The position numbers and the translations under genes are program-made. The notes beneath the pieces are model-generated. The model ran no database searches, was not told the DNA's origin, and saw only the letters and a list, made by a program, of their open reading frames with translations. From the sequence record SRR20825019_1726: DNA of 55,932 bases; one strand, 5' to 3'. This document shows positions 1-55,932 of the stretch, piece after piece. Positions within the stretch are counted from its first letter, which is position 1; each line of letters begins with the position of its first letter.

Positions 1-2535
1 GGCCTGCCGATCGAATGGAAGATCGAAGAAAAATACCGCAAGAAAAAGAAAAACAAGGACGATGTGGACCCGGTTGAGTTCCGCAAGGAATGCCGTGCCT
101 TTGCTGATGAATGGATCGACGTTCAGCGCGAAGAGTTCAAGCGCCTTGGTATCTTTGGTGACTGGGCCAACCCCTACCTGACGATGGATTTTGGCGCCGA
201 AGCAAAAATCGTTGAAGAGCTTTTGAAGTTTTCAAGCTCCGGTGCGCTGTACCGTGGTTCCAAGCCGGTGATGTGGTCACCGATTGAGAAAACCGCGCTT
301 GCGGAAGCGGAAGTGGAATATCACGACCACACCAGCGTGCAGATCGATGTAGCATTCCCGTTTGTGAAATGCCCGCATGCGGACGCTGAGGGCGCACGCG
401 TGGTGATCTGGACCACCACACCGTGGACAATCCCTGCCAACCGCGCCGTGTGTTATGGCCCCGATATCGACTATGTGGTGCTTGAGGTTGAGGGTGTGGC
501 TGAAGGCGCATCGATCACAGTGGGTGATAAGCTCCTGATCGCGGAAAGCCTTGTGGCTGAGTTTGTTGCGCGCGCGAAAATTGAAGCCTTCAAGACTGTC
601 AGCACATTCAAGGGCGCGGCGCTTGAGGGTGCTATCCTCGCGCACCCATGGCATGGCCATGCGGATGCGGAAGGCGGATATGATTTTGAGGTGCCCATGC
701 TGCCGGGTGACCACGTTACCACAGATGCGGGCACGGGTTTTGTGCACACGGCCCCAGGCCATGGTGACGATGACTATCAGGTCGCCCACGTAAAATTTGG
801 CATCGAGGTGCCTTTCACGGTGGATGAAGCCGGGTGTTATTACCCGCACGTACCGCTTGTGGCAGGCCAGCATGTGTACAAGGTGGCTGATCAGGTTTGT
901 GAACTGCTCACCGGCGCAAGCGCCCTGATGAGCCAGGGCAAGCTCACCCACTCATACCCGCACAGCTGGCGCTCCAAAGCGCCGCTTATTTTCCGCAACA
1001 CGCCACAGTGGTTTATCTCGATGGAGAAAACCGGCCTGCGCGGCAAGGCGCTTGCGGGCATTGAAGCAACCAACTGGTTCCCGGCGGTATCCAAAAATCG
1101 TATCCGTGCCATGGTCGCCGACCGGCCTGACTGGGTTATCTCGCGCCAGCGGGCCTGGGGTGTGCCGATCACCGTGTTTGTGAATAAAACCACCGGCGAA
1201 GTGCTGCAGGACGAAGCCGTGAACGCGCGCATCGTCAGCGCGGTCAAGGAAGGCGGCGCCGACGCATGGGTTGCTATCCCGGCGCAGGACTTCCTTGGCG
1301 CTGACTATAGTGCAGACGACTATGAGCAGGTGTTCGATATTCTCGATGTCTGGTTTGATAGCGGCTGTACCCACGCTTTTGTTTGTGAAGCGCGGGACGA
1401 CCTGCAATCACCAGCCGACCTCTACCTTGAAGGGTCTGACCAGCACCGGGGTTGGTTCCAGTCGAGCTTGTTAGAGAGCTGCGGCACACGCGGTGTTGCA
1501 CCCTACAAGAATGTGCTGACCCACGGCTTCACCATGGATGGTGACGGTCGCAAGATGTCCAAGTCGCTTGGCAACACAGTCGCGCCGCAAAAAATCATCC
1601 AGCAGTATGGTGCTGATATCCTCCGTCTCTGGGTGGTGTCAGTGGACTATATGGAAGATGTGCGCATCGGTGACCAGATCATCCAGGGCCAGGTTGATGC
1701 TTACCGCAAAATCCGTAACACCATGCGGTATCTCCTCGGTAACGTCGCGGGCTTCACGGAAGAAGAGCGCCTGCCAGCGGTTGAAATGCCGGAGCTGGAG
1801 CGTTTCATTCTGCACCGCTTGTCTGAGCTTGATACCCTGATCCGGGACCGGGCCGCGAACTTCGACTTCAACCCGATTTTCCAGGCGCTTTACCAGTTCT
1901 GTATCGTTGAGCTTTCCGCCTTCTATTTCGATATCAGGAAAGACAGCCTGTATTGCGACGACGCGAGCAGCAATCGCCGCCGCGCGGTGCGCACGGTGCT
2001 TGATGAAGTGTTTAACCGCCTGACCACATGGTTTGCGCCCATCCTTGCTTTCACGGCAGAGGAAGTATGGCGTTCGCGCTTTGGTGAGGATGCGCCAAGC
2101 GTGCACCGCCAGCTGTGGCCTGAAACACCGGCTGACTGGCGCAATGACGAGCTTGCGGAAAAATGGACCAAAATCCGCCGCCTTCGCCGGGTTGTTACTG
2201 GCGCGCTTGAGCTTGACCGCCGCGAAAAACGCATTGGCTCAAGCCTGCAGGCAGATGTCACCATCTATGTGGCAGATTACGCCTATGTTGAGGTTATGGC
2301 CGGGCTTGATATCGCTGAGCTGATGATCACCTCGAGCGCACGCCTTATTGAGGCTGAAGCACCTGAGGGTGCTTTCACGCTTGAGGATGTGAAGGGCATT
2401 GCGGTGGTGAGCGCCGCGGCAAGCGGTGACAAGTGTGAGCGTTGCTGGGTTGTCTCCGAAGAGGTGACAGCGCACGGTGAGCTTTGCAACCGTTGCTCGG
2501 ACACCGTGAACAAAAGCGACGAGGCAGCTGACTGA
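1..2535 (+). CDS. ileS: Isoleucyl-tRNA synthetase (5' truncated by window edge)
   Basis: Frame open from base 1 (GLPIEWK...). Motifs WTTTPWT, GTGFVH, WVISRQR, EGSDQHRGWF, KMSKS, and C-terminal CERCW...CNRC zinc finger. Confidence 0.98.
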   Translation, partial: GLPIEWKIEEKYRKKKKNKDDVDPVEFRKECRAFADEWIDVQREEFKRLGIFGDWANPYLTMDFGAEAKIVEELLKFSSSGALYRGSKPVMWSPIEKTALAEAEVEYHDHTSVQIDVAFPFVKCPHADAEGARVVIWTTTPWTIPANRAVCYGPDIDYVVLEVEGVAEGASITVGDKLLIAESLVAEFVARAKIEAFKTVSTFKGAALEGAILAHPWHGHADAEGGYDFEVPMLPGDHVTTDAGTGFVHTAPGHGDDDYQVAHVKFGIEVPFTVDEAGCYYPHVPLVAGQHVYKVADQVCELLTGASALMSQGKLTHSYPHSWRSKAPLIFRNTPQWFISMEKTGLRGKALAGIEATNWFPAVSKNRIRAMVADRPDWVISRQRAWGVPITVFVNKTTGEVLQDEAVNARIVSAVKEGGADAWVAIPAQDFLGADYSADDYEQVFDILDVWFDSGCTHAFVCEARDDLQSPADLYLEGSDQHRGWFQSSLLESCGTRGVAPYKNVLTHGFTMDGDGRKMSKSLGNTVAPQKIIQQYGADILRLWVVSVDYMEDVRIGDQIIQGQVDAYRKIRNTMRYLLGNVAGFTEEERLPAVEMPELERFILHRLSELDTLIRDRAANFDFNPIFQALYQFCIVELSAFYFDIRKDSLYCDDASSNRRRAVRTVLDEVFNRLTTWFAPILAFTAEEVWRSRFGEDAPSVHRQLWPETPADWRNDELAEKWTKIRRLRRVVTGALELDRREKRIGSSLQADVTIYVADYAYVEVMAGLDIAELMITSSARLIEAEAPEGAFTLEDVKGIAVVSAAASGDKCERCWVVSEEVTAHGELCNRCSDTVNKSDEAAD

Positions 2536-3071
2536 TGGCTCGGGGGCCTTATTTCCGCAATGGGCTTTTGCTGTCTGCCGCCATATTGGTGGCGGACCAG
2601 CTCAGCAAATGGTGGATCCTTGAGGGGCTCAAATTGCCAGAGAAGGGCAGCGTGCCGCTTCTGCCGTTCCTCAGTTTCTCCATGGTGTGGAACAAGGGCA
2701 TTTCCATGGGCATCCCGGTTGGCGAATCGCTCGGCAAATGGGGCATTATTATCCTCACCGGGGCGATCAGCCTGTGGCTTGTGAAATGGCTCTGGAAAAC
2801 GGCACGGCGAGTTGAGGCATTATCGCTTTCCCTCATCCTTGGCGGGGCCATCGGTAACCTCATTGACCGCTTTATCCACGGTGCGGTGGTGGACTTTGTG
2901 CACCTTCATGCCATGGACTATAATTTTTATGTTTTTAATGTCGCTGACAGTGCTATCACGGTCGGTGTGGCCATCTTGATCATTGATGGCTTGCGGGGGG
3001 AGGGCAAAAGCCCTAAAAATGCCCAAAAGGTCGCGGAAAGTTCGCGCGACCCTGAAGGAGAGAGTTCATGA
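2535..3071 (+). CDS. lspA: Lipoprotein signal peptidase II
   Basis: Motifs DQLSK, WNKG, GGAIGNLIDR, VVDF, FNVAD. Start overlaps the ileS stop (TGATG). Confidence 0.97.
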   Translation: MARGPYFRNGLLLSAAILVADQLSKWWILEGLKLPEKGSVPLLPFLSFSMVWNKGISMGIPVGESLGKWGIIILTGAISLWLVKWLWKTARRVEALSLSLILGGAIGNLIDRFIHGAVVDFVHLHAMDYNFYVFNVADSAITVGVAILIIDGLRGEGKSPKNAQKVAESSRDPEGESS

Positions 3072-3493
3072 ACGTCAAGCCTATCGCGCTTGTTCTTATT
3101 GCGGGCCTGTCGCTCGCCGCGTGCGGATCGAATAAAAACAGCCCTAACGAATTTGATGTCGTTAGCCGGGCCCCGCTTGTGGTACCGCCTGAGGCAGACC
3201 TTTCGCCGCCACGGCCAGGTGAGCCAAACGCGCAATCCATTGACCCAGGTCGTCAAGCTTATGAAGCACTGTTCCCTGGCAAAGAGTTGAAGCGCACTGA
3301 GCCAAAGAGCAAAAGCGAGAACGAACTGCTGTCTCGTCTTGGCCGGTCTGATCCGGATGTACGTTCAAACGTTGGCCAGAAAGAGCTGGACGTTGTGAAA
3401 AAGGCGCTTCTGATGGCTGACCTTCTGGATGCAGACGAACGCCAGTACCGCACAGACAATGTCTCCATTGAGCGGGTATCGTCTGGCAGCTAA
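3068..3493 (+). CDS. DUF3035-type lipoprotein
   Basis: Lipobox LAAC, motif PNEFDVVSRAPLVVPP...PPRPG, and usual position after lspA. Confidence 0.85.
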   Translation: MNVKPIALVLIAGLSLAACGSNKNSPNEFDVVSRAPLVVPPEADLSPPRPGEPNAQSIDPGRQAYEALFPGKELKRTEPKSKSENELLSRLGRSDPDVRSNVGQKELDVVKKALLMADLLDADERQYRTDNVSIERVSSGS

Positions 3494-3513
3494 GCGCCGA
3501 ACCTGTTGAACAC

Positions 3514-3546
3514 AAAAAAAGCCGCCTGAAATTCGGGCGGCTTTTT
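3514..3546. terminator. Bidirectional intrinsic terminator, copy 1
   Basis: A7-gccgcctgaa-a-ttcgggcggc-T5. Confidence 0.9.
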
Positions 3547-3612
3547 GTTTGGCTGTTGCGGTTCTTGCTTTAGTATAATGATACATATCTACATTGGGGC
3601 AGGGGGGTAAGG

Positions 3613-4422
3613 ATGGCAGCAGAGATAGTTAAATGCCTACCCGAGCTAATTCAGAGGGTCCAAGAGCATACGAAGACTTGGAAAAGAGATGGCTTTATTA
3701 AGCCATGGTTTCGTGGCGTGTCATCTGCTGAGAAGCATAAATTACTCCCGTCGATCTATCGGTACGAGCGAGGACTAAATCGAGAATTTGATCTCACAAA
3801 GAAGTTTAGATTGATGGCGCCTGGATTCGGAAAAACACCGGAAACCGGGCGAATTGATCAATGGCTTTTCCTCATGCAACATCATGGTGTTCCAACTAGG
3901 CTTCTGGACTGGACAGAGAGTCCCTTGGTTGCAGCTTTTTTTGCGACAAATACGGGGCGTCGGCTGGCAGGGCCAGAAGAAGATGCTGCAATATTTGTGA
4001 TTGATCCACACGCTCTCAACAGTATGGCGGGAATGAATAGTGAAGACGCGGCTAACTTTCCAAATACTTGGGTTCAAAGCAGAACTCTACAGACCATTAA
4101 GCTAGCTTTTGGAACGGAAACGGATCAGGCGCACAAGGGCATATACCCGTTTGAGAACCCCGTAGCTATATATCCGTCAACTATCCATTCCAGAATGCCC
4201 TCTCAAAAGAGTTGCTTCACGCTACACGGCAAAAATCCGAATGATATAGGAACAATACTGAACTATGACAGTGAAGTGCTGCTGAAGTTTGTTATTCCAA
4301 AGGACTATATTGCAAGCTTAGCGAGGGAACTGCAAGAGATGGGTGTGACAAACTCGATGTTGTTCCCTGATTTCGATGGATTGGCGAGAGAACTGAAAGT
4401 GGGTTTCGGGATGTTGGAATAG
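3613..4422 (+). CDS. FRG-domain protein
   Basis: Motifs WFRG, LLPSIYR, MQHHGVPTRLLDWT, R...Q.S.F and LFPDFDG. Visibly AT-richer than neighbours. TATAAT at 3574-3579. Confidence 0.9.
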   Translation: MAAEIVKCLPELIQRVQEHTKTWKRDGFIKPWFRGVSSAEKHKLLPSIYRYERGLNREFDLTKKFRLMAPGFGKTPETGRIDQWLFLMQHHGVPTRLLDWTESPLVAAFFATNTGRRLAGPEEDAAIFVIDPHALNSMAGMNSEDAANFPNTWVQSRTLQTIKLAFGTETDQAHKGIYPFENPVAIYPSTIHSRMPSQKSCFTLHGKNPNDIGTILNYDSEVLLKFVIPKDYIASLARELQEMGVTNSMLFPDFDGLARELKVGFGMLE

Positions 4423-4437
4423 ATCCGGTGTTTATCT

Positions 4438-4469
4438 AAAAAGCCGCCCGAAGTTCGGGCGGCTTTTTT
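4438..4469. terminator. Bidirectional intrinsic terminator, copy 2
   Basis: A5-gccgcccgaa-g-ttcgggcggc-T6, between convergent genes. Confidence 0.9.
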
Positions 4470-4483
4470 ATAGCTGATCAGCC

Positions 4484-5017
4484 TTAAGGCAGACGCTTCT
4501 CATACTCGGCCTCAAGCGGCATATAGGTGGTCCAGAAGGGGGGCGGGGTTTTGCCTTCAAGCACACTGAACATGATGCTGATATGGGCGTGCCAGCCGCC
4601 GGCAACACCAACCATGGTGGTACGGTTCGGCAGCTTGCGGTGGGTCACTGTAAGCTGGGTCATGTCGCCTTTGGCTTCCAGCTCAAATGTAACTTCCGAA
4701 TCCGGTGCTTCACCTTCTGCCCAGCTGTAGGCCAATAGGCGCGGTGGGTCGATAGCGGTGATGTGCCCGAGCATCCTGCTTTCGCCGCAGTATTTCTCGT
4801 ATTTTTCCGGCACGGTTTCAGGCGTGGGCGACAGCGTGGCATGATCAAAGATATTTTCTACTTCTCCGCCAACGCGCAGGTCCATCTTGCCACGCGCGAG
4901 CCAGGTGCCGCGTTTGTCGCTTTCGGTTAGAAATGCCCACACGCGCTCAACCGACGCAGGCAATAGCCGCTCAAGTGTTACCTCGCCGGGGCCGATATAT
5001 TGAGCGAAATCATCCAT
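4484..5017 (-). CDS. SRPBCC (AHSA1-like) family protein
   Basis: ERLLPASVERVWAFLT, DLRVGG, IDPPRLLAYSW, GGWH. Start moved to ATG 5017 because of the GAGGAG SD. Confidence 0.9.
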   Translation of the reverse strand: MDDFAQYIGPGEVTLERLLPASVERVWAFLTESDKRGTWLARGKMDLRVGGEVENIFDHATLSPTPETVPEKYEKYCGESRMLGHITAIDPPRLLAYSWAEGEAPDSEVTFELEAKGDMTQLTVTHRKLPNRTTMVGVAGGWHAHISIMFSVLEGKTPPPFWTTYMPLEAEYEKRLP

Positions 5018-5058
5018 TGAACTCTCCTCTCGTGTCGTGATTCTGACGTGGGTTTTGC

Positions 5059-5490
5059 TTACAAGAACGTGGCCAGGCGTTGGAGCATCTTGGTCCAACC
5101 CTCTTGTGTGCGCTCGGTATATTCTTCGTATTCTGCTGCCATGGTGTGCGTCAGCGTCAGTATGCACCCTTCAGCCGTTGGGGATATCTCTACCATGACG
5201 ATGTCAGGTTTGGGGTTGAAGGCGGGCAGGCAGAAACTGAATACAATGCGCGTTGGGCGGGTGATCTCCAGATATTCCCCTACATGCTCAACTTCCTGCC
5301 CATCGCGGTTGTCGGTGAAGCGAAAGCCGCCACCCACGCGTGGGTCCAGCTCCGCCACGACCATGTCGCCTCCGTCGGTTGCGAAAAACCACTTCCGGGC
5401 CAGCTTGATATCCAGCCAGGCGTCGAACACTCGTTCAGCCGGCAGCTTGAAGGCATGGGTGACGATTACCGTCAGCGTTTTTTGTGTCAT
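5059..5490 (-). CDS. SRPBCC (AHSA1-like) family protein
   Basis: ERVFDAW, DPRVGG, GEYLEI.RP.RIVF, EGW. Confidence 0.9.
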   Translation of the reverse strand: MTQKTLTVIVTHAFKLPAERVFDAWLDIKLARKWFFATDGGDMVVAELDPRVGGGFRFTDNRDGQEVEHVGEYLEITRPTRIVFSFCLPAFNPKPDIVMVEISPTAEGCILTLTHTMAAEYEEYTERTQEGWTKMLQRLATFL

Positions 5491-5837
5491 TGGCTGTTCT
5501 CCGTGCCTTCAACATTTGCCATAAGCGCTTCTTCCAGCGCGTCGAGGCGACCGGTCCAGAACCGGGTGTAATAGTCCATCCAGGCATGGGCTTCAGCCAT
5601 GGCTTTGGCATTCAGATGGCAGTAATGCGTTCGGCCTTTCACCTCGCGCCGCACAAGGCCCGCTGTTTCCAGCTTTTTGATGTGCTTTGAGGCGGCGGCG
5701 AGCGACATGGCGTAAGGCTCTGCCAGCTCGCTCACGGTTTTTTCGCCGAGGGAAAGCTTGGCCAACATGCCGCGGCGCGTGGGGTCCGCAAGCGCTGAGA
5801 AGGTGGCGTCAAGCCGATCTGATATATATTTAACCAT
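5487..5837 (-). CDS. ArsR/SmtB family transcriptional regulator
   Basis: FSALADPTRR...SKHIKKLETAGLV...GR. Start placed at ATG 5837. Confidence 0.92.
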   Translation of the reverse strand: MVKYISDRLDATFSALADPTRRGMLAKLSLGEKTVSELAEPYAMSLAAASKHIKKLETAGLVRREVKGRTHYCHLNAKAMAEAHAWMDYYTRFWTGRLDALEEALMANVEGTENSQ

Positions 5838-5882
5838 GTGGTTTAATATAAGGACGAGAATCAAATAGTCAACCATTTGGTT
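5832..5882. promoter_or_regulatory. Two palindromic operators AACCA-N2-TGGTT, probable ArsR autoregulation
   Basis: aaccatgtggtt at 5832-5843 overlaps the ArsR start; aaccatttggtt at 5871-5882. Confidence 0.7.
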
Positions 5883-5958
5883 AAATAAAAATGAGAAACT
5901 TGTGATCGCATGCCGCGCCATCTTTCTCAGGGGCAAAAAGCCTGCTAGGTTCGCGCCT

Positions 5959-7854
5959 ATGACAAGCCAAAACAGACACGACCTACCCACCACTGCGGGA
6001 ATCATTCGCCTGTTGTCTGAGCGTACCATCAACCGTATCGCCGCAGGCGAGGTGGTGGAACGCCCTGCCAGCGCTGTGAAGGAAATCGTTGAAAATTCGG
6101 TCGATGCCGGTGCCACCCGCATTGACGTGGTGATGCGGGACGGTGGCCGTGCGCTCATTCAGGTAACAGATGACGGGCGCGGCATGGACGCGGATGAAAT
6201 CTCGCTCGCGGTTGAGCGGCACGCTACATCCAAGCTCACAGATGAAGACCTTGTGAACATCGCGTCCCTTGGTTTCCGTGGCGAAGCGCTGGCGTCTATC
6301 GGTGCTGTGGCGCGGCTGAGCGTTACCTCGCGCCCTCGTGGCTCTGATGACGCCTGGGCGGTGCGGGTTGAAGGCGGCAAAAAATCTGCCGTTGAACCTG
6401 CGGCCTTTGGCGAGGGTACGCGCGTTGAGGTGCGCGACCTGTTTTATGCCACACCGGCACGGCTCAAGTTCATGAAAACAGCGCGCACGGAATATGGCCA
6501 GGCGGCGGACGTGATGAAACGCCTTGCCATGGCGCATCCGGATATTGCCTTCACCCTATCCGACGGCGACCGCACCACCTTCCGGGCGCCATCTGTGGCG
6601 AGCCTGACGGGGGACGCGCGGCTTGAGCGGCTGGGTGCCATATTGGGGCGTGAGTTCCGCGAAAATGCGATTGAGATAGATGCGGAGCGTGAGGGCTTGA
6701 AGCTCACCGGTTTTGCCGGGCTGCCCACCTATTCACGCGGCAATGCCATGCAGCAGTTCCTGTTCGTGAACGGCAGGCCGGTGAAGGATAAACTTCTGAC
6801 CGGCGCGGTGCGCGGTGCGTATCAGGACTATCTGGCGCGGGACAGGCACCCGGTGTTGGCGCTGTTTCTTGACGTGCCGCCCGAGTTTGTGGATGTGAAC
6901 GTGCACCCCGCCAAAGCTGAGGTGCGTTTCAAGGATGCGGGCCTTGTGCGTGGGCTTATTGTCTCTGCGCTCCGTCACGGGCTTGGCATGGCCGGGCACC
7001 GGGCCTCCACCACGGTGGCGAGCGCTGCCCTGGGTGCCGCACGGCCGGAAGGCAGCGCAAGCCTGCCGTGGGGTCGCCCGCATGAGCGGCCAAACCTGCC
7101 GCAAGGGTTCTCTGATGTGGTGCGGGATATGTATGCCCCGCATGAAGGCAGTGGTTTTCGTGTGCAGGAAGATGCGCAGATGGCGTTTGAGCGGCGGGGC
7201 GATATGGCCATGCCGTCCGCCCGCGCACCCGAAGCACCGCTTGCCTCATTGCCGCAACAGCCCGCACCCAGCGAATATCCGCTCGGCACCGCGCGGGGCC
7301 AAGTGCACGCCACCTATATCGTGAGCCAGACAGCAGACGGTATCGTGATCGTGGACCAGCACGCCGCGCACGAACGGCTGGTGTATGAGCGCATGAAAAA
7401 ACAGATCGCCGCCACCGGTGTGGCGCGGCAAAGCCTGTTGCTGCCCGAAGTGGTGGAGCTTGAAGATGGCCCCGCTGAGCGCCTTATCGCCCGCACGGAA
7501 GAACTTGCGGGCCTTGGCCTGATCATTGAGCCCTTTGGTGAAGGGGCGGTGATGGTGCGCGAAGTACCCGCCATGCTGGGCAAAATGGATGTGCAGGGCC
7601 TGGTGCGTGATCTGGCGGATGAGCTCACTGAGCTTGATGAGGCCCTCAGCCTCAAGGAACGGCTTGAGGAAGTGTGCGGCACCATGGCCTGCCATGGCAG
7701 CGTGCGCGCGGGCAGGCGACTAACGGTGGATGAGATGAACGCACTACTCAGGGAAATGGAAGCAACGCCCCACTCAGGCCAGTGCAACCATGGCCGCCCC
7801 ACCTATGTTGAGCTTAAGCTTTCAGATATCGAGAAGCTGTTCGGGCGGCGCTAG
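5959..7854 (+). CDS. mutL: DNA mismatch repair protein MutL
   Basis: [33 protein letters not shown] endonuclease motif, ACH, CNHGRP. Confidence 0.98.
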
Positions 7855-8369
7855 GCGGCGTCTTCTTGCACTGTGGCTGGCTCAACTGGCTGCAGCGGGT
7901 AGGTAACCCCGGTGGAGCGGTGAACCGCCTTGGCGACCGCCACCAGAATGAGGCTACCCAGAAGCACGGGCGTGAACAGAAAGTCGATGCCGGGTGCGGC
8001 CAGCATGATCACAATCGGGTCCGCGCCTGCGGGCGGGTGCGTGATGCGCAGCAACCCCATCACGGTGATGGTAAGCCCAACACCAATGGCCAGCGCCCAC
8101 CATGTGGGCGGCAGGAATGAGACGAGAACAAGCGAGATAATCGTCGCCACCATATGCCCGCCGATCACATTGATCGGTTGCGACAAAGGGCTTGAGGGCA
8201 CGGAAAACAACAAAACGCAGGTGGCACCAAAAGGTGCCATCAAAAGCGGTGTATCGCTCAGGACCGACAGGCCACCCACAGCCATCAGCGCAAGCAAGCT
8301 GCCAATGCCGGAGAGCAGAGCATCCCGCTTTCGGGCGCGGGGCTGATGGCGGGCAATATAATTTTTCAT
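7851..8369 (-). CDS. HPP family membrane protein
   Basis: APFGAT.VL.F, SPLSQP.N..GGH, HPPAGA. Confidence 0.92.
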
Positions 8370-8450
8370 ATATCCTCACTGAATATCGAATGTACGAAAT
8401 ATCAGAATGGGTATATGGATACAAATTAGATGATTTTTCCAATCAAGTAA

Positions 8451-9602
8451 TTATGGCTTCTCTGGCATATCGCTGATGCCCTGCTTTGTGGTGAGGTAGG
8501 TGGCGAAGCTGGCGAGCCAATGGCTGCCTGCATAGTGTGCGTCGCTTACCGCTTCGATTCCGGCTTTCTTGTGCACATCTGCTGCGGCGAGCAGGCTGGG
8601 GATGCGCGGGTCGCCGTCACTGAGCGCGGAGGCGATGCCCTCAAGCGCCCAGGCGCGGCTCAGGTTCACCCCGTCCAGATGCACAAGCTTGCCGTCGGTT
8701 GCGTCTTTCACAATGGCGGGGGTGAGCCAGCTTGCGCTGCCATCATCCGGGATGCCGGGCAGGAAGGCGGTGAGCCATGCGCTGAATTCTTCCACGTCCA
8801 TCACGCGGCGCATCAGGTCAGCCTCCATCAGGCAGGGGGAGAGGAAATCCTCGCCTGACGGCTCATAGCCGATGGGGCAGTTCGTATCGTCAGCAAAGAA
8901 GGTGCGCGTGCGCTCGGTGAGCAGTGCTTCAAACTCGGCGTTCCCGACCGTGCGGGCATAATCGAGCATAAGGCCAAAAGCAAAAGCGCTCTGGTTATGC
9001 GTGCCAAGCCGCACGGGGTAGGCCAGATTGGGCAGCCATGCGCTCATTTTTTTCACAATTTCAGCCTCAAGCGGGGCCAGTATCTCCCGCCAGCTTTTGT
9101 GCACGGCGTTCGGACTTTCGTGCAGTTCCGCTACCAGTTGCAGATACCAGGCGATGCCGTACGGCCGCTCAAACCCGTTGCGACCTTTTGCCGTGTAATA
9201 AGCAACTTCGCGGTTGAGGTTCTCAATACTGAAGCTTTGCTCAAGCGCCTGTTCGGTAATGGCTGTGAACGGCGATGCAGGATCAAGTTTCGAGAGCCGC
9301 ACCAGGAGCCAATGCCCATGGACGGACGAATGCCAGTCAAAACAGCCGTAAAACGCGGGGGTGAGCGCCTTGGGTGGCTTGGCGTCCTTGTCCGAGTTCA
9401 TCACATGGCTGATTTTATTGGGATATTCACGGTGAATGCACGAAAGCGCCATACGGGCGAACCGGTCGGTGACCACACCGTCGCGGGCATCAGGCAGGCT
9501 GATGGCCTCAGTCCCGTGGCCGTCGGTTGCCGGTTTTTCTTCGCAGGCGGCTGTCGCCAGACATGCGGCGGCAGCGATACCTAAAATGGCGGTGCGTTTC
9601 AT
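8451..9602 (-). CDS. DUF2891-family lipoprotein
   Basis: Lipobox TAAC. REYPNK, PAFYGCFDWHSSVHGHW, FERPYG, HLDGVNLSRAW, HWLASFA. Confidence 0.85.
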   Translation of the reverse strand: MKRTAILGIAAAACLATAACEEKPATDGHGTEAISLPDARDGVVTDRFARMALSCIHREYPNKISHVMNSDKDAKPPKALTPAFYGCFDWHSSVHGHWLLVRLSKLDPASPFTAITEQALEQSFSIENLNREVAYYTAKGRNGFERPYGIAWYLQLVAELHESPNAVHKSWREILAPLEAEIVKKMSAWLPNLAYPVRLGTHNQSAFAFGLMLDYARTVGNAEFEALLTERTRTFFADDTNCPIGYEPSGEDFLSPCLMEADLMRRVMDVEEFSAWLTAFLPGIPDDGSASWLTPAIVKDATDGKLVHLDGVNLSRAWALEGIASALSDGDPRIPSLLAAADVHKKAGIEAVSDAHYAGSHWLASFATYLTTKQGISDMPEKP

Positions 9603-9690
9603 GGTCCCTTATCCCCCTTCAATTCCTTGAGGCTATTTCAGGGGATAACGCGAGCGGGTGCAAGGCCTTTTCGCGCCTTGATGATGCTGG

Positions 9691-10365
9691 TCAGACGTTC
9701 CAGCCGGATGGGTCCATCCTGTTGTGGCGGGTGATCACTGGTTTGGCGCCGTCCGTATCGGGTTTAAGGAGGTAATAGTCATCCTCATAAATGGACCAGC
9801 GGCACAGGTCGATTGGCGTGACCTCCGAGGCGTTGACGGAGCCGGTGACGCCTGCGCGTTCAAGCCCGGCTGCAACCAGTTCCGAGCAGAAGAAACGCGA
9901 AAAATCTTCCTTGTTGTAGAAGGGCCCGTTCATGCCGAAGGCGCCTTGGTCGAACATGTCTGCCGCTGACTTCAGCGCTTGCGGCAGGTCATAGCCGGTG
10001 CGGGCTTCTGCGTGGCCAAACAGGAAATTATAGAAACTTTTGTGCGCTTCTGCGTTTGCGCGCAGGTCGGTTTTTATCGGCAGCCACCACATGGCGCCGT
10101 GGTATTCATCCAACCGTTCAGAGAAGCGCGAGATATTGACGCCGGAGAAACCGCGTACGGTTCCGGCCTCAATGATCTGGTTGAAGAAGCGCCCGTTCGC
10201 GTGATCAGCGATCTGGGTTTGCAGAATTACGCCCACATGGCTGACCTCAGAGAAGGTCACCATCTTGATGATTTCGGAAAAATCGCTTTTGCCGGAAAAG
10301 GCAACCACATCCCCCGGTTTCATCCTCGGGCGTGCGTCGGTGTAGGACAGTTCGTGCATTGCCAT
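9691..10365 (-). CDS. Permuted papain-like NlpC/P60 (YiiX/YebB-like) enzyme
   Basis: N-terminal PGDVV..SHVG (His) and C-terminal FFCSELV (Cys), then VTP.DL. Confidence 0.75.
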   Translation of the reverse strand: MAMHELSYTDARPRMKPGDVVAFSGKSDFSEIIKMVTFSEVSHVGVILQTQIADHANGRFFNQIIEAGTVRGFSGVNISRFSERLDEYHGAMWWLPIKTDLRANAEAHKSFYNFLFGHAEARTGYDLPQALKSAADMFDQGAFGMNGPFYNKEDFSRFFCSELVAAGLERAGVTGSVNASEVTPIDLCRWSIYEDDYYLLKPDTDGAKPVITRHNRMDPSGWNV

Positions 10366-10474
10366 GGTCTAGCCCCCCATTAATGCATGCGACACGAAGT
10401 ATATCAGGTGGTGCGGAGTTTAGCGAAAGTTGCATTGCCTGTACAGGCTGGCCCTGTCCTGTGTTGTTACCTGC

Positions 10475-12868
10475 TTATTCGGGGGCTTTGAAGCGGGCTT
10501 GCAGTTCCTCAATGAGGTCACCTTTTTGCTCAACATGGTGGGCCTCGGTATTCACGATGGAAAGATAAAGCCGCCTGCGGAAGTCATCCAGGTCGAAGCC
10601 TTCGGGTAGGGCGTTATCACCTGCGGCATCAAGCACAAAATCAGTGAGGCGTTTGGCGGCGTGCAGGCGGCCCCAGATATAGTCGTTCTCGCGCGCGGCC
10701 CGGCTGAAAAATGCGCCAAAATTATAGAGCTGTGTGCCCATCAGGATATCTGCCGCAGGGTCTTCGTGCATGTCGGTACAGTCAAGCGGGCTGATGCGTG
10801 CCACACGAATTTCGTCCATCTCCAAAAGGTCTGCGCTGGCGCTCATCGGCAGCGTCAGCACATCATAGAAAGCATAGCCCACATAAGCGCGGAACAAAGT
10901 GGTGCGGAGGTCTGAATGCGGCAACACTGAAAGGATGGTCGCGAGAAGTTCGTCCTGTGCAAAATCCAGATCCTCCAGCTCCATGGCTGAGCCAAGGCTG
11001 TTCAGGTAATGGTCGATCGCCGCGTCTGAAAGCCTGTCACCGTTCACGCCCGCGAAGGTTTCCGCCGGGTACATGCTTGGCTGCCAGCGGGCACGGAACT
11101 GCTCAAGCTGCTCATAGATTTGTTTTTTGACGCGTTTGACCGGCTCGACCATATGGCCGTTGCTGTCCTGCTGCATAAACCGGTTGAGCTTGAGGATAAC
11201 AAAGCGTAGCCGCCGGATGCGGTAGTCTACATCAAGCTCGCGCAGGCGTTTTACATGGTGCTGGAAACCAAAGGCGGGCACGATGTTCACCACACCGCCC
11301 TCCGGGCACAGTAGGCCTTTCATCTCCGCCCAGCGGCGCAGGGCCTCAAATGTGTCTGTCTCGCTTAATGCGGTGCCGGTTTTTACGCTACCGTCCACCA
11401 TCAACTGTGCCAGCCGTTCAAGAAGCCGCACGGTTTTGGCCTGCATGTAGGAGGCATAGGCAAACCCGGTGTGTTTGTGGGCAAGCTCGTGTGCACGCTC
11501 CCGCCATGAAGCCAGCATGGCCACCTCAACCTTTTTCTCTGCGTCCAGTATCAGAAGGCTGTCTACAAGGCGGTTAACCTCAGCTTCGGCAGACTGCACG
11601 GTTGCTTCAAAACGCCGGGCCTTTTTGTTCTGCTGGTCTATCGCGCGCAGGTCTTCATAAATAGGTTCCCTGCGGGGTATTTCCGCAAGCGACGACAAGA
11701 TGGTGCGGAAGAAGCCGGGCAGGTCTGCATGCCGGGTTTTCTCCTTTACCGTGTCCGGGTCATCGGGCATGGGGTCTACATAGATGATACGGCGGTCAAC
11801 CTCCCGGTGCGCGGGGCGTTCATAGACGGCCTGAATGGCGGAGCCGAAAGGTTTGTTGTTGGTGACACCACCGTCAATGAAACACATGGCATTAAGCGTG
11901 GTCATGTCGGCAATCAGGCCGGGAAAGTTTTTGGCCAGAAACGATTGCCGCATGGGCCAGTCTTGCCGCCGTGCCGTCAGGCGGTCCTCAAGGTCGCTGA
12001 GCCTGAGGGGCGGAAAAGCGCCGGGGAAGCTGGACGTTGCGCGCGCCGCGAAACCGAGGGCAGGCAGGTTCTCGTCAGCAAATTCGCTCAGCGTCGCGCC
12101 GCCGGGAGATTGCCGGTAGCTGAGGTTTAATGTGACACCGTGCTGGTGCTCAAGCACCTCGCCGGGGTCATGCAGTTTTACCCGCCGGGGTTGGCCGAAA
12201 AAATTGGTCAGGCTGACAAAAAGGTCAAGCTTGTGGCCGGGCGGCATGAGGGTCTCATTATCGGTCACATGCCCCATGTTCTCAACGGCATTGAGCATCC
12301 ACGTGAGCATGCGTGTGCCCGAGAATGGCGGCTGGAACCAGCGGGAGCGCACAAATCGGAATAGCTTCCGGCGTGTTTCCTCATCCGGTTTGATGTCCCC
12401 AAACGCCTTGCGGCCAACGAGCCATAGGAAGGGGTAGAGGTAAAACTTGCTGGACCGGTCAGCCAGCGTGTCATCCTCCATCAGCTCTTCCACGTCACCA
12501 AGGTTGAGCCACATGGTGCGCAAGGGATCGAAATCCAGATCATGGGCGAGGGCGCGCGCGAGGAAAATACCGTTGATGCCGCCTGCGCTCGCGCCAGAGA
12601 CCACATCAACAATAACCCTCAGTTCCAGCTTGTGACCAACAGCCTGCAACAGCTCAAAATACAGTGCTTCGGTATCTGTGGTATAGGGGCGCTCGGGTGC
12701 GGCGTCATCAAAGGTGGTGGCAAGCCGTGCTTCGCGGTCCACCACACCGTGAAAAGCGCGGGAAGCGCGTACAAGCTTAAGGATTTCACCGGAGATACCG
12801 TTCATATAGATGGCAAGCGATGCGCCACCATAACAAACCAGTGCCAGCCTTAATTCCTTTTCCCGCAT
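10475..12868 (-). CDS. Patatin-like protein with DUF3376
   Basis: ELRLALVCYGGASLA, GASAG nucleophile, DGG acid, FGAFFSRAARENDYIWGRL. Confidence 0.92.
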   Translation of the reverse strand: MREKELRLALVCYGGASLAIYMNGISGEILKLVRASRAFHGVVDREARLATTFDDAAPERPYTTDTEALYFELLQAVGHKLELRVIVDVVSGASAGGINGIFLARALAHDLDFDPLRTMWLNLGDVEELMEDDTLADRSSKFYLYPFLWLVGRKAFGDIKPDEETRRKLFRFVRSRWFQPPFSGTRMLTWMLNAVENMGHVTDNETLMPPGHKLDLFVSLTNFFGQPRRVKLHDPGEVLEHQHGVTLNLSYRQSPGGATLSEFADENLPALGFAARATSSFPGAFPPLRLSDLEDRLTARRQDWPMRQSFLAKNFPGLIADMTTLNAMCFIDGGVTNNKPFGSAIQAVYERPAHREVDRRIIYVDPMPDDPDTVKEKTRHADLPGFFRTILSSLAEIPRREPIYEDLRAIDQQNKKARRFEATVQSAEAEVNRLVDSLLILDAEKKVEVAMLASWRERAHELAHKHTGFAYASYMQAKTVRLLERLAQLMVDGSVKTGTALSETDTFEALRRWAEMKGLLCPEGGVVNIVPAFGFQHHVKRLRELDVDYRIRRLRFVILKLNRFMQQDSNGHMVEPVKRVKKQIYEQLEQFRARWQPSMYPAETFAGVNGDRLSDAAIDHYLNSLGSAMELEDLDFAQDELLATILSVLPHSDLRTTLFRAYVGYAFYDVLTLPMSASADLLEMDEIRVARISPLDCTDMHEDPAADILMGTQLYNFGAFFSRAARENDYIWGRLHAAKRLTDFVLDAAGDNALPEGFDLDDFRRRLYLSIVNTEAHHVEQKGDLIEELQARFKAPE

Positions 12869-13085
12869 TGTGCCTTCCCAACAGCTTACTCGCTGTAAGC
12901 TTATGACCAGTTTGCAGTTTTTTCAAAAAAAGCCAATGAGCTTTTATAGTAAGGCTGCTCGTTTTCCCTCTAGACTAAACCGATTGCAGGCTACCGAAGA
13001 CTAGATGGAAAGTTTAGGATCACGGACAAATGAGGGTGTTTGTGCCAGGTGAAGCCCGTGGGACGTATTAGACGGAGTAGGTGAT

Positions 13086-14096
13086 TTGAACGATAATATT
13101 GCGGCTGACCCCAACTGGTGGCCCCATCGATTTGACCCCACAAAAGGGCATGTTCACTTTATCCGGGCGACGCGGGATGATCATCGGCAGTCGGTTTTCC
13201 TGACGGATGAATACCTGAAGGATGCGCCCAACCCGCGCGCTGTTGGCCTGCAGGCCGCAGCCGGTGCAGGGGCGAGAGCACCGCTGCATTTCATTTTTCA
13301 TTCGGCCTATTGTTGTTCCACGCTGCTTGCTAAGGCATTTGACCAGCCGGGCCTCTCGATGGGGCTCAAGGAGCCGCAAATACTCAATGACCTGTCTGGC
13401 TGGCGAATGCGCGGTGCGCAGCCGCAGGAACTGGCTAATGTGACGGCCGGTGTATTGGCTGTTCTGTCGCGACCATTTGAGGCGGGCGAGGCGGTTATCA
13501 TTAAGCCGTCCAATCTGGTCAACGGGCTTGCGGGGTTGATGCTGCATGTAAGCCCCGCCTCAAAAGCAGTTTTCCTTTATGCCCCGCTCAGAGATTTCCT
13601 GGGTTCAATAGCGCGTAAAGGCATGTGGGGCAGGCTTTGGGTGCGGGACCTGATGGTAAAACAGATGCGGGAGGGGCTGATTAATCTGGGGCTCCAAGGG
13701 GAGGATTACCTGCGCCTCACCGACCTGCAGGCGGCGGCTGTGGGGTGGCTCGCCCAGCACGCTTTGTTTGCACAACTGGTCATGAAGTTTGGTGCAGAGA
13801 GAGTGAAAACACTCAATAGCGTTGAGCTGATGAAAGCGCCAGACGTGGCAATGCGGAAACTGACAGACCACTATGGGTTGGCGATGAGCAATGATGCGCT
13901 TGGCCAACTGGTTGAAGGCCCGGTGTTTACCCGGCATTCCAAAAATGACGCCGATTTTGACGCCGGTGCCAGAGAGGCTGAGCGGCAAGCGGGTGAAGCG
14001 CTGCATGCGGATGAGATTGAGAAAGTCTCTATGTGGGCCGAGACGGTTGCAAAAAGTGCAAACGTTCCGTTGACGTTGCCCGCCTTACTGCTCTGA
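13086..14096 (+). CDS. Sulfotransferase-fold hypothetical protein
   Basis: FIFHSAYCCSTLL resembles the 5'-PSB loop; also KEP and IIKP. TTG start with GGAG SD. Confidence 0.6.
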   Translation: MNDNIAADPNWWPHRFDPTKGHVHFIRATRDDHRQSVFLTDEYLKDAPNPRAVGLQAAAGAGARAPLHFIFHSAYCCSTLLAKAFDQPGLSMGLKEPQILNDLSGWRMRGAQPQELANVTAGVLAVLSRPFEAGEAVIIKPSNLVNGLAGLMLHVSPASKAVFLYAPLRDFLGSIARKGMWGRLWVRDLMVKQMREGLINLGLQGEDYLRLTDLQAAAVGWLAQHALFAQLVMKFGAERVKTLNSVELMKAPDVAMRKLTDHYGLAMSNDALGQLVEGPVFTRHSKNDADFDAGAREAERQAGEALHADEIEKVSMWAETVAKSANVPLTLPALLL

Positions 14097-14141
14097 AGAT
14101 AAAGTCAGACCCGGTTAACCCAAACAAATATTGAAGCAAAG

Positions 14142-14169
14142 AAAAAGGCGGGCCAGTTGGCCCGCCTTT
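14142..14169. terminator. Bidirectional intrinsic terminator
   Basis: aaaaaggcgggcca-gt-tggcccgccttt between convergent genes. Confidence 0.9.
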
Positions 14170-14192
14170 CATGTTTGTAATAAACGCGATGA

Positions 14193-17100
14193 TTAGAAAG
14201 TGATTTTCGCGTTAATGCCATAGCGACGGCCAAGCGCATCATAAGTTGACGGGAAGGTGTTACCGCTGTTTGCAGCAGTCGTACCAGCGTCGTTACTTAC
14301 GATTGGTGGGCGCTTGTTGAACAGGTTCGTCACGGTGCCTGTGAGGGCTACGTTTTCGAACACGTGGTAACGAACAGACAGGTCAAAATAGTCATAGGCT
14401 TTGATCCTGTTGAAGTCATGGCTACCGAGGCCTTGAACGTCACCGCTGTAAAGAGGCGCTGTATCAGCAAACTCGTACTTAACGCCGTCAATGTGACGCC
14501 ACAGAACGGACAAGTCGAACTTCTCATACGTGAACGTGTTACGCATGTTCCAGGTAAACTTCGGCTGGATTTGGCCGTTGGTAGAACCACAGTTTGCGCT
14601 GTAGAGACCTACACAGTCGCGGTTCTCTGAAACGCCTGTCGTAGCCTGGAAGGTTGATTTGTTGGTCCAGTTACCAGCAAAGCTCATGTTCCAGTCAACG
14701 CTGTCACTAATGTTGTGGCCATAGGTTACCGTTACGTCAATACCGTCAGTGCGAAGGTTACCGCTGTTCGACAGGAACGTTGGCAGACCTTTTACAACTG
14801 CTTCGTCACCGCTGAGACCACCATCGATTGGCGAGCGAACGATCGCGCGACAAGCATCGCTTGTGGTGCTTGGGTTGTCGAAACAAGCGGCCAGGGCATC
14901 GTCAGGTGCAGGCTGAGAGATCGAACCATCGATTTTGATGTTGTAGTAATCGATCGTCATGGTCAGACCTGGAATTGCCGCTGGGCGAATGATCGCACCA
15001 AGGGTCCAGCTGTCTGATTTCTCAGGTACCAGAGCCAGGTTACCACCTGTCGTGTTGTTGGCTTGGCCAGCAGCCGGATCAGGAATAAACCCGATTGAGG
15101 TTGCAGGAGCACCCTGAGCGATACAAACGTCGCGAACAACACCGGTTGGGCCGGAGTTGTAAATCACGCCATTGTCGTCAACTGACGCACATGGATCGTT
15201 GTTCAGGTTGGTCAGGCCAGTTGTGATCGGGTTAAACAATTCGAAGATGTTCGGTGCCCGAACCGCATGAGAGTAGGTACCGCGGAAGCTGATATCATCC
15301 GTTGGCGACCAGCTCAGACCTGTTTTCCAGGTTGTGGTGTTGTAGGAAGGGTTGCTTGGATCATCAACCGAGTAATCTGAGTAACGGATACCCGCCTCAA
15401 GGTTCAGTTGTTTGGCCCATGCAGCATCGGTCACGAGTGGTACCACAAACTCCGCAACACCTTCATAGACAGAGAAACCGCCATCGATGTTTGGTGCAGC
15501 ACCGCCGGCACCGCCGAGGTCACCGGACTGTGACAGCAGATCAGATTCACGTGTTGCGGAATACTTGCGGTATTCACCTGCAACAGCGAAGTTTACTGCT
15601 TCGGAAGCCCAAGGCATGGTGAAGCCAACTTCACCGCTCACAGAACCTTTAATCTGGCTCATAGCGAAATTGGTTGTGATCGCACTTTCGCCGCCTGACA
15701 GGTAAGCATTCTGTTCTTCGGTGATCGAGCCAGTCGGGCCGAAGAAGTCAACTGGAATACAGCCGTCAGTGGTGGTTGGGCAGCCAAGCAGTGAGTTACG
15801 GAAGCGAGACTTCAGCCAATAACCCTTTTGGATCTGAACTTGCTTGCTCTCACCGTGTGAAGCCATGACATCCCAGCTGAGAGTGTCAGTCAGGTCACCG
15901 CGCAGGCCAAGCTGGAAGTCAAAGTAATCAGCGGTAAAGTCACTGATCCGTGGGCCGCCTTCTACGTTACGACGACGAAGCTGAGTGTCAACTTCAAGGT
16001 AGTTAGGGTCTGAAGGACCGGTTGCTGTCGCTGCTGCGTCACACTGAGCCTGGGTATAAACAGGCGTGTAAACGCCAGCGGCCGGGTCTGTATCAAACGC
16101 ACAGAAAGCGTTACGCTGAGCAGCAGACATGAGCGAGTGGTTAAGGGCCACAGTCACGCTGTCACCGAAAGCGCCGGACGGTGCGATCAGGGTATTAACC
16201 GTGTTACGCGAGTAAATGCCGCGGGTATAAACCTCGATATTATCAGCGATTTCATAGTTCGCAGCTGCATAGACGTTGTAGCGCTCAAACGGTGTCTGAT
16301 AAACGTTCAGTGGTGAGAAGTTATAGGCTGTGAAGTCAGCCGCGAAAGTGCGGTTGTCTTGTACGCCGCCCAGGCCCAGGTTGGCATTGTCTGCACCGGT
16401 TGGGTTGACGTTACCAAAACGCGTGTTGTAGGAGCCGAGGCCAGAACCACCGCGTGAGCCGTCGCCGCCTGAGAGCGAATATTCGCCGTAGTCGCGGTCA
16501 CCCATATAAACAGGGTCGGACTTCTGATAACCAAGGCTGATTACAACATTGCCTTTGTCTTCAATGTTGCCGCCCATGGTGATTTCAAAGCGTTTGGTGT
16601 CGCCATCGCCTTCTTCGGTCACACCGTAGCTTGAGTTTACTTCAACACCTGAGAAGTTTTTCCGAGTGATGAAGTTCACTACACCACTGATGGCATCAGC
16701 GCCGTATGTGGTGCTCGCGCCGCCGGTCAGAACGTCAACACGCTCGAGCAGGGCAATCGGAATATTGTTGGTGTCGAACACGCCTGTAAGCGTTGAAGGT
16801 GACATGCGAACGCCATCAACCAGTGCAACGTTACGGTTCGTGCCAAGGCCACGAAGGTCGACAGTTGCGAAACCGCCGTTACCGTTGTTTACCTGTGCAC
16901 CAATCGCAGGCACTACGCCAGGGATGGTACGCAGAATTTCTTCCACAACGTTGGTGTTGCGGTAGGTCATTTCTTCAGGTGAAACGACTGCAACAGGGTT
17001 AGACCGTGTGAGGTTAGGGTTGCGGATCAAAGAACCCGTAACAACGATCTCTTCAAGGCTTAGCTCTTCTGTGTCCGCGTCTGTTGTATCTTGTGCGAAT

Positions 17101-17201
17101 GCAGAAACGCTCGATCCCATTGCCATGAGTGCAAGTGCTGTCGCTGCACTGCCCATGTAACGGGTACGCCCCCCCTGACGTATTGTGTTGGTGTTTGCCA
17201 T
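14193..17201 (-). CDS. TonB-dependent receptor (TBDR1)
   Basis: Signal peptide, TonB box EEIVVTGS, plug DLRGLG..R and ERVDVLTGGAS..YGADA..GVVNF, C-terminal F. Confidence 0.96.
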   Translation of the reverse strand: MANTNTIRQGGRTRYMGSAATALALMAMGSSVSAFAQDTTDADTEELSLEEIVVTGSLIRNPNLTRSNPVAVVSPEEMTYRNTNVVEEILRTIPGVVPAIGAQVNNGNGGFATVDLRGLGTNRNVALVDGVRMSPSTLTGVFDTNNIPIALLERVDVLTGGASTTYGADAISGVVNFITRKNFSGVEVNSSYGVTEEGDGDTKRFEITMGGNIEDKGNVVISLGYQKSDPVYMGDRDYGEYSLSGGDGSRGGSGLGSYNTRFGNVNPTGADNANLGLGGVQDNRTFAADFTAYNFSPLNVYQTPFERYNVYAAANYEIADNIEVYTRGIYSRNTVNTLIAPSGAFGDSVTVALNHSLMSAAQRNAFCAFDTDPAAGVYTPVYTQAQCDAAATATGPSDPNYLEVDTQLRRRNVEGGPRISDFTADYFDFQLGLRGDLTDTLSWDVMASHGESKQVQIQKGYWLKSRFRNSLLGCPTTTDGCIPVDFFGPTGSITEEQNAYLSGGESAITTNFAMSQIKGSVSGEVGFTMPWASEAVNFAVAGEYRKYSATRESDLLSQSGDLGGAGGAAPNIDGGFSVYEGVAEFVVPLVTDAAWAKQLNLEAGIRYSDYSVDDPSNPSYNTTTWKTGLSWSPTDDISFRGTYSHAVRAPNIFELFNPITTGLTNLNNDPCASVDDNGVIYNSGPTGVVRDVCIAQGAPATSIGFIPDPAAGQANNTTGGNLALVPEKSDSWTLGAIIRPAAIPGLTMTIDYYNIKIDGSISQPAPDDALAACFDNPSTTSDACRAIVRSPIDGGLSGDEAVVKGLPTFLSNSGNLRTDGIDVTVTYGHNISDSVDWNMSFAGNWTNKSTFQATTGVSENRDCVGLYSANCGSTNGQIQPKFTWNMRNTFTYEKFDLSVLWRHIDGVKYEFADTAPLYSGDVQGLGSHDFNRIKAYDYFDLSVRYHVFENVALTGTVTNLFNKRPPIVSNDAGTTAANSGNTFPSTYDALGRRYGINAKITF

Positions 17202-17300
17202 GAGTTTCCTCCTCTGTGGCTAGGCAAAATAAACTGTGCCTGTGTGGATAGATTCCTCGCCCATCCATCGCGGCACAGAGGAGAGGCTGTGCGATATAGC
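17202..17300 (-). promoter_or_regulatory. Structured 5' leader of TBDR1 with anti-SD helix
   Basis: Perfect 10-bp inverted repeat 17274-17283/17209-17218 covers the SD. Inner helices and an alternative 7-bp helix are present. Confidence 0.65.
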
Positions 17301-18277
17301 CTGAAGGTTACAATCTTTTTATTAGGAAGATTAAAGACTAGATTGAAATATATGATGAAAAAGTGACAATTTGATCACATAGACATATAGTTATTACTAT
17401 AAGTTTATTTCAATAGTTTAGTTATTATGTAAAAAGACATACCAGAATAGGTATTCTGTACTTTAGTTATATTATTGAATCGAACCACCTAGCCTCCGGT
17501 GTCCTACCTAAGACATTCGATCAGGCATGAAACCTCATAAAATTGTTTAAAGATTAGAATTCTACCTTGATTCGAAGCCAGATATCGCCGGAAGCCGACC
17601 AGGGTGGGTCTGTATGGCGGGCCTCGTTCGTTGGTCTGAGTGGAGTGATGTATCCGGATGCCAGATAGGCGGGGTCGATACCAAGTCCGATGTGGTGTAT
17701 TTCACCCGCCGATTTTACTTGGGACCAATATGGGGCCTGGCCGGTGGTGGTCTGTTTCCCTTCAGCCTCCTTGTGCGAGGATGACTGGTTTAGTTTTGGG
17801 TAACGTCAGTTTAACTTGATCTAGTCTTTAGGTTTGTCTCAATAGTTCATTGATACTTTGACGAGTGATATTGCGCGAAATTATCATCGCTTCAAGGGGG
17901 CAGCGTGGGACAAAATCACGCAATTAGACTAAAATTTGAAACTATAAGCGATGTTAGTACAGCTGGTTAGGGGGCGATGGTGGTCTTTGGTGATTTTGGC
18001 AACTCAGCAGCCAGGCGAAACAAGGTGATTCATTTTTTGCACCCCATACGTGCAAATCTGCTCGCTCAGCATCAATATAAAGTAATAAACCAAAGTAATA
18101 ACGTAAGCTTTTAGTAATAATACCTATGTTATTATTTGTGTTTTTTTGGCCACACGAACGAATTACATCATTCTTTAAGTAGTAGTTCTTAAGGTTATAC
18201 GTTTCGGAAAATAAAAATATGTCGCTACTCCTTCCTCTTCCCTCGTCACAGAGGGCTAGAAATCAGGAGGAAAGAAA

Positions 18278-21200
18278 GTGACAACTTTGTCCAATAAAGC
18301 TCGGAAGGCTCAGCTGTTGGGTGGCACTGGTATTGCTGCTGCGCTGGCGCTTTCACTTACAGGCGCTGTATCTGCACAGGATGCTGCTGCCGACGAAACT
18401 ACCTTTGAAGAAGTGGTGGTAACAGGGTCACGTATCGTGTCTCCAGACATCTCTTCCGTATCCCCAGTACACGTAATCGGCGGCGAGATGATTCGTCAGT
18501 CCGGTGTTGCAAACATTCAGGACCTGCTGCTTGAAAGCCCACAGTTTGGTGTTCCAGGCCTTAGCCGTTCCAACTCTGCGTTCCTGACGTCAGGTACCGG
18601 TGCTGCAACTGTTGACCTTCGTGACCTCGGTTCAGACCGTACGCTCGTGCTTTTCAATGGCCGTCGCGTTGTGTCTGGTCGCCCAGGTACAGCAACGGTT
18701 GACCTGAACATCGTTCCAACCCAGTTCATCGAGCGTGTAGACGTTCTGACAGGTGGCGCGTCATCTCTTTATGGTTCTGATGCTGTTGCGGGTGTTGTTA
18801 ACTTCGTCTTTAAGAAAGACTTTGAAGGCATCGAAGCCAGCGCACAGTACGGCGTGACCGAAGAAGGTGATGACGAGAACTATCAAGCGAACATCACTGT
18901 TGGCAGCAACTTCGCTGACGACCGTGGTAACATGATGTTCCACATCGGTTACACCGACCAGAAGGGTGTTCTGTCCCGCGAGCGTGAAAACACGCAAATG
19001 GATGATATCGACCTCTTCCGTCTGACCGGCGACCCAGCAGACTTCGGTACGTCATCTGCACCGTTCTTGTCTAGTTTCCCTCCACAAGGCCGTTTCGATA
19101 CAGGCAGCGGTTCCACCTGGACATTTGATGCAGACAACAACCTGCGTCCATGTTTCAGTACAAACGGTGGTACAGCACCTGCCTCTTGTGGTGACGCAGC
19201 TGGCGAGGCGATTGGCCCAGACGGCTTCAACCGTCAGAACTACCGCACAATTGCTGTGCCGGTTGAGCGTTATCTGATGGCAACGCGCGGTCACTATGAG
19301 GTGACTGAAGACATCACCTTCTTTGCTGAAGGCACCTATGCAAACACCCGTTCTTCCCGTGAGATCGAGCCGTTTGCTCTTGGTTCCGACAATATCTACC
19401 CAGCTTCCGGCGGCTTGATGAACATTGAGACAATGGTAGGCGGCACCATGATGGTGAACCCACTGATCCCAACGGCGATTGTGAACGATGCGGTTGATAG
19501 CGATGGTGACGGTTTCCGTGACATCAGCTTCGCCCGGCGTCTGCTTGAGTTCGGTACCCGTAACGGTAGCGTAAACCGCGATACTTTCCGTTTCTCGGCT
19601 GGTTTCGAAGGTTCCTTCATGGACGACAAGTTCAACTGGGATGTTGCTTATACATATGGCCGCACCAGTGAATCACAGCAGTCCAACGGCCAGGTTAACG
19701 TTCTGAACTTCGCAAGCGCGCTTGCAGCTGTTCAAGACGTAAACGACCTTGATAACGACGGTTCAACAACGGATGCTATCTGTGCGAGCGCTGACGCCCG
19801 TGCACAAGGTTGTGTACCTGTAAACATTTGGGGCCATAACTCAGCGTCTCAGGCCGCGATCAACTACATCGCTGCTGACCAGACACTTGAAACACGTATT
19901 TCACAACAAGTGATCAACGCCAACATCTCTGGCGCGCTGTTTGAAATGCCTGCTGGTCCACTGGGTGTTGCTATCGGTGGTGAATACCGTAAAGAGACAA
20001 GCTCAGCGAACAACGATGCCCTCACAAATGCTGGCCTGAACGCGGGTAACGCGCTTCCGGATACATTTGGTAGCTTCGATGTTAAAGAACTGTACGCTGA
20101 GGTGAACATTCCAATCCTCGCAGATCTGCCTTTCGCTGAGAGCATGAACCTGCGTGCGGCTGGTCGTCTCTCTGACTACTCCACTGTTGGCACGGTATAC
20201 ACCTACAGCCTTGGCCTTGACTGGTCCCCGATTGAAGACGTCAAGTTCCGTGGTACATACGCTCGTTCCGTACGTGCTCCGAACATTGGTGAGCTTTACA
20301 CTGGCCCGTCACAAACCTTCCCATCAGGCCTCACAGACCCATGTGCCGGCATTGGCGCAACGGGTGGTGGTGCAGCAGGTGATAACTGTCGTGCGGATGC
20401 TGGCGTTCTCGCTAACATCGCGGCAAACGGCACATTCACGCTGAACCAGTCTGATCTTCAGGGTATCAGCGGCTTCAACAGCGGTAACGCTGACCTCTTT
20501 GAAGAGAAGTCTGACTCGATCACTCTCGGTGTTGTCATCACGCCAAACAGCGTTGAAATGCTCCGCAATTTCACTGTGACGGTTGATTACTTCAACATCG
20601 AAATCGAAGACGCGATCGTGGCACCGCCACGTCAGTTCATCCTCGACCAGTGTTATGGTCAGGGCGAGCAGTCCTTCTGTGACCTGATCGAGCGCCGTGC
20701 GGCCCCAACCGCTACCAACAGTGCTGGTTCGCTTGAGTTCATCAACGCGCCTCTCTTCAACGGTGGTGCGCTGAAAACTGAAGGTCTGGACGTTTCGATC
20801 CGCCACATGACGAGCCTTGAAGGCCTCGGCATCACCGGTGACCTGCGTTCAAGCATCGTTTATACCAACTACTTCAACGGCTACACAGTTCCAATTCCTG
20901 GCGCTGACCGTGACCCGTTTGTTGGTGAAATCGGCGATCCCAAGCACCGTTTCACAGCGAACATGACCTATAGCCATGAGCGTTTTGATATCGGCCTGAC
21001 CGGTACTTACCTTGGTAAGTCCTACGAAGATGACCAGTTCCTGGCTGCCTTCGGTCTTGAGCCAGACGATATCTCCGTGGGTGCAGAGATCTATCTCGAC
21101 CTGAACGCTGCCTTCCGCATCAACGACACTGTTGAAGTTTATGGCGGTATCGACAACCTGCTCGACAACAAAGCACCAAACCTGCTTTCCGGTACAACAT

Positions 21201-21286
21201 TCAACGTAACCGGTACAGATACGGCAGCTGACGTTTACGATGTACTTGGTCGTCGCTTCTTCTTCGGTGCGCGGGTTAAGTTCTAA
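18278..21286 (+). CDS. TonB-dependent receptor (TBDR2)
   Basis: GTG start after AGGAGG, EEVVVTGS, ERVDVLTGGASSLYGSDAVAGVVNF, C-terminal F. Confidence 0.96.
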   Translation: MTTLSNKARKAQLLGGTGIAAALALSLTGAVSAQDAAADETTFEEVVVTGSRIVSPDISSVSPVHVIGGEMIRQSGVANIQDLLLESPQFGVPGLSRSNSAFLTSGTGAATVDLRDLGSDRTLVLFNGRRVVSGRPGTATVDLNIVPTQFIERVDVLTGGASSLYGSDAVAGVVNFVFKKDFEGIEASAQYGVTEEGDDENYQANITVGSNFADDRGNMMFHIGYTDQKGVLSRERENTQMDDIDLFRLTGDPADFGTSSAPFLSSFPPQGRFDTGSGSTWTFDADNNLRPCFSTNGGTAPASCGDAAGEAIGPDGFNRQNYRTIAVPVERYLMATRGHYEVTEDITFFAEGTYANTRSSREIEPFALGSDNIYPASGGLMNIETMVGGTMMVNPLIPTAIVNDAVDSDGDGFRDISFARRLLEFGTRNGSVNRDTFRFSAGFEGSFMDDKFNWDVAYTYGRTSESQQSNGQVNVLNFASALAAVQDVNDLDNDGSTTDAICASADARAQGCVPVNIWGHNSASQAAINYIAADQTLETRISQQVINANISGALFEMPAGPLGVAIGGEYRKETSSANNDALTNAGLNAGNALPDTFGSFDVKELYAEVNIPILADLPFAESMNLRAAGRLSDYSTVGTVYTYSLGLDWSPIEDVKFRGTYARSVRAPNIGELYTGPSQTFPSGLTDPCAGIGATGGGAAGDNCRADAGVLANIAANGTFTLNQSDLQGISGFNSGNADLFEEKSDSITLGVVITPNSVEMLRNFTVTVDYFNIEIEDAIVAPPRQFILDQCYGQGEQSFCDLIERRAAPTATNSAGSLEFINAPLFNGGALKTEGLDVSIRHMTSLEGLGITGDLRSSIVYTNYFNGYTVPIPGADRDPFVGEIGDPKHRFTANMTYSHERFDIGLTGTYLGKSYEDDQFLAAFGLEPDDISVGAEIYLDLNAAFRINDTVEVYGGIDNLLDNKAPNLLSGTTFNVTGTDTAADVYDVLGRRFFFGARVKF

Positions 21287-21302
21287 GCACTGATGCAATA
21301 TA

Positions 21303-21361
21303 GAGACAGCCTTCAGGGGCTGTCTCCACTATGGAAAGCCCCGCTTCAAGCGGGGCTTTTT
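21303..21361 (+). terminator. 3' hairpin plus intrinsic terminator of TBDR2
   Basis: gagacagcc/ggctgtctc, then aaagccccgct-tca-agcggggctt-T run. Confidence 0.9.
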
Positions 21362-21367
21362 GCGTGT

Positions 21368-21511
21368 AAAAAAGGCATGCACCGGAGGGGTGCATGCCAA
21401 GGATGAGGTTGTATACTCAACTGTGCCGCCATGCGGCACGAGGAACGAGATTTGTGCCGGGGTACAAGCCGGTTAACGGACACGACAGGATTAGCCTGCA
21501 ACCCCGGCACA
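21368..21511 (-). ncRNA. Candidate small RNA with three stem-loops ending in an intrinsic terminator
   Basis: 11-bp stem 21453-21463/21501-21511 extends by G-U pairs only on the minus strand. 7-bp hairpin 21423-21439. 10-bp hairpin 21374-21398 followed by U6 on the minus strand. Confidence 0.6.
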
Positions 21512-21597
21512 TGACCAAACTTCAGCCCGAATTTCAATAAGGACCTTCTGCGTGATCACATCTGATACGCGGCTGGTACGGCGTGCCCTTCGTCAAA

Positions 21598-22149
21598 CTA
21601 TCGGTGTGCGAGGAAAATAATCCGCTGTTGCCCCTGTTTGCGGTCATCAAGGATCTGCAAACCAGTTGGCAACTCCGAGCTGTCATCGCTCGCCAGCTCG
21701 CAAACGATAACCCCGTCTAGGCTAAGCCAATCACCCGCTGTGATGGCTTCAAGGGTGGGCGAAACCAGACCCTGCCGGTACGGCGGGTCCATAAAAATGA
21801 AGTCGAATGTTTCTTTTGCGGGCGGCAGTTTGCTGGCGTCAAGCGGCATGACGGTGCAATCAGCCTGCGCTTTCAGCGCTTCGATATTGCCTTTGATGCA
21901 ATCAAGCGACGTGCGGGCTTTTTCAACAAACGTGGCGTGCGCGGCGCCGCGCGACAGAGCCTCAAGCCCAAGCGCGCCGGTCCCCGCGAATAGGTCGAGC
22001 ACTTTTGCACCCTGCATGTCCGGATAACGTGAATGGGTGAGCATGGAGAACAGGCGTTCCCGCATTCGGTCTGTGGTGGGGCGGATATCGCGACCATCAG
22101 GCACATTCAACCGCCGCCCACGATATAGGCCTGCGATGATGCGTGTCAT
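21598..22149 (-). CDS. rsmD: 16S rRNA m2G966 methyltransferase
   Basis: RIIAG..RGR, RPTTDR.RE.LF, LDLFAGTGALG.EALSRGA, DPPY. Confidence 0.97.
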   Translation of the reverse strand: MTRIIAGLYRGRRLNVPDGRDIRPTTDRMRERLFSMLTHSRYPDMQGAKVLDLFAGTGALGLEALSRGAAHATFVEKARTSLDCIKGNIEALKAQADCTVMPLDASKLPPAKETFDFIFMDPPYRQGLVSPTLEAITAGDWLSLDGVIVCELASDDSSELPTGLQILDDRKQGQQRIIFLAHR

Positions 22150-23255
22150 TTATCTCGAGCTTTCCTGGGGCCGCGAGCGCCGGGCCTGCCTTCTGGTCTT
22201 GCACCGGGCCTTGCGCCTGATCTCGCACCGGATTTTGCGCCGGTACGGGCACCTGTACCTTCGGGTTTTGCGCTCCGGCGACTGCTTGCGGGTTTGCCGT
22301 CTCGTGCCTTTTCGCTCTGGTTCTGGCGGCGGCTGTTTTCCCTGCCGCTCAAGGGGTCTGCTTTCGCACCCCGACGATCTGTGGACCTTGCGTCACCTTC
22401 ATCATTTCGGTTGCGAAACCTGCGTTTGGCGCCCAAGCGTACTTTTGTTTTGGGTTTCGCTTTTGCCCATTTGCTGGGGTCGCGTTTCTTCTCTGGCGCT
22501 GCAATGCTTTGCGTCGCGCCTTTGAAAAAGCCGTCCAGCACTTCATAAAGCTGCTTCTCTGGCACCTGTGCGACCGCACCGTCATTAAGTGTGCCGAGCG
22601 AGAAGGGCCCATAATGCGTGCGAATAAGCCGGTTTACCACAAGGCCCATGTGTTCCATCACCCGGCGTACCTCACGGTTTTTACCTTCGCGGATCGCGAT
22701 TGTGAGCCAGGCGTTCGTACCCTGTACGCGTTCAAGCCTGGCATCGATCGAGCCATAGTGGGTGCCATCGATGGTTACACCGTCAGACAGCGCCTTCAGC
22801 GCATCTTCATTGACCCGGCCATGCACCCGCACGCGGTAGCGACGGATAAGCTCGTTGGACGGCAGCTCAAGATAGCGCGCGAGCTCCCCATCGTTCGTGA
22901 GCAGCAGCAGCCCTTCGGTGTTCATATCCAACCGGCCCACAGCAATCACGCGTCCGATATGTTTGGCCAGTTGGTCAAACACGGTGCGGCGGCCTTCCGG
23001 GTCTTTGTGGGTGGTGAGTGTGCCACGCCTTTTGTGCAGGCGCCACAGCTTGGTGTCTGAAACAAGACCGATGGCTTCACCGTCAACAGTGATGCCTTTG
23101 AGGCTGGTCACAAGCACGGCCGCTGTTTCCAGCTTTTTGCCATCAAGCCAGATACGGCCTTCCTCGATCATGCGCTCAACATCGCGGCGTGAACCCACGC
23201 CCGCGCGGGCAAGGGCTTTGGCGATGCGTTCACCTTTTTGGTCTTCGTTGCTCAT
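22146..23255 (-). CDS. rluB: Pseudouridine synthase (RsuA/RluB family) with low-complexity C-terminal tail
   Basis: S4 domain (RIAKALARAGVGSRR), GRLD, EGLLLLTNDG, EGKNREVRR. Start placed at ATG 23255. Confidence 0.9.
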   Translation of the reverse strand: MSNEDQKGERIAKALARAGVGSRRDVERMIEEGRIWLDGKKLETAAVLVTSLKGITVDGEAIGLVSDTKLWRLHKRRGTLTTHKDPEGRRTVFDQLAKHIGRVIAVGRLDMNTEGLLLLTNDGELARYLELPSNELIRRYRVRVHGRVNEDALKALSDGVTIDGTHYGSIDARLERVQGTNAWLTIAIREGKNREVRRVMEHMGLVVNRLIRTHYGPFSLGTLNDGAVAQVPEKQLYEVLDGFFKGATQSIAAPEKKRDPSKWAKAKPKTKVRLGAKRRFRNRNDEGDARSTDRRGAKADPLSGRENSRRQNQSEKARDGKPASSRRSAKPEGTGARTGAKSGARSGARPGARPEGRPGARGPRKARDK

Positions 23256-23350
23256 GTGTCTTTGGCCTATGTAATTTGCGCGCACAATAGGGCTGTGCCC
23301 CAATGCGTGCAACTGAATCTGCGCCGCCGTTAACAGTCCTGACTTTTTTC

Positions 23351-23382
23351 TTGACCTTGCAGTCAATAACTACAACTGTAGT
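23351..23382 (+). promoter_or_regulatory. TTGACC -35-like element and BlaI/MecI/CopY-type operator ACTACA-N2-TGTAGT
   Basis: ttgacc at 23351-23356; perfect dyad actaca-ac-tgtagt at 23369-23382. Confidence 0.7.
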
Positions 23383-23441
23383 AGAAACTCACATCAAGTG
23401 GGGGTCACTATAAATATACACGACGATAACGAGGACAAAAA

Positions 23442-24980
23442 ATGAACCGAAAAACAACGAGCATGCCTTGGCGCCTTTTGGGTGCCGGTCTCCTGCTGGC
23501 GTCTTCCTGCTTGGCGAAAGCTGACAGCCTCTCCGACAAGCTTGATGGCTTCATGGCCGAGATGGAACAAAGCCCTTATGCGCCGCCCAGCTATAGTCTG
23601 GCGGTGGCAAGTGGTGACAGGCTACTTTATAGCCGCTTGCACGGTAACAAGGTCGCTGGTGGAGATGTGCCGCTGGATATGGATACGCGGCTTTATATTG
23701 CGTCGGTCAGTAAAAGTTTCATGGGCCTTTTGGCTGCCAAACTGGATGCCGAGGGCGTTCTGTCCCTTGACGCCACACTGGCAGATGAGTGGCCTGAACT
23801 TGGTCTCCCTGATCCAATCGACCCAGCAACGATCACCATGCGTATGCTGTTGTCGCACAATTTTGGCTTTGAGAATGACCCGCTTGTCATACGTACCGCC
23901 TATATCGGTGGTACCGCTATTGCGGACTTTGAAGAAATTCTCGAGCAGCACTCAGTGCCAATCGAATCCGGCTTCTCTTATGACAACTTGGGATACCTGA
24001 TTTACGCTGCAGTACTTGAGCGCAAGACGGGCCGTAGTTGGAAAGACTGGCTGAAGAACGATATTCACCGCCCGCTGGGACTTGAAAGCGCGAGCAATAT
24101 ACCGAGCGAAATCCCGGTAGCCGATATTGGCCTTGGTAATCATTTCAACCCATTGTCAAAAACAGGCTGGTCGGTTGCTACTGCAAAGCAGGATGATCTG
24201 ATGCATCCGGCGGGCGGGCATTTCATCTCCACGCATGATGCGGTGAGATGGCTTCAGGCCAATCTGAACAAGGCGGTGTTTGATCCGGCGGTATATAACA
24301 CTGCACAAACCGCTTATGCGGAACGCACACCGGCCAAAAAATATGCCGATATGACCTGTGACGGATATGGCCTTGGTTGGCAAACCTGTGATTATGCCGG
24401 TCACCGTGTCTTTTACCATGGTGGCACCTATAACGGCATGATGATCTTTATGGTTTTCCTGCCTGACGACAACCTGGTGGTTTCCTCCATCAATGGTGCC
24501 CGCGCCTATGGCTGGACATTTGGCTGGAACGCCCTTCAGCAGGCGGTGGATTATGCTCTTGGTCTTGAGGCGGCAGACGATAATGCCAGCAGGCGGCTTG
24601 AAGGCAGGGTGGAAAGTCAGGCAGGTTATGCGCACTTTCGTATGCGTATTCGGGAAGACGCCTTGCGGAAAGCCACCAGCCTTGAGGCTGCCGCCCTAAG
24701 ATCAGACCTTATCGGCACCTATAAGTCCCCTGCTTATGGGGACGCAACGATATGCGATGCCGGTGGCCGTCTGACGTTGAGGGTTGGTCATTTTTCAGCC
24801 GAGGTGCTCGCGAGCACGGAAGGGAGAGCATACCTGCTTGAACGCGCATATGGAGAACCTTCCAAACTTGATGTGTCACGGGGCAACGCGGATGATGCTC
24901 TGAGCTTCGGATGGGAAGGTGGCACTTTTAATCATGTGTCTGGTGATGGGTGCCTTGGCGGCGAGGACGTTTCGCGCTAA
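23442..24980 (+). CDS. Secreted serine hydrolase, beta-lactamase/S12 family
   Basis: Signal peptide, SVSK (SxxK), LLSH, YDN (YxN), HGG, extra C-terminal domain. Confidence 0.92.
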   Translation: MNRKTTSMPWRLLGAGLLLASSCLAKADSLSDKLDGFMAEMEQSPYAPPSYSLAVASGDRLLYSRLHGNKVAGGDVPLDMDTRLYIASVSKSFMGLLAAKLDAEGVLSLDATLADEWPELGLPDPIDPATITMRMLLSHNFGFENDPLVIRTAYIGGTAIADFEEILEQHSVPIESGFSYDNLGYLIYAAVLERKTGRSWKDWLKNDIHRPLGLESASNIPSEIPVADIGLGNHFNPLSKTGWSVATAKQDDLMHPAGGHFISTHDAVRWLQANLNKAVFDPAVYNTAQTAYAERTPAKKYADMTCDGYGLGWQTCDYAGHRVFYHGGTYNGMMIFMVFLPDDNLVVSSINGARAYGWTFGWNALQQAVDYALGLEAADDNASRRLEGRVESQAGYAHFRMRIREDALRKATSLEAAALRSDLIGTYKSPAYGDATICDAGGRLTLRVGHFSAEVLASTEGRAYLLERAYGEPSKLDVSRGNADDALSFGWEGGTFNHVSGDGCLGGEDVSR

Positions 24981-24989
24981 CACTGGCGC

Positions 24990-25442
24990 ATGATAGATCA
25001 TTTTCCGCATATGCATACCGCTCTTGATGAAGCGCGCGCAGCCGCCCAGCGCGGCGAGGTGCCCATAGGCGCTGTTGTTGTGGGGCCAGACGGCAAGGTG
25101 CTGGCCCGCGCGGGCAATGATGTTGTGGGGCCGCATGACCCCACTGGGCACGCGGAGATGATCGCCATCCGGCAGGCGGCAAAACTGCTTGGGTCTGAAC
25201 GGCTCGAGGGCTGCGACCTCTATGTCACGCTTGAGCCCTGCGCCATGTGCGCGCAGGCCATTGCGTTTGCGCGTATCCGCAGGCTTTATTACGGAGCTGA
25301 TGACACCAAAGGCGGCGGCATAACGGTGGGCGCGCGGATTTTCTCGCATCCCACCACCCACCATAAGCCGGAAATATATGGCGGCATATTGGAAGCAGAA
25401 GCCTCACAATTGCTTAGAGACTTTTTCCGCGCACGACGCTAA
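24990..25442 (+). CDS. tadA: tRNA adenosine deaminase-like nucleoside deaminase
   Basis: EVPIGAV, HAE, TLEPCAMC. Confidence 0.88.
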   Translation: MIDHFPHMHTALDEARAAAQRGEVPIGAVVVGPDGKVLARAGNDVVGPHDPTGHAEMIAIRQAAKLLGSERLEGCDLYVTLEPCAMCAQAIAFARIRRLYYGADDTKGGGITVGARIFSHPTTHHKPEIYGGILEAEASQLLRDFFRARR

Positions 25443-25451
25443 ACTCCCGAT

Positions 25452-26858
25452 ATGGGAGAAGACCTTAGGGCGAAATTCATAGCGTTTTTGAACGAGAGTT
25501 GGGTCTGGTTGCAGGCCAATCTCTTTGAGCCCATTCATCTTGCTGAAGTGGCCATCGTGGCAATTGCCTTTTTTGCCTCACGGTTCGCTTGCGGCAAAAT
25601 CCTGAAGGGCGTGCTGAAGGCCTTTGGCGACAAACCGATTGTGCAGAAGTTCAGCGCCCGCTTCCTGCATTCCATTTTCTCAACCGCCATGGCCATCATG
25701 CTGATGTGGACCGCGGTTCTGATCCTTGAGCCCTTCGTCGGCAGAACCTATATCCTCTCCATCGCGACAAGCTTGTTTACCGCATGGCTGGTGATCCGCC
25801 TCGCGGTAAGCCTGATCGCGAACCGGGAGCTCGCGCGCCTTGTGGCGGGCATTGCCTGGACACTGGCAGCGCTGAATATCGTCGGGCTTCTGGACCCGAT
25901 CATGATTGTGCTTGAAAGCGCCAAGCTGCCGCTAGGTGACGCCACCGTCAGTGTACTTGATATCTTCCAGGGCATCGTCACTTTTTCAGTGCTGCTTTGG
26001 GGCGCGCTAGCGCTTTCGGCTCTTCTGGAAAAACAGATCGTTCATTTTTCCACGCTGCCGCCAAGCGCGCGGGTGCTGATGACCAAATCCGGCAAAATAT
26101 TGCTGGTTTCTATCGCTTTCCTCACCGCGCTCAACGCCACGGGCATCGACCTTACCGCCCTCGCGGTCTTTGGTGGCGCACTTGGTGTTGGTATCGGTTT
26201 TGGTTTGCAGAAGGTGGTGGGGAATTTTATCTCCGGCATCATCTTGCTTATGGACCGCTCTATCAAGCCGGGTGATGTGATCGAAACGCAGGGCACCTAC
26301 GGTACCATCAACCGCCTGGCGGCACGCTATACCAGCGTGATCACGCGGGATGGGACGGAATATCTGATCCCAAATGAGGATATGATCACCCAGTCTGTGG
26401 TGAACTGGTCGCACAGCCACAGGCTGGTGCGCCGCCGTATCCCGGTACAGGTCAGTTATGATAGTGATCTCCGCCAAGCGATGGACCTGATGAACGAGGC
26501 TGCAAGCGAGGAAAGCCGCGTGCTTTCAAGCCCTGCACCCCGCACATTGCTGCGTGAATTTGGGTCGGACGGTGTGGATCTTGAGCTCAGAATGTGGATC
26601 GAAGACCCACAAAACGGGGTTTCAAATATCGCAAGCGATGTGATGCTCAGGATATGGGACAAATTCCACGAGAATGGAATTGAGTTCCCCTTCCCACAAC
26701 GTGTGGTACATTTACGTCATGAGAAGCCACCTACTGATGCCGCGCGCGCCACATCTGTGGTCGAAAGTGTGACGTATAATGAGACGAGTGAGGCGGAAAA
26801 TGTGGCGCTTGAGAGTAAAGGCGCCAAAGAAAAGGACGAAATAAACACCAAAGACTAA
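25452..26858 (+). CDS. MscS family mechanosensitive channel
   Basis: GALGVGIGFGLQ..N..SGII, IPNE, NWS, IEFPFPQR. Confidence 0.95.
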   Translation: MGEDLRAKFIAFLNESWVWLQANLFEPIHLAEVAIVAIAFFASRFACGKILKGVLKAFGDKPIVQKFSARFLHSIFSTAMAIMLMWTAVLILEPFVGRTYILSIATSLFTAWLVIRLAVSLIANRELARLVAGIAWTLAALNIVGLLDPIMIVLESAKLPLGDATVSVLDIFQGIVTFSVLLWGALALSALLEKQIVHFSTLPPSARVLMTKSGKILLVSIAFLTALNATGIDLTALAVFGGALGVGIGFGLQKVVGNFISGIILLMDRSIKPGDVIETQGTYGTINRLAARYTSVITRDGTEYLIPNEDMITQSVVNWSHSHRLVRRRIPVQVSYDSDLRQAMDLMNEAASEESRVLSSPAPRTLLREFGSDGVDLELRMWIEDPQNGVSNIASDVMLRIWDKFHENGIEFPFPQRVVHLRHEKPPTDAARATSVVESVTYNETSEAENVALESKGAKEKDEINTKD

Positions 26859-26884
26859 CAGCCACGCTTTAGGGGGAGGGACCA

Positions 26885-27307
26885 ATGAGCACAGGGCGGT
26901 TTATTTTAAGTGTTGTAGTCGCGTTCGTAATTTACAGTGTTTTCTACATGGGGCTGATGGCGTTTCTCTTTCTGGACGTCTATATGGCAAATGCCGACAT
27001 GTTCCGACCTGAAGCTGAGGGCATGGCGATGTACGGCATGCTCGGGCATCTGGTGCAGACGATTATCGTCGTTGCACTTTTCAATATGGCTGTTGCATCA
27101 AACTGCATCAAAACGGGTGCAAAATTTGGCCTGCTGATGGGCGGTTATCTGGCTGCGACCGATTTCACCACCTATATGGGGCTCAAGATGTCGCTGGCCC
27201 CGCTTCCTTATTCCATAGTCATTCACTTATTTGTCGGCACGGTTGTCGGCATGGTGCTGGCGAAGCTTCACGGGCCATCTGGCGAAGCATCACCAGCAGA
27301 CGCATAA
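26885..27307 (+). CDS. 4-TM hypothetical membrane protein, paralog A
   Basis: Four hydrophobic segments, GGGGAGGG SD, aligns with the next gene. Confidence 0.85.
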   Translation: MSTGRFILSVVVAFVIYSVFYMGLMAFLFLDVYMANADMFRPEAEGMAMYGMLGHLVQTIIVVALFNMAVASNCIKTGAKFGLLMGGYLAATDFTTYMGLKMSLAPLPYSIVIHLFVGTVVGMVLAKLHGPSGEASPADA

Positions 27308-27378
27308 CAACAATAAACTGGAGGATTTGCGAGGATAGACCCTCAAGGGGCACAACCAACAACTAAGGGGAGGGACCT

Positions 27379-27804
27379 ATGAACGTTGGTAAATTTATCC
27401 TGAATATCGTTGTAGCGTACATTGTATATGGCGTGCTTTACACCGTTGGGCCGATGTTTATTGCGGCAGATGCCTTTATGGCAGCGGAAGCCGCGATGAA
27501 ACCGATGGAAGAAACGGGCATGGCCGTGATGGCATACCATTTGGTGCAAACCGTGGTGGTTGTCTGGCTGTTTGATAAAGCCGTCGGGTCGGGCGACATG
27601 AAGGCTGCCGTGGTCTTTGGCCTTATGATCGGGCTTTATCTGGTGGCAACAGACAGCAATTGGTACACCATGCTGAAAGACTTCCCGCAAGACACCCGTA
27701 TGCCAATCATGGGCATGCATCTCGTGAACAACGCGATTGTTGCCGTCGTGCTCGCCTTTATGGCTGGCAGGGGCTGGGGCTCAAGCGCGAAAGCGGACGC
27801 TTAG
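27379..27804 (+). CDS. 4-TM hypothetical membrane protein, paralog B
   Basis: Shares GxFIL..VVA, HLVQT, FGL..G.YL.ATD and the same SD context with paralog A. Confidence 0.85.
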   Translation: MNVGKFILNIVVAYIVYGVLYTVGPMFIAADAFMAAEAAMKPMEETGMAVMAYHLVQTVVVVWLFDKAVGSGDMKAAVVFGLMIGLYLVATDSNWYTMLKDFPQDTRMPIMGMHLVNNAIVAVVLAFMAGRGWGSSAKADA

Positions 27805-27837
27805 GCATAAGCCAAGGCTTACCGGGTTTTAGCCTGA

Positions 27838-28692
27838 TCAGGCTTCCATATAGGCCCGGTAAGCTTCAATCAATCGTTTGGCGATGGGGCCTGGTGTCCC
27901 GTCGCCAATCTTATGGCCGTCCAACTCCACAATCGGCATGGCGCAGCCCGTTGAGCTTGAGAGGAACATCTCGGCACCGGCTTTTGCCTCCGCCAACGTG
28001 AAGGCTTTGGTTTCCACCTTGATCTGCATTTCTTCTGCCAGCTTTTTGAGTGTAGCGCGGGTAATGCCGGGCAGGATGTTATCATCCGTGGAGCGGGTTA
28101 CCAATGTGCCGTCCTTGCGCACCATCCACATGTTGGTGCTGCTGCCCTCGGTCACAAAGCCGTCCCGGTCTACCAGCACGGCTTCAAAGCCGCCCTTCTC
28201 CTTGGCCGCCTGTTTCGCCAGTATGTTGGGGAGCAGGGAGGTGGATTTGATATCGCACCGGCCCCAGCGGATATCGTTTTCCGAGAATGCCTTTACCCCC
28301 TTGGCCGCGCGGGCAAACACGCCATCAACGCTCAGGCGTTTGCAGGTGACAACAAGGCTGGGCATTGTTGGCTTGGTGGGGAAAGCATGATCGCGCCGGG
28401 CGACACCGCGGCTGATCTGGATATAGAGAAAACCGTCCGTCACGCGGTTGCGGCGAATAACTTCCCTGAACACAAAGCGCATGGGTGCCCGCTCCATAGG
28501 TGCAGCCATCGCCAGTTCCCGCATTGAGCGGCCCAGCCTGTCCAGGTGCGGTTCAAGGTCAACCATACGGCCTTTGCGAACTGTCACGCCCTCATACACC
28601 GCATCGGCGAACTGATAGCCGCGATCATCGATCGAGACCACAGCCTCATCGTGGGGAACATAAGCACCATTGACATAAGCAATGCGGGACAT
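27838..28692 (-). CDS. dat: D-amino-acid aminotransferase (class IV PLP)
   Basis: DRGYQFAD.VYE, SRGVA.RDH.FP, RW.RCDIKS, EGSSTN, LPGITR. Confidence 0.9.
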   Translation of the reverse strand: MSRIAYVNGAYVPHDEAVVSIDDRGYQFADAVYEGVTVRKGRMVDLEPHLDRLGRSMRELAMAAPMERAPMRFVFREVIRRNRVTDGFLYIQISRGVARRDHAFPTKPTMPSLVVTCKRLSVDGVFARAAKGVKAFSENDIRWGRCDIKSTSLLPNILAKQAAKEKGGFEAVLVDRDGFVTEGSSTNMWMVRKDGTLVTRSTDDNILPGITRATLKKLAEEMQIKVETKAFTLAEAKAGAEMFLSSSTGCAMPIVELDGHKIGDGTPGPIAKRLIEAYRAYMEA

Positions 28693-28704
28693 AGCTGGTC
28701 TCAC

Positions 28705-29964
28705 TCAAACGGGGTTGGTATCGCGCCCGTCCTCGCCCATCGGTGCGAGGGTGCGCATCAAAATAGGCGCGGGCAAAACAATGAGTACAAGGGCGAAGGT
28801 AACGGCAGCAAGCCCCATTTCGATGAAGGGTGCAACAATGGCTGTGCCAGCGGCCGCCAGCATCATCGTCCACAATATAATAAGCGCAGAAGCCCGGTCG
28901 TCATCACCGTGGGTGGCAGCCAGCGCGCGCACAAAGCCGGGCCCGCTTCTGATGCCGTGGCCAAGGTTGAGTATCCAGAACATATAAGCCAGATGGTGCG
29001 GGTCGTTGGCGCCAAAGAGCGCATAGCCAAACAGTACCAGCGTACCGAAGAGCGAGATATCTGTGCCTGCGGAAATCACCGCCTCGTTGCCAAACCGCTT
29101 CACCAGGCTGCCATTTGCGTTTGCTGATACAATGAACAGGCACACCCCCACAAATTGCATGAGAATGAAGTCTTCAATCACGCCGTCCATGGTTTTGATC
29201 ACAACAGCGGGCACAGAGAAGACGAACACCAGAAGCCCGCCCAGAATAAGCGCGTGGCTTACGGCGTACCGCAGGAAGGTTTTGTTGCGCATCACCCGCA
29301 TATAGCTTGAGGTTGTGTCTCCCTTCTTTTGCCCGATGTGGGGGAGAAGGGACGGGATAAGGAAAACAATCAGGCAAATCGCCAGCACCAGCGTACCGGT
29401 GATGGAGAAAGACGCTTCCCAGCCATATTCCTTGAAAAGCCACGCCCCTGCGATGGGCGCCAGGCCAGGCACGAGCGATTCTATACTGCCCATGGCGCTG
29501 ACAGCGCGGATGGCACCAATTTCGGAAAACAGTGCGCGAATAAGGCCGGGGGCCAGTACGGCCCCGCCGCTTGCGGCTGCGCCCTGGAAGAAGCGGATGA
29601 TATTCAGCACATGGATGTTGTCTGTCATCGTTGCCATAAGCGACAGCGCACCAAACGCAGCCAGCGAGGCAATGAAAAGCCGCCGCCTGCCAAAATGGGC
29701 CGACAGGGAACCAAACATCAAAAGTCCCACACTCATACCCGCCACATAACTCGCAAGCACAAGCTGTGCGTTCTCGATATTGGTGCCAAAAATAGCGGGT
29801 AGTTGCGGCACGGCAGGCAGCACAAGGTCAATGCCAGACAGGCCCAGCACGGTGCCCGCAACAATGGTCAGGAAAGCCGCAATTACGCGCGGCTGTGGGC
29901 CTTCATCAGGCCCGGAAGACGGCGCAGACGGTGGTGCAGGTGGATGTTGAAGCTGATCGTGCAT
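28705..29964 (-). CDS. MFS transporter, Bcr/CflA-like
   Basis: IDLVLPAVP, HFGRRR, RFFQG, about 12 hydrophobic segments. Confidence 0.9.
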   Translation of the reverse strand: MHDQLQHPPAPPSAPSSGPDEGPQPRVIAAFLTIVAGTVLGLSGIDLVLPAVPQLPAIFGTNIENAQLVLASYVAGMSVGLLMFGSLSAHFGRRRLFIASLAAFGALSLMATMTDNIHVLNIIRFFQGAAASGGAVLAPGLIRALFSEIGAIRAVSAMGSIESLVPGLAPIAGAWLFKEYGWEASFSITGTLVLAICLIVFLIPSLLPHIGQKKGDTTSSYMRVMRNKTFLRYAVSHALILGGLLVFVFSVPAVVIKTMDGVIEDFILMQFVGVCLFIVSANANGSLVKRFGNEAVISAGTDISLFGTLVLFGYALFGANDPHHLAYMFWILNLGHGIRSGPGFVRALAATHGDDDRASALIILWTMMLAAAGTAIVAPFIEMGLAAVTFALVLIVLPAPILMRTLAPMGEDGRDTNPV

Positions 29965-30033
29965 GGCGGACCCTTATTTTGGGCCACCGTTTCCCAAAAC
30001 GCCCTATGGGTCAAGGCAAAAGGTTTTTCGCGC

Positions 30034-30732
30034 CTATGCCTTTTGGTTATGGGCTGACGCTTCCCGCCACAGCCATAAAGCCAGCGCAAGGCGGACCGCG
30101 ATTTGTAAGGGGCCATACACATAACCGTACCATGCTCCGACAAGGCTACCTGCCGCTATAAGGCCCGCGTAGTAAGACAGGAAAGATACAAGGCTCATGA
30201 TGCCGATTGCGATCATGCCGTAGCGCAGGAACATATTGAGCGGGTCGCGCTGTGTGAAAGCGAACCCAAAGAGCAAGGTGCCAACGCCGAAGGCGAAAAT
30301 CACGACAAAATACTGGCTGTCAGAGATGCCGCGCATGCCGGTTATCAGTGTTCGCCAAAGCTCGCGGCTTTCACCTTCCGCAGCCAGATAGGCTGGCCGC
30401 CACATCTGATTGAGCGCATCGATGATATAGGCTTGCTGGCTTACTTCCGTAAAAGCCCAAAGACCAAGGTAGAAAAGGGTTGCCACCATCAGGAAAGCAC
30501 GGTCTCGAAACATGGTAATGCCTACGGCCAGTGCGGCCAGAAAAGCAAACTGGGGATGCAGGAACAGGACCCATTTTTTATAAAGATAAAGACCGTTGTT
30601 ATGCAGGCTCTGCGCGGCATCGAAGCCATCTGTTGCAGGCGCATTGGGGCCATACATTAGGATTGCGGTGGTGAGCGCAGAGAGGGCCGACAGGGTCGCC
30701 CCGGCGCGCAGATATGAAGTATGTGATTTCAT
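30034..30732 (-). CDS. Hypothetical multi-pass membrane protein
   Basis: About 6 TM segments, AGGGAG SD. Confidence 0.75.
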   Translation of the reverse strand: MKSHTSYLRAGATLSALSALTTAILMYGPNAPATDGFDAAQSLHNNGLYLYKKWVLFLHPQFAFLAALAVGITMFRDRAFLMVATLFYLGLWAFTEVSQQAYIIDALNQMWRPAYLAAEGESRELWRTLITGMRGISDSQYFVVIFAFGVGTLLFGFAFTQRDPLNMFLRYGMIAIGIMSLVSFLSYYAGLIAAGSLVGAWYGYVYGPLQIAVRLALALWLWREASAHNQKA

Positions 30733-30777
30733 AACATCTCCCCTTATGGCTACTTAACACCAAAGATGATGGGGAGA

Positions 30778-31737
30778 TCAAGCCAGAAGCGTGCGTGCAC
30801 CAAGCATATGCGCGCCGGGAGCTTCTTTCAGTTCTGTTGGTTTCAGGTAACCATTGCGCACAATGCATTCATGGAACTGGTCCACAAGCTCGGCGATGGT
30901 TTCCGGCGCCTCAATCTGCGGGAAGTGGCCAATGCCAGGCAAGCGCACGACCTTCACATGCGGCAGGGTTTTCTCAAACGCATCGGCTGCGTGCGCGCCT
31001 GATACCGGGTCTTCCACTCCATTGATGAGCATCATGGGGATTTGCGCTTCCTTGAGCGCGCCAACCCAGCGGTCGGCATGCTCAACACGTTCCGCCATAT
31101 AGCGGATGCGGCGTGCCAGCGCACTGCGACCGTTCACGCCCACCATGGCAGGCCAGAATTCGTCAAGCGAAACACCGGTTGGTTTGGTGTCGGGGCCAAA
31201 AACCTCCGTAAAGCCACGCAGCATGGAGGATTTGCCCGAAAGATGCGAGATCAATGGCCCGAACGGCCCGGCCAGCAGCTTCTGCACCTTGCGAGGGCGA
31301 TGTTGGGACGGTAGCATGCCACCGTTGAGGAACAGCGCACTTCTGATGCGGAAAGAAAGTGAGCTTTCATTATGACGCGCGATCAGTTCTTGCGCGACGG
31401 TGTCGCCCACGTCATGCGCGAGGATGTGCACTTCATCAATGCCGCGATGCGCCATCAGGGCCTCAAGCATGTCGGCCTGATCCATGATCGAGCAGGGTTT
31501 CCTGAGACTATTGAGCGTGCGGCCATAATCCAGAAGGTCAGGCACGATGGTATGGAAGTTTTTTACAAGGCTCGGGGATATCCAGCACCAGTCCCACCCG
31601 CAGGTAGGGAAGCCGTGGATTGTGAGCAGCACTTCACCATTGCCGCCACGCTGGTAAAATACGTGGTGGTCGTTCCACTCGAAATATTTTCCGCACTGTC
31701 CCCATTTTTCATAGGTGATGGGTGGCCTGGTGATCAT
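30778..31737 (-). CDS. Alpha/beta hydrolase (epoxide hydrolase/MEST-like)
   Basis: HGFP, AHDVG (Asp nucleophile), GHFPQIE. Confidence 0.9.
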   Translation of the reverse strand: MITRPPITYEKWGQCGKYFEWNDHHVFYQRGGNGEVLLTIHGFPTCGWDWCWISPSLVKNFHTIVPDLLDYGRTLNSLRKPCSIMDQADMLEALMAHRGIDEVHILAHDVGDTVAQELIARHNESSLSFRIRSALFLNGGMLPSQHRPRKVQKLLAGPFGPLISHLSGKSSMLRGFTEVFGPDTKPTGVSLDEFWPAMVGVNGRSALARRIRYMAERVEHADRWVGALKEAQIPMMLINGVEDPVSGAHAADAFEKTLPHVKVVRLPGIGHFPQIEAPETIAELVDQFHECIVRNGYLKPTELKEAPGAHMLGARTLLA

Positions 31738-31766
31738 AAAATACCCACGTTGTTATACGGACGGTC

Positions 31767-32060
31767 TTAACGTTTGCGTCCGCGTCCCCCTTTAGGTTCG
31801 GTCTTGCGGTAAAAATCAGGTGGCTTCCCCCGAAGCCATGCAACAAAGCGTCTGATCTCTTCCACCGACCGAAGAGCCTCGATAGTGGCATAGTGTTTTG
31901 CCAGCTCTTTTTCGTTAAATAGGGCGTGAACCTTCCTGTGGCAAATAGGATGTAACGGAACTGTCACACGGCCGCCCTCTGACTTCGGGATAAGATGATG
32001 CATCTCAACAGCTTTCCCGATTTCGCGACCACATAACACACATGTGATTTTCTTTTCCAT
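31767..32060 (-). CDS. Small HNH endonuclease family protein
   Basis: CVLCGR..HHLIPKSEGG...LHPICHRKVH. Confidence 0.85.
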   Translation of the reverse strand: MEKKITCVLCGREIGKAVEMHHLIPKSEGGRVTVPLHPICHRKVHALFNEKELAKHYATIEALRSVEEIRRFVAWLRGKPPDFYRKTEPKGGRGRKR

Positions 32061-32155
32061 AGGTTTCAAAATTTATATGGAGGCAGGTTTCGTCAAGCAC
32101 TTGTCTGAGAAATGAACAACGCCTAGGCTGTGGGGCCTAACAGGTCGGGGGTGAA

Positions 32156-33388
32156 ATGCCAGTATATTCTAATTATGTCAGCCATCTTGAATGTGGCCTG
32201 ACCGGTGAGAGTGATTATAAGCCTGCAACATTGCACGGCCTTTCCCGCGCGGGGCGCCCGCTTTTGGTGCGCTACGACCTTGCGGCCATGCGGGGGAAGC
32301 TTGACCGCGATGAGATATGGGCACGGCCCGGTGGTTTCTGGAAATGGCGTGAGCTTTTGCCGGTACGGAACAGTGAAAATGTTATCGCCCTTGGGGAAGA
32401 TGACACCCCGCTGATTGCCTGCGCGGCACTCGCGAGCAATTTGGGCGTGAGCGGAGAAATTCTCATCAAGGATGAAGGACGTTTGCCCACTGGCAGTTTC
32501 AAGGCACGGGGGCTTGCGCTGGCGGTTTCCATGGCGAAGGAGCTTGGGCTTAAGCGCCTTGCCATGCCCACAAACGGCAATGCGGGGTCTGCCATGGCGG
32601 CCTATGCCACGCGGGCGGGGATGGAGAGTTATATCTTCTGTCCCGATGACACACCGGACGTGAACGTGCAGGAAATTGCACTTCAGGGCGGCAAGGTCTG
32701 GCGTGTGAATGGCCTGATTAATGACTGCGGCAAGATCGTGGGCGAAGGCAAGGACGCCATGGGCTGGTTTGACCTTTCAACCCTCAAGGAGCCATACCGG
32801 ATTGAAGGCAAAAAAACCATGGGACTTGAGCTTGTGGCCCAACTTGGCTGGGACGTGCCAGATGTTATTTTCTACCCAACCGGCGGCGGCACTGGCCTTA
32901 TTGGCATGTGGAAAGCTTTCGCCGAGATGGAGGCGCTGGGTTGGATTGGTGCAAAACGCCCGCGCATGGTGGCGGTGCAGGCCACCGGCTGCGCACCTAT
33001 CGTGAAAGCCTATGAAGACGGTGAGCGCCACGCGGCGCTGTGGCAGGACGCCCATACCTGCGCGAGCGGTATACGCGTGCCTGTCGCGGTGGGTGATTTC
33101 CTTATTCTGGATGCAGTGCGGGACAGTGGCGGTTTTGCAATCGCGGTAGATGACGACAAGATTGAAGCGGCGCGAATGGAAATTGGCGCCCGAGAGGGTG
33201 TGCTGGTTTGCCCTGAGGGCGCCGCGACCTATGCTGCATACAAGCAGGCACTATCTGATGGCCGTGTGGGAGCGGGCGACCGGGTGGTGCTGTTTAACTG
33301 TGGCAACGGGCTGAAGTATGACATGCCCGACATTGCGGCCAGCCTGAACAGGCATGAGCCGATCAATTATAACGATTTGAAAAAATAG
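32156..33388 (+). CDS. thrC: Threonine synthase-like PLP enzyme (fold type II)
   Basis: LGEDDTPL, KDEGRLPTGSFKARG, EGKKT, PTGGGTG. Confidence 0.75.
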   Translation: MPVYSNYVSHLECGLTGESDYKPATLHGLSRAGRPLLVRYDLAAMRGKLDRDEIWARPGGFWKWRELLPVRNSENVIALGEDDTPLIACAALASNLGVSGEILIKDEGRLPTGSFKARGLALAVSMAKELGLKRLAMPTNGNAGSAMAAYATRAGMESYIFCPDDTPDVNVQEIALQGGKVWRVNGLINDCGKIVGEGKDAMGWFDLSTLKEPYRIEGKKTMGLELVAQLGWDVPDVIFYPTGGGTGLIGMWKAFAEMEALGWIGAKRPRMVAVQATGCAPIVKAYEDGERHAALWQDAHTCASGIRVPVAVGDFLILDAVRDSGGFAIAVDDDKIEAARMEIGAREGVLVCPEGAATYAAYKQALSDGRVGAGDRVVLFNCGNGLKYDMPDIAASLNRHEPINYNDLKK

Positions 33389-33397
33389 GGGACAGAA

Positions 33398-36019
33398 ATG
33401 CGAGCACGACTGTTGAAGCTGGCAGCTGCACTTGGCATGGGGGCGATGGCGTTTGCAATGCCTTTGAAAGCCGAACCGCTGGATTATTTCCTGGTGCCGG
33501 GCGTGGAGTACGACCAGGGCATCGTGAAGCCTGAAGAAGTGTTTGGGCATGGTGTTGGCGACCAGCCAGTGCGCCATGACCTGATGGTTTCTTATATGCG
33601 CGAGGTGGTGGAACAAAGCCCGCGCATGACGGTGGAAACAATCGGCTACAGCCACGAGCATCGGCCGATTTTGTTTATCACTGTCTCCAGCCCTGAAAAC
33701 CTCGCTCGTATTGATGAGATCCGCGCGAACCACATTAAACGCTCAAACCCCGCGACGGCCGATCAGGCATCTGACGACCTGCCGGTGGTGACATGGCTGA
33801 ACTACGGCGTGCACGGTGCGGAATCGAGCGGTATGGACGCGGCGATCCCTGCGCTTTACCACCTTGCTGCCGCGCAAGGTCCAGAGATGGAAGAAACACT
33901 TGAAAACAGCGTGATCCTGATCACCGCTGTCTTTAACCCGGACGGGCATGCCCGTCGCGGCGCATGGGTAACGCAGTATGGCTCAGACATTCGTGCGCTT
34001 GACCCGGCGCATGAGGTGCATAACCAGGTTTGGCCGGGCGGGCGCACCAATCACTATTGGTTTGACCTTAACCGCCAGTGGCTGTTGCAGACCCAGCCTG
34101 AAAGCCAGGCGTGGCTTGCCAAATGGCATGAATGGAAGCCCGAGGTTTCAGGTGACTTCCACGAGATGGGCGGCAACAGTACCTATTATTTCCACCCCGG
34201 TGTGCCAACACGCAAACACCCGTTGATCCCTGCGAAGGGCCGCGAGTTGCTGGTTGAGATCGCAAACTATCACCGCGCGGCGCTTGATAAAGCGGGCACG
34301 CTCTATTTCTCGGAAGAAGGGTTTGACAACTATTATGTGGGCAAGGGCTCAACCTACCCACAGATCAACGGATCGCTTGGCATTCTTTATGAAGCCGGGG
34401 CCCAGATGGGGATCGCGCGCGAAAGTGACCAGGGCATCAAAACCTATGCCGACAATGTGCTGAAACACTTCCGCACAAGCCTGTCCACCATCAAGGGTGC
34501 AGCGGCGATGCGCACCAAACTGCATGCCTATCAGCGCGAGTTTTATGCGAACGTTGCGGGTTTTGTGAAAGACGATGACGTGAAGGGGTATGTGTTCCAG
34601 GCGCCCGAGGACCCGGTGCGGCTGAACATGTTCTTGACGTTCCTGTCGCGTCACCGCGTTCTGGCATACAAGCTTGAGGGCGACGTAAAGGCTGAAGGCC
34701 GCACCTTTGGTGCTGGCGCTTATATTGTGCCGATGGACCAGCCACAATACCGCATGGCAAAAGCGCTTTTTGGTAAGATCACCGAGTTCCCGGACAAGGT
34801 ATTCTATGATGTATCTGGCTGGACGCTGCCTGCCGCGTACGGGCTTGATTATGCGGCGGTGACCGGTAGCCTGCGCGGTAAACTGGGCGCTGTGGCCGAT
34901 GGTAGCGAAAAACGTTCGCTCGTTTCCCCTGGTGAAGCGCCATACGCCTATGTGTTCCGCTGGTCGGACTATTATGCGCCGCGGGCTGTGGCACGCCTTT
35001 TGGATGCAGGTGTGATGGCCCGTGTTGCGAAGGAACCGATTGAGGTGCAGACCACACGCGGTGTGGTGAAGTTTGGCCGGGGTGCGGTGATCGTTGCCAA
35101 CGACCTGCAAACAGTGCCGCGCGCAAGCATCCACGCCATGATGCAGCAAATGACGGAAGAAGACGGCATTGAAGTGTTCGCTGCCACATCCGGCCACACG
35201 CTCAATGTGGGTGCTGACCTTGGTGGCCGCAATTCTGTCGCTGACCTCAAGCCTGTGAAGCCGCTTCTGGTGGTGGGTGGCCGTTTGTCATCTTATGACG
35301 CGGGTGAGGTATGGCACCTTCTTGACCACAAGATGAAAATGCCTGTCACCCTCGTGCGCGAAGACCGGCTCAGCGGGATAAACCTGAACCGTTACACGCA
35401 TCTCATCCTCGTGGGTGGGCGTTCAGGCTTGCCAAAAGGCATGGTGGATGATGTCAAGGCCTGGATCAAAGCAGGCGGTACGGTGGTTGCAAGCCGTCAG
35501 GGCGCCAAATGGGCGGCCGAGAACCTGACAGCAGACAAGGATGAAAAGCAGAAGGACGACAAGGACAACAAGACGCCTGAGCGGCTTTCCTATGCCCAGA
35601 AAGGCCAGAAGGACGCAGAAGATGTGATCGGTGGTGCGGTGTTCGAAAGCGACCTGGATATCACTCATCCGCTTGGGTTCGGGCTGGTGCGCCGCAGTAT
35701 GGCCACCAACAAGAACACCACGTTTGTCCTGCCGGTGCCAAAAGACCCCTATGCGCAGGTCGCGGTTTACACGGATAGCCCGCTCATCAGTGGCTATTCG
35801 TCTGACCGTCGCTTGAATGAGCTGAAGGGTACACCGATGCTGACGGCGGAACGCATGGGCGACGGTGCCGTTATTTTGTTCGCAGATGACCCGAATTTCC
35901 GCGCGACATATCTGGGTTCAGAGCGTTTGTTCCTGAACGCCTTGTTCCTCTCCGGCGCGTTTGACCGCTCTTACGCGGATGACGAGGCGGACGAACAAGC
36001 CGAAGCGATGGAAGAGTAA
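33398..36019 (+). CDS. Secreted M14 zinc carboxypeptidase
   Basis: Signal peptide, HGAE, NPDG, DLNR, DFHE. Confidence 0.92.
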   Translation: MRARLLKLAAALGMGAMAFAMPLKAEPLDYFLVPGVEYDQGIVKPEEVFGHGVGDQPVRHDLMVSYMREVVEQSPRMTVETIGYSHEHRPILFITVSSPENLARIDEIRANHIKRSNPATADQASDDLPVVTWLNYGVHGAESSGMDAAIPALYHLAAAQGPEMEETLENSVILITAVFNPDGHARRGAWVTQYGSDIRALDPAHEVHNQVWPGGRTNHYWFDLNRQWLLQTQPESQAWLAKWHEWKPEVSGDFHEMGGNSTYYFHPGVPTRKHPLIPAKGRELLVEIANYHRAALDKAGTLYFSEEGFDNYYVGKGSTYPQINGSLGILYEAGAQMGIARESDQGIKTYADNVLKHFRTSLSTIKGAAAMRTKLHAYQREFYANVAGFVKDDDVKGYVFQAPEDPVRLNMFLTFLSRHRVLAYKLEGDVKAEGRTFGAGAYIVPMDQPQYRMAKALFGKITEFPDKVFYDVSGWTLPAAYGLDYAAVTGSLRGKLGAVADGSEKRSLVSPGEAPYAYVFRWSDYYAPRAVARLLDAGVMARVAKEPIEVQTTRGVVKFGRGAVIVANDLQTVPRASIHAMMQQMTEEDGIEVFAATSGHTLNVGADLGGRNSVADLKPVKPLLVVGGRLSSYDAGEVWHLLDHKMKMPVTLVREDRLSGINLNRYTHLILVGGRSGLPKGMVDDVKAWIKAGGTVVASRQGAKWAAENLTADKDEKQKDDKDNKTPERLSYAQKGQKDAEDVIGGAVFESDLDITHPLGFGLVRRSMATNKNTTFVLPVPKDPYAQVAVYTDSPLISGYSSDRRLNELKGTPMLTAERMGDGAVILFADDPNFRATYLGSERLFLNALFLSGAFDRSYADDEADEQAEAMEE

Positions 36020-36027
36020 ATAAAATA

Positions 36028-36053
36028 AGCCGGGTCACGTCTGTGGCCCGGCT
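36028..36053. terminator. Hairpin between convergent genes
   Basis: agccgggtcac/gtggcccggct, preceded by an A-rich run. Confidence 0.7.
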
Positions 36054-36075
36054 CTCCCTAAGCGATTAAGCGCTT

Positions 36076-36687
36076 CTAGAACAAGCGCGCCAGCAGTGCA
36101 TCTTTGTTATCGGCGTTATGTTCGATGCCAGACGCGCGCCGCACCTCAAATTCTGATAGATGTTCTGCGGGCAGAAACGCTTGCAGCTTTTCAGTATTCT
36201 CGAATGCAAATGCAGTGAAGCAAACCTGCTTTGACGCATTCGGTGCGAGCTGGATATCGATCTTGCCTGAGCCGCCGTGTGTGTCGGTAATGTCATTCTC
36301 GGCATCCACCTCAAGCGAGAAAAAATAGTCATTGCCTGACCGGTTGGTGACAACAGCCTGAACCGCGCGGGTCAACCGACTATGTGGCGAATGTGCGCAA
36401 GCATGGCCCGGCATAAACCCTGTGATCTCGATATCAATGGGCGGACCCTCATATAGTTTCGCCAGATGCTGGGTGCAACGCTCGCGCCTCACACCTTCAG
36501 CCTCATCGCTGCCACGCTGCACACATTTTTGCCAGCCCCTCATCGTGCCATAGTCGCGAGAGTTGGTGATATAGCCGTATTCGGGGTTTTGCTGACCATC
36601 GGCGAAAAACGGTAGAACGGCTTCGATCGCCGCTGTGCCTACAAGCAGCGAAACTACCAGGCTTATCTGTATGATTGACTTCATCAT
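36076..36687 (-). CDS. Hypothetical protein with N-terminal anchor/signal
   Basis: ATG after GGGGA, hydrophobic N-terminus, 4 Cys, no recognised family. Confidence 0.65.
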   Translation of the reverse strand: MMKSIIQISLVVSLLVGTAAIEAVLPFFADGQQNPEYGYITNSRDYGTMRGWQKCVQRGSDEAEGVRRERCTQHLAKLYEGPPIDIEITGFMPGHACAHSPHSRLTRAVQAVVTNRSGNDYFFSLEVDAENDITDTHGGSGKIDIQLAPNASKQVCFTAFAFENTEKLQAFLPAEHLSEFEVRRASGIEHNADNKDALLARLF

Positions 36688-36757
36688 CGTGTCCCCCAAG
36701 GTCCAGACCGGGGAACTTTAAGGACAAAAGCGTTTACCAAACATTAAAGCTGCAATT

Positions 36758-37633
36758 TTACAGAATGCCCTGCGCCTTGAGGTGATCAACATAGCTGCGC
36801 GATACCGGCACTTCATGGTCATTCTTCAGCTTCAGCAGTATGCGCCTACCGTCGCGCCTGGCCTCGCTGATAGCATCCAGCGCCACCCAGTGAGACCGAT
36901 GAACCTGAAGGCCAGGGTAATCGTCCAGCTCAACAGCTGCGTCCTTGAGCCGCATCAGGATAAGCTGGTCTCCCTTTGTGGTGAAGGCCCGCAGGTAGTG
37001 ATCTTCCATCGACAGGCATAATAGCTCATCCCCCAGATTGGGCGCGAGCCGTTTGAGGAAGTTCTGTCCTGCCGTATGGGGAGCTTGAGTTGGTGCAGGC
37101 GTGGCGGCTTCACCAGGTTTCTGGACCGCCTTGTGGATCATGCTGATCGCGCCAATAAGCACGGCGGTGAGCACAAACACTTGCCCAAACCACTCAACAT
37201 AATCCCACGCACCAACGTATCTGAGAAACTCAAGGCTATAATCCCAGGTAACGCCGTAAGGGCTGGCGAGATAAATCTCATTGAATATCACGAATGGAAA
37301 AATGCCCACTGACATGGCAAACGCAAAGACGATGAAGCCAAGCAAAGGGTTAAAACCAGCCCTGATCATGGGCGGAAACATGCCTCGCGCCAAAGGTCCG
37401 CTCATTAGTGATGAGATCAGGATCAGGCTGAGCCAGTACAGGTGCCGGGCGAATGCCTGCGGCAGGTTATAGCTGTCAAACGGGCCGATTAGCCCGAGCA
37501 CAACACCAGCGGTAGCCATGTAGAGCGTCTTGCGAAGCTCATTCTGGATCGTGGGTTTGCCCCAAAATTCTTTTAAGTCGTTTAGTGTCACAGTGGTTCC
37601 TGAAAACACATTTATCCTCGATGCGAATTGCAT
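36758..37633 (-). CDS. Membrane-anchored LytTR transcriptional regulator
   Basis: Four N-terminal TM segments; EDHY.R, QVHRSHWV, VPVSRSY. Confidence 0.92.
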   Translation of the reverse strand: MQFASRINVFSGTTVTLNDLKEFWGKPTIQNELRKTLYMATAGVVLGLIGPFDSYNLPQAFARHLYWLSLILISSLMSGPLARGMFPPMIRAGFNPLLGFIVFAFAMSVGIFPFVIFNEIYLASPYGVTWDYSLEFLRYVGAWDYVEWFGQVFVLTAVLIGAISMIHKAVQKPGEAATPAPTQAPHTAGQNFLKRLAPNLGDELLCLSMEDHYLRAFTTKGDQLILMRLKDAAVELDDYPGLQVHRSHWVALDAISEARRDGRRILLKLKNDHEVPVSRSYVDHLKAQGIL

Positions 37634-37684
37634 CTTAGCGGCGGCGTGCTCTCAATCAAGCTTCCCGAGCACAATCCGGGATCA

Positions 37685-37754
37685 TTCACGAAGCGTGAAT
37701 TGCGCATTGGCGGGTTGCTGGCGTTTTCGCGAAGAAAAACAGCCGTTTTACGCA
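37685..37754 (+). promoter_or_regulatory. Putative LytTR direct repeats
   Basis: ttcacgaa 37685, ttcgcgaa 37726, tttacgca 37747 (spacings 41 and 21 bp). Confidence 0.5.
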
Positions 37755-37837
37755 TGCTGGTTTGATCGCAGGCGGGCCTTGCCTCATTCATTGTTGGCCG
37801 ATCTGGAGATTATGAACAATAAAGGCAGGTGTGATTT

Positions 37838-37948
37838 ATGCGGCACGAAAAATATTATCTGTTTTGTGTGTTGCTGGCACTTGTTGCGGTTGCAGGGTTT
37901 ATATCTGCGCTCATACTCGGTGGGCTTGCGCGCGCTGCACTCTCCTGA
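37838..37948 (+). CDS. Candidate 36-aa single-TM small protein
   Basis: MRHEKYYLFCVLLALVAVAGFISALILGGLARAALS with AGGCAGGTG upstream; below the ORF-track cutoff. Confidence 0.5.
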   Translation: MRHEKYYLFCVLLALVAVAGFISALILGGLARAALS

Positions 37949-38043
37949 TGGCTGAACCAATTATTTAATAGAACCGTATCAAGAAAAAGTTCTCCCGCAT
38001 TAGAGGCCAAAACGGCCTTAAGGGACAAGGAGCATAGATAGTC

Positions 38044-38802
38044 ATGACAGTATGGAAATTAGGAGCGGCATTTGTTGTGTCCTCTTGCATCACGGCGGCG
38101 GCTGCGGCACAGGACGGCCCGCCGAAATGGACGGTGGGCGGCATAGGGCTTTTTTATGAAAGCCCGTTTGAAGCGGAAGATTCGAGCTACAACGCTTTCC
38201 CTTATGTGGCTTATAGAGGGGAGCGCTTTTACCTTGAGGGGCTGGAGCTTGGCTATCGTCTGCTGCCGCAACCCGGCAACCCTGATGACCTGCATCTATC
38301 GTTTGACCTGATCGCGTCCGCACGCATGTTGCCGGGTTCAAGCCGGGATAAGGTCACCGCAGACGTGGGCGCACGGCTTGGCCTTCATGGCAGCTTCGGT
38401 TCTCTCAGTGCCGAGATACTACAGGACGTGACAGACACCCATAACGGCCAGGAAGTCAGTGTTGGTTATAGCTACACCTTCCATTCAGACAAGTTGATGG
38501 TCACGCCAGGCATCAAAGCCACATGGCAAAGCAGCAAACTTGCGAACCATATGTGGGGGGTAACAGAAAAACAGCGCGCTAAAATGCTGGAAAAGGGCGA
38601 CCCTCTGTTGCCGCTCTATAGCTTGTCGGATGACGTGATCAATTATTCTGCTGAGCTTATGGCCCTGTATTCCATTGATGATCATTGGTCGGTCATCGCG
38701 TTTGGAAACGCCTCATATCTCGATAAAAAGGTGCGGGCAAACCCCGGTATCACCAAAAAGTATGACCTGACCATCGGATTAGGCGTGGCCTATAATTTTT
38801 AG
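38044..38802 (+). CDS. MipA/OmpV family outer-membrane protein
   Basis: Signal peptide, P...Y.GERFY, D....HNG, amphipathic strands, C-terminal YNF. Confidence 0.88.
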   Translation: MTVWKLGAAFVVSSCITAAAAAQDGPPKWTVGGIGLFYESPFEAEDSSYNAFPYVAYRGERFYLEGLELGYRLLPQPGNPDDLHLSFDLIASARMLPGSSRDKVTADVGARLGLHGSFGSLSAEILQDVTDTHNGQEVSVGYSYTFHSDKLMVTPGIKATWQSSKLANHMWGVTEKQRAKMLEKGDPLLPLYSLSDDVINYSAELMALYSIDDHWSVIAFGNASYLDKKVRANPGITKKYDLTIGLGVAYNF

Positions 38803-38854
38803 GCCATTGTCGCCGACGAGCCCCCGCGGGCCACTCCTCCTCTTGTGCTCGCTG

Positions 38855-38884
38855 ATAGCCTCGGTCGTTTTCGACTGAGGCTAT
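38855..38884. terminator. Hairpin between convergent genes
   Basis: atagcctcggtcg-tttt-cgactgaggctat. Confidence 0.75.
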
Positions 38885-38888
38885 TACC

Positions 38889-39707
38889 CTATTCGTTTAA
38901 GGCAGCAGGTTGCATGCCAGGCCGAAGGAAGGAGCGCGCGGGTGTTTGCTCCAAAATCATCACCTTGAGGGCGCTATTAAGTTTTTCTGCCTTATCCTGA
39001 TGGCGAGGGTTCAGCGCATGGAAGAAAGATACAGTTGTCCATAAGGCACGATTGACCGCGTCTTCCTTCGACCTCAAGTGGTCTATAATGGCCGCTTCGT
39101 GCAAGCCGCTTGTGGCGAACACATCAATACGCCCGCGCGCGAGCAGCTCCCATGTTTGTGCCGTGCTTGAAACGGCGAAGGGGTGAGCGCCCATTTGCGG
39201 CAAGTGGCTCTCAAGCCAACGAAACCCGGCCTGATACCCAACCTTCAGGCCGCGAAGGTCTTCCGGTTTGCCGGAAAATGCGGTGCGGTCCAGCCAGATA
39301 AGCCGCGCTTCAAGCCCGAACAGGGGTTGAGGCAGACTGATGAGCTTGTCGGACATGCTGGCGACATAGTCACCAGGGCGGAACCAGTCGCCGTCCAACT
39401 CTCCGCGAATGAGCAACTGTTCGATACGCTTGGGGTCCATCGCAACAGATTTGGCGCAGTAACCAGCCCGGTTATAAAGGTCTTGGAAAAAGGCATCGAA
39501 AGCAGCAAAGGCGTCGCCAAGACTTTCGTCTGCGCCGAGCCGCATGCATTGGGAAGGCGAGGTTGTTTCAGGCGCTGCCTGAAGCAGCGCCGGGCTACAG
39601 CACAGTAAGAACAGGGCAAAAAGGCAGCGGGCGAGCTCGCAAGCCAAGCTATGCGCCAGGTTGCGGGCCATATCTCGGGCCAAGCTGTGGACACTTGTGG
39701 TGATCAT
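38889..39707 (-). CDS. Orphan periplasmic solute-binding protein (family 3-like); start uncertain (39707 or 39671)
   Basis: Signal-like segment, R...L..GELDG, DLRGLKVG, L.RGRID. Confidence 0.75.
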   Translation of the reverse strand: MITTSVHSLARDMARNLAHSLACELARCLFALFLLCCSPALLQAAPETTSPSQCMRLGADESLGDAFAAFDAFFQDLYNRAGYCAKSVAMDPKRIEQLLIRGELDGDWFRPGDYVASMSDKLISLPQPLFGLEARLIWLDRTAFSGKPEDLRGLKVGYQAGFRWLESHLPQMGAHPFAVSSTAQTWELLARGRIDVFATSGLHEAAIIDHLRSKEDAVNRALWTTVSFFHALNPRHQDKAEKLNSALKVMILEQTPARSFLRPGMQPAALNE

Positions 39708-39753
39708 GTATCCAATCCAAACCTCGGCCCCCAATCGCATGCCTTTTGGTTTG

Positions 39754-40659
39754 TCAGGCTTTACGGGTCTCCGTTCTCAGCCAGTCAATAAACTCTTGTA
39801 CACGCTCATTCTTAAGTTTTTCTGTCGGGCAGACAATATAATGCGCGAAATTGATCGGCACCGCCTCGCCAAAGGGCTTGATGAGCCGCCCGGCCTTGAG
39901 GTCTTCTTCCGCGATGGCGGAACGTGCGAGCGCGACACCGCGGCCCGCAACAGCCGCTTCAATTGCCAGCGCATGATTGTTGAAGTGCAGTGCCGGCATG
40001 CCGTCTGGCATCACCACGCCTGCTGCCTTCAACCACATGGCCCATGTAGGCACACTGTCGTCCTCGACCGTGCTGTCGTCATGAATCAATGTGTGCTTGA
40101 GCACCGCGCAGGCACTGTCTGTCAGGTTGTCTTCATTGATGATGCCGGGCGCACATACGGGGAACACTGTCTCGCGCAGGATTTCTTCTTCAAACATGCC
40201 ATTATAGCCACCAAGGCCGTAACGAATGGCGATATCAACATCCTCAGCCTTGAAGTCAGTGAGGTGCATGGTGGCTGAAATTTTCACGATCGCATCCGGT
40301 CGGCGTTCATAAAATGAGGCCAGCCGGGGTACCAGCCATTTGCTGGCAAAAGACGGCGAAACGCTGACCTTGAGAACATTGGATGTTTTCGATTCGGTCA
40401 AGATATCGACCGCTTCTTCCATCTTCTCAAATGCTTCCTTAAGCGGCATCAGCGATAGCTGCGCAGCTTCGGTAAGCACGAGCGAGCGGTTGGTGCGTCG
40501 GAACAATTCAATGCCGAGAAACTCTTCAAGTGAGCGGATCTGCTGGCTAATGGCCGCAGGCGTTACCGAGAGATCATCAGCGGCTAATTTGAAGCTCATA
40601 TGACGTGCGGCCGCATCAAAGGCACGGAGCGCATTCAAGGGCAACAGGGAGCGTTTCAT
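39754..40659 (-). CDS. LysR regulator, GcvA/AmpR subfamily
   Basis: PLNALRAFDAAARH.SF..AA..L.VTPAAISQQIR.LE, KWL.PRL..F, D.AIRYG. Confidence 0.93.
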   Translation of the reverse strand: MKRSLLPLNALRAFDAAARHMSFKLAADDLSVTPAAISQQIRSLEEFLGIELFRRTNRSLVLTEAAQLSLMPLKEAFEKMEEAVDILTESKTSNVLKVSVSPSFASKWLVPRLASFYERRPDAIVKISATMHLTDFKAEDVDIAIRYGLGGYNGMFEEEILRETVFPVCAPGIINEDNLTDSACAVLKHTLIHDDSTVEDDSVPTWAMWLKAAGVVMPDGMPALHFNNHALAIEAAVAGRGVALARSAIAEEDLKAGRLIKPFGEAVPINFAHYIVCPTEKLKNERVQEFIDWLRTETRKA

Positions 40660-40773
40660 AGACTATCCTGCGTTAGAAAATCTTACTCAGCGCATCATAG
40701 GCACTTGTGGGCGGGACGCCAAGAAAATCTTGTGAGTTTTGCTGAGATGAGAGCGCCGGGGCACTCTCAGGGT

Positions 40774-41526
40774 TCATGATTTGGACAGGATACGGTTGTT
40801 CTCGCTTATGGACAGATGAATACCGCATTCGGTTTTGGCCTGACCGCGCCAACGGCCCGCCCGCTCGCTCTCACCTTCTTCAATCCGATCGGTGCATGGC
40901 ATACAGCCGATGGACGCAAAACCGTCCGCCACCAGCGGGTGGTCGGGCAGGCCAGCACGCGCTTTATAGTCAAGCACGTCATCTTTGGTCCAGAAAGCAA
41001 GCGGGTTCACTTTTACCCGGCCGTCTGAGGCTTCAAAGTGCGGCAGCAGGCTGCGCACACCACCCTGATAGCGTTTGCGGCCGGATGCCCAGCCTTCAAA
41101 GCCTTCAAGCACGCGCGCCATGGGCGCAACCTTGCGAATGAAGCAGCATTTATTGGTGCTTTGTGACCAAAGAATGCCTTTGGGGTCATGTGCTTGCAGG
41201 TCGTTCTGGTCTGGCGTGATGGAGCGTACGTCGGTGAGACCCAGAAGGTTTGCCAACTCGTCCCGGTAACGTTTGGTTTCACCAAACAGCTTGCCGGTAT
41301 CCAGAAACAATACCGGGATGTCTTTTGAGACTTGGCTCGCGATATGCAAAAGCACCGCTGATTCCGACCCAAAAGACGACACCAGCGCAAACCGGCGGCC
41401 GAAATATTTGAGCGCTCCGTCAATCACCTCTTCAGGCGCCACGTTTGCGTAGCGCGCGTCAAGGTAATCAACAGCATCGAGCGGGTCAAAATAGTCGGCT
41501 GTCTTGAGGGCGGTTGCAGCGGTCAT
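40774..41526 (-). CDS. cysH: APS/PAPS reductase, Fe-S type
   Basis: SSFG.ESAVLLH, DTGKLF, CC..RKV.P, SIGCMPC, ECGIH. Confidence 0.95.
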   Translation of the reverse strand: MTAATALKTADYFDPLDAVDYLDARYANVAPEEVIDGALKYFGRRFALVSSFGSESAVLLHIASQVSKDIPVLFLDTGKLFGETKRYRDELANLLGLTDVRSITPDQNDLQAHDPKGILWSQSTNKCCFIRKVAPMARVLEGFEGWASGRKRYQGGVRSLLPHFEASDGRVKVNPLAFWTKDDVLDYKARAGLPDHPLVADGFASIGCMPCTDRIEEGESERAGRWRGQAKTECGIHLSISENNRILSKS

Positions 41527-42047
41527 GATGCTTTACGCTCCTCATCTTCTTGAGCTGCTGATTTGCTGTGCCGCATGTGGGCCACGGAAAGCTCGCCACC
41601 AAAATCGCTTTGGTAAAATGCGTCAAACCTCTCAAGTGCTTTTTCAAACGCCACCTTACGCTCGTCGCTTACATCCAGTGTGTCGAAGCCTGCTCGTTTG
41701 AGGAACAGGGCCTGATCCGGGATCACCGGGCCTGTTGCACGAATTTCACCTTTGAAGCCAAGGTCTTTGCGTAGGCGAACGGCCAGCGAAAAACCGCGCC
41801 CATCACCAAAAGCAGGGAAGTCGATCACAACAAACGCGAGCTTGTTGGCGAGCGGGGCGAGGCTTGTGTACGCGATGTCTGTAGAGACGATCACCCCGAC
41901 CTTGCCAGCGCTTGCGAAGAAGTCTTCGTCCTCGCTCTCAATACGTTTGAGCGGGATGGCAACGCTTGCGCCTTCCTCAGGTGCGGTATCGTCAGCCAGG
42001 TTTTCCCATAGGCCGGGCTCAATACCTGTAAGATTAATTAGCGCCAT
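41523..42047 (-). CDS. DUF934 family protein
   Basis: FPAFGDGRGFSLA..LR..G..GEIRA.G...DQ....R.GFD; start placed at ATG 42047. Confidence 0.9.
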   Translation of the reverse strand: MALINLTGIEPGLWENLADDTAPEEGASVAIPLKRIESEDEDFFASAGKVGVIVSTDIAYTSLAPLANKLAFVVIDFPAFGDGRGFSLAVRLRKDLGFKGEIRATGPVIPDQALFLKRAGFDTLDVSDERKVAFEKALERFDAFYQSDFGGELSVAHMRHSKSAAQEDEERKAS

Positions 42048-43689
42048 AAACCGCCTCCTTGAATACTGCGGGGCCAACGCGGCGATAGGTGGCGAGAAAC
42101 TCTTCGCCTTCGGTGCGCTCACCCAGATAAACCGCCACGACCTTCTCAACTGCGTCCACAATGCCCTCTTCATTGAAGCCGGGGCCGAGGATGGCTGCTC
42201 TCGACGCGTCTTCTGCGCCAGAGCCACCAAGAAGCAGCTGATAATTTTCCTCACCCTTACGGTCGACACCAAGGATGCCGATATGGCCCGCATGGTGGTG
42301 ACCACAGGAGTTGATGCAGCCGGAGATCTTGATCTTCAGCGGTCCGATGTCCTGCAGGCGCTTGATATCGTCAAAACGCTTGGTGATGGTTTGCGCAAGC
42401 GGGATAGACCGCGCATTCGCGAGCGAGCAATAGTCAAGCCCGGGGCACGCGATGATATCGGTCAACAGGCCCACGTTCGCAGCACCAAGGCCGGCCTCGT
42501 CCAGATCTGTCCAGATGGCAGGCAGGTCTTTTTTGGCCACATGCGGCAGGATCAGGTTCTGTTCATGGCTCACACGAATTTCAGACTGGCTGTATTCGTC
42601 CGCGAGTGCTGCCACCATTTTCATCTGCTCTGACGTCGCATCACCGGGGATACCACCGTGCGGTTTCAGGCTGATGGTCACATTCACATGCCCTGGCACC
42701 TTGTGCGGGTTTGTGTTGTTTTTGAGCCAAGCCGCGAAGATGAAGTTCTTGCGCGCAAGCTCTTCTACTGCGGGCACCTCGTCAGCCAGCACAGGCAGCG
42801 GTGGTGGCGCGAAGAAAGCACGGATGCGGGCAACTTCTTCCTCAGGCACGTCAATGGGTTGGTCTTTGATACGCGCCCATTCCTCATTGGTTTGGCGGGC
42901 GTATTCTTCTGCGCCCAAATCTTCCACAAGAATTTTGATGCGGGCTTTGTATTTATTGTCGCGGCGGCCCTGCTCGTTATAAACGCGCAGGATGGCTTCA
43001 AGGTAGCTGAGGATGTCAGCTTCCGCGACAAAGTCGTTGATGGTTTTGCCAATAACCGGCGTGCGGCCCATGCCGCCACCCACCAGCACTTCAAAGCCGA
43101 TTTCGCCCTTGTCGTTTTTCTTCACCACCAGCCCGATGTCGTGCCATTTCACGGCCGCACGATCATGATCAGCGCCGGTGATGGCGATCTTGAATTTGCG
43201 CGGCAGGAACGAGAACTCAGGGTGAAAGCTCGACCACTGGCGGATAAGCTCTGCGTACGGGCGTGGGTCTGCAACTTCGTCAGCCGTGGCGCCCGCGAAC
43301 TGGTCGGTTGTCACGTTGCGGATACAGTTGCCTGATGTCTGGATGGCGTGCATCTCAACATCAGCCAATTCCTGCAGAATGTCCGGCGTTTCAGATAGCT
43401 TTGGCCAGTTATACTGGATGTTCTGGCGCGTGGTGAAGTGGCCGTAACCCTTGTCGTATTTGTCGGCGATGAGGGCAAGGCGGCGCATCTGGTCAGCAGA
43501 CAGCGTGCCGTAAGGGATAGCGACCCGGAGCATATAGGCATGCAGTTGCAGATAAAGGCCGTTCATCAGGCGAAGCGGGCGGAACTCTTCTTCCGTCAAC
43601 TCACCCTTCACGCGGCGCTCTACCTGGTCGCGGAACTCCGCAACGCGGGCGTCGACTATCGCGCGGTCATATGTGTCGTAAGCGTACAT
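42034..43689 (-). CDS. cysI: Sulfite reductase hemoprotein
   Basis: RLMNGLYLQLHAYMLR, TTRQN, LPRKFK, CPGLDYC, SGCINSC. Confidence 0.95.
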   Translation of the reverse strand: MYAYDTYDRAIVDARVAEFRDQVERRVKGELTEEEFRPLRLMNGLYLQLHAYMLRVAIPYGTLSADQMRRLALIADKYDKGYGHFTTRQNIQYNWPKLSETPDILQELADVEMHAIQTSGNCIRNVTTDQFAGATADEVADPRPYAELIRQWSSFHPEFSFLPRKFKIAITGADHDRAAVKWHDIGLVVKKNDKGEIGFEVLVGGGMGRTPVIGKTINDFVAEADILSYLEAILRVYNEQGRRDNKYKARIKILVEDLGAEEYARQTNEEWARIKDQPIDVPEEEVARIRAFFAPPPLPVLADEVPAVEELARKNFIFAAWLKNNTNPHKVPGHVNVTISLKPHGGIPGDATSEQMKMVAALADEYSQSEIRVSHEQNLILPHVAKKDLPAIWTDLDEAGLGAANVGLLTDIIACPGLDYCSLANARSIPLAQTITKRFDDIKRLQDIGPLKIKISGCINSCGHHHAGHIGILGVDRKGEENYQLLLGGSGAEDASRAAILGPGFNEEGIVDAVEKVVAVYLGERTEGEEFLATYRRVGPAVFKEAVYGAN

Positions 43690-43746
43690 GGTTTGGATGC
43701 CTTCTTAATCGTCTTGCTTATCGTTTGGCTGTTCGTTTGGTTTTTC

Positions 43747-44070
43747 TTAGCGTTCCCAGTCCGGGGAAACCTGATAACCGAGGTCGGTGCGCACACTCGG
43801 GCCCGTTGCCTGCATGGCGAACTTCATGTGCGCAGGGAAGGGTTTGCCGTCCCGTTCCGTTGCTTCAACGACTTCAATGCTCAGCACATGGTTGGATGCG
43901 GCTGATTTTTGTGCGAGCGCTTCAAGCGCCTCAACGCTTGCCTCATCCGCTGCTGTGGCGGCGTCGCCCGCAAGCGCAGACCAGCTACCGTCGGCGCGCA
44001 TGAAAACAACGCGCCCGTCAAGCAGGAGGTTTGCGACAATCATCTGCGGCCCTGTAATTTTTTTAGCCAT
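43747..44070 (-). CDS. DUF2849 family protein
   Basis: ANLLLDG.VV....G.W and GPS; usual position before cysI. Confidence 0.88.
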   Translation of the reverse strand: MAKKITGPQMIVANLLLDGRVVFMRADGSWSALAGDAATAADEASVEALEALAQKSAASNHVLSIEVVEATERDGKPFPAHMKFAMQATGPSVRTDLGYQVSPDWER

Positions 44071-44089
44071 ACTTTGGTACTCCCTAAAC

Positions 44090-45508
44090 TCAGGCTGTAG
44101 CGCTCAGGCGCTCAGTTTCTTTCTCGGCCCACGCAAGATCGGCGGCGTTTTTCACAACATCACCAATCAACAAAAGCGCCGGGCTTTTCACATCATTTTT
44201 GGCAACAAGCTCAGCGAGGCCTTCAAGCGTGCCGTAAAAACGGCGCTCGTTTGCCCGTGTGCCGTTTTCAACTACAGCAACAGGGGTGGAGGCCTTAACG
44301 CCTTCACCAATCAAACCGCTTGAGATTAGGCCAGCGCCGCGCACACCCATGTAAACGGCGAGAGTCTGACCGCCGCCCGCAAGGCGCGCCCAGTCTTTAT
44401 AGGAACCGTCCTTAAGGTGGCCGGTCACCAACGTGATGGAGCTTGAATATTCTCGGTCTGTCAGCGGGATCTGGGTGGTGGCGGCAATGCCCTGGAAGGC
44501 ACTGATGCCGGGCACCACTTCAATATGGATGTCATGGGCGCGCAGGGCGGCCAGTTCTTCACCCGCACGCGCGAAAAGAAGCGGGTCACCGCCCTTGAGG
44601 CGCACAACACGGCGGCCCTTAAGCGCTTCTTCAACGATCAGCTTATTGATACCATCCTGCCCAATGCCGTGGTCGCCTTCACGTTTGCCAACAAACACCA
44701 GCTCGGCATCGCGGCGCGCAAGCGCCAGCACGTCTCGGCTCACCAGCCGATCATATACGATTACGTCTGCTTGTTGCAGCGCGCGGTGTGCCTTGATGGT
44801 AAGTAAGTCCGGGTCGCCGGGGCCTGCGCCCACAAGCTGTACCTGGCCAGTTGTTGCACCCACACGGTGGCTTCTCGCAGCATCAACAATCAGGCGTTCA
44901 ACATCTTCCTGCGTCAGGTCTGCATATTGGCCAGCATTGTCATAGAGCCGATCCCAAAAAAGCCTGCGACGGGTCGCGTCCGGTATGAGGGACTTGACGC
45001 GTAAACGGACGGCACCCGCCGCAGAGGCAAGCACACCAAGAGAAGGGGGCAGAAGTTTCTCAAGGCTGCTACGAAGGCGGCGTACAAATACCGGTGCCAT
45101 GCCGCCGGAGGAAAAGGCAACTTGCAGCGCACCGCGCGAGAACTGCGCGGGCGTTGTAAAGGTGGATTTAAGCGGCTTGTCGACCACATTCACCGGCAGC
45201 TTGCGAGCTTCGGTCAGGCGCAGCACGCGCTCTTCCGCCAGCTCGTCATCAAGCGCAATGTAAACCAGTGTTTTGCCGGTGAGGTCGTCTTCCGTGAAGG
45301 CACGGTCGTGCACAATAACTGTGCTCGCGCCGGTATCTTCAGGCAGCAGGCCAGCGTCCTTGAGCGCCGCTTGCGCGCCAGCGCCGACAACGCTGATGCG
45401 TGCGCCAGTGGGGGTGAAAAGACCAACCTTCGCCATAGCAGCAGCGGTGGTGCCTACAATCAGGATGTGGTGCTTCTCGCTGGTGAGAAAAACCGGAATG
45501 CTGCTCAT
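44090..45508 (-). CDS. cysG: Siroheme synthase
   Basis: N-terminal dehydrogenase/ferrochelatase (NVVDKP), then VGAGPGDPDLLT, RLKGGDP, VPGIS. Confidence 0.95.
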   Translation of the reverse strand: MSSIPVFLTSEKHHILIVGTTAAAMAKVGLFTPTGARISVVGAGAQAALKDAGLLPEDTGASTVIVHDRAFTEDDLTGKTLVYIALDDELAEERVLRLTEARKLPVNVVDKPLKSTFTTPAQFSRGALQVAFSSGGMAPVFVRRLRSSLEKLLPPSLGVLASAAGAVRLRVKSLIPDATRRRLFWDRLYDNAGQYADLTQEDVERLIVDAARSHRVGATTGQVQLVGAGPGDPDLLTIKAHRALQQADVIVYDRLVSRDVLALARRDAELVFVGKREGDHGIGQDGINKLIVEEALKGRRVVRLKGGDPLLFARAGEELAALRAHDIHIEVVPGISAFQGIAATTQIPLTDREYSSSITLVTGHLKDGSYKDWARLAGGGQTLAVYMGVRGAGLISSGLIGEGVKASTPVAVVENGTRANERRFYGTLEGLAELVAKNDVKSPALLLIGDVVKNAADLAWAEKETERLSATA

Positions 45509-45965
45509 GATCTTCACTCCTCGCTCAACACTTGCCCGCTTGGCGGTTCAAGGTCTGTGGTGTCCCGGGCTCCGCCACGGCAACACTTTGTAAAATAAAC
45601 TATCCGATGGTTCTTCAGATAAGGGCGCAGTGCCATATCCACAAACGAGAAGAACTGAATCTCTCGGGTAGAAAATTTTACCTCATAATGGCTGTTATTT
45701 CGACATAAAAGAAATAAAATGCTAATTTATAACAATAATAGAACTGAAATACTGTCATTATTATGTGTCGTGGAATGGCTGTTGCCTTTTGAGCTGAGGC
45801 TTGAAAAGCCAATCCTTATCGTGCGTCGCGTAGTTTCTCTAATCTGGTGTGGGTGGTGGTGTTTTGGTGCTGGGCTTGAGCAAAAAAATGCCCGACAAAG
45901 AGGTTCCTGTGTGGCTTTTTGGCGTGTATGCATGAAGCGAATGCGGGGAGGTACGGGGCAGTTTT

Positions 45966-46694
45966 ATGACACATGCAGTGATGACAGACGTTCCGCTCAT
46001 AGACGGGTGGCGAGCCTATATGGCAGGTGAATTCACCTCAGACTACATGCACAAGCTTGCCGCATTTCTGGATGCTGAAGAGCGCGCGGGCAAAACCATC
46101 TTCCCACCACGTGAAAATTATTTCCACGCCCTTAACCTCACCCCGCCTGATGCGGTGAAGGTTGTGATCATTGGGCAGGACCCATATCACGGCGCGGGGC
46201 AGGCGCATGGGCTCAGTTTTTCCGTGCAGCCGGGTGTGGATGTGCCGCCGTCTCTCAGAAATATGTACAAGGAGCTTGAGGATGACCTTGGGGTGACGCA
46301 CCCTGGACATGGTTTCCTTGAAGGGTGGGCGCTGGAGGGCGTGCTGATGCTGAATGCGGTGTTAAGCGTCGAAGCCCATAAGGCAGGCTCCCACCAGAAA
46401 AAGGGGTGGGAGAAGTTTACCGACCGTATCATTGAGGTGCTCAACAGCCAGCGGGACGGCCTTGTGTTCATCCTGTGGGGTGGGCATGCCCAGAAAAAAG
46501 GCGCGGGCATTGACCGCAGTCGCCATCTGGTGCTTGAAGGGCCACACCCGTCGCCACTGTCGTCCTATCGTGGTTTTTTTAGCTGCAAGCATTTCTCAAA
46601 GGCAAATGCCTACCTTGAAAGCCAGGGCAAAAAGCCGGTCAACTGGCAGCTTACGGCGGTAGAGGCCAAGGGCGAACAACTTGACCTCTTGTGA
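45966..46694 (+). CDS. ung: Uracil-DNA glycosylase family 1
   Basis: GQDPYH, GLSFS, PPSL.N, LLN-like MLN, HPSPLS. Confidence 0.97.
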
Positions 46695-46696
46695 GC

Positions 46697-48109
46697 TTAA
46701 GGCGTGACCACACCGTAGGTGGAGGTGAGCTGGATCTCAATGCCGCCGCCGCGTGGTCTTGTGGCGGATGTGGCGACCGTGAAAGTATTCCGGGTCACAA
46801 CCGTCGGCAGCGCGCCGTCTACTGAGGCTTCCCACTGGTGCGTGCCGCCGCCTAAATTCATCAAGACCCCGCCCACAGCTTGCAGACCCGGTACAAATGA
46901 AAGCCGCCCGGCGTTATTCACCACAATGATGTTGTTGGGGATTTGAAGCGCGTTGAGGTTATCGTTGATACGTGCGTTAGGCTTGTTAACCCAAGGGCGG
47001 GTCCAGTTCAGATTAGCCCCCATCCACGCGTTGACGGCAGGAATAGGGCTTGTAAGAACAAGGCCGATGTTCTCCTGTATCTGCACCTCGTGGTTTTCCC
47101 ACGCACTGTCTTTGATGTCTTCATGAAACTGGTCCTGAAGCTCATAAACAATGCGGCTGGAGAATAGCGAGATATTGCCCGGATTAGCGTTAAGCCACGG
47201 TGTTGTCACGGTTCTTACCGGCCGTGTTTGCCATGCGGGCGGCGCTTCGGCGTGCACGGGGGCTGTGATATTGAGCGGTGTGTGCACGTCAATCGACATG
47301 CCGGAATCTGTCACCCGCGCCGCCAAGTGGTGGGCATCTTTGTTGGCCACAGGGGTTAGAGTTTGCTGCGATGTGAAGGTGGTGTTGAGCGCGTTTGGCG
47401 TCGCGATTGTTGATGTGCCGTCATACTGCCAAGTGGGGTTAAAACCCGCCGGTGCCCATGTGCTGGTGGCGCTGACGGTAGAATCGATCAGCAGCTTCCG
47501 GTTCACGCTGAAGTTGGTGCCGTGGCCTTTCTCGACCGAGATGGTGCCGCGGGCGTCAACCACCGTGCCCTGCGCACCGGGGCCGCAGATATGCTGGTCC
47601 TGGGCGTTGCGGTAGTCATACTCGAAGCCAAAATCGTTCCGGCCACCACTAACATGGGTGCCTTCCATCACGAAAGTGACGGGGGTGTTGTAAACCTGAT
47701 TGAACCCAAACGCCCGGCCCGGCGCACCGGCTGCATTAACACTATAGGCGCGTACGCGTTTGTTGGCGCCTTTGCCGACAGCTGAGGTGCCTCCGCGCAC
47801 CAGCACAGGCTCCCCGATAAACACCTTGGCAGCGCCCGGGTGGTTGAAGGTGAAGGTGCGCAGATTGTCTTCGTTTGCAGGCAACCGAGCCTGATTAAAG
47901 TCAGCACCGCCGCGACCGTCATCATCGTCATTATTGAGGGAGACAATGAACAAAACCGGGTTACACCTTGGTGTGACCGCTGTGATATCCCGGCTATAAA
48001 GATTGCTGGTTTCAACGCAGGCACTAAGCTGGCAGGCGGCGACAAGAAGCGCCACGCGCCGGATTAAAATTGATGGTTTCCTGACTGATTTTGAATGTGT
48101 GACACCCAT
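46697..48109 (-). CDS. Hypothetical lipoprotein
   Basis: Lipobox LSAC, acidic NNDDDDG...D loop, Thr/Asn-rich composition. Confidence 0.75.
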   Translation of the reverse strand: MGVTHSKSVRKPSILIRRVALLVAACQLSACVETSNLYSRDITAVTPRCNPVLFIVSLNNDDDDGRGGADFNQARLPANEDNLRTFTFNHPGAAKVFIGEPVLVRGGTSAVGKGANKRVRAYSVNAAGAPGRAFGFNQVYNTPVTFVMEGTHVSGGRNDFGFEYDYRNAQDQHICGPGAQGTVVDARGTISVEKGHGTNFSVNRKLLIDSTVSATSTWAPAGFNPTWQYDGTSTIATPNALNTTFTSQQTLTPVANKDAHHLAARVTDSGMSIDVHTPLNITAPVHAEAPPAWQTRPVRTVTTPWLNANPGNISLFSSRIVYELQDQFHEDIKDSAWENHEVQIQENIGLVLTSPIPAVNAWMGANLNWTRPWVNKPNARINDNLNALQIPNNIIVVNNAGRLSFVPGLQAVGGVLMNLGGGTHQWEASVDGALPTVVTRNTFTVATSATRPRGGGIEIQLTSTYGVVTP

Positions 48110-48228
48110 ACCCCTTCCCCTCGGTTTGATCTCTCACTGTCCATGAAAGTACACCCATAAGGCGTAGTTTACGGCCTATGATTAATTTAGGTGTGGCATA
48201 GAGGGCAAAATGTGTGGCGGAAAACAGC

Positions 48229-48252
48229 AAAAAGGGCGGTGAAAACCGCCCT
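48229..48252 (-). terminator. Intrinsic terminator after the M20 peptidase
   Basis: agggcggt-gaaa-accgccct with U run on the minus strand. Confidence 0.8.
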
Positions 48253-48298
48253 CAGTGCGTCGCTTGTGTGGCGCCCGGTGTGGCTTGGGCGTGGCGCT

Positions 48299-49726
48299 TT
48301 AGTCGTCTGAAATATCCTTGAGGATCATGTACCAATGCTCAAGGTCGCCATAGAAGCTCGTAAGCGGCAGGCGCTCATTCAGGCCATGGGCGAACATGTC
48401 AGACCCCTTGAGGAAAATACCTGAGATGCCATAGCTCTCGATCCCGGCTGAGCGGAAATGCATGCCGTCTGTGCCGCCAGATTCCATATAGGGCACAATG
48501 GTCACGCCGGGATAGCGGGCGTGTACAGCGCGCTCCAGCACTTCCCACACATCGTCGCGCAAGGGCGAAGCGGCGGTTTCAACCGGGTCTTTCATCGGGC
48601 GCCATGTGATGGCGTCATTATCCACCACTTCCTTGAGGGTGTTGAGCGTCGCCTCCGCGCCCACACCGGGGAAGATACGGCAGTTCACCACGGCTGATGC
48701 GCTTTGCGGCAGTGCGTTTTCCGCGTGGCCTGCTTTCAGCATGGTGGCCACACAGGTGGTGCCGGTGGTGCCGACATATTCGGGGTGGGAGCGCAGCTCC
48801 GCAATCGCCCACTCGTCCGCCGGGTCTTCGGCGAACGTTGCCATGGCTTTGCCAAGGTCACCGCTCGCCATGGGGGCTGATGCCTTGAAGAAGGCGCGGG
48901 TCAGCTCGCTTGAGCGGGCCGGGAACTTGTACGCCTGAATTTTGGTCAGTGCGTCGGCGAGGTCATAGATCGCGTTATCGTCGCGCGGGCGCGAGCTGTG
49001 CCCACCGGGGTTAGTGACGGTCATCTCAAAGCTGATGTAGGTTTTCTCGGCTGCCTGCATGTTGTAGCTGATCACGCTGCCGTCTGGTGCCAGCGCACCG
49101 CCGCCCGCGTCTGCGTTCAGCACAAACTCGCTGTCTGTCAGCTCGATATACTCATTCACCAGCGCTTGCGTTGAAACCATGCCGGTTTCCTCGTCGCCCG
49201 AGAAAGCGATGATAAGGTCACGCTTGGGCACATAACCTTCCGCCTTCAGGCGCAGGAAGTTGGTGGTCAGCGATGTCATGCCCATTTTGTTATCAAGCAC
49301 GCCGCGACCGAAAAGATAGCCGTCTTCTTCTATCAGGGTGAAGGGGTCACGCTCCCAGTCTTCTGGCAGGGCATCAACCACATCCATATGCGCGGAAAGG
49401 GATACTGGCTTTTTGCCAGAGGAGCCATCACCACGGTAGCGCACCACAAGGGCCGCCGTGTCACCAACAGGCAGCAGGTGGATGTCTTCTTCAGGGAAGC
49501 CACCTTGTTTGAACTCGTTCGCCAGATAAGCGGCCAACTTTGGCACATTACCGTGGCCTTCAGCGGTACGCATGCCAACAGCAGTGCGCAAAATTTCCAT
49601 GGCTTTATCAGAGAAGGGGGCTTTATCTGAGTAGGGCAGTTTTTCCTCGGCAAATGCCGCACCGGTTATGGCGCTTGCAAGGCCAAGGCTTGCTGCCAAC
49701 GCAAGCGTAGAGAGTGATTTTAGCAT
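48299..49726 (-). CDS. Secreted M20 family metallopeptidase
   Basis: AHMDVV, GRG.LDNK, GDEE, GGHSS, GGTD, HGLNE. Confidence 0.93.
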   Translation of the reverse strand: MLKSLSTLALAASLGLASAITGAAFAEEKLPYSDKAPFSDKAMEILRTAVGMRTAEGHGNVPKLAAYLANEFKQGGFPEEDIHLLPVGDTAALVVRYRGDGSSGKKPVSLSAHMDVVDALPEDWERDPFTLIEEDGYLFGRGVLDNKMGMTSLTTNFLRLKAEGYVPKRDLIIAFSGDEETGMVSTQALVNEYIELTDSEFVLNADAGGGALAPDGSVISYNMQAAEKTYISFEMTVTNPGGHSSRPRDDNAIYDLADALTKIQAYKFPARSSELTRAFFKASAPMASGDLGKAMATFAEDPADEWAIAELRSHPEYVGTTGTTCVATMLKAGHAENALPQSASAVVNCRIFPGVGAEATLNTLKEVVDNDAITWRPMKDPVETAASPLRDDVWEVLERAVHARYPGVTIVPYMESGGTDGMHFRSAGIESYGISGIFLKGSDMFAHGLNERLPLTSFYGDLEHWYMILKDISDD

Positions 49727-49829
49727 GGGCGTGTTTCCTAGCATGTTTTTATATGCGTAGGACGGTAGCGCGTGCCCCTGAGATTAGCACCTCACTTTTT
49801 ATTGAAATCTGCATAAGTTTTTCAAAATG

Positions 49830-49856
49830 AAAAAGGGCGGGGAAATTCCCGCCCTT
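49830..49856 (-). terminator. Intrinsic terminator after prolyl oligopeptidase
   Basis: aagggcggg...cccgccctt with A5 on the plus strand. Confidence 0.85.
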
Positions 49857-49880
49857 GTGGTGTTTGTTATATCGCGGAGT

Positions 49881-51980
49881 TTAATCCTTGAGCTTCTTCA
49901 GCGCATAGACAATCTGAAGCGCGTCCGTATAGGCTTTTTGCTTCAGGTTCGCTGCGGCAGAGTGCCCACCTTCCGTGTTTTCATAATAGATCACAGGCTT
50001 GTCCATACCGAGCATTTTGGCCGCCATCTTGCGGGCATGGCCCGGATGCACACGGTCATCCTTGGTGGACGTGTAGAAAAACACTTCCGGGTAGTCCGTA
50101 TCCGCTTTCAGGTTCTGGTATGGCGAATATTTGAGGATGAACTCTTTCTCTTCCGGCACATCCGGGTTGCCATATTCCCCCATCCAACTGGCACCCGCGA
50201 GCAGGGTATGGAAGCGCATCATATCAAGAAGTGGCACGGCGCAGATCACCGCGTTCCAAAGGTCCGGGCGCTGGGTGGTCATCACACCCATCAAAAGCCC
50301 ACCGTTGGAACCACCCCGAATGCCAAGATGCTTAGGGCTTGTGAGGCCAGTGGAGACAAGGTCTTCGCCGACCGCAATAAAGTCGTCATAGGCACGTTGG
50401 CGGTTGGCTTTAAGCGCGGCCTGGTGCCATTTGGGGCCAAATTCGCCGCCGCCACGGATGTTGGCGATCACATAAGCGCCACCTTCCTGAAGCCACAGCT
50501 TGCTGGTGCCCGAGAGGTAACCGGGGGTCAGGGAAATCTCAAACCCGCCATAACCGTACAGGATAGTGGGGGTTGAGCCGTCCATCGGCACATCTTTGTG
50601 ATGAATGACAAAATAGGGCACTTTGGTGCCGTCTGCGGAAGTGGCGAACTTCTGCTCCGTCACCATATTGTCTGCATCAAAACGTGCAGGCAGGGAGGTG
50701 ATGGCCTCCGGCTCGCGGCCAAGTTCAACGCTATAAAGCGTGTCTGGCTGCAGGAAGCTTTCAAAATTGATGAAGGCCGTATCGGTCCATTCATCGGCGC
50801 TCACCACATTCAGGGAGCCATTCTTCGGCATGCCCAGATTTTTGGTTTCCCAGCCTTTTGCACCAAGCTTGGCAGAAACAAGCTGACCGGTCACTTCATC
50901 GAGGATCGAGAGGAAGATACGGTCTTTCCCGATCTCTACCCCGTCGATGGAGTTACGCTCACCGGGTACAAAAATCTCGCTGATGCTCATCTCCGGGCGG
51001 CCTGCAAGGGCATCCGCAACCTTGATGGAAACAAGCGTACCGGCTTTTACGGTTTTGGTGCCAAGGGTCCAGTCTTTGCGCATCTGCACAATCACCATGT
51101 CGCCGTAGAAACCTTTGAAGCTGATCTCAAGCGGCATTTCCAGTCGGCGCATCTCCTTCTGGTCCCAGACTTCTTCTTCACCGTCCAGCACATAGATGAC
51201 CTCGGTGAAAAAGTCAGGAGCCTGCACAATGCCCACATAGTTGCCGTCTGGCCGGTGGCTTGCGAACGGGAAGCTGCCCACATCCTTCGTGTCGCCTTCA
51301 TGCATCAGCTTGGCGATGGCAAGCGGCTCGTTCCGTTTCCAGATTTTTACCTGATTGGCGTAGCCGCTATCGGTCATGGTGCCTTCGCCAAAATCGGTGC
51401 CGATCAGCACGGTGTCGGCATCAATCCACACCACTTCCTGTTTGGCTTCGTCTGTCTTGAAACCACCATCTACAAAGCGTTTGGTAACCGCATCAAACTC
51501 GCGCACCACAACGGCATCACCACCACCACGGGACAGTTCAATGAGGCAGCGGCCAAAGTCAGGCGCCAGACATTTGCGGGCTTTATAGACCCAGTTTTCA
51601 TCTTCGGCTTTCGCCAGTTCATCAAAATCAAGGATGGTGACCCACTTCGGGTCACCGGCCTTATAGGATTTGAGGCTTGCACGTCGCCACAGGCCGCGAA
51701 CGTTGGTTTCGTCCTGCCAGAAGTTGTGGACGGAGCCACCAAGAAGCCTGCCATAGGCGATTTTGTCCTTGGCGTTATAGTCCTTGAGCGCGCGTTCCTT
51801 GAGGTCTTCAAAGCGGGCGTCTTTCTCCAGCAGCTCAAGGGAGTGCGCATTACGCTCATGCACCCATTCAAGCGCCTTCTCACCCTCCACGTCCTCAAGC
51901 CAGAGGTAAGGGTCGTCGTTCGCAAACGTCACTGTTGTAATGGCGGCAGCCATAGCTACTCCTACTGTCAGGCTTTTCAT
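49881..51980 (-). CDS. Prolyl oligopeptidase (S9A)
   Basis: DPYLWLE, YGYGGF, RGGGEFG, GGSNGG, DDRVHP, GGH. Confidence 0.95.
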   Translation of the reverse strand: MKSLTVGVAMAAAITTVTFANDDPYLWLEDVEGEKALEWVHERNAHSLELLEKDARFEDLKERALKDYNAKDKIAYGRLLGGSVHNFWQDETNVRGLWRRASLKSYKAGDPKWVTILDFDELAKAEDENWVYKARKCLAPDFGRCLIELSRGGGDAVVVREFDAVTKRFVDGGFKTDEAKQEVVWIDADTVLIGTDFGEGTMTDSGYANQVKIWKRNEPLAIAKLMHEGDTKDVGSFPFASHRPDGNYVGIVQAPDFFTEVIYVLDGEEEVWDQKEMRRLEMPLEISFKGFYGDMVIVQMRKDWTLGTKTVKAGTLVSIKVADALAGRPEMSISEIFVPGERNSIDGVEIGKDRIFLSILDEVTGQLVSAKLGAKGWETKNLGMPKNGSLNVVSADEWTDTAFINFESFLQPDTLYSVELGREPEAITSLPARFDADNMVTEQKFATSADGTKVPYFVIHHKDVPMDGSTPTILYGYGGFEISLTPGYLSGTSKLWLQEGGAYVIANIRGGGEFGPKWHQAALKANRQRAYDDFIAVGEDLVSTGLTSPKHLGIRGGSNGGLLMGVMTTQRPDLWNAVICAVPLLDMMRFHTLLAGASWMGEYGNPDVPEEKEFILKYSPYQNLKADTDYPEVFFYTSTKDDRVHPGHARKMAAKMLGMDKPVIYYENTEGGHSAAANLKQKAYTDALQIVYALKKLKD

Positions 51981-52015
51981 TTTATCCCCCTTTGGATAAC
52001 GCCACTTTGTGTGGC

Positions 52016-52780
52016 TTAAAAATTGTCTTTCAGGCGGCGGATTTCGCCAAAAACCTTGGGCCAGGGCGCACCAATCATGCCCAGCCTGTCTTGTATCTCT
52101 TCGCTCATCGGCCGGAGGAACGGGTTTGTCTCCCGCTCAATACCCAGCAGGCTTGGCACCGTTGGCTCGCCCTTATTGCGCATCGCGCGCACCTCTTGCA
52201 TGCGGGCCTGCAGCGCCTTGTTGTCTGGCTCGACCGATAGCGCAAAAGCGCCGTTCGAGAGTGTATATTCATGGGCGCAGTAAATGCGGGTTTCATCCGA
52301 CAGCTTCAGGAATTTTGAAAGCGACAGCCACATCTGATCTGGTGTGCCTTCAAACAGCCGCCCGCAGCCCATGGCAAACAGCGTGTCGCCGCAAAAAAGC
52401 GCGTTGTCGTCCGCGAAATGATAGGCGATATGGCCGCGTGTATGGCCAGGCACATCATAAACGTCCGCCGCCACGCTGCCAATATAGGCGTGGTCCCCCT
52501 CCGCCACGGCGATATCGATGCCGGGGATACGGTCGCGGTCAGCGGATGGGCCGATGATCTTGAGGTTATACCGCTGCTTGAGCGCAAGGTTCGCACCCAC
52601 ATGGTCACCATGGTGGTGGGTGTTCAGGATATAATCTGGCTCCCAGCCTCTGGCCTCAAGTGCTTCAACAACTTCATGTTCCACGGCGGGGTCTACAATC
52701 GCCGTTTCACCCGAGGTCGGCTCATGGATGATATAGATATAGTTGTCCGTCAGGACCGGGATTTGAACGATTTCGAGCAT
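52016..52780 (-). CDS. gloB: Hydroxyacylglutathione hydrolase (glyoxalase II)
   Basis: DNY, THHHGDH, PGHT.GH, GDTLF..GCGR, CAHEY, TNPFLR. Confidence 0.96.
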   Translation of the reverse strand: MLEIVQIPVLTDNYIYIIHEPTSGETAIVDPAVEHEVVEALEARGWEPDYILNTHHHGDHVGANLALKQRYNLKIIGPSADRDRIPGIDIAVAEGDHAYIGSVAADVYDVPGHTRGHIAYHFADDNALFCGDTLFAMGCGRLFEGTPDQMWLSLSKFLKLSDETRIYCAHEYTLSNGAFALSVEPDNKALQARMQEVRAMRNKGEPTVPSLLGIERETNPFLRPMSEEIQDRLGMIGAPWPKVFGEIRRLKDNF

Positions 52781-52876
52781 ATGCCTCACCGGTAATTTTG
52801 CTCACTATAACCATGCGCCGGGGCGCGTGCGAGTCAGAAAAACACCTGTCTGCCAGACATGAAAATATCTGCCAAT

Positions 52877-53617
52877 TCAGGCATTGAGAAGCCATGCCCC
52901 CACATTCAGGCGAATATCCAGATGGCGGTTTACCTCACCTTTCGGGGCGATATACCATTGCCACGTCTCCAGCGGTGCGCCGGGCAGGTGGCTTCGGTCT
53001 ACTGTGGTCACGATATGGTCGTGGTCCCCGTGCATTTCAACGCGCTCATAATCTGTGATCAGCAGGGCCGGGCAATTCATGGCCATCAGCGCTCGGATAT
53101 GGGCATCCTGTAGCTTCGTAATTATGTCTTTTTCCTCATCATTCTCCGGCGGGCTGGAGGCGAACGGCAGGGCAAGCTGGCTGAGGATATTGCAGCTGAT
53201 GGCCATGCCGTGGCCTGCGAGCGGGATCGGTGCAACTTGGGGCGGAGCTTGGTTTGAGGACAGGCATCCGGTAATGTCGCTCAGTTCAAACGCGAGGTTA
53301 TCGTACCGCTTCACCATACGCCTCGCGCGCGCTGTCTCAACCGCATCAACCAACAGGGCGCCTGCCGGGTGGCCGTTCAGCGCATCCAGCGGCAGGTCAA
53401 GGCAAAGGCCTGCACCCAGCACCAGAAGCGGCTCGCCTTCTTCTGCTTCATGCAGGTGCGCGCTGATACATTCTTTTGTGTGCTGCAGGTGGTTTTCCCA
53501 CGCTTCTTTTTGCCGACTGTATCGCCCGCTGATACCCGCAACTTCACGGGCAAGACCTGCCTTGCGCGCACCGGGTGCGGTGCGTGAGGTAAGCGAGGTA
53601 TAGAGTTCCTTGAGCAC
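52877..53617 (-). CDS. Hypothetical protein, possibly class I SAM-binding fold
   Basis: GTG start after AGGAGG; LVLGAG...D, LVD and N.LSQL motifs. Confidence 0.6.
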   Translation of the reverse strand: MLKELYTSLTSRTAPGARKAGLAREVAGISGRYSRQKEAWENHLQHTKECISAHLHEAEEGEPLLVLGAGLCLDLPLDALNGHPAGALLVDAVETARARRMVKRYDNLAFELSDITGCLSSNQAPPQVAPIPLAGHGMAISCNILSQLALPFASSPPENDEEKDIITKLQDAHIRALMAMNCPALLITDYERVEMHGDHDHIVTTVDRSHLPGAPLETWQWYIAPKGEVNRHLDIRLNVGAWLLNA

Positions 53618-53824
53618 GTGCTGCCTCCTGGGCAATTTTGCCCATGATATCACCCCATGATATCACTACGGGCGCTTCAACGCTAACCTACCCGGTGGCG
53701 GCCCAAATAATTTCCCGGTCGGTTAACAGAATTTCAATTGTCCTGCCGCTTAATAAAGGCACTATGTGTTCAGGTCGTTCGGCAAAATGCCGTTTGGCGC
53801 ATTGGGGGCAACAAGCGCTTCGGT

Positions 53825-55932
53825 ATGATTGAAAGAATTTTTGACAGCCTTCTCCATGGGCACGATTTCAGGGTGCTTCTTCTGGCCATGTTCCTCGCGC
53901 TGTTTTGTGCGGTTACCTGCCTCTCCCTGTTACAGCGCGCGCGGGTGTGCGCGGAACAGGAGAGAAAGCGCTGGCTGATCATCACCGCTATCTCGATCGG
54001 CTGCGGCATATGGGCGACCCATATGATAGCGTCCCTTGGCTGGGACCTGCGCATGCCGGTAAAACACAGTGTGCTGATGAGCGGTATCGCTGGGCTGGTG
54101 AGCATTGCTGTGGTTGGTGCCGGTTTCATGATCGCAACCTATAACCGCACCCGCCGTGCCCGGCTACTGTCAGGCATCATTGTGGGCGCGGGCATTGCCT
54201 CGACACATTTTATCGAGATGGCCAGCATCAGCGTGCAGGGCACCCTGTTTTTTGACCCAAGGTTCAGCAGTGTCGCGCTTATTACAGGTGTTGCACTTTC
54301 GGGTGCTTCTTTTGTGGTGATGAATAAAACCGATGACGCTGTGCGGCAAATACTGGCGGCCCTTCTGCTTGCAGGTGCAATGATCGCCACACATGTGGTG
54401 GCGGTTGCGGGCATTACGGTAACCGTGGACCCAAGCCTTGTGGTGCCGGACAAACTGGTCTCGGATACCGTGATGGGCTTTACCGTCTCCATCGCGGCCA
54501 TTGCGCTTTTGAGTGCAAGCCTTGCCATGGCGGCCTCTGATTTCCGGGTGAACCGGGGCGGTGCCGTTGAGGTGGACCGGCTGAGAAGCCTTGCCGACGC
54601 AGCCATTGAAGGCATTGTGGTGGTTGACCATGGTGGCCACATTGTTAACGCCAACCAAAGTTTCCTTTCCCTTGTGGGCAATTCGATGCGGGGTCTCAGC
54701 GGCGCAGACTTCTCGCGCTATTTTCGAGATTTCCCAAGCGGCCAGACAATCACAGAAATGGCTGAAGCAGGCATGAAGCTTGAGGAAGCTACCCTTTTAA
54801 GCGCGACGGCTGAAGAAATACCGACCGAGCTTTATTTCAAAAGCGCGATTGTAAGTGGTGAAGCCCACAATGTGGCCGTGGTGCGGGACCTGAGGGAACG
54901 TCGCGCAGCCGAGCAACGCATCAACTTCCTCGCCAACTATGATGTGCTTACAGGGCTCGCGAACCGGCAGTTGCTGATGGACAGGCTGCAGCACGCCATG
55001 GAGGCGGCTGAGGAAGCCGAGCAGAAAGTGATTTTGCACTATCTGGATATTGACGGCTTCAAGGAAATGAACACCGCCATTGGCCAGCGCGCCGCCGACC
55101 AGCTTTTGAAGTTTTTTGCCGGACGGCTGACGGGCAGCCTGCGCGGCATGGTGACTGTCGCCCGCATTGGGGCAGACCAGTTCTGCATCGCGCAGGAAGC
55201 AGTGAAATTGCAGGAAAGCGCGGAGCTGTTGCACGAACGCCTGCGCCGCAAACTCGCGCAGCCTTTCACCGTTGCCGGGCAGGAGATCAAGCTGACGGCG
55301 TGCGTGGGCACATCCATTGCGCCAGATGATGCAAGCACACCGGCGCATCTTCTTGCCCGCGCGGAAATCGCAATGAAAAAAGCCAAGGGCCAGGGGCGCG
55401 GCACTTTCTGTTTTTACGAGTTCGCAGCCGATAAGGCGCTAGAAGACCGGCGCAGGCTGAAGATTGAGCTTTCCCGCGCGCTGACTGACGGTGAAATTTT
55501 TCTCCTCTATCAACCACAATTTGATATCGATTCAGGCGAGATTGCCGGTTTTGAAGCGCTCGCGCGCTGGCGCCATAAAGAGCGCGGCATTATCTCCCCC
55601 GTTGAGTTTATCCCGCTGGCGGAAGAAAGCGGGCTTATCGTTGATATAGGGGAATGGATCTTCCGTGAGGCGTGCCGTGAAGCCGCAAGCTGGAACAAGC
55701 CGCTGCGCATTGCTGTGAACCTGTCACCGCTTCAATTTGTGGATGACAACCTGCCTGAGAAGATCGCGGCCATGCTGGATAATTGCGGCCTGGATGCCAC
55801 CCGGCTTGAGCTTGAGATCACCGAAGGGGTGCTGATTGAAGACGAGGTGCGCGCGCTTGCCATGCTCACCCGGCTCAAAGAGAAGGGCATCCTGCTGGCG
55901 ATGGATGACTTTGGCACCGGCTATTCATCGCT
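53825..55932 (+). CDS. MHYT-PAS-GGDEF(degenerate)-EAL c-di-GMP signalling protein, 3' truncated by window edge
   Basis: Absent from the ORF track; translated by hand: MIERIFDSLLHGHD..., GIWATH, YDVLTGLANR, LDIDGFK, ARIGADQF, GFEALARW, MDDFGTGYSS. Confidence 0.92.
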   Translation, partial: MIERIFDSLLHGHDFRVLLLAMFLALFCAVTCLSLLQRARVCAEQERKRWLIITAISIGCGIWATHMIASLGWDLRMPVKHSVLMSGIAGLVSIAVVGAGFMIATYNRTRRARLLSGIIVGAGIASTHFIEMASISVQGTLFFDPRFSSVALITGVALSGASFVVMNKTDDAVRQILAALLLAGAMIATHVVAVAGITVTVDPSLVVPDKLVSDTVMGFTVSIAAIALLSASLAMAASDFRVNRGGAVEVDRLRSLADAAIEGIVVVDHGGHIVNANQSFLSLVGNSMRGLSGADFSRYFRDFPSGQTITEMAEAGMKLEEATLLSATAEEIPTELYFKSAIVSGEAHNVAVVRDLRERRAAEQRINFLANYDVLTGLANRQLLMDRLQHAMEAAEEAEQKVILHYLDIDGFKEMNTAIGQRAADQLLKFFAGRLTGSLRGMVTVARIGADQFCIAQEAVKLQESAELLHERLRRKLAQPFTVAGQEIKLTACVGTSIAPDDASTPAHLLARAEIAMKKAKGQGRGTFCFYEFAADKALEDRRRLKIELSRALTDGEIFLLYQPQFDIDSGEIAGFEALARWRHKERGIISPVEFIPLAEESGLIVDIGEWIFREACREAASWNKPLRIAVNLSPLQFVDDNLPEKIAAMLDNCGLDATRLELEITEGVLIEDEVRALAMLTRLKEKGILLAMDDFGTGYSS

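Follow-up and report, generated by a model that had tools for sequence, protein, structure and literature searches.

Can one small RNA (sRNA) open the gene of an outer-membrane receptor and, at the same time, block its neighbour? The question is raised by two divergent genes for TonB-dependent receptors, TBDR1 and TBDR2, which encode proteins with 29% identity, and by a presumptive sRNA gene beside them. They lie in a window (the whole stretch of DNA analysed) of 55,932 nucleotides from record SRR20825019_1726. The initial annotation had proposed just such a switch. Of this proposal the RNA as a likely one, the TBDR1 leader as a predicted sequesterer of its SD, and the complementarity between the two stand; the energy with folding included, the conservation of the pairing and the effect on TBDR2 do not. 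The account to which we lean, with a little less than even confidence, is that of a genuine, undescribed sRNA which in one lineage is a look-alike of the TBDR1 leader hairpin; the evidence falls short of a switch.

The features are compiled in Table 1. For comparison we used other genomes of the genus, foremost G001, in which the locus is 100% identical to that of the window, and G013, a sister species. TBDR1 orthologues are present in 11 of 32 genus genomes; no NCBIfam model matched TBDR1 above its cut-off.

Table 1. Positions of receptor genes, leader, sRNA parts and rsmD in the window
Feature	Position	Strand	Remarks
TBDR1, TonB-dependent receptor, 1002 aa	14193..17201	minus	Pfam Plug and beta-barrel domains
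TBDR1 5' leader	17202..17292	minus	predicted start; folds
Leader stretch complementary, and in the same sense similar, to the sRNA	17253..17283	minus	
TBDR2 SD stretch, CAGGAGGAAAGA	18264..18275	plus	
TBDR2, TonB-dependent receptor, 1002 aa, GTG start	18278..21286	plus	
Predicted sRNA	21368..21558	minus	~190 nt; predicted 5' end; 3' end at terminator U-run
Intrinsic terminator of the sRNA	21368..21398	minus	terminator scan: 10-bp stem, then T6
CU-rich single strand adjoining the terminator, TATACAACCTCATCCTT	21399..21415	minus	unpaired in MFE fold
Hairpin 2 (GUGCCGC AUG GCGGCAC plus flanks)	21416..21438	minus	MFE fold; 9-nt block at 21429-21421
Linker, AATCTCGTTCCTCG	21439..21452	minus	contains the 7-nt block
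Hairpin 1	21453..21511	minus	long stem, conserved apical region
Hairpin 1 loop motif, CCTGTCGTGTCC	about 21489-21478	minus	
Promoter-like bipartite motif, CGAAGG-N17-CGTATC	21564..21592	minus	just past the rsmD stop
rsmD, 16S rRNA m2G966 methyltransferase	21598..22149	minus	TIGR00095, 163 bits (cut-off 117.5); Pfam PF03602

Judged by its sequence, the locus probably contains an undescribed, discrete and conserved sRNA gene beside the two receptor genes. A promoter-like motif, a covarying hairpin, an intrinsic terminator and homologues in G013, G019, G014, G009 and the metagenome locus L099 make the earlier claim of a discrete RNA gene a likely one. Its 5' end, formerly placed at 21511, probably has to be shifted: the conserved bipartite motif at 21592-21564 points to a start near 21558. 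This motif has what we take to be an ECF-type look. Searched for as C[GA]AAGG-N16-17-[CT]GTA[TCA], it occurs at the same relative place in 17 of 30 rsmD loci of the genus; genome-wide it is just about two-fold enriched (15 vs. 7 in the control). In G009 it moves with the RNA to ~700 nt from rsmD, another open frame lying between them and that gene. The terminator is kept in five homologues, and in G013 its stem is retained via wobble changes.

In the covariation test, 88.5% of the cells were paired (79.9% in shuffles) and 11 pairs changed on both sides (5.7 in shuffles), values that 0/500 shuffles reached; slid controls yielded 31-50% paired cells. In hairpin 1 alone, both sides have changed in 7 of the 13 pairs, and 94.9% of cells are paired. 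A 63-aa frame that overlaps the sRNA (21346-21537) lacks a Pfam match and contains 1-nt indels relative to G013. By these tests the sRNA is non-coding with a conserved, covarying structure. It is 94% identical to its G013 homologue, the wider stretch 80%. Rfam release 15 gave 0 matches at gathering threshold over the whole window, the best matches by E-value being terminator-only look-alikes of 20-25 bits (thresholds 55-60). The sRNA thus appears to represent a new, genus-restricted family with no Rfam counterpart. An hfq gene is found in G001.

Linker, hairpin 2 and CU-rich strand are jointly identical in 53/54 positions between G001 and G013 (14/14, 22/23 and 17/17, respectively), as compared with 30/37 in the arms of hairpin 1 and 26/53 in the 5' part of the sRNA. 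Because of this disparity the sequence of hairpin 2 seems to be under constraint in this lineage; taken by itself, hairpin 2 attains only about p = 0.06 by our own binomial estimate. The loop motif of hairpin 1 (CTGTCG[AT]GTCC) is present in 9/30 rsmD loci and in L099, the linker portion UCUCGUUC is retained in six homologues, and AACAACCTCA within the CU-rich stretch, a candidate seed or Hfq module, is invariant across six. The linker letters CCUCG are limited to G001 and G013, while the other homologues read CAC; G019, L099, G014 and G009 have a hairpin at the place of hairpin 2, its sequence being different.

The complementarity between sRNA and TBDR1 leader is real and not chance. The strings themselves are as first reported: TTCCTCGTGCCGCATGGCGGCACAGTTGAG from 21445 to 21416 and CTCCTCTGTGCCGCGATGGATGGGCGAGGAA from 17283 to 17253 on the minus strand, and CAGGAGGAAAGA on the plus strand at TBDR2. 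RNAduplex, given the 30/31-nt pieces, reproduces the colinear duplex of the initial annotation at -40.9 kcal/mol, and the cofold MFE picks exactly this duplex. The hybrid energy ranges from -40.9 to -43.5 kcal/mol in G001 and is -39.5 in G013. When forty-nt windows from the two strands of the window, 27,946 in all, were ranked by hybrid energy alone, no other non-self site bettered that in the leader (-41.5); the runners-up came to -38.9, -37.6 and -37.2. The antisense alignment score was reached by 6/500 dinucleotide shuffles of the leader. The two-block pattern CTGTRYCGC-N4-24-CGAGGAA is found in G001 and G013 in just two places, the TBDR1 leader and the antisense of the sRNA gene; its 9-mer alone occurs 122 times in G001. 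A match this specific (best of 27,946, pattern unique genome-wide), and adjacent to the very gene, can hardly be set aside, which counts against the account that we prefer.

In the predicted fold of the leader an anti-SD arm (17284-17274) pairs with the SD side (17218-17208), and an inner hairpin presents the 7-nt loop CGAGGAA, exactly as had been described. An SD-sequestering helix is predicted in the TBDR1 leaders of 6 of the 8 species folded. The 9-nt block (17278-17270), which was said to invade the anti-SD strand, shares 5 nt with the anti-SD arm. The leader loop is free (opening cost 0.04 kcal/mol), the seed formed with it nets about -5 kcal/mol, and in G013 it is the top accessible site. 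On the side of the sRNA matters are less favourable. The linker, called mostly unpaired, is only partly free, since opening UUCCUCG costs 3.8 kcal/mol, and the caveat about the 9-nt block proved justified: it is hidden in a GC hairpin and would take 12.7 kcal/mol to open.

With folding included, little of the hybrid energy is left. The net energy is -4.6 kcal/mol, made up of a hybrid of -40.9 and opening costs of 16.6 and 19.8. The cofold ΔG of -8.0 ranks 12th among 31 UTR-like windows, and it is equalled by 31% of the 494 random windows (31st percentile); by accessibility-aware ranking TBDR1 is about 12th of 41, and this via a site other than the colinear duplex. Both rankings, which took in UTR-like starts within the window, fail to put TBDR1 at the top, where the switch proposal would have it. 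Nor do cognate sRNA-leader pairs, with a mean of -5.9 kcal/mol, fare better than non-cognate ones (-6.5; sd 2.7, n = 90). In short, the interaction neither outcompetes the intramolecular folds nor stands out among the UTRs of the window. Of course, equilibrium energies leave out Hfq and co-transcriptional binding; if the nascent leader is taken to be 40 nt long, opening it costs only 12.6 kcal/mol, and the net energy becomes about -11.7. In the model, the cost of opening SD..AUG drops from 10.5 to 8.5 kcal/mol when the leader stretch is blocked, and to 7.6 when the anti-SD arm alone is.

The TBDR2 branch is weaker still. The linker indeed pairs with the TBDR2 SD in 10 of 12 positions (-11.2 kcal/mol), yet this is a generic anti-SD/SD contact, its net energy is positive (-11.2 + 8.5 + 11.4), and TBDR2 ranks 41st of 41 among the UTR-like starts of the window when accessibility is considered. 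The contact is lost in relatives with the linker UUCAC, although the SD is unchanged (it is the same in G013, G019, G014, G009 and L099). A block of TBDR2 by the sRNA is unlikely.

Among the species tested, the pairing with TBDR1 is found only in that of the window and in its sister G013. There it is kept with two substitutions that create two adjacent G.U pairs, which is not compensatory change; all three substitutions in the two stretches (the leader stretch is 29/31 identical) fit the duplex. Four other species tested that have both RNA and TBDR1, G011, G024, G002 and G008, lack the pairing. G011, G024, G002 and G015 have SD-sequestering leaders without such complementarity, with hybrid energies of -25 to -30 kcal/mol, like those of non-cognate pairs. 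Conservation of the pairing extends to G013 but not to G011, G024, G002 and G008, and compensatory change is missing. No TBDR1 orthologue was found in the RNA-bearing G019, G014 and G009, nor in the 8.9 kb of L099; at least four relatives thus retain the RNA without TBDR1, and 7 genomes of the 17 promoter-motif loci lack it. Going by these distributions, the RNA does not seem to be tied to TBDR1. On the other side, promoter-motif RNA and TBDR1 co-occur (10/17 vs. 1/13 genomes), and TBDR1 lies directly downstream in 6/11 genomes; because the genomes are related, this is not an independent test. The sRNA family would seem to be linked with the rsmD flank; in many species there is also a link with a TBDR1 gene directly downstream.

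How, then, did the match arise? The stretch of the sRNA is as unusually like the leader in the same sense (7/500 shuffles reach the local alignment score, vs. 6/500 for the antisense) because both are alike hairpins. A hairpin is self-complementary, and therefore such likeness automatically yields the colinear complementarity that was noticed at the outset. In G001, a search for TCCTC(N)GTGYCGC(N)ATGG, the motif shared in the same sense, hits sRNA and leader only; G013 has one additional match, inside a coding frame.

Several other explanations have to be weighed against the look-alike sRNA. That no separate sRNA exists, the stretch being just a structured 3' UTR of rsmD together with its terminator, is highly improbable. 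The scans found neither another terminator nor a sigma-70-like promoter between the rsmD stop and 21398, as this explanation would want it; the bipartite motif at fixed spacing directly upstream of the RNA, which accompanies it in G009, argues against it, as do covariation and invariant loops that a terminator alone would not need. Very unlikely, too, is a decoy: hairpin 2, as a mimic of the leader hairpin, would vie with it for an RNA-binding protein or nuclease used by both, without any base-pairing. The same-sense likeness of at least 16 letters, unique among non-coding places of G001 to sRNA and leader, would suit it, as would the fact that G001 and G013 conserve hairpin 2 at the level of sequence; however, no candidate shared protein has been identified, and in a palindromic hairpin likeness is inseparable from complementarity. 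A classical repressor is somewhat easier to imagine, but improbable as well. Its CU-rich stretches (the linker UUCCUC and CCUCAUCCUU before the terminator) would cover the SD (GGAGGAA) in the mRNAs of TBDR1, TBDR2 or other transporters. A CU-rich single strand beside terminator and U-tail, the presence of hfq and the linker's pairing with the TBDR2 SD are in keeping with this idea, and a CU-rich stretch on the TBDR1 SD comes out as the best accessible cognate site in G006, G056, G002 and G024; moreover, the Caulobacter sRNAs ChvR and RusT are described as controlling TonB-dependent receptors or outer-membrane transporters (PMC6237742, PMC11005374). Specificity would be low, though, because a strong SD will match CU-rich stretches of any kind. 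Each of the two SDs is already engaged in pairing inside its own leader, TBDR2 comes out last with a positive net energy, and the binding is weak (-5 to -9 kcal/mol), not surpassing that of non-cognate pairs.

Activation of TBDR1 is the likeliest of these alternatives, yet still an unlikely one. UUCCUCG would nucleate on the CGAGGAA loop, GCGGCACAG would invade the anti-SD arm, and the SD would be freed (anti-antisense), as a lineage-specific addition to the repertoire of the sRNA. The strong hybrid energy, the best non-self site, the unique two-block pattern, the cofold choice of the exact duplex, the free loop and its top rank in G013 speak for it. So do the saving of 1.9-2.9 kcal/mol in SD..AUG opening, the duplex-compatible substitutions of G013 and the 53/54 identity over linker, hairpin 2 and seed. 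Against it stand net and cofold energies at background level, the burial of the 9-nt block, the SD-sequestering leaders of other species that do without complementarity, and the G013 substitutions, for which the hairpin of either RNA would account just as well; the same-sense likeness accounts for the match equally well. It is likewise doubtful that, its variable second hairpin having been rewritten in one lineage as a miniature copy of the leader anti-SD hairpin, the sRNA swaps strands with the leader and opens a self-silenced TBDR1, the target being captured by taking over its sequence and not by slow seed evolution.

We thus read the match as a real sequence relationship and not as an established switch, because both partners are held in stable folds and their net affinity is ordinary. 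According to the look-alike account, the sRNA would be transcribed independently from 21558 to 21368 (minus), with presumed start and expression. In the lineage of the window and its sister, the variable second hairpin and its flanks would have come to resemble, over a short length, the TBDR1 leader anti-SD hairpin. The conserved parts (hairpin 1 loop, linker and CU-rich 3' strand) would most likely exert their effect in trans, upon other translation-start regions. Should the leader contact work, it would be a case in which an sRNA activates the translation of an outer-membrane receptor, and it would show how an sRNA can win a target once it has obtained a copy of the regulatory hairpin of that target. 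Should it fail, it is a warning: alike hairpins will always resemble a strong sRNA-target pair if judged by hybrid energy or letters alone. The sRNA family itself is apparently undescribed; its promoter-like motif is conserved and unusual, and the RNA shares a small island with genes for TonB-dependent receptors.

Among known systems, DsrA and rpoS of E. coli, described as anti-antisense activation of a leader (PMC2831331), are among the closest. For DsrA, RprA and ArcZ, the upstream strand of the rpoS leader pairs with the ribosome-binding site and the sRNA is complementary to that strand; both a predicted SD-sequestering leader and an sRNA complementary to the sequestering strand are present here. 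Here, however, the pairing stretch sits within a stable sRNA hairpin, the net energy is at background, and the predicted pairing is confined to two sister species; Rfam revealed no sequence relationship to DsrA, RprA or ArcZ. ChvR, an alphaproteobacterial sRNA of Caulobacter crescentus, as portrayed in PMC6237742, controls a single TonB-dependent receptor mRNA, chvT, by direct pairing via two separate sites; it represses, is Hfq-independent and is driven by ChvI-ChvG. Compared by description, the present match likewise has two main blocks; what is proposed here, however, is activation, and the promoter motif belongs to another kind. RusT, also of C. crescentus, is reported as an Hfq-bound sRNA of 118 nt between lolA and xth, conserved within Caulobacteraceae, whose candidate targets are mostly outer-membrane transporters (PMC11005374). 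While the sRNA described here is longer (~190 nt) and resides at the rsmD flank, it shares with RusT, by that account, the layout of several stem-loops and a terminator.

TBDR1 and TBDR2, the two TonB-dependent receptors of this locus, are transcribed divergently from a spacer of 1076 bp. They share 29% identity, and none of the NCBIfam models scored above cut-off for either. The locus is 100% identical in genome G001.

Features of the receptor-sRNA-rsmD locus, in positions of the window
Feature	Position	Strand	Remarks
TBDR1	14193-17201	minus	TonB-dependent receptor, 1002 aa; Plug + barrel domains
TBDR2	18278-21286	plus	TonB-dependent receptor, 1002 aa; Plug + barrel domains
AGTAATAA, one copy	17391-17398	minus	upstream of TBDR1
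AGTAATAA, three copies	18081-18088, 18094-18101, 18113-18120	plus	direct repeats upstream of TBDR2
sRNA terminator	21398-21374 + T6	minus	one of three hairpins in the rsmD-TBDR2 interval
Bipartite motif CGAAGG-N17-CGTA(T/A/C)	21564-21592	minus	promoter-like; just upstream of sRNA, after rsmD
rsmD	21598-22149	minus	TIGR00095, 163 bits (cut-off 117.5); convergent with TBDR2

All four copies of AGTAATAA in the window fall within the spacer, 0.23 being expected, and none of 100 shuffles reached four. The octamer looks like a candidate operator shared by both receptor promoters. Similar repeats are seen upstream of TBDR2 in the sister species G013 and in three other genomes of the genus (G019, G014 and G009). 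The spacer ends, about 200-250 bp adjoining each receptor gene, are 85-100% identical to G013. The middle, 17568-18078, which includes a GC-richer piece at ~17590-17790, is not alignable with that genome; with only 10-24 of 40 positions identical per bin, a conserved element there was rejected. In the predicted fold of the TBDR2 leader, 18200-18277(+), the Shine-Dalgarno sequence (SD) is paired to UCCUUCCUC further upstream, and a small hairpin is enclosed between the two; in relatives the CU-rich stretch is kept, and the hairpin is kept with a different sequence.

Between TBDR2 and rsmD there is probably a real sRNA gene that is new as a family: no Rfam family matches it. Around 21518-21366 it is 94% identical to G013, the average of the wider aligned stretch being 80%. 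A covariance model was built from two sequences, the G001-type locus and G013, and then used for homologue search. It found matches downstream of rsmD in G019 (44.6 bits), G009 (33.7) and G014 (30.1), and one of 29.9 bits in L099. The latter is a metagenome locus, the only homologue from a scan with TBDR2 in which 80 loci were kept and 24 searched with the RNA model. In the resulting six-sequence alignment 88.5% of the cells are paired (79.9% in shuffles, 31-50% in slid controls), and 11 pairs are changed on both sides (5.7 in shuffles); neither value was reached by any of 500 shuffles. In hairpin 1 alone, both sides are changed in 7 of 13 pairs. Three conserved pieces remain exposed: the loop of hairpin 1, CCUGUCG(U/A)GUCC; the linker, UCUCGUUC; and, ahead of the terminator, AACAACCUCA. 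The hfq gene is present in G001. Of four sequencing runs, two yielded a small number of short contigs of low depth, with 21350-21697 uncovered, and two yielded none, a result that weighs neither way on expression.

Other readings of the stretch were rejected: a small protein, a dispersed repeat (BLAST of 334 nt finds elsewhere only a neighbouring terminator) and, on locus and size (PMC11005374), a homologue of RusT. A contig pattern scan for relatives had six matches, all unrelated, in MAGs of Propionibacteriaceae and Acidimicrobiales; this genus was not among them. Complements of the hairpin-1 loop with at most one mismatch are rarer in G001 than those of the reversed control (12 vs 29); exact complements are confined to the sRNA gene itself and one in G009. 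In four rsmD loci, L029 (G002), L031 (G011), L035 (G024) and L033 (G008), the RNA is extended in its 5' domain (GGCC-N-GAGGCCAAC), and an obvious intrinsic terminator is lacking ahead of the TBDR1 promoter region. Between the sRNA terminator and TBDR2, at 21330-21360, lies a GC hairpin (AAAGCCCCGC..GCGGGGCTTT) with T-runs on both strands; near-identical copies of 25-31 nt occur elsewhere in G001 and in G013, G016, G021 and G022.

Among 30 rsmD loci in the genus, 17 have the bipartite motif at the same place; by our own arithmetic chance would provide about 0.04 per locus. In G009 it stays with the RNA although another open frame separates the RNA from rsmD. From its placement and this arrangement we infer that the sRNA is probably transcribed from a promoter of its own, its 5' end lying near 21558. 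The extra frame of G009 (locus L024) starts MNMLNNNHG and is seen in this genome only. Genome-wide, G001 contains 15 copies of the motif versus 7 in the reversed control, an about twofold excess from which no clear regulon emerges.

The initial annotation had proposed that this sRNA opens the TBDR1 leader by anti-antisense pairing and blocks the SD of TBDR2. The three strings on which this was built, i.e., the sRNA stretch, the leader stretch and the TBDR2 SD, read back exactly as claimed; RNAduplex reproduced the colinear sRNA-leader duplex with -40.9 kcal/mol, and the leader is indeed predicted to fold with its anti-SD (17284-17274) on the SD side (17218-17208), enclosing a hairpin with the 7-nt loop CGAGGAA. 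By hybrid energy alone, the leader site (-41.5) outdoes every other non-self site of the window (27,946 windows of 40 nt, both strands), the runners-up being at -38.9, -37.6 and -37.2. G001 contains 122 copies of the 9-mer by itself, yet CTGTRYCGC-N4-24-CGAGGAA is found in G001 and G013 only in the TBDR1 leader and in the antisense of the sRNA gene. With top hybrid energy and a two-block pattern unique outside the sRNA antisense, the match is, as far as the letters go, not chance.

To free the two stretches from their own folds, 16.6 kcal/mol must be spent on the sRNA and 19.8 on the leader, so that a net of about -4.6 is left; cofolding gives -8.0 to -9.7, varying with the leader window chosen. 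The expected top rank of TBDR1 among UTRs was not obtained: by cofold it is 12th of 31 UTR-like starts of the window, its binding is equalled by 31% of 494 random windows, and in a 10 x 10 matrix cognate sRNA-leader pairs are no better than non-cognate ones. Accessibility was taken into account by an IntaRNA-like heuristic of our own, not IntaRNA itself, applied to 41 UTR-like starts of the window. TBDR1 came out about 12th, but the site responsible was another one, where the hairpin-1 loop meets codons 7-10; the means were -5.9 for cognate and -6.5 for non-cognate pairs (sd 2.7). In favour of a switch, the leader loop is free (0.04 kcal/mol to open); the 7-nt seed has a net energy of about -5 and, in G013, comes first among the accessible sites. 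Also, a nascent leader of 40 nt would cost 12.6 kcal/mol to open, for a net of about -11.7, and with the leader stretch blocked the cost of opening SD to AUG falls by 1.9-2.9 kcal/mol. Of the idea of one sRNA for both receptors, the real, non-chance match to the TBDR1 leader stands. The TBDR2 arm is unlikely: the net energy of its contact is above zero (-11.2 + 8.5 + 11.4), TBDR2 ranks last of the 41 by accessibility, and the contact is lost where the linker differs, the SD being unchanged.

The pairing was also compared across orthologous loci. Strong hybrid energies, -39.5 to -44.4 kcal/mol, are seen only when G001/G013 RNAs meet G001/G013 leaders; cognate pairs of G011, G024, G002 and G008 reach -24.9 to -29.8, the same as non-cognate ones. 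An SD-sequestering leader is predicted in G011, G024, G002 and G015 as well, so the general opening of such leaders does not depend on this pairing. The 9-nt block belongs to hairpin 2, which varies more across the family than any other part: in G019, L099, G014 and G009 its place is taken by a hairpin of unrelated sequence in each, and the linkers of these four read UUCAC where the window species has UUCCUC. In G013, C is replaced by U at the positions of 21425 (sRNA) and 17273 (leader), so that the 9-bp block acquires two G.U pairs side by side; since either change is also tolerated as a wobble in the hairpin of its own RNA, they do not amount to covariation of the pairing. A point for the switch is that linker, hairpin 2 and CU strand together are 53/54 identical to G013, the hairpin-1 arms 30/37 and the sRNA 5' part 26/53. 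For the leader stretch the figure is 29/31 and for the rest of the inner hairpin with the 3' arm (17252-17229) 21/24; as the promoter region has 150/168, this is little above its surroundings.

Likeness in the same sense would account for the match equally well. Aligned in the same sense, CUCGUUCCUC-GUGCCGC-AUGG and CUC--UCCUCUGUGCCGCGAUGG score 22.5, a value that 7 of 500 shuffles attain; for the antisense alignment the score is 24.5, and 6 of 500 attain it. By this measure the likeness of the sRNA stretch to the leader is as strong as its complementarity. GGCACAGUU is common to both, and the same-sense motif occurs in G001 only in these two places; G013 has one more, inside a frame that we take to be DoxX-like from its translation. 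What is left of the leader hairpin when its inner 22 nt are taken out, an outer stem CU-GUGCC ... GGCAC-AG, resembles hairpin 2 (CU-C-GUGCCGC AUG GCGGCAC-AG). Hairpins are self-complementary; likeness to the leader hairpin, therefore, yields complementarity, and vice versa. CGAGGAA, the loop of the leader, resembles an SD and is also a match for the anti-SD within the leader; in our reading of the letters, the same likeness would yield five of the seven pairs in the 7-nt block. The match is a real, lineage-specific sequence relationship, for which look-alike hairpin is the best description.

The history of the locus has to be considered too. TBDR1 orthologues are present in 11 of 32 genomes of the genus, in six of them (G011, G002, G003, G020, G024 and G015) immediately after rsmD and co-oriented with it. 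Five of these six have the bipartite motif between the two genes, three with the hairpin-1 loop motif and two with a more divergent RNA that has a terminator. In the window species and G013, an inverted TBDR2 and the spacer lie between RNA and TBDR1. G019, G014, G009 and L099 have both the RNA and TBDR2; a TBDR1 orthologue was found neither in these three genomes nor in the 8.9 kb of L099. The RNA is, thus, not tied to TBDR1, though both often travel together: TBDR1 is present in 10 of 17 genomes with the motif and in 1 of 13 without, which is not an independent test, the genomes being related. Of the 13 rsmD loci (among 30) that lack the motif, nine have the start of a patatin-like gene about 100-180 bases after rsmD, according to a regular-expression search.

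A working TBDR1 switch is possible but rather doubtful. Its known relatives in mechanism would be the activators of rpoS (PMC2831331), the pair ChvR-chvT (PMC6237742) and RusT (PMC11005374).
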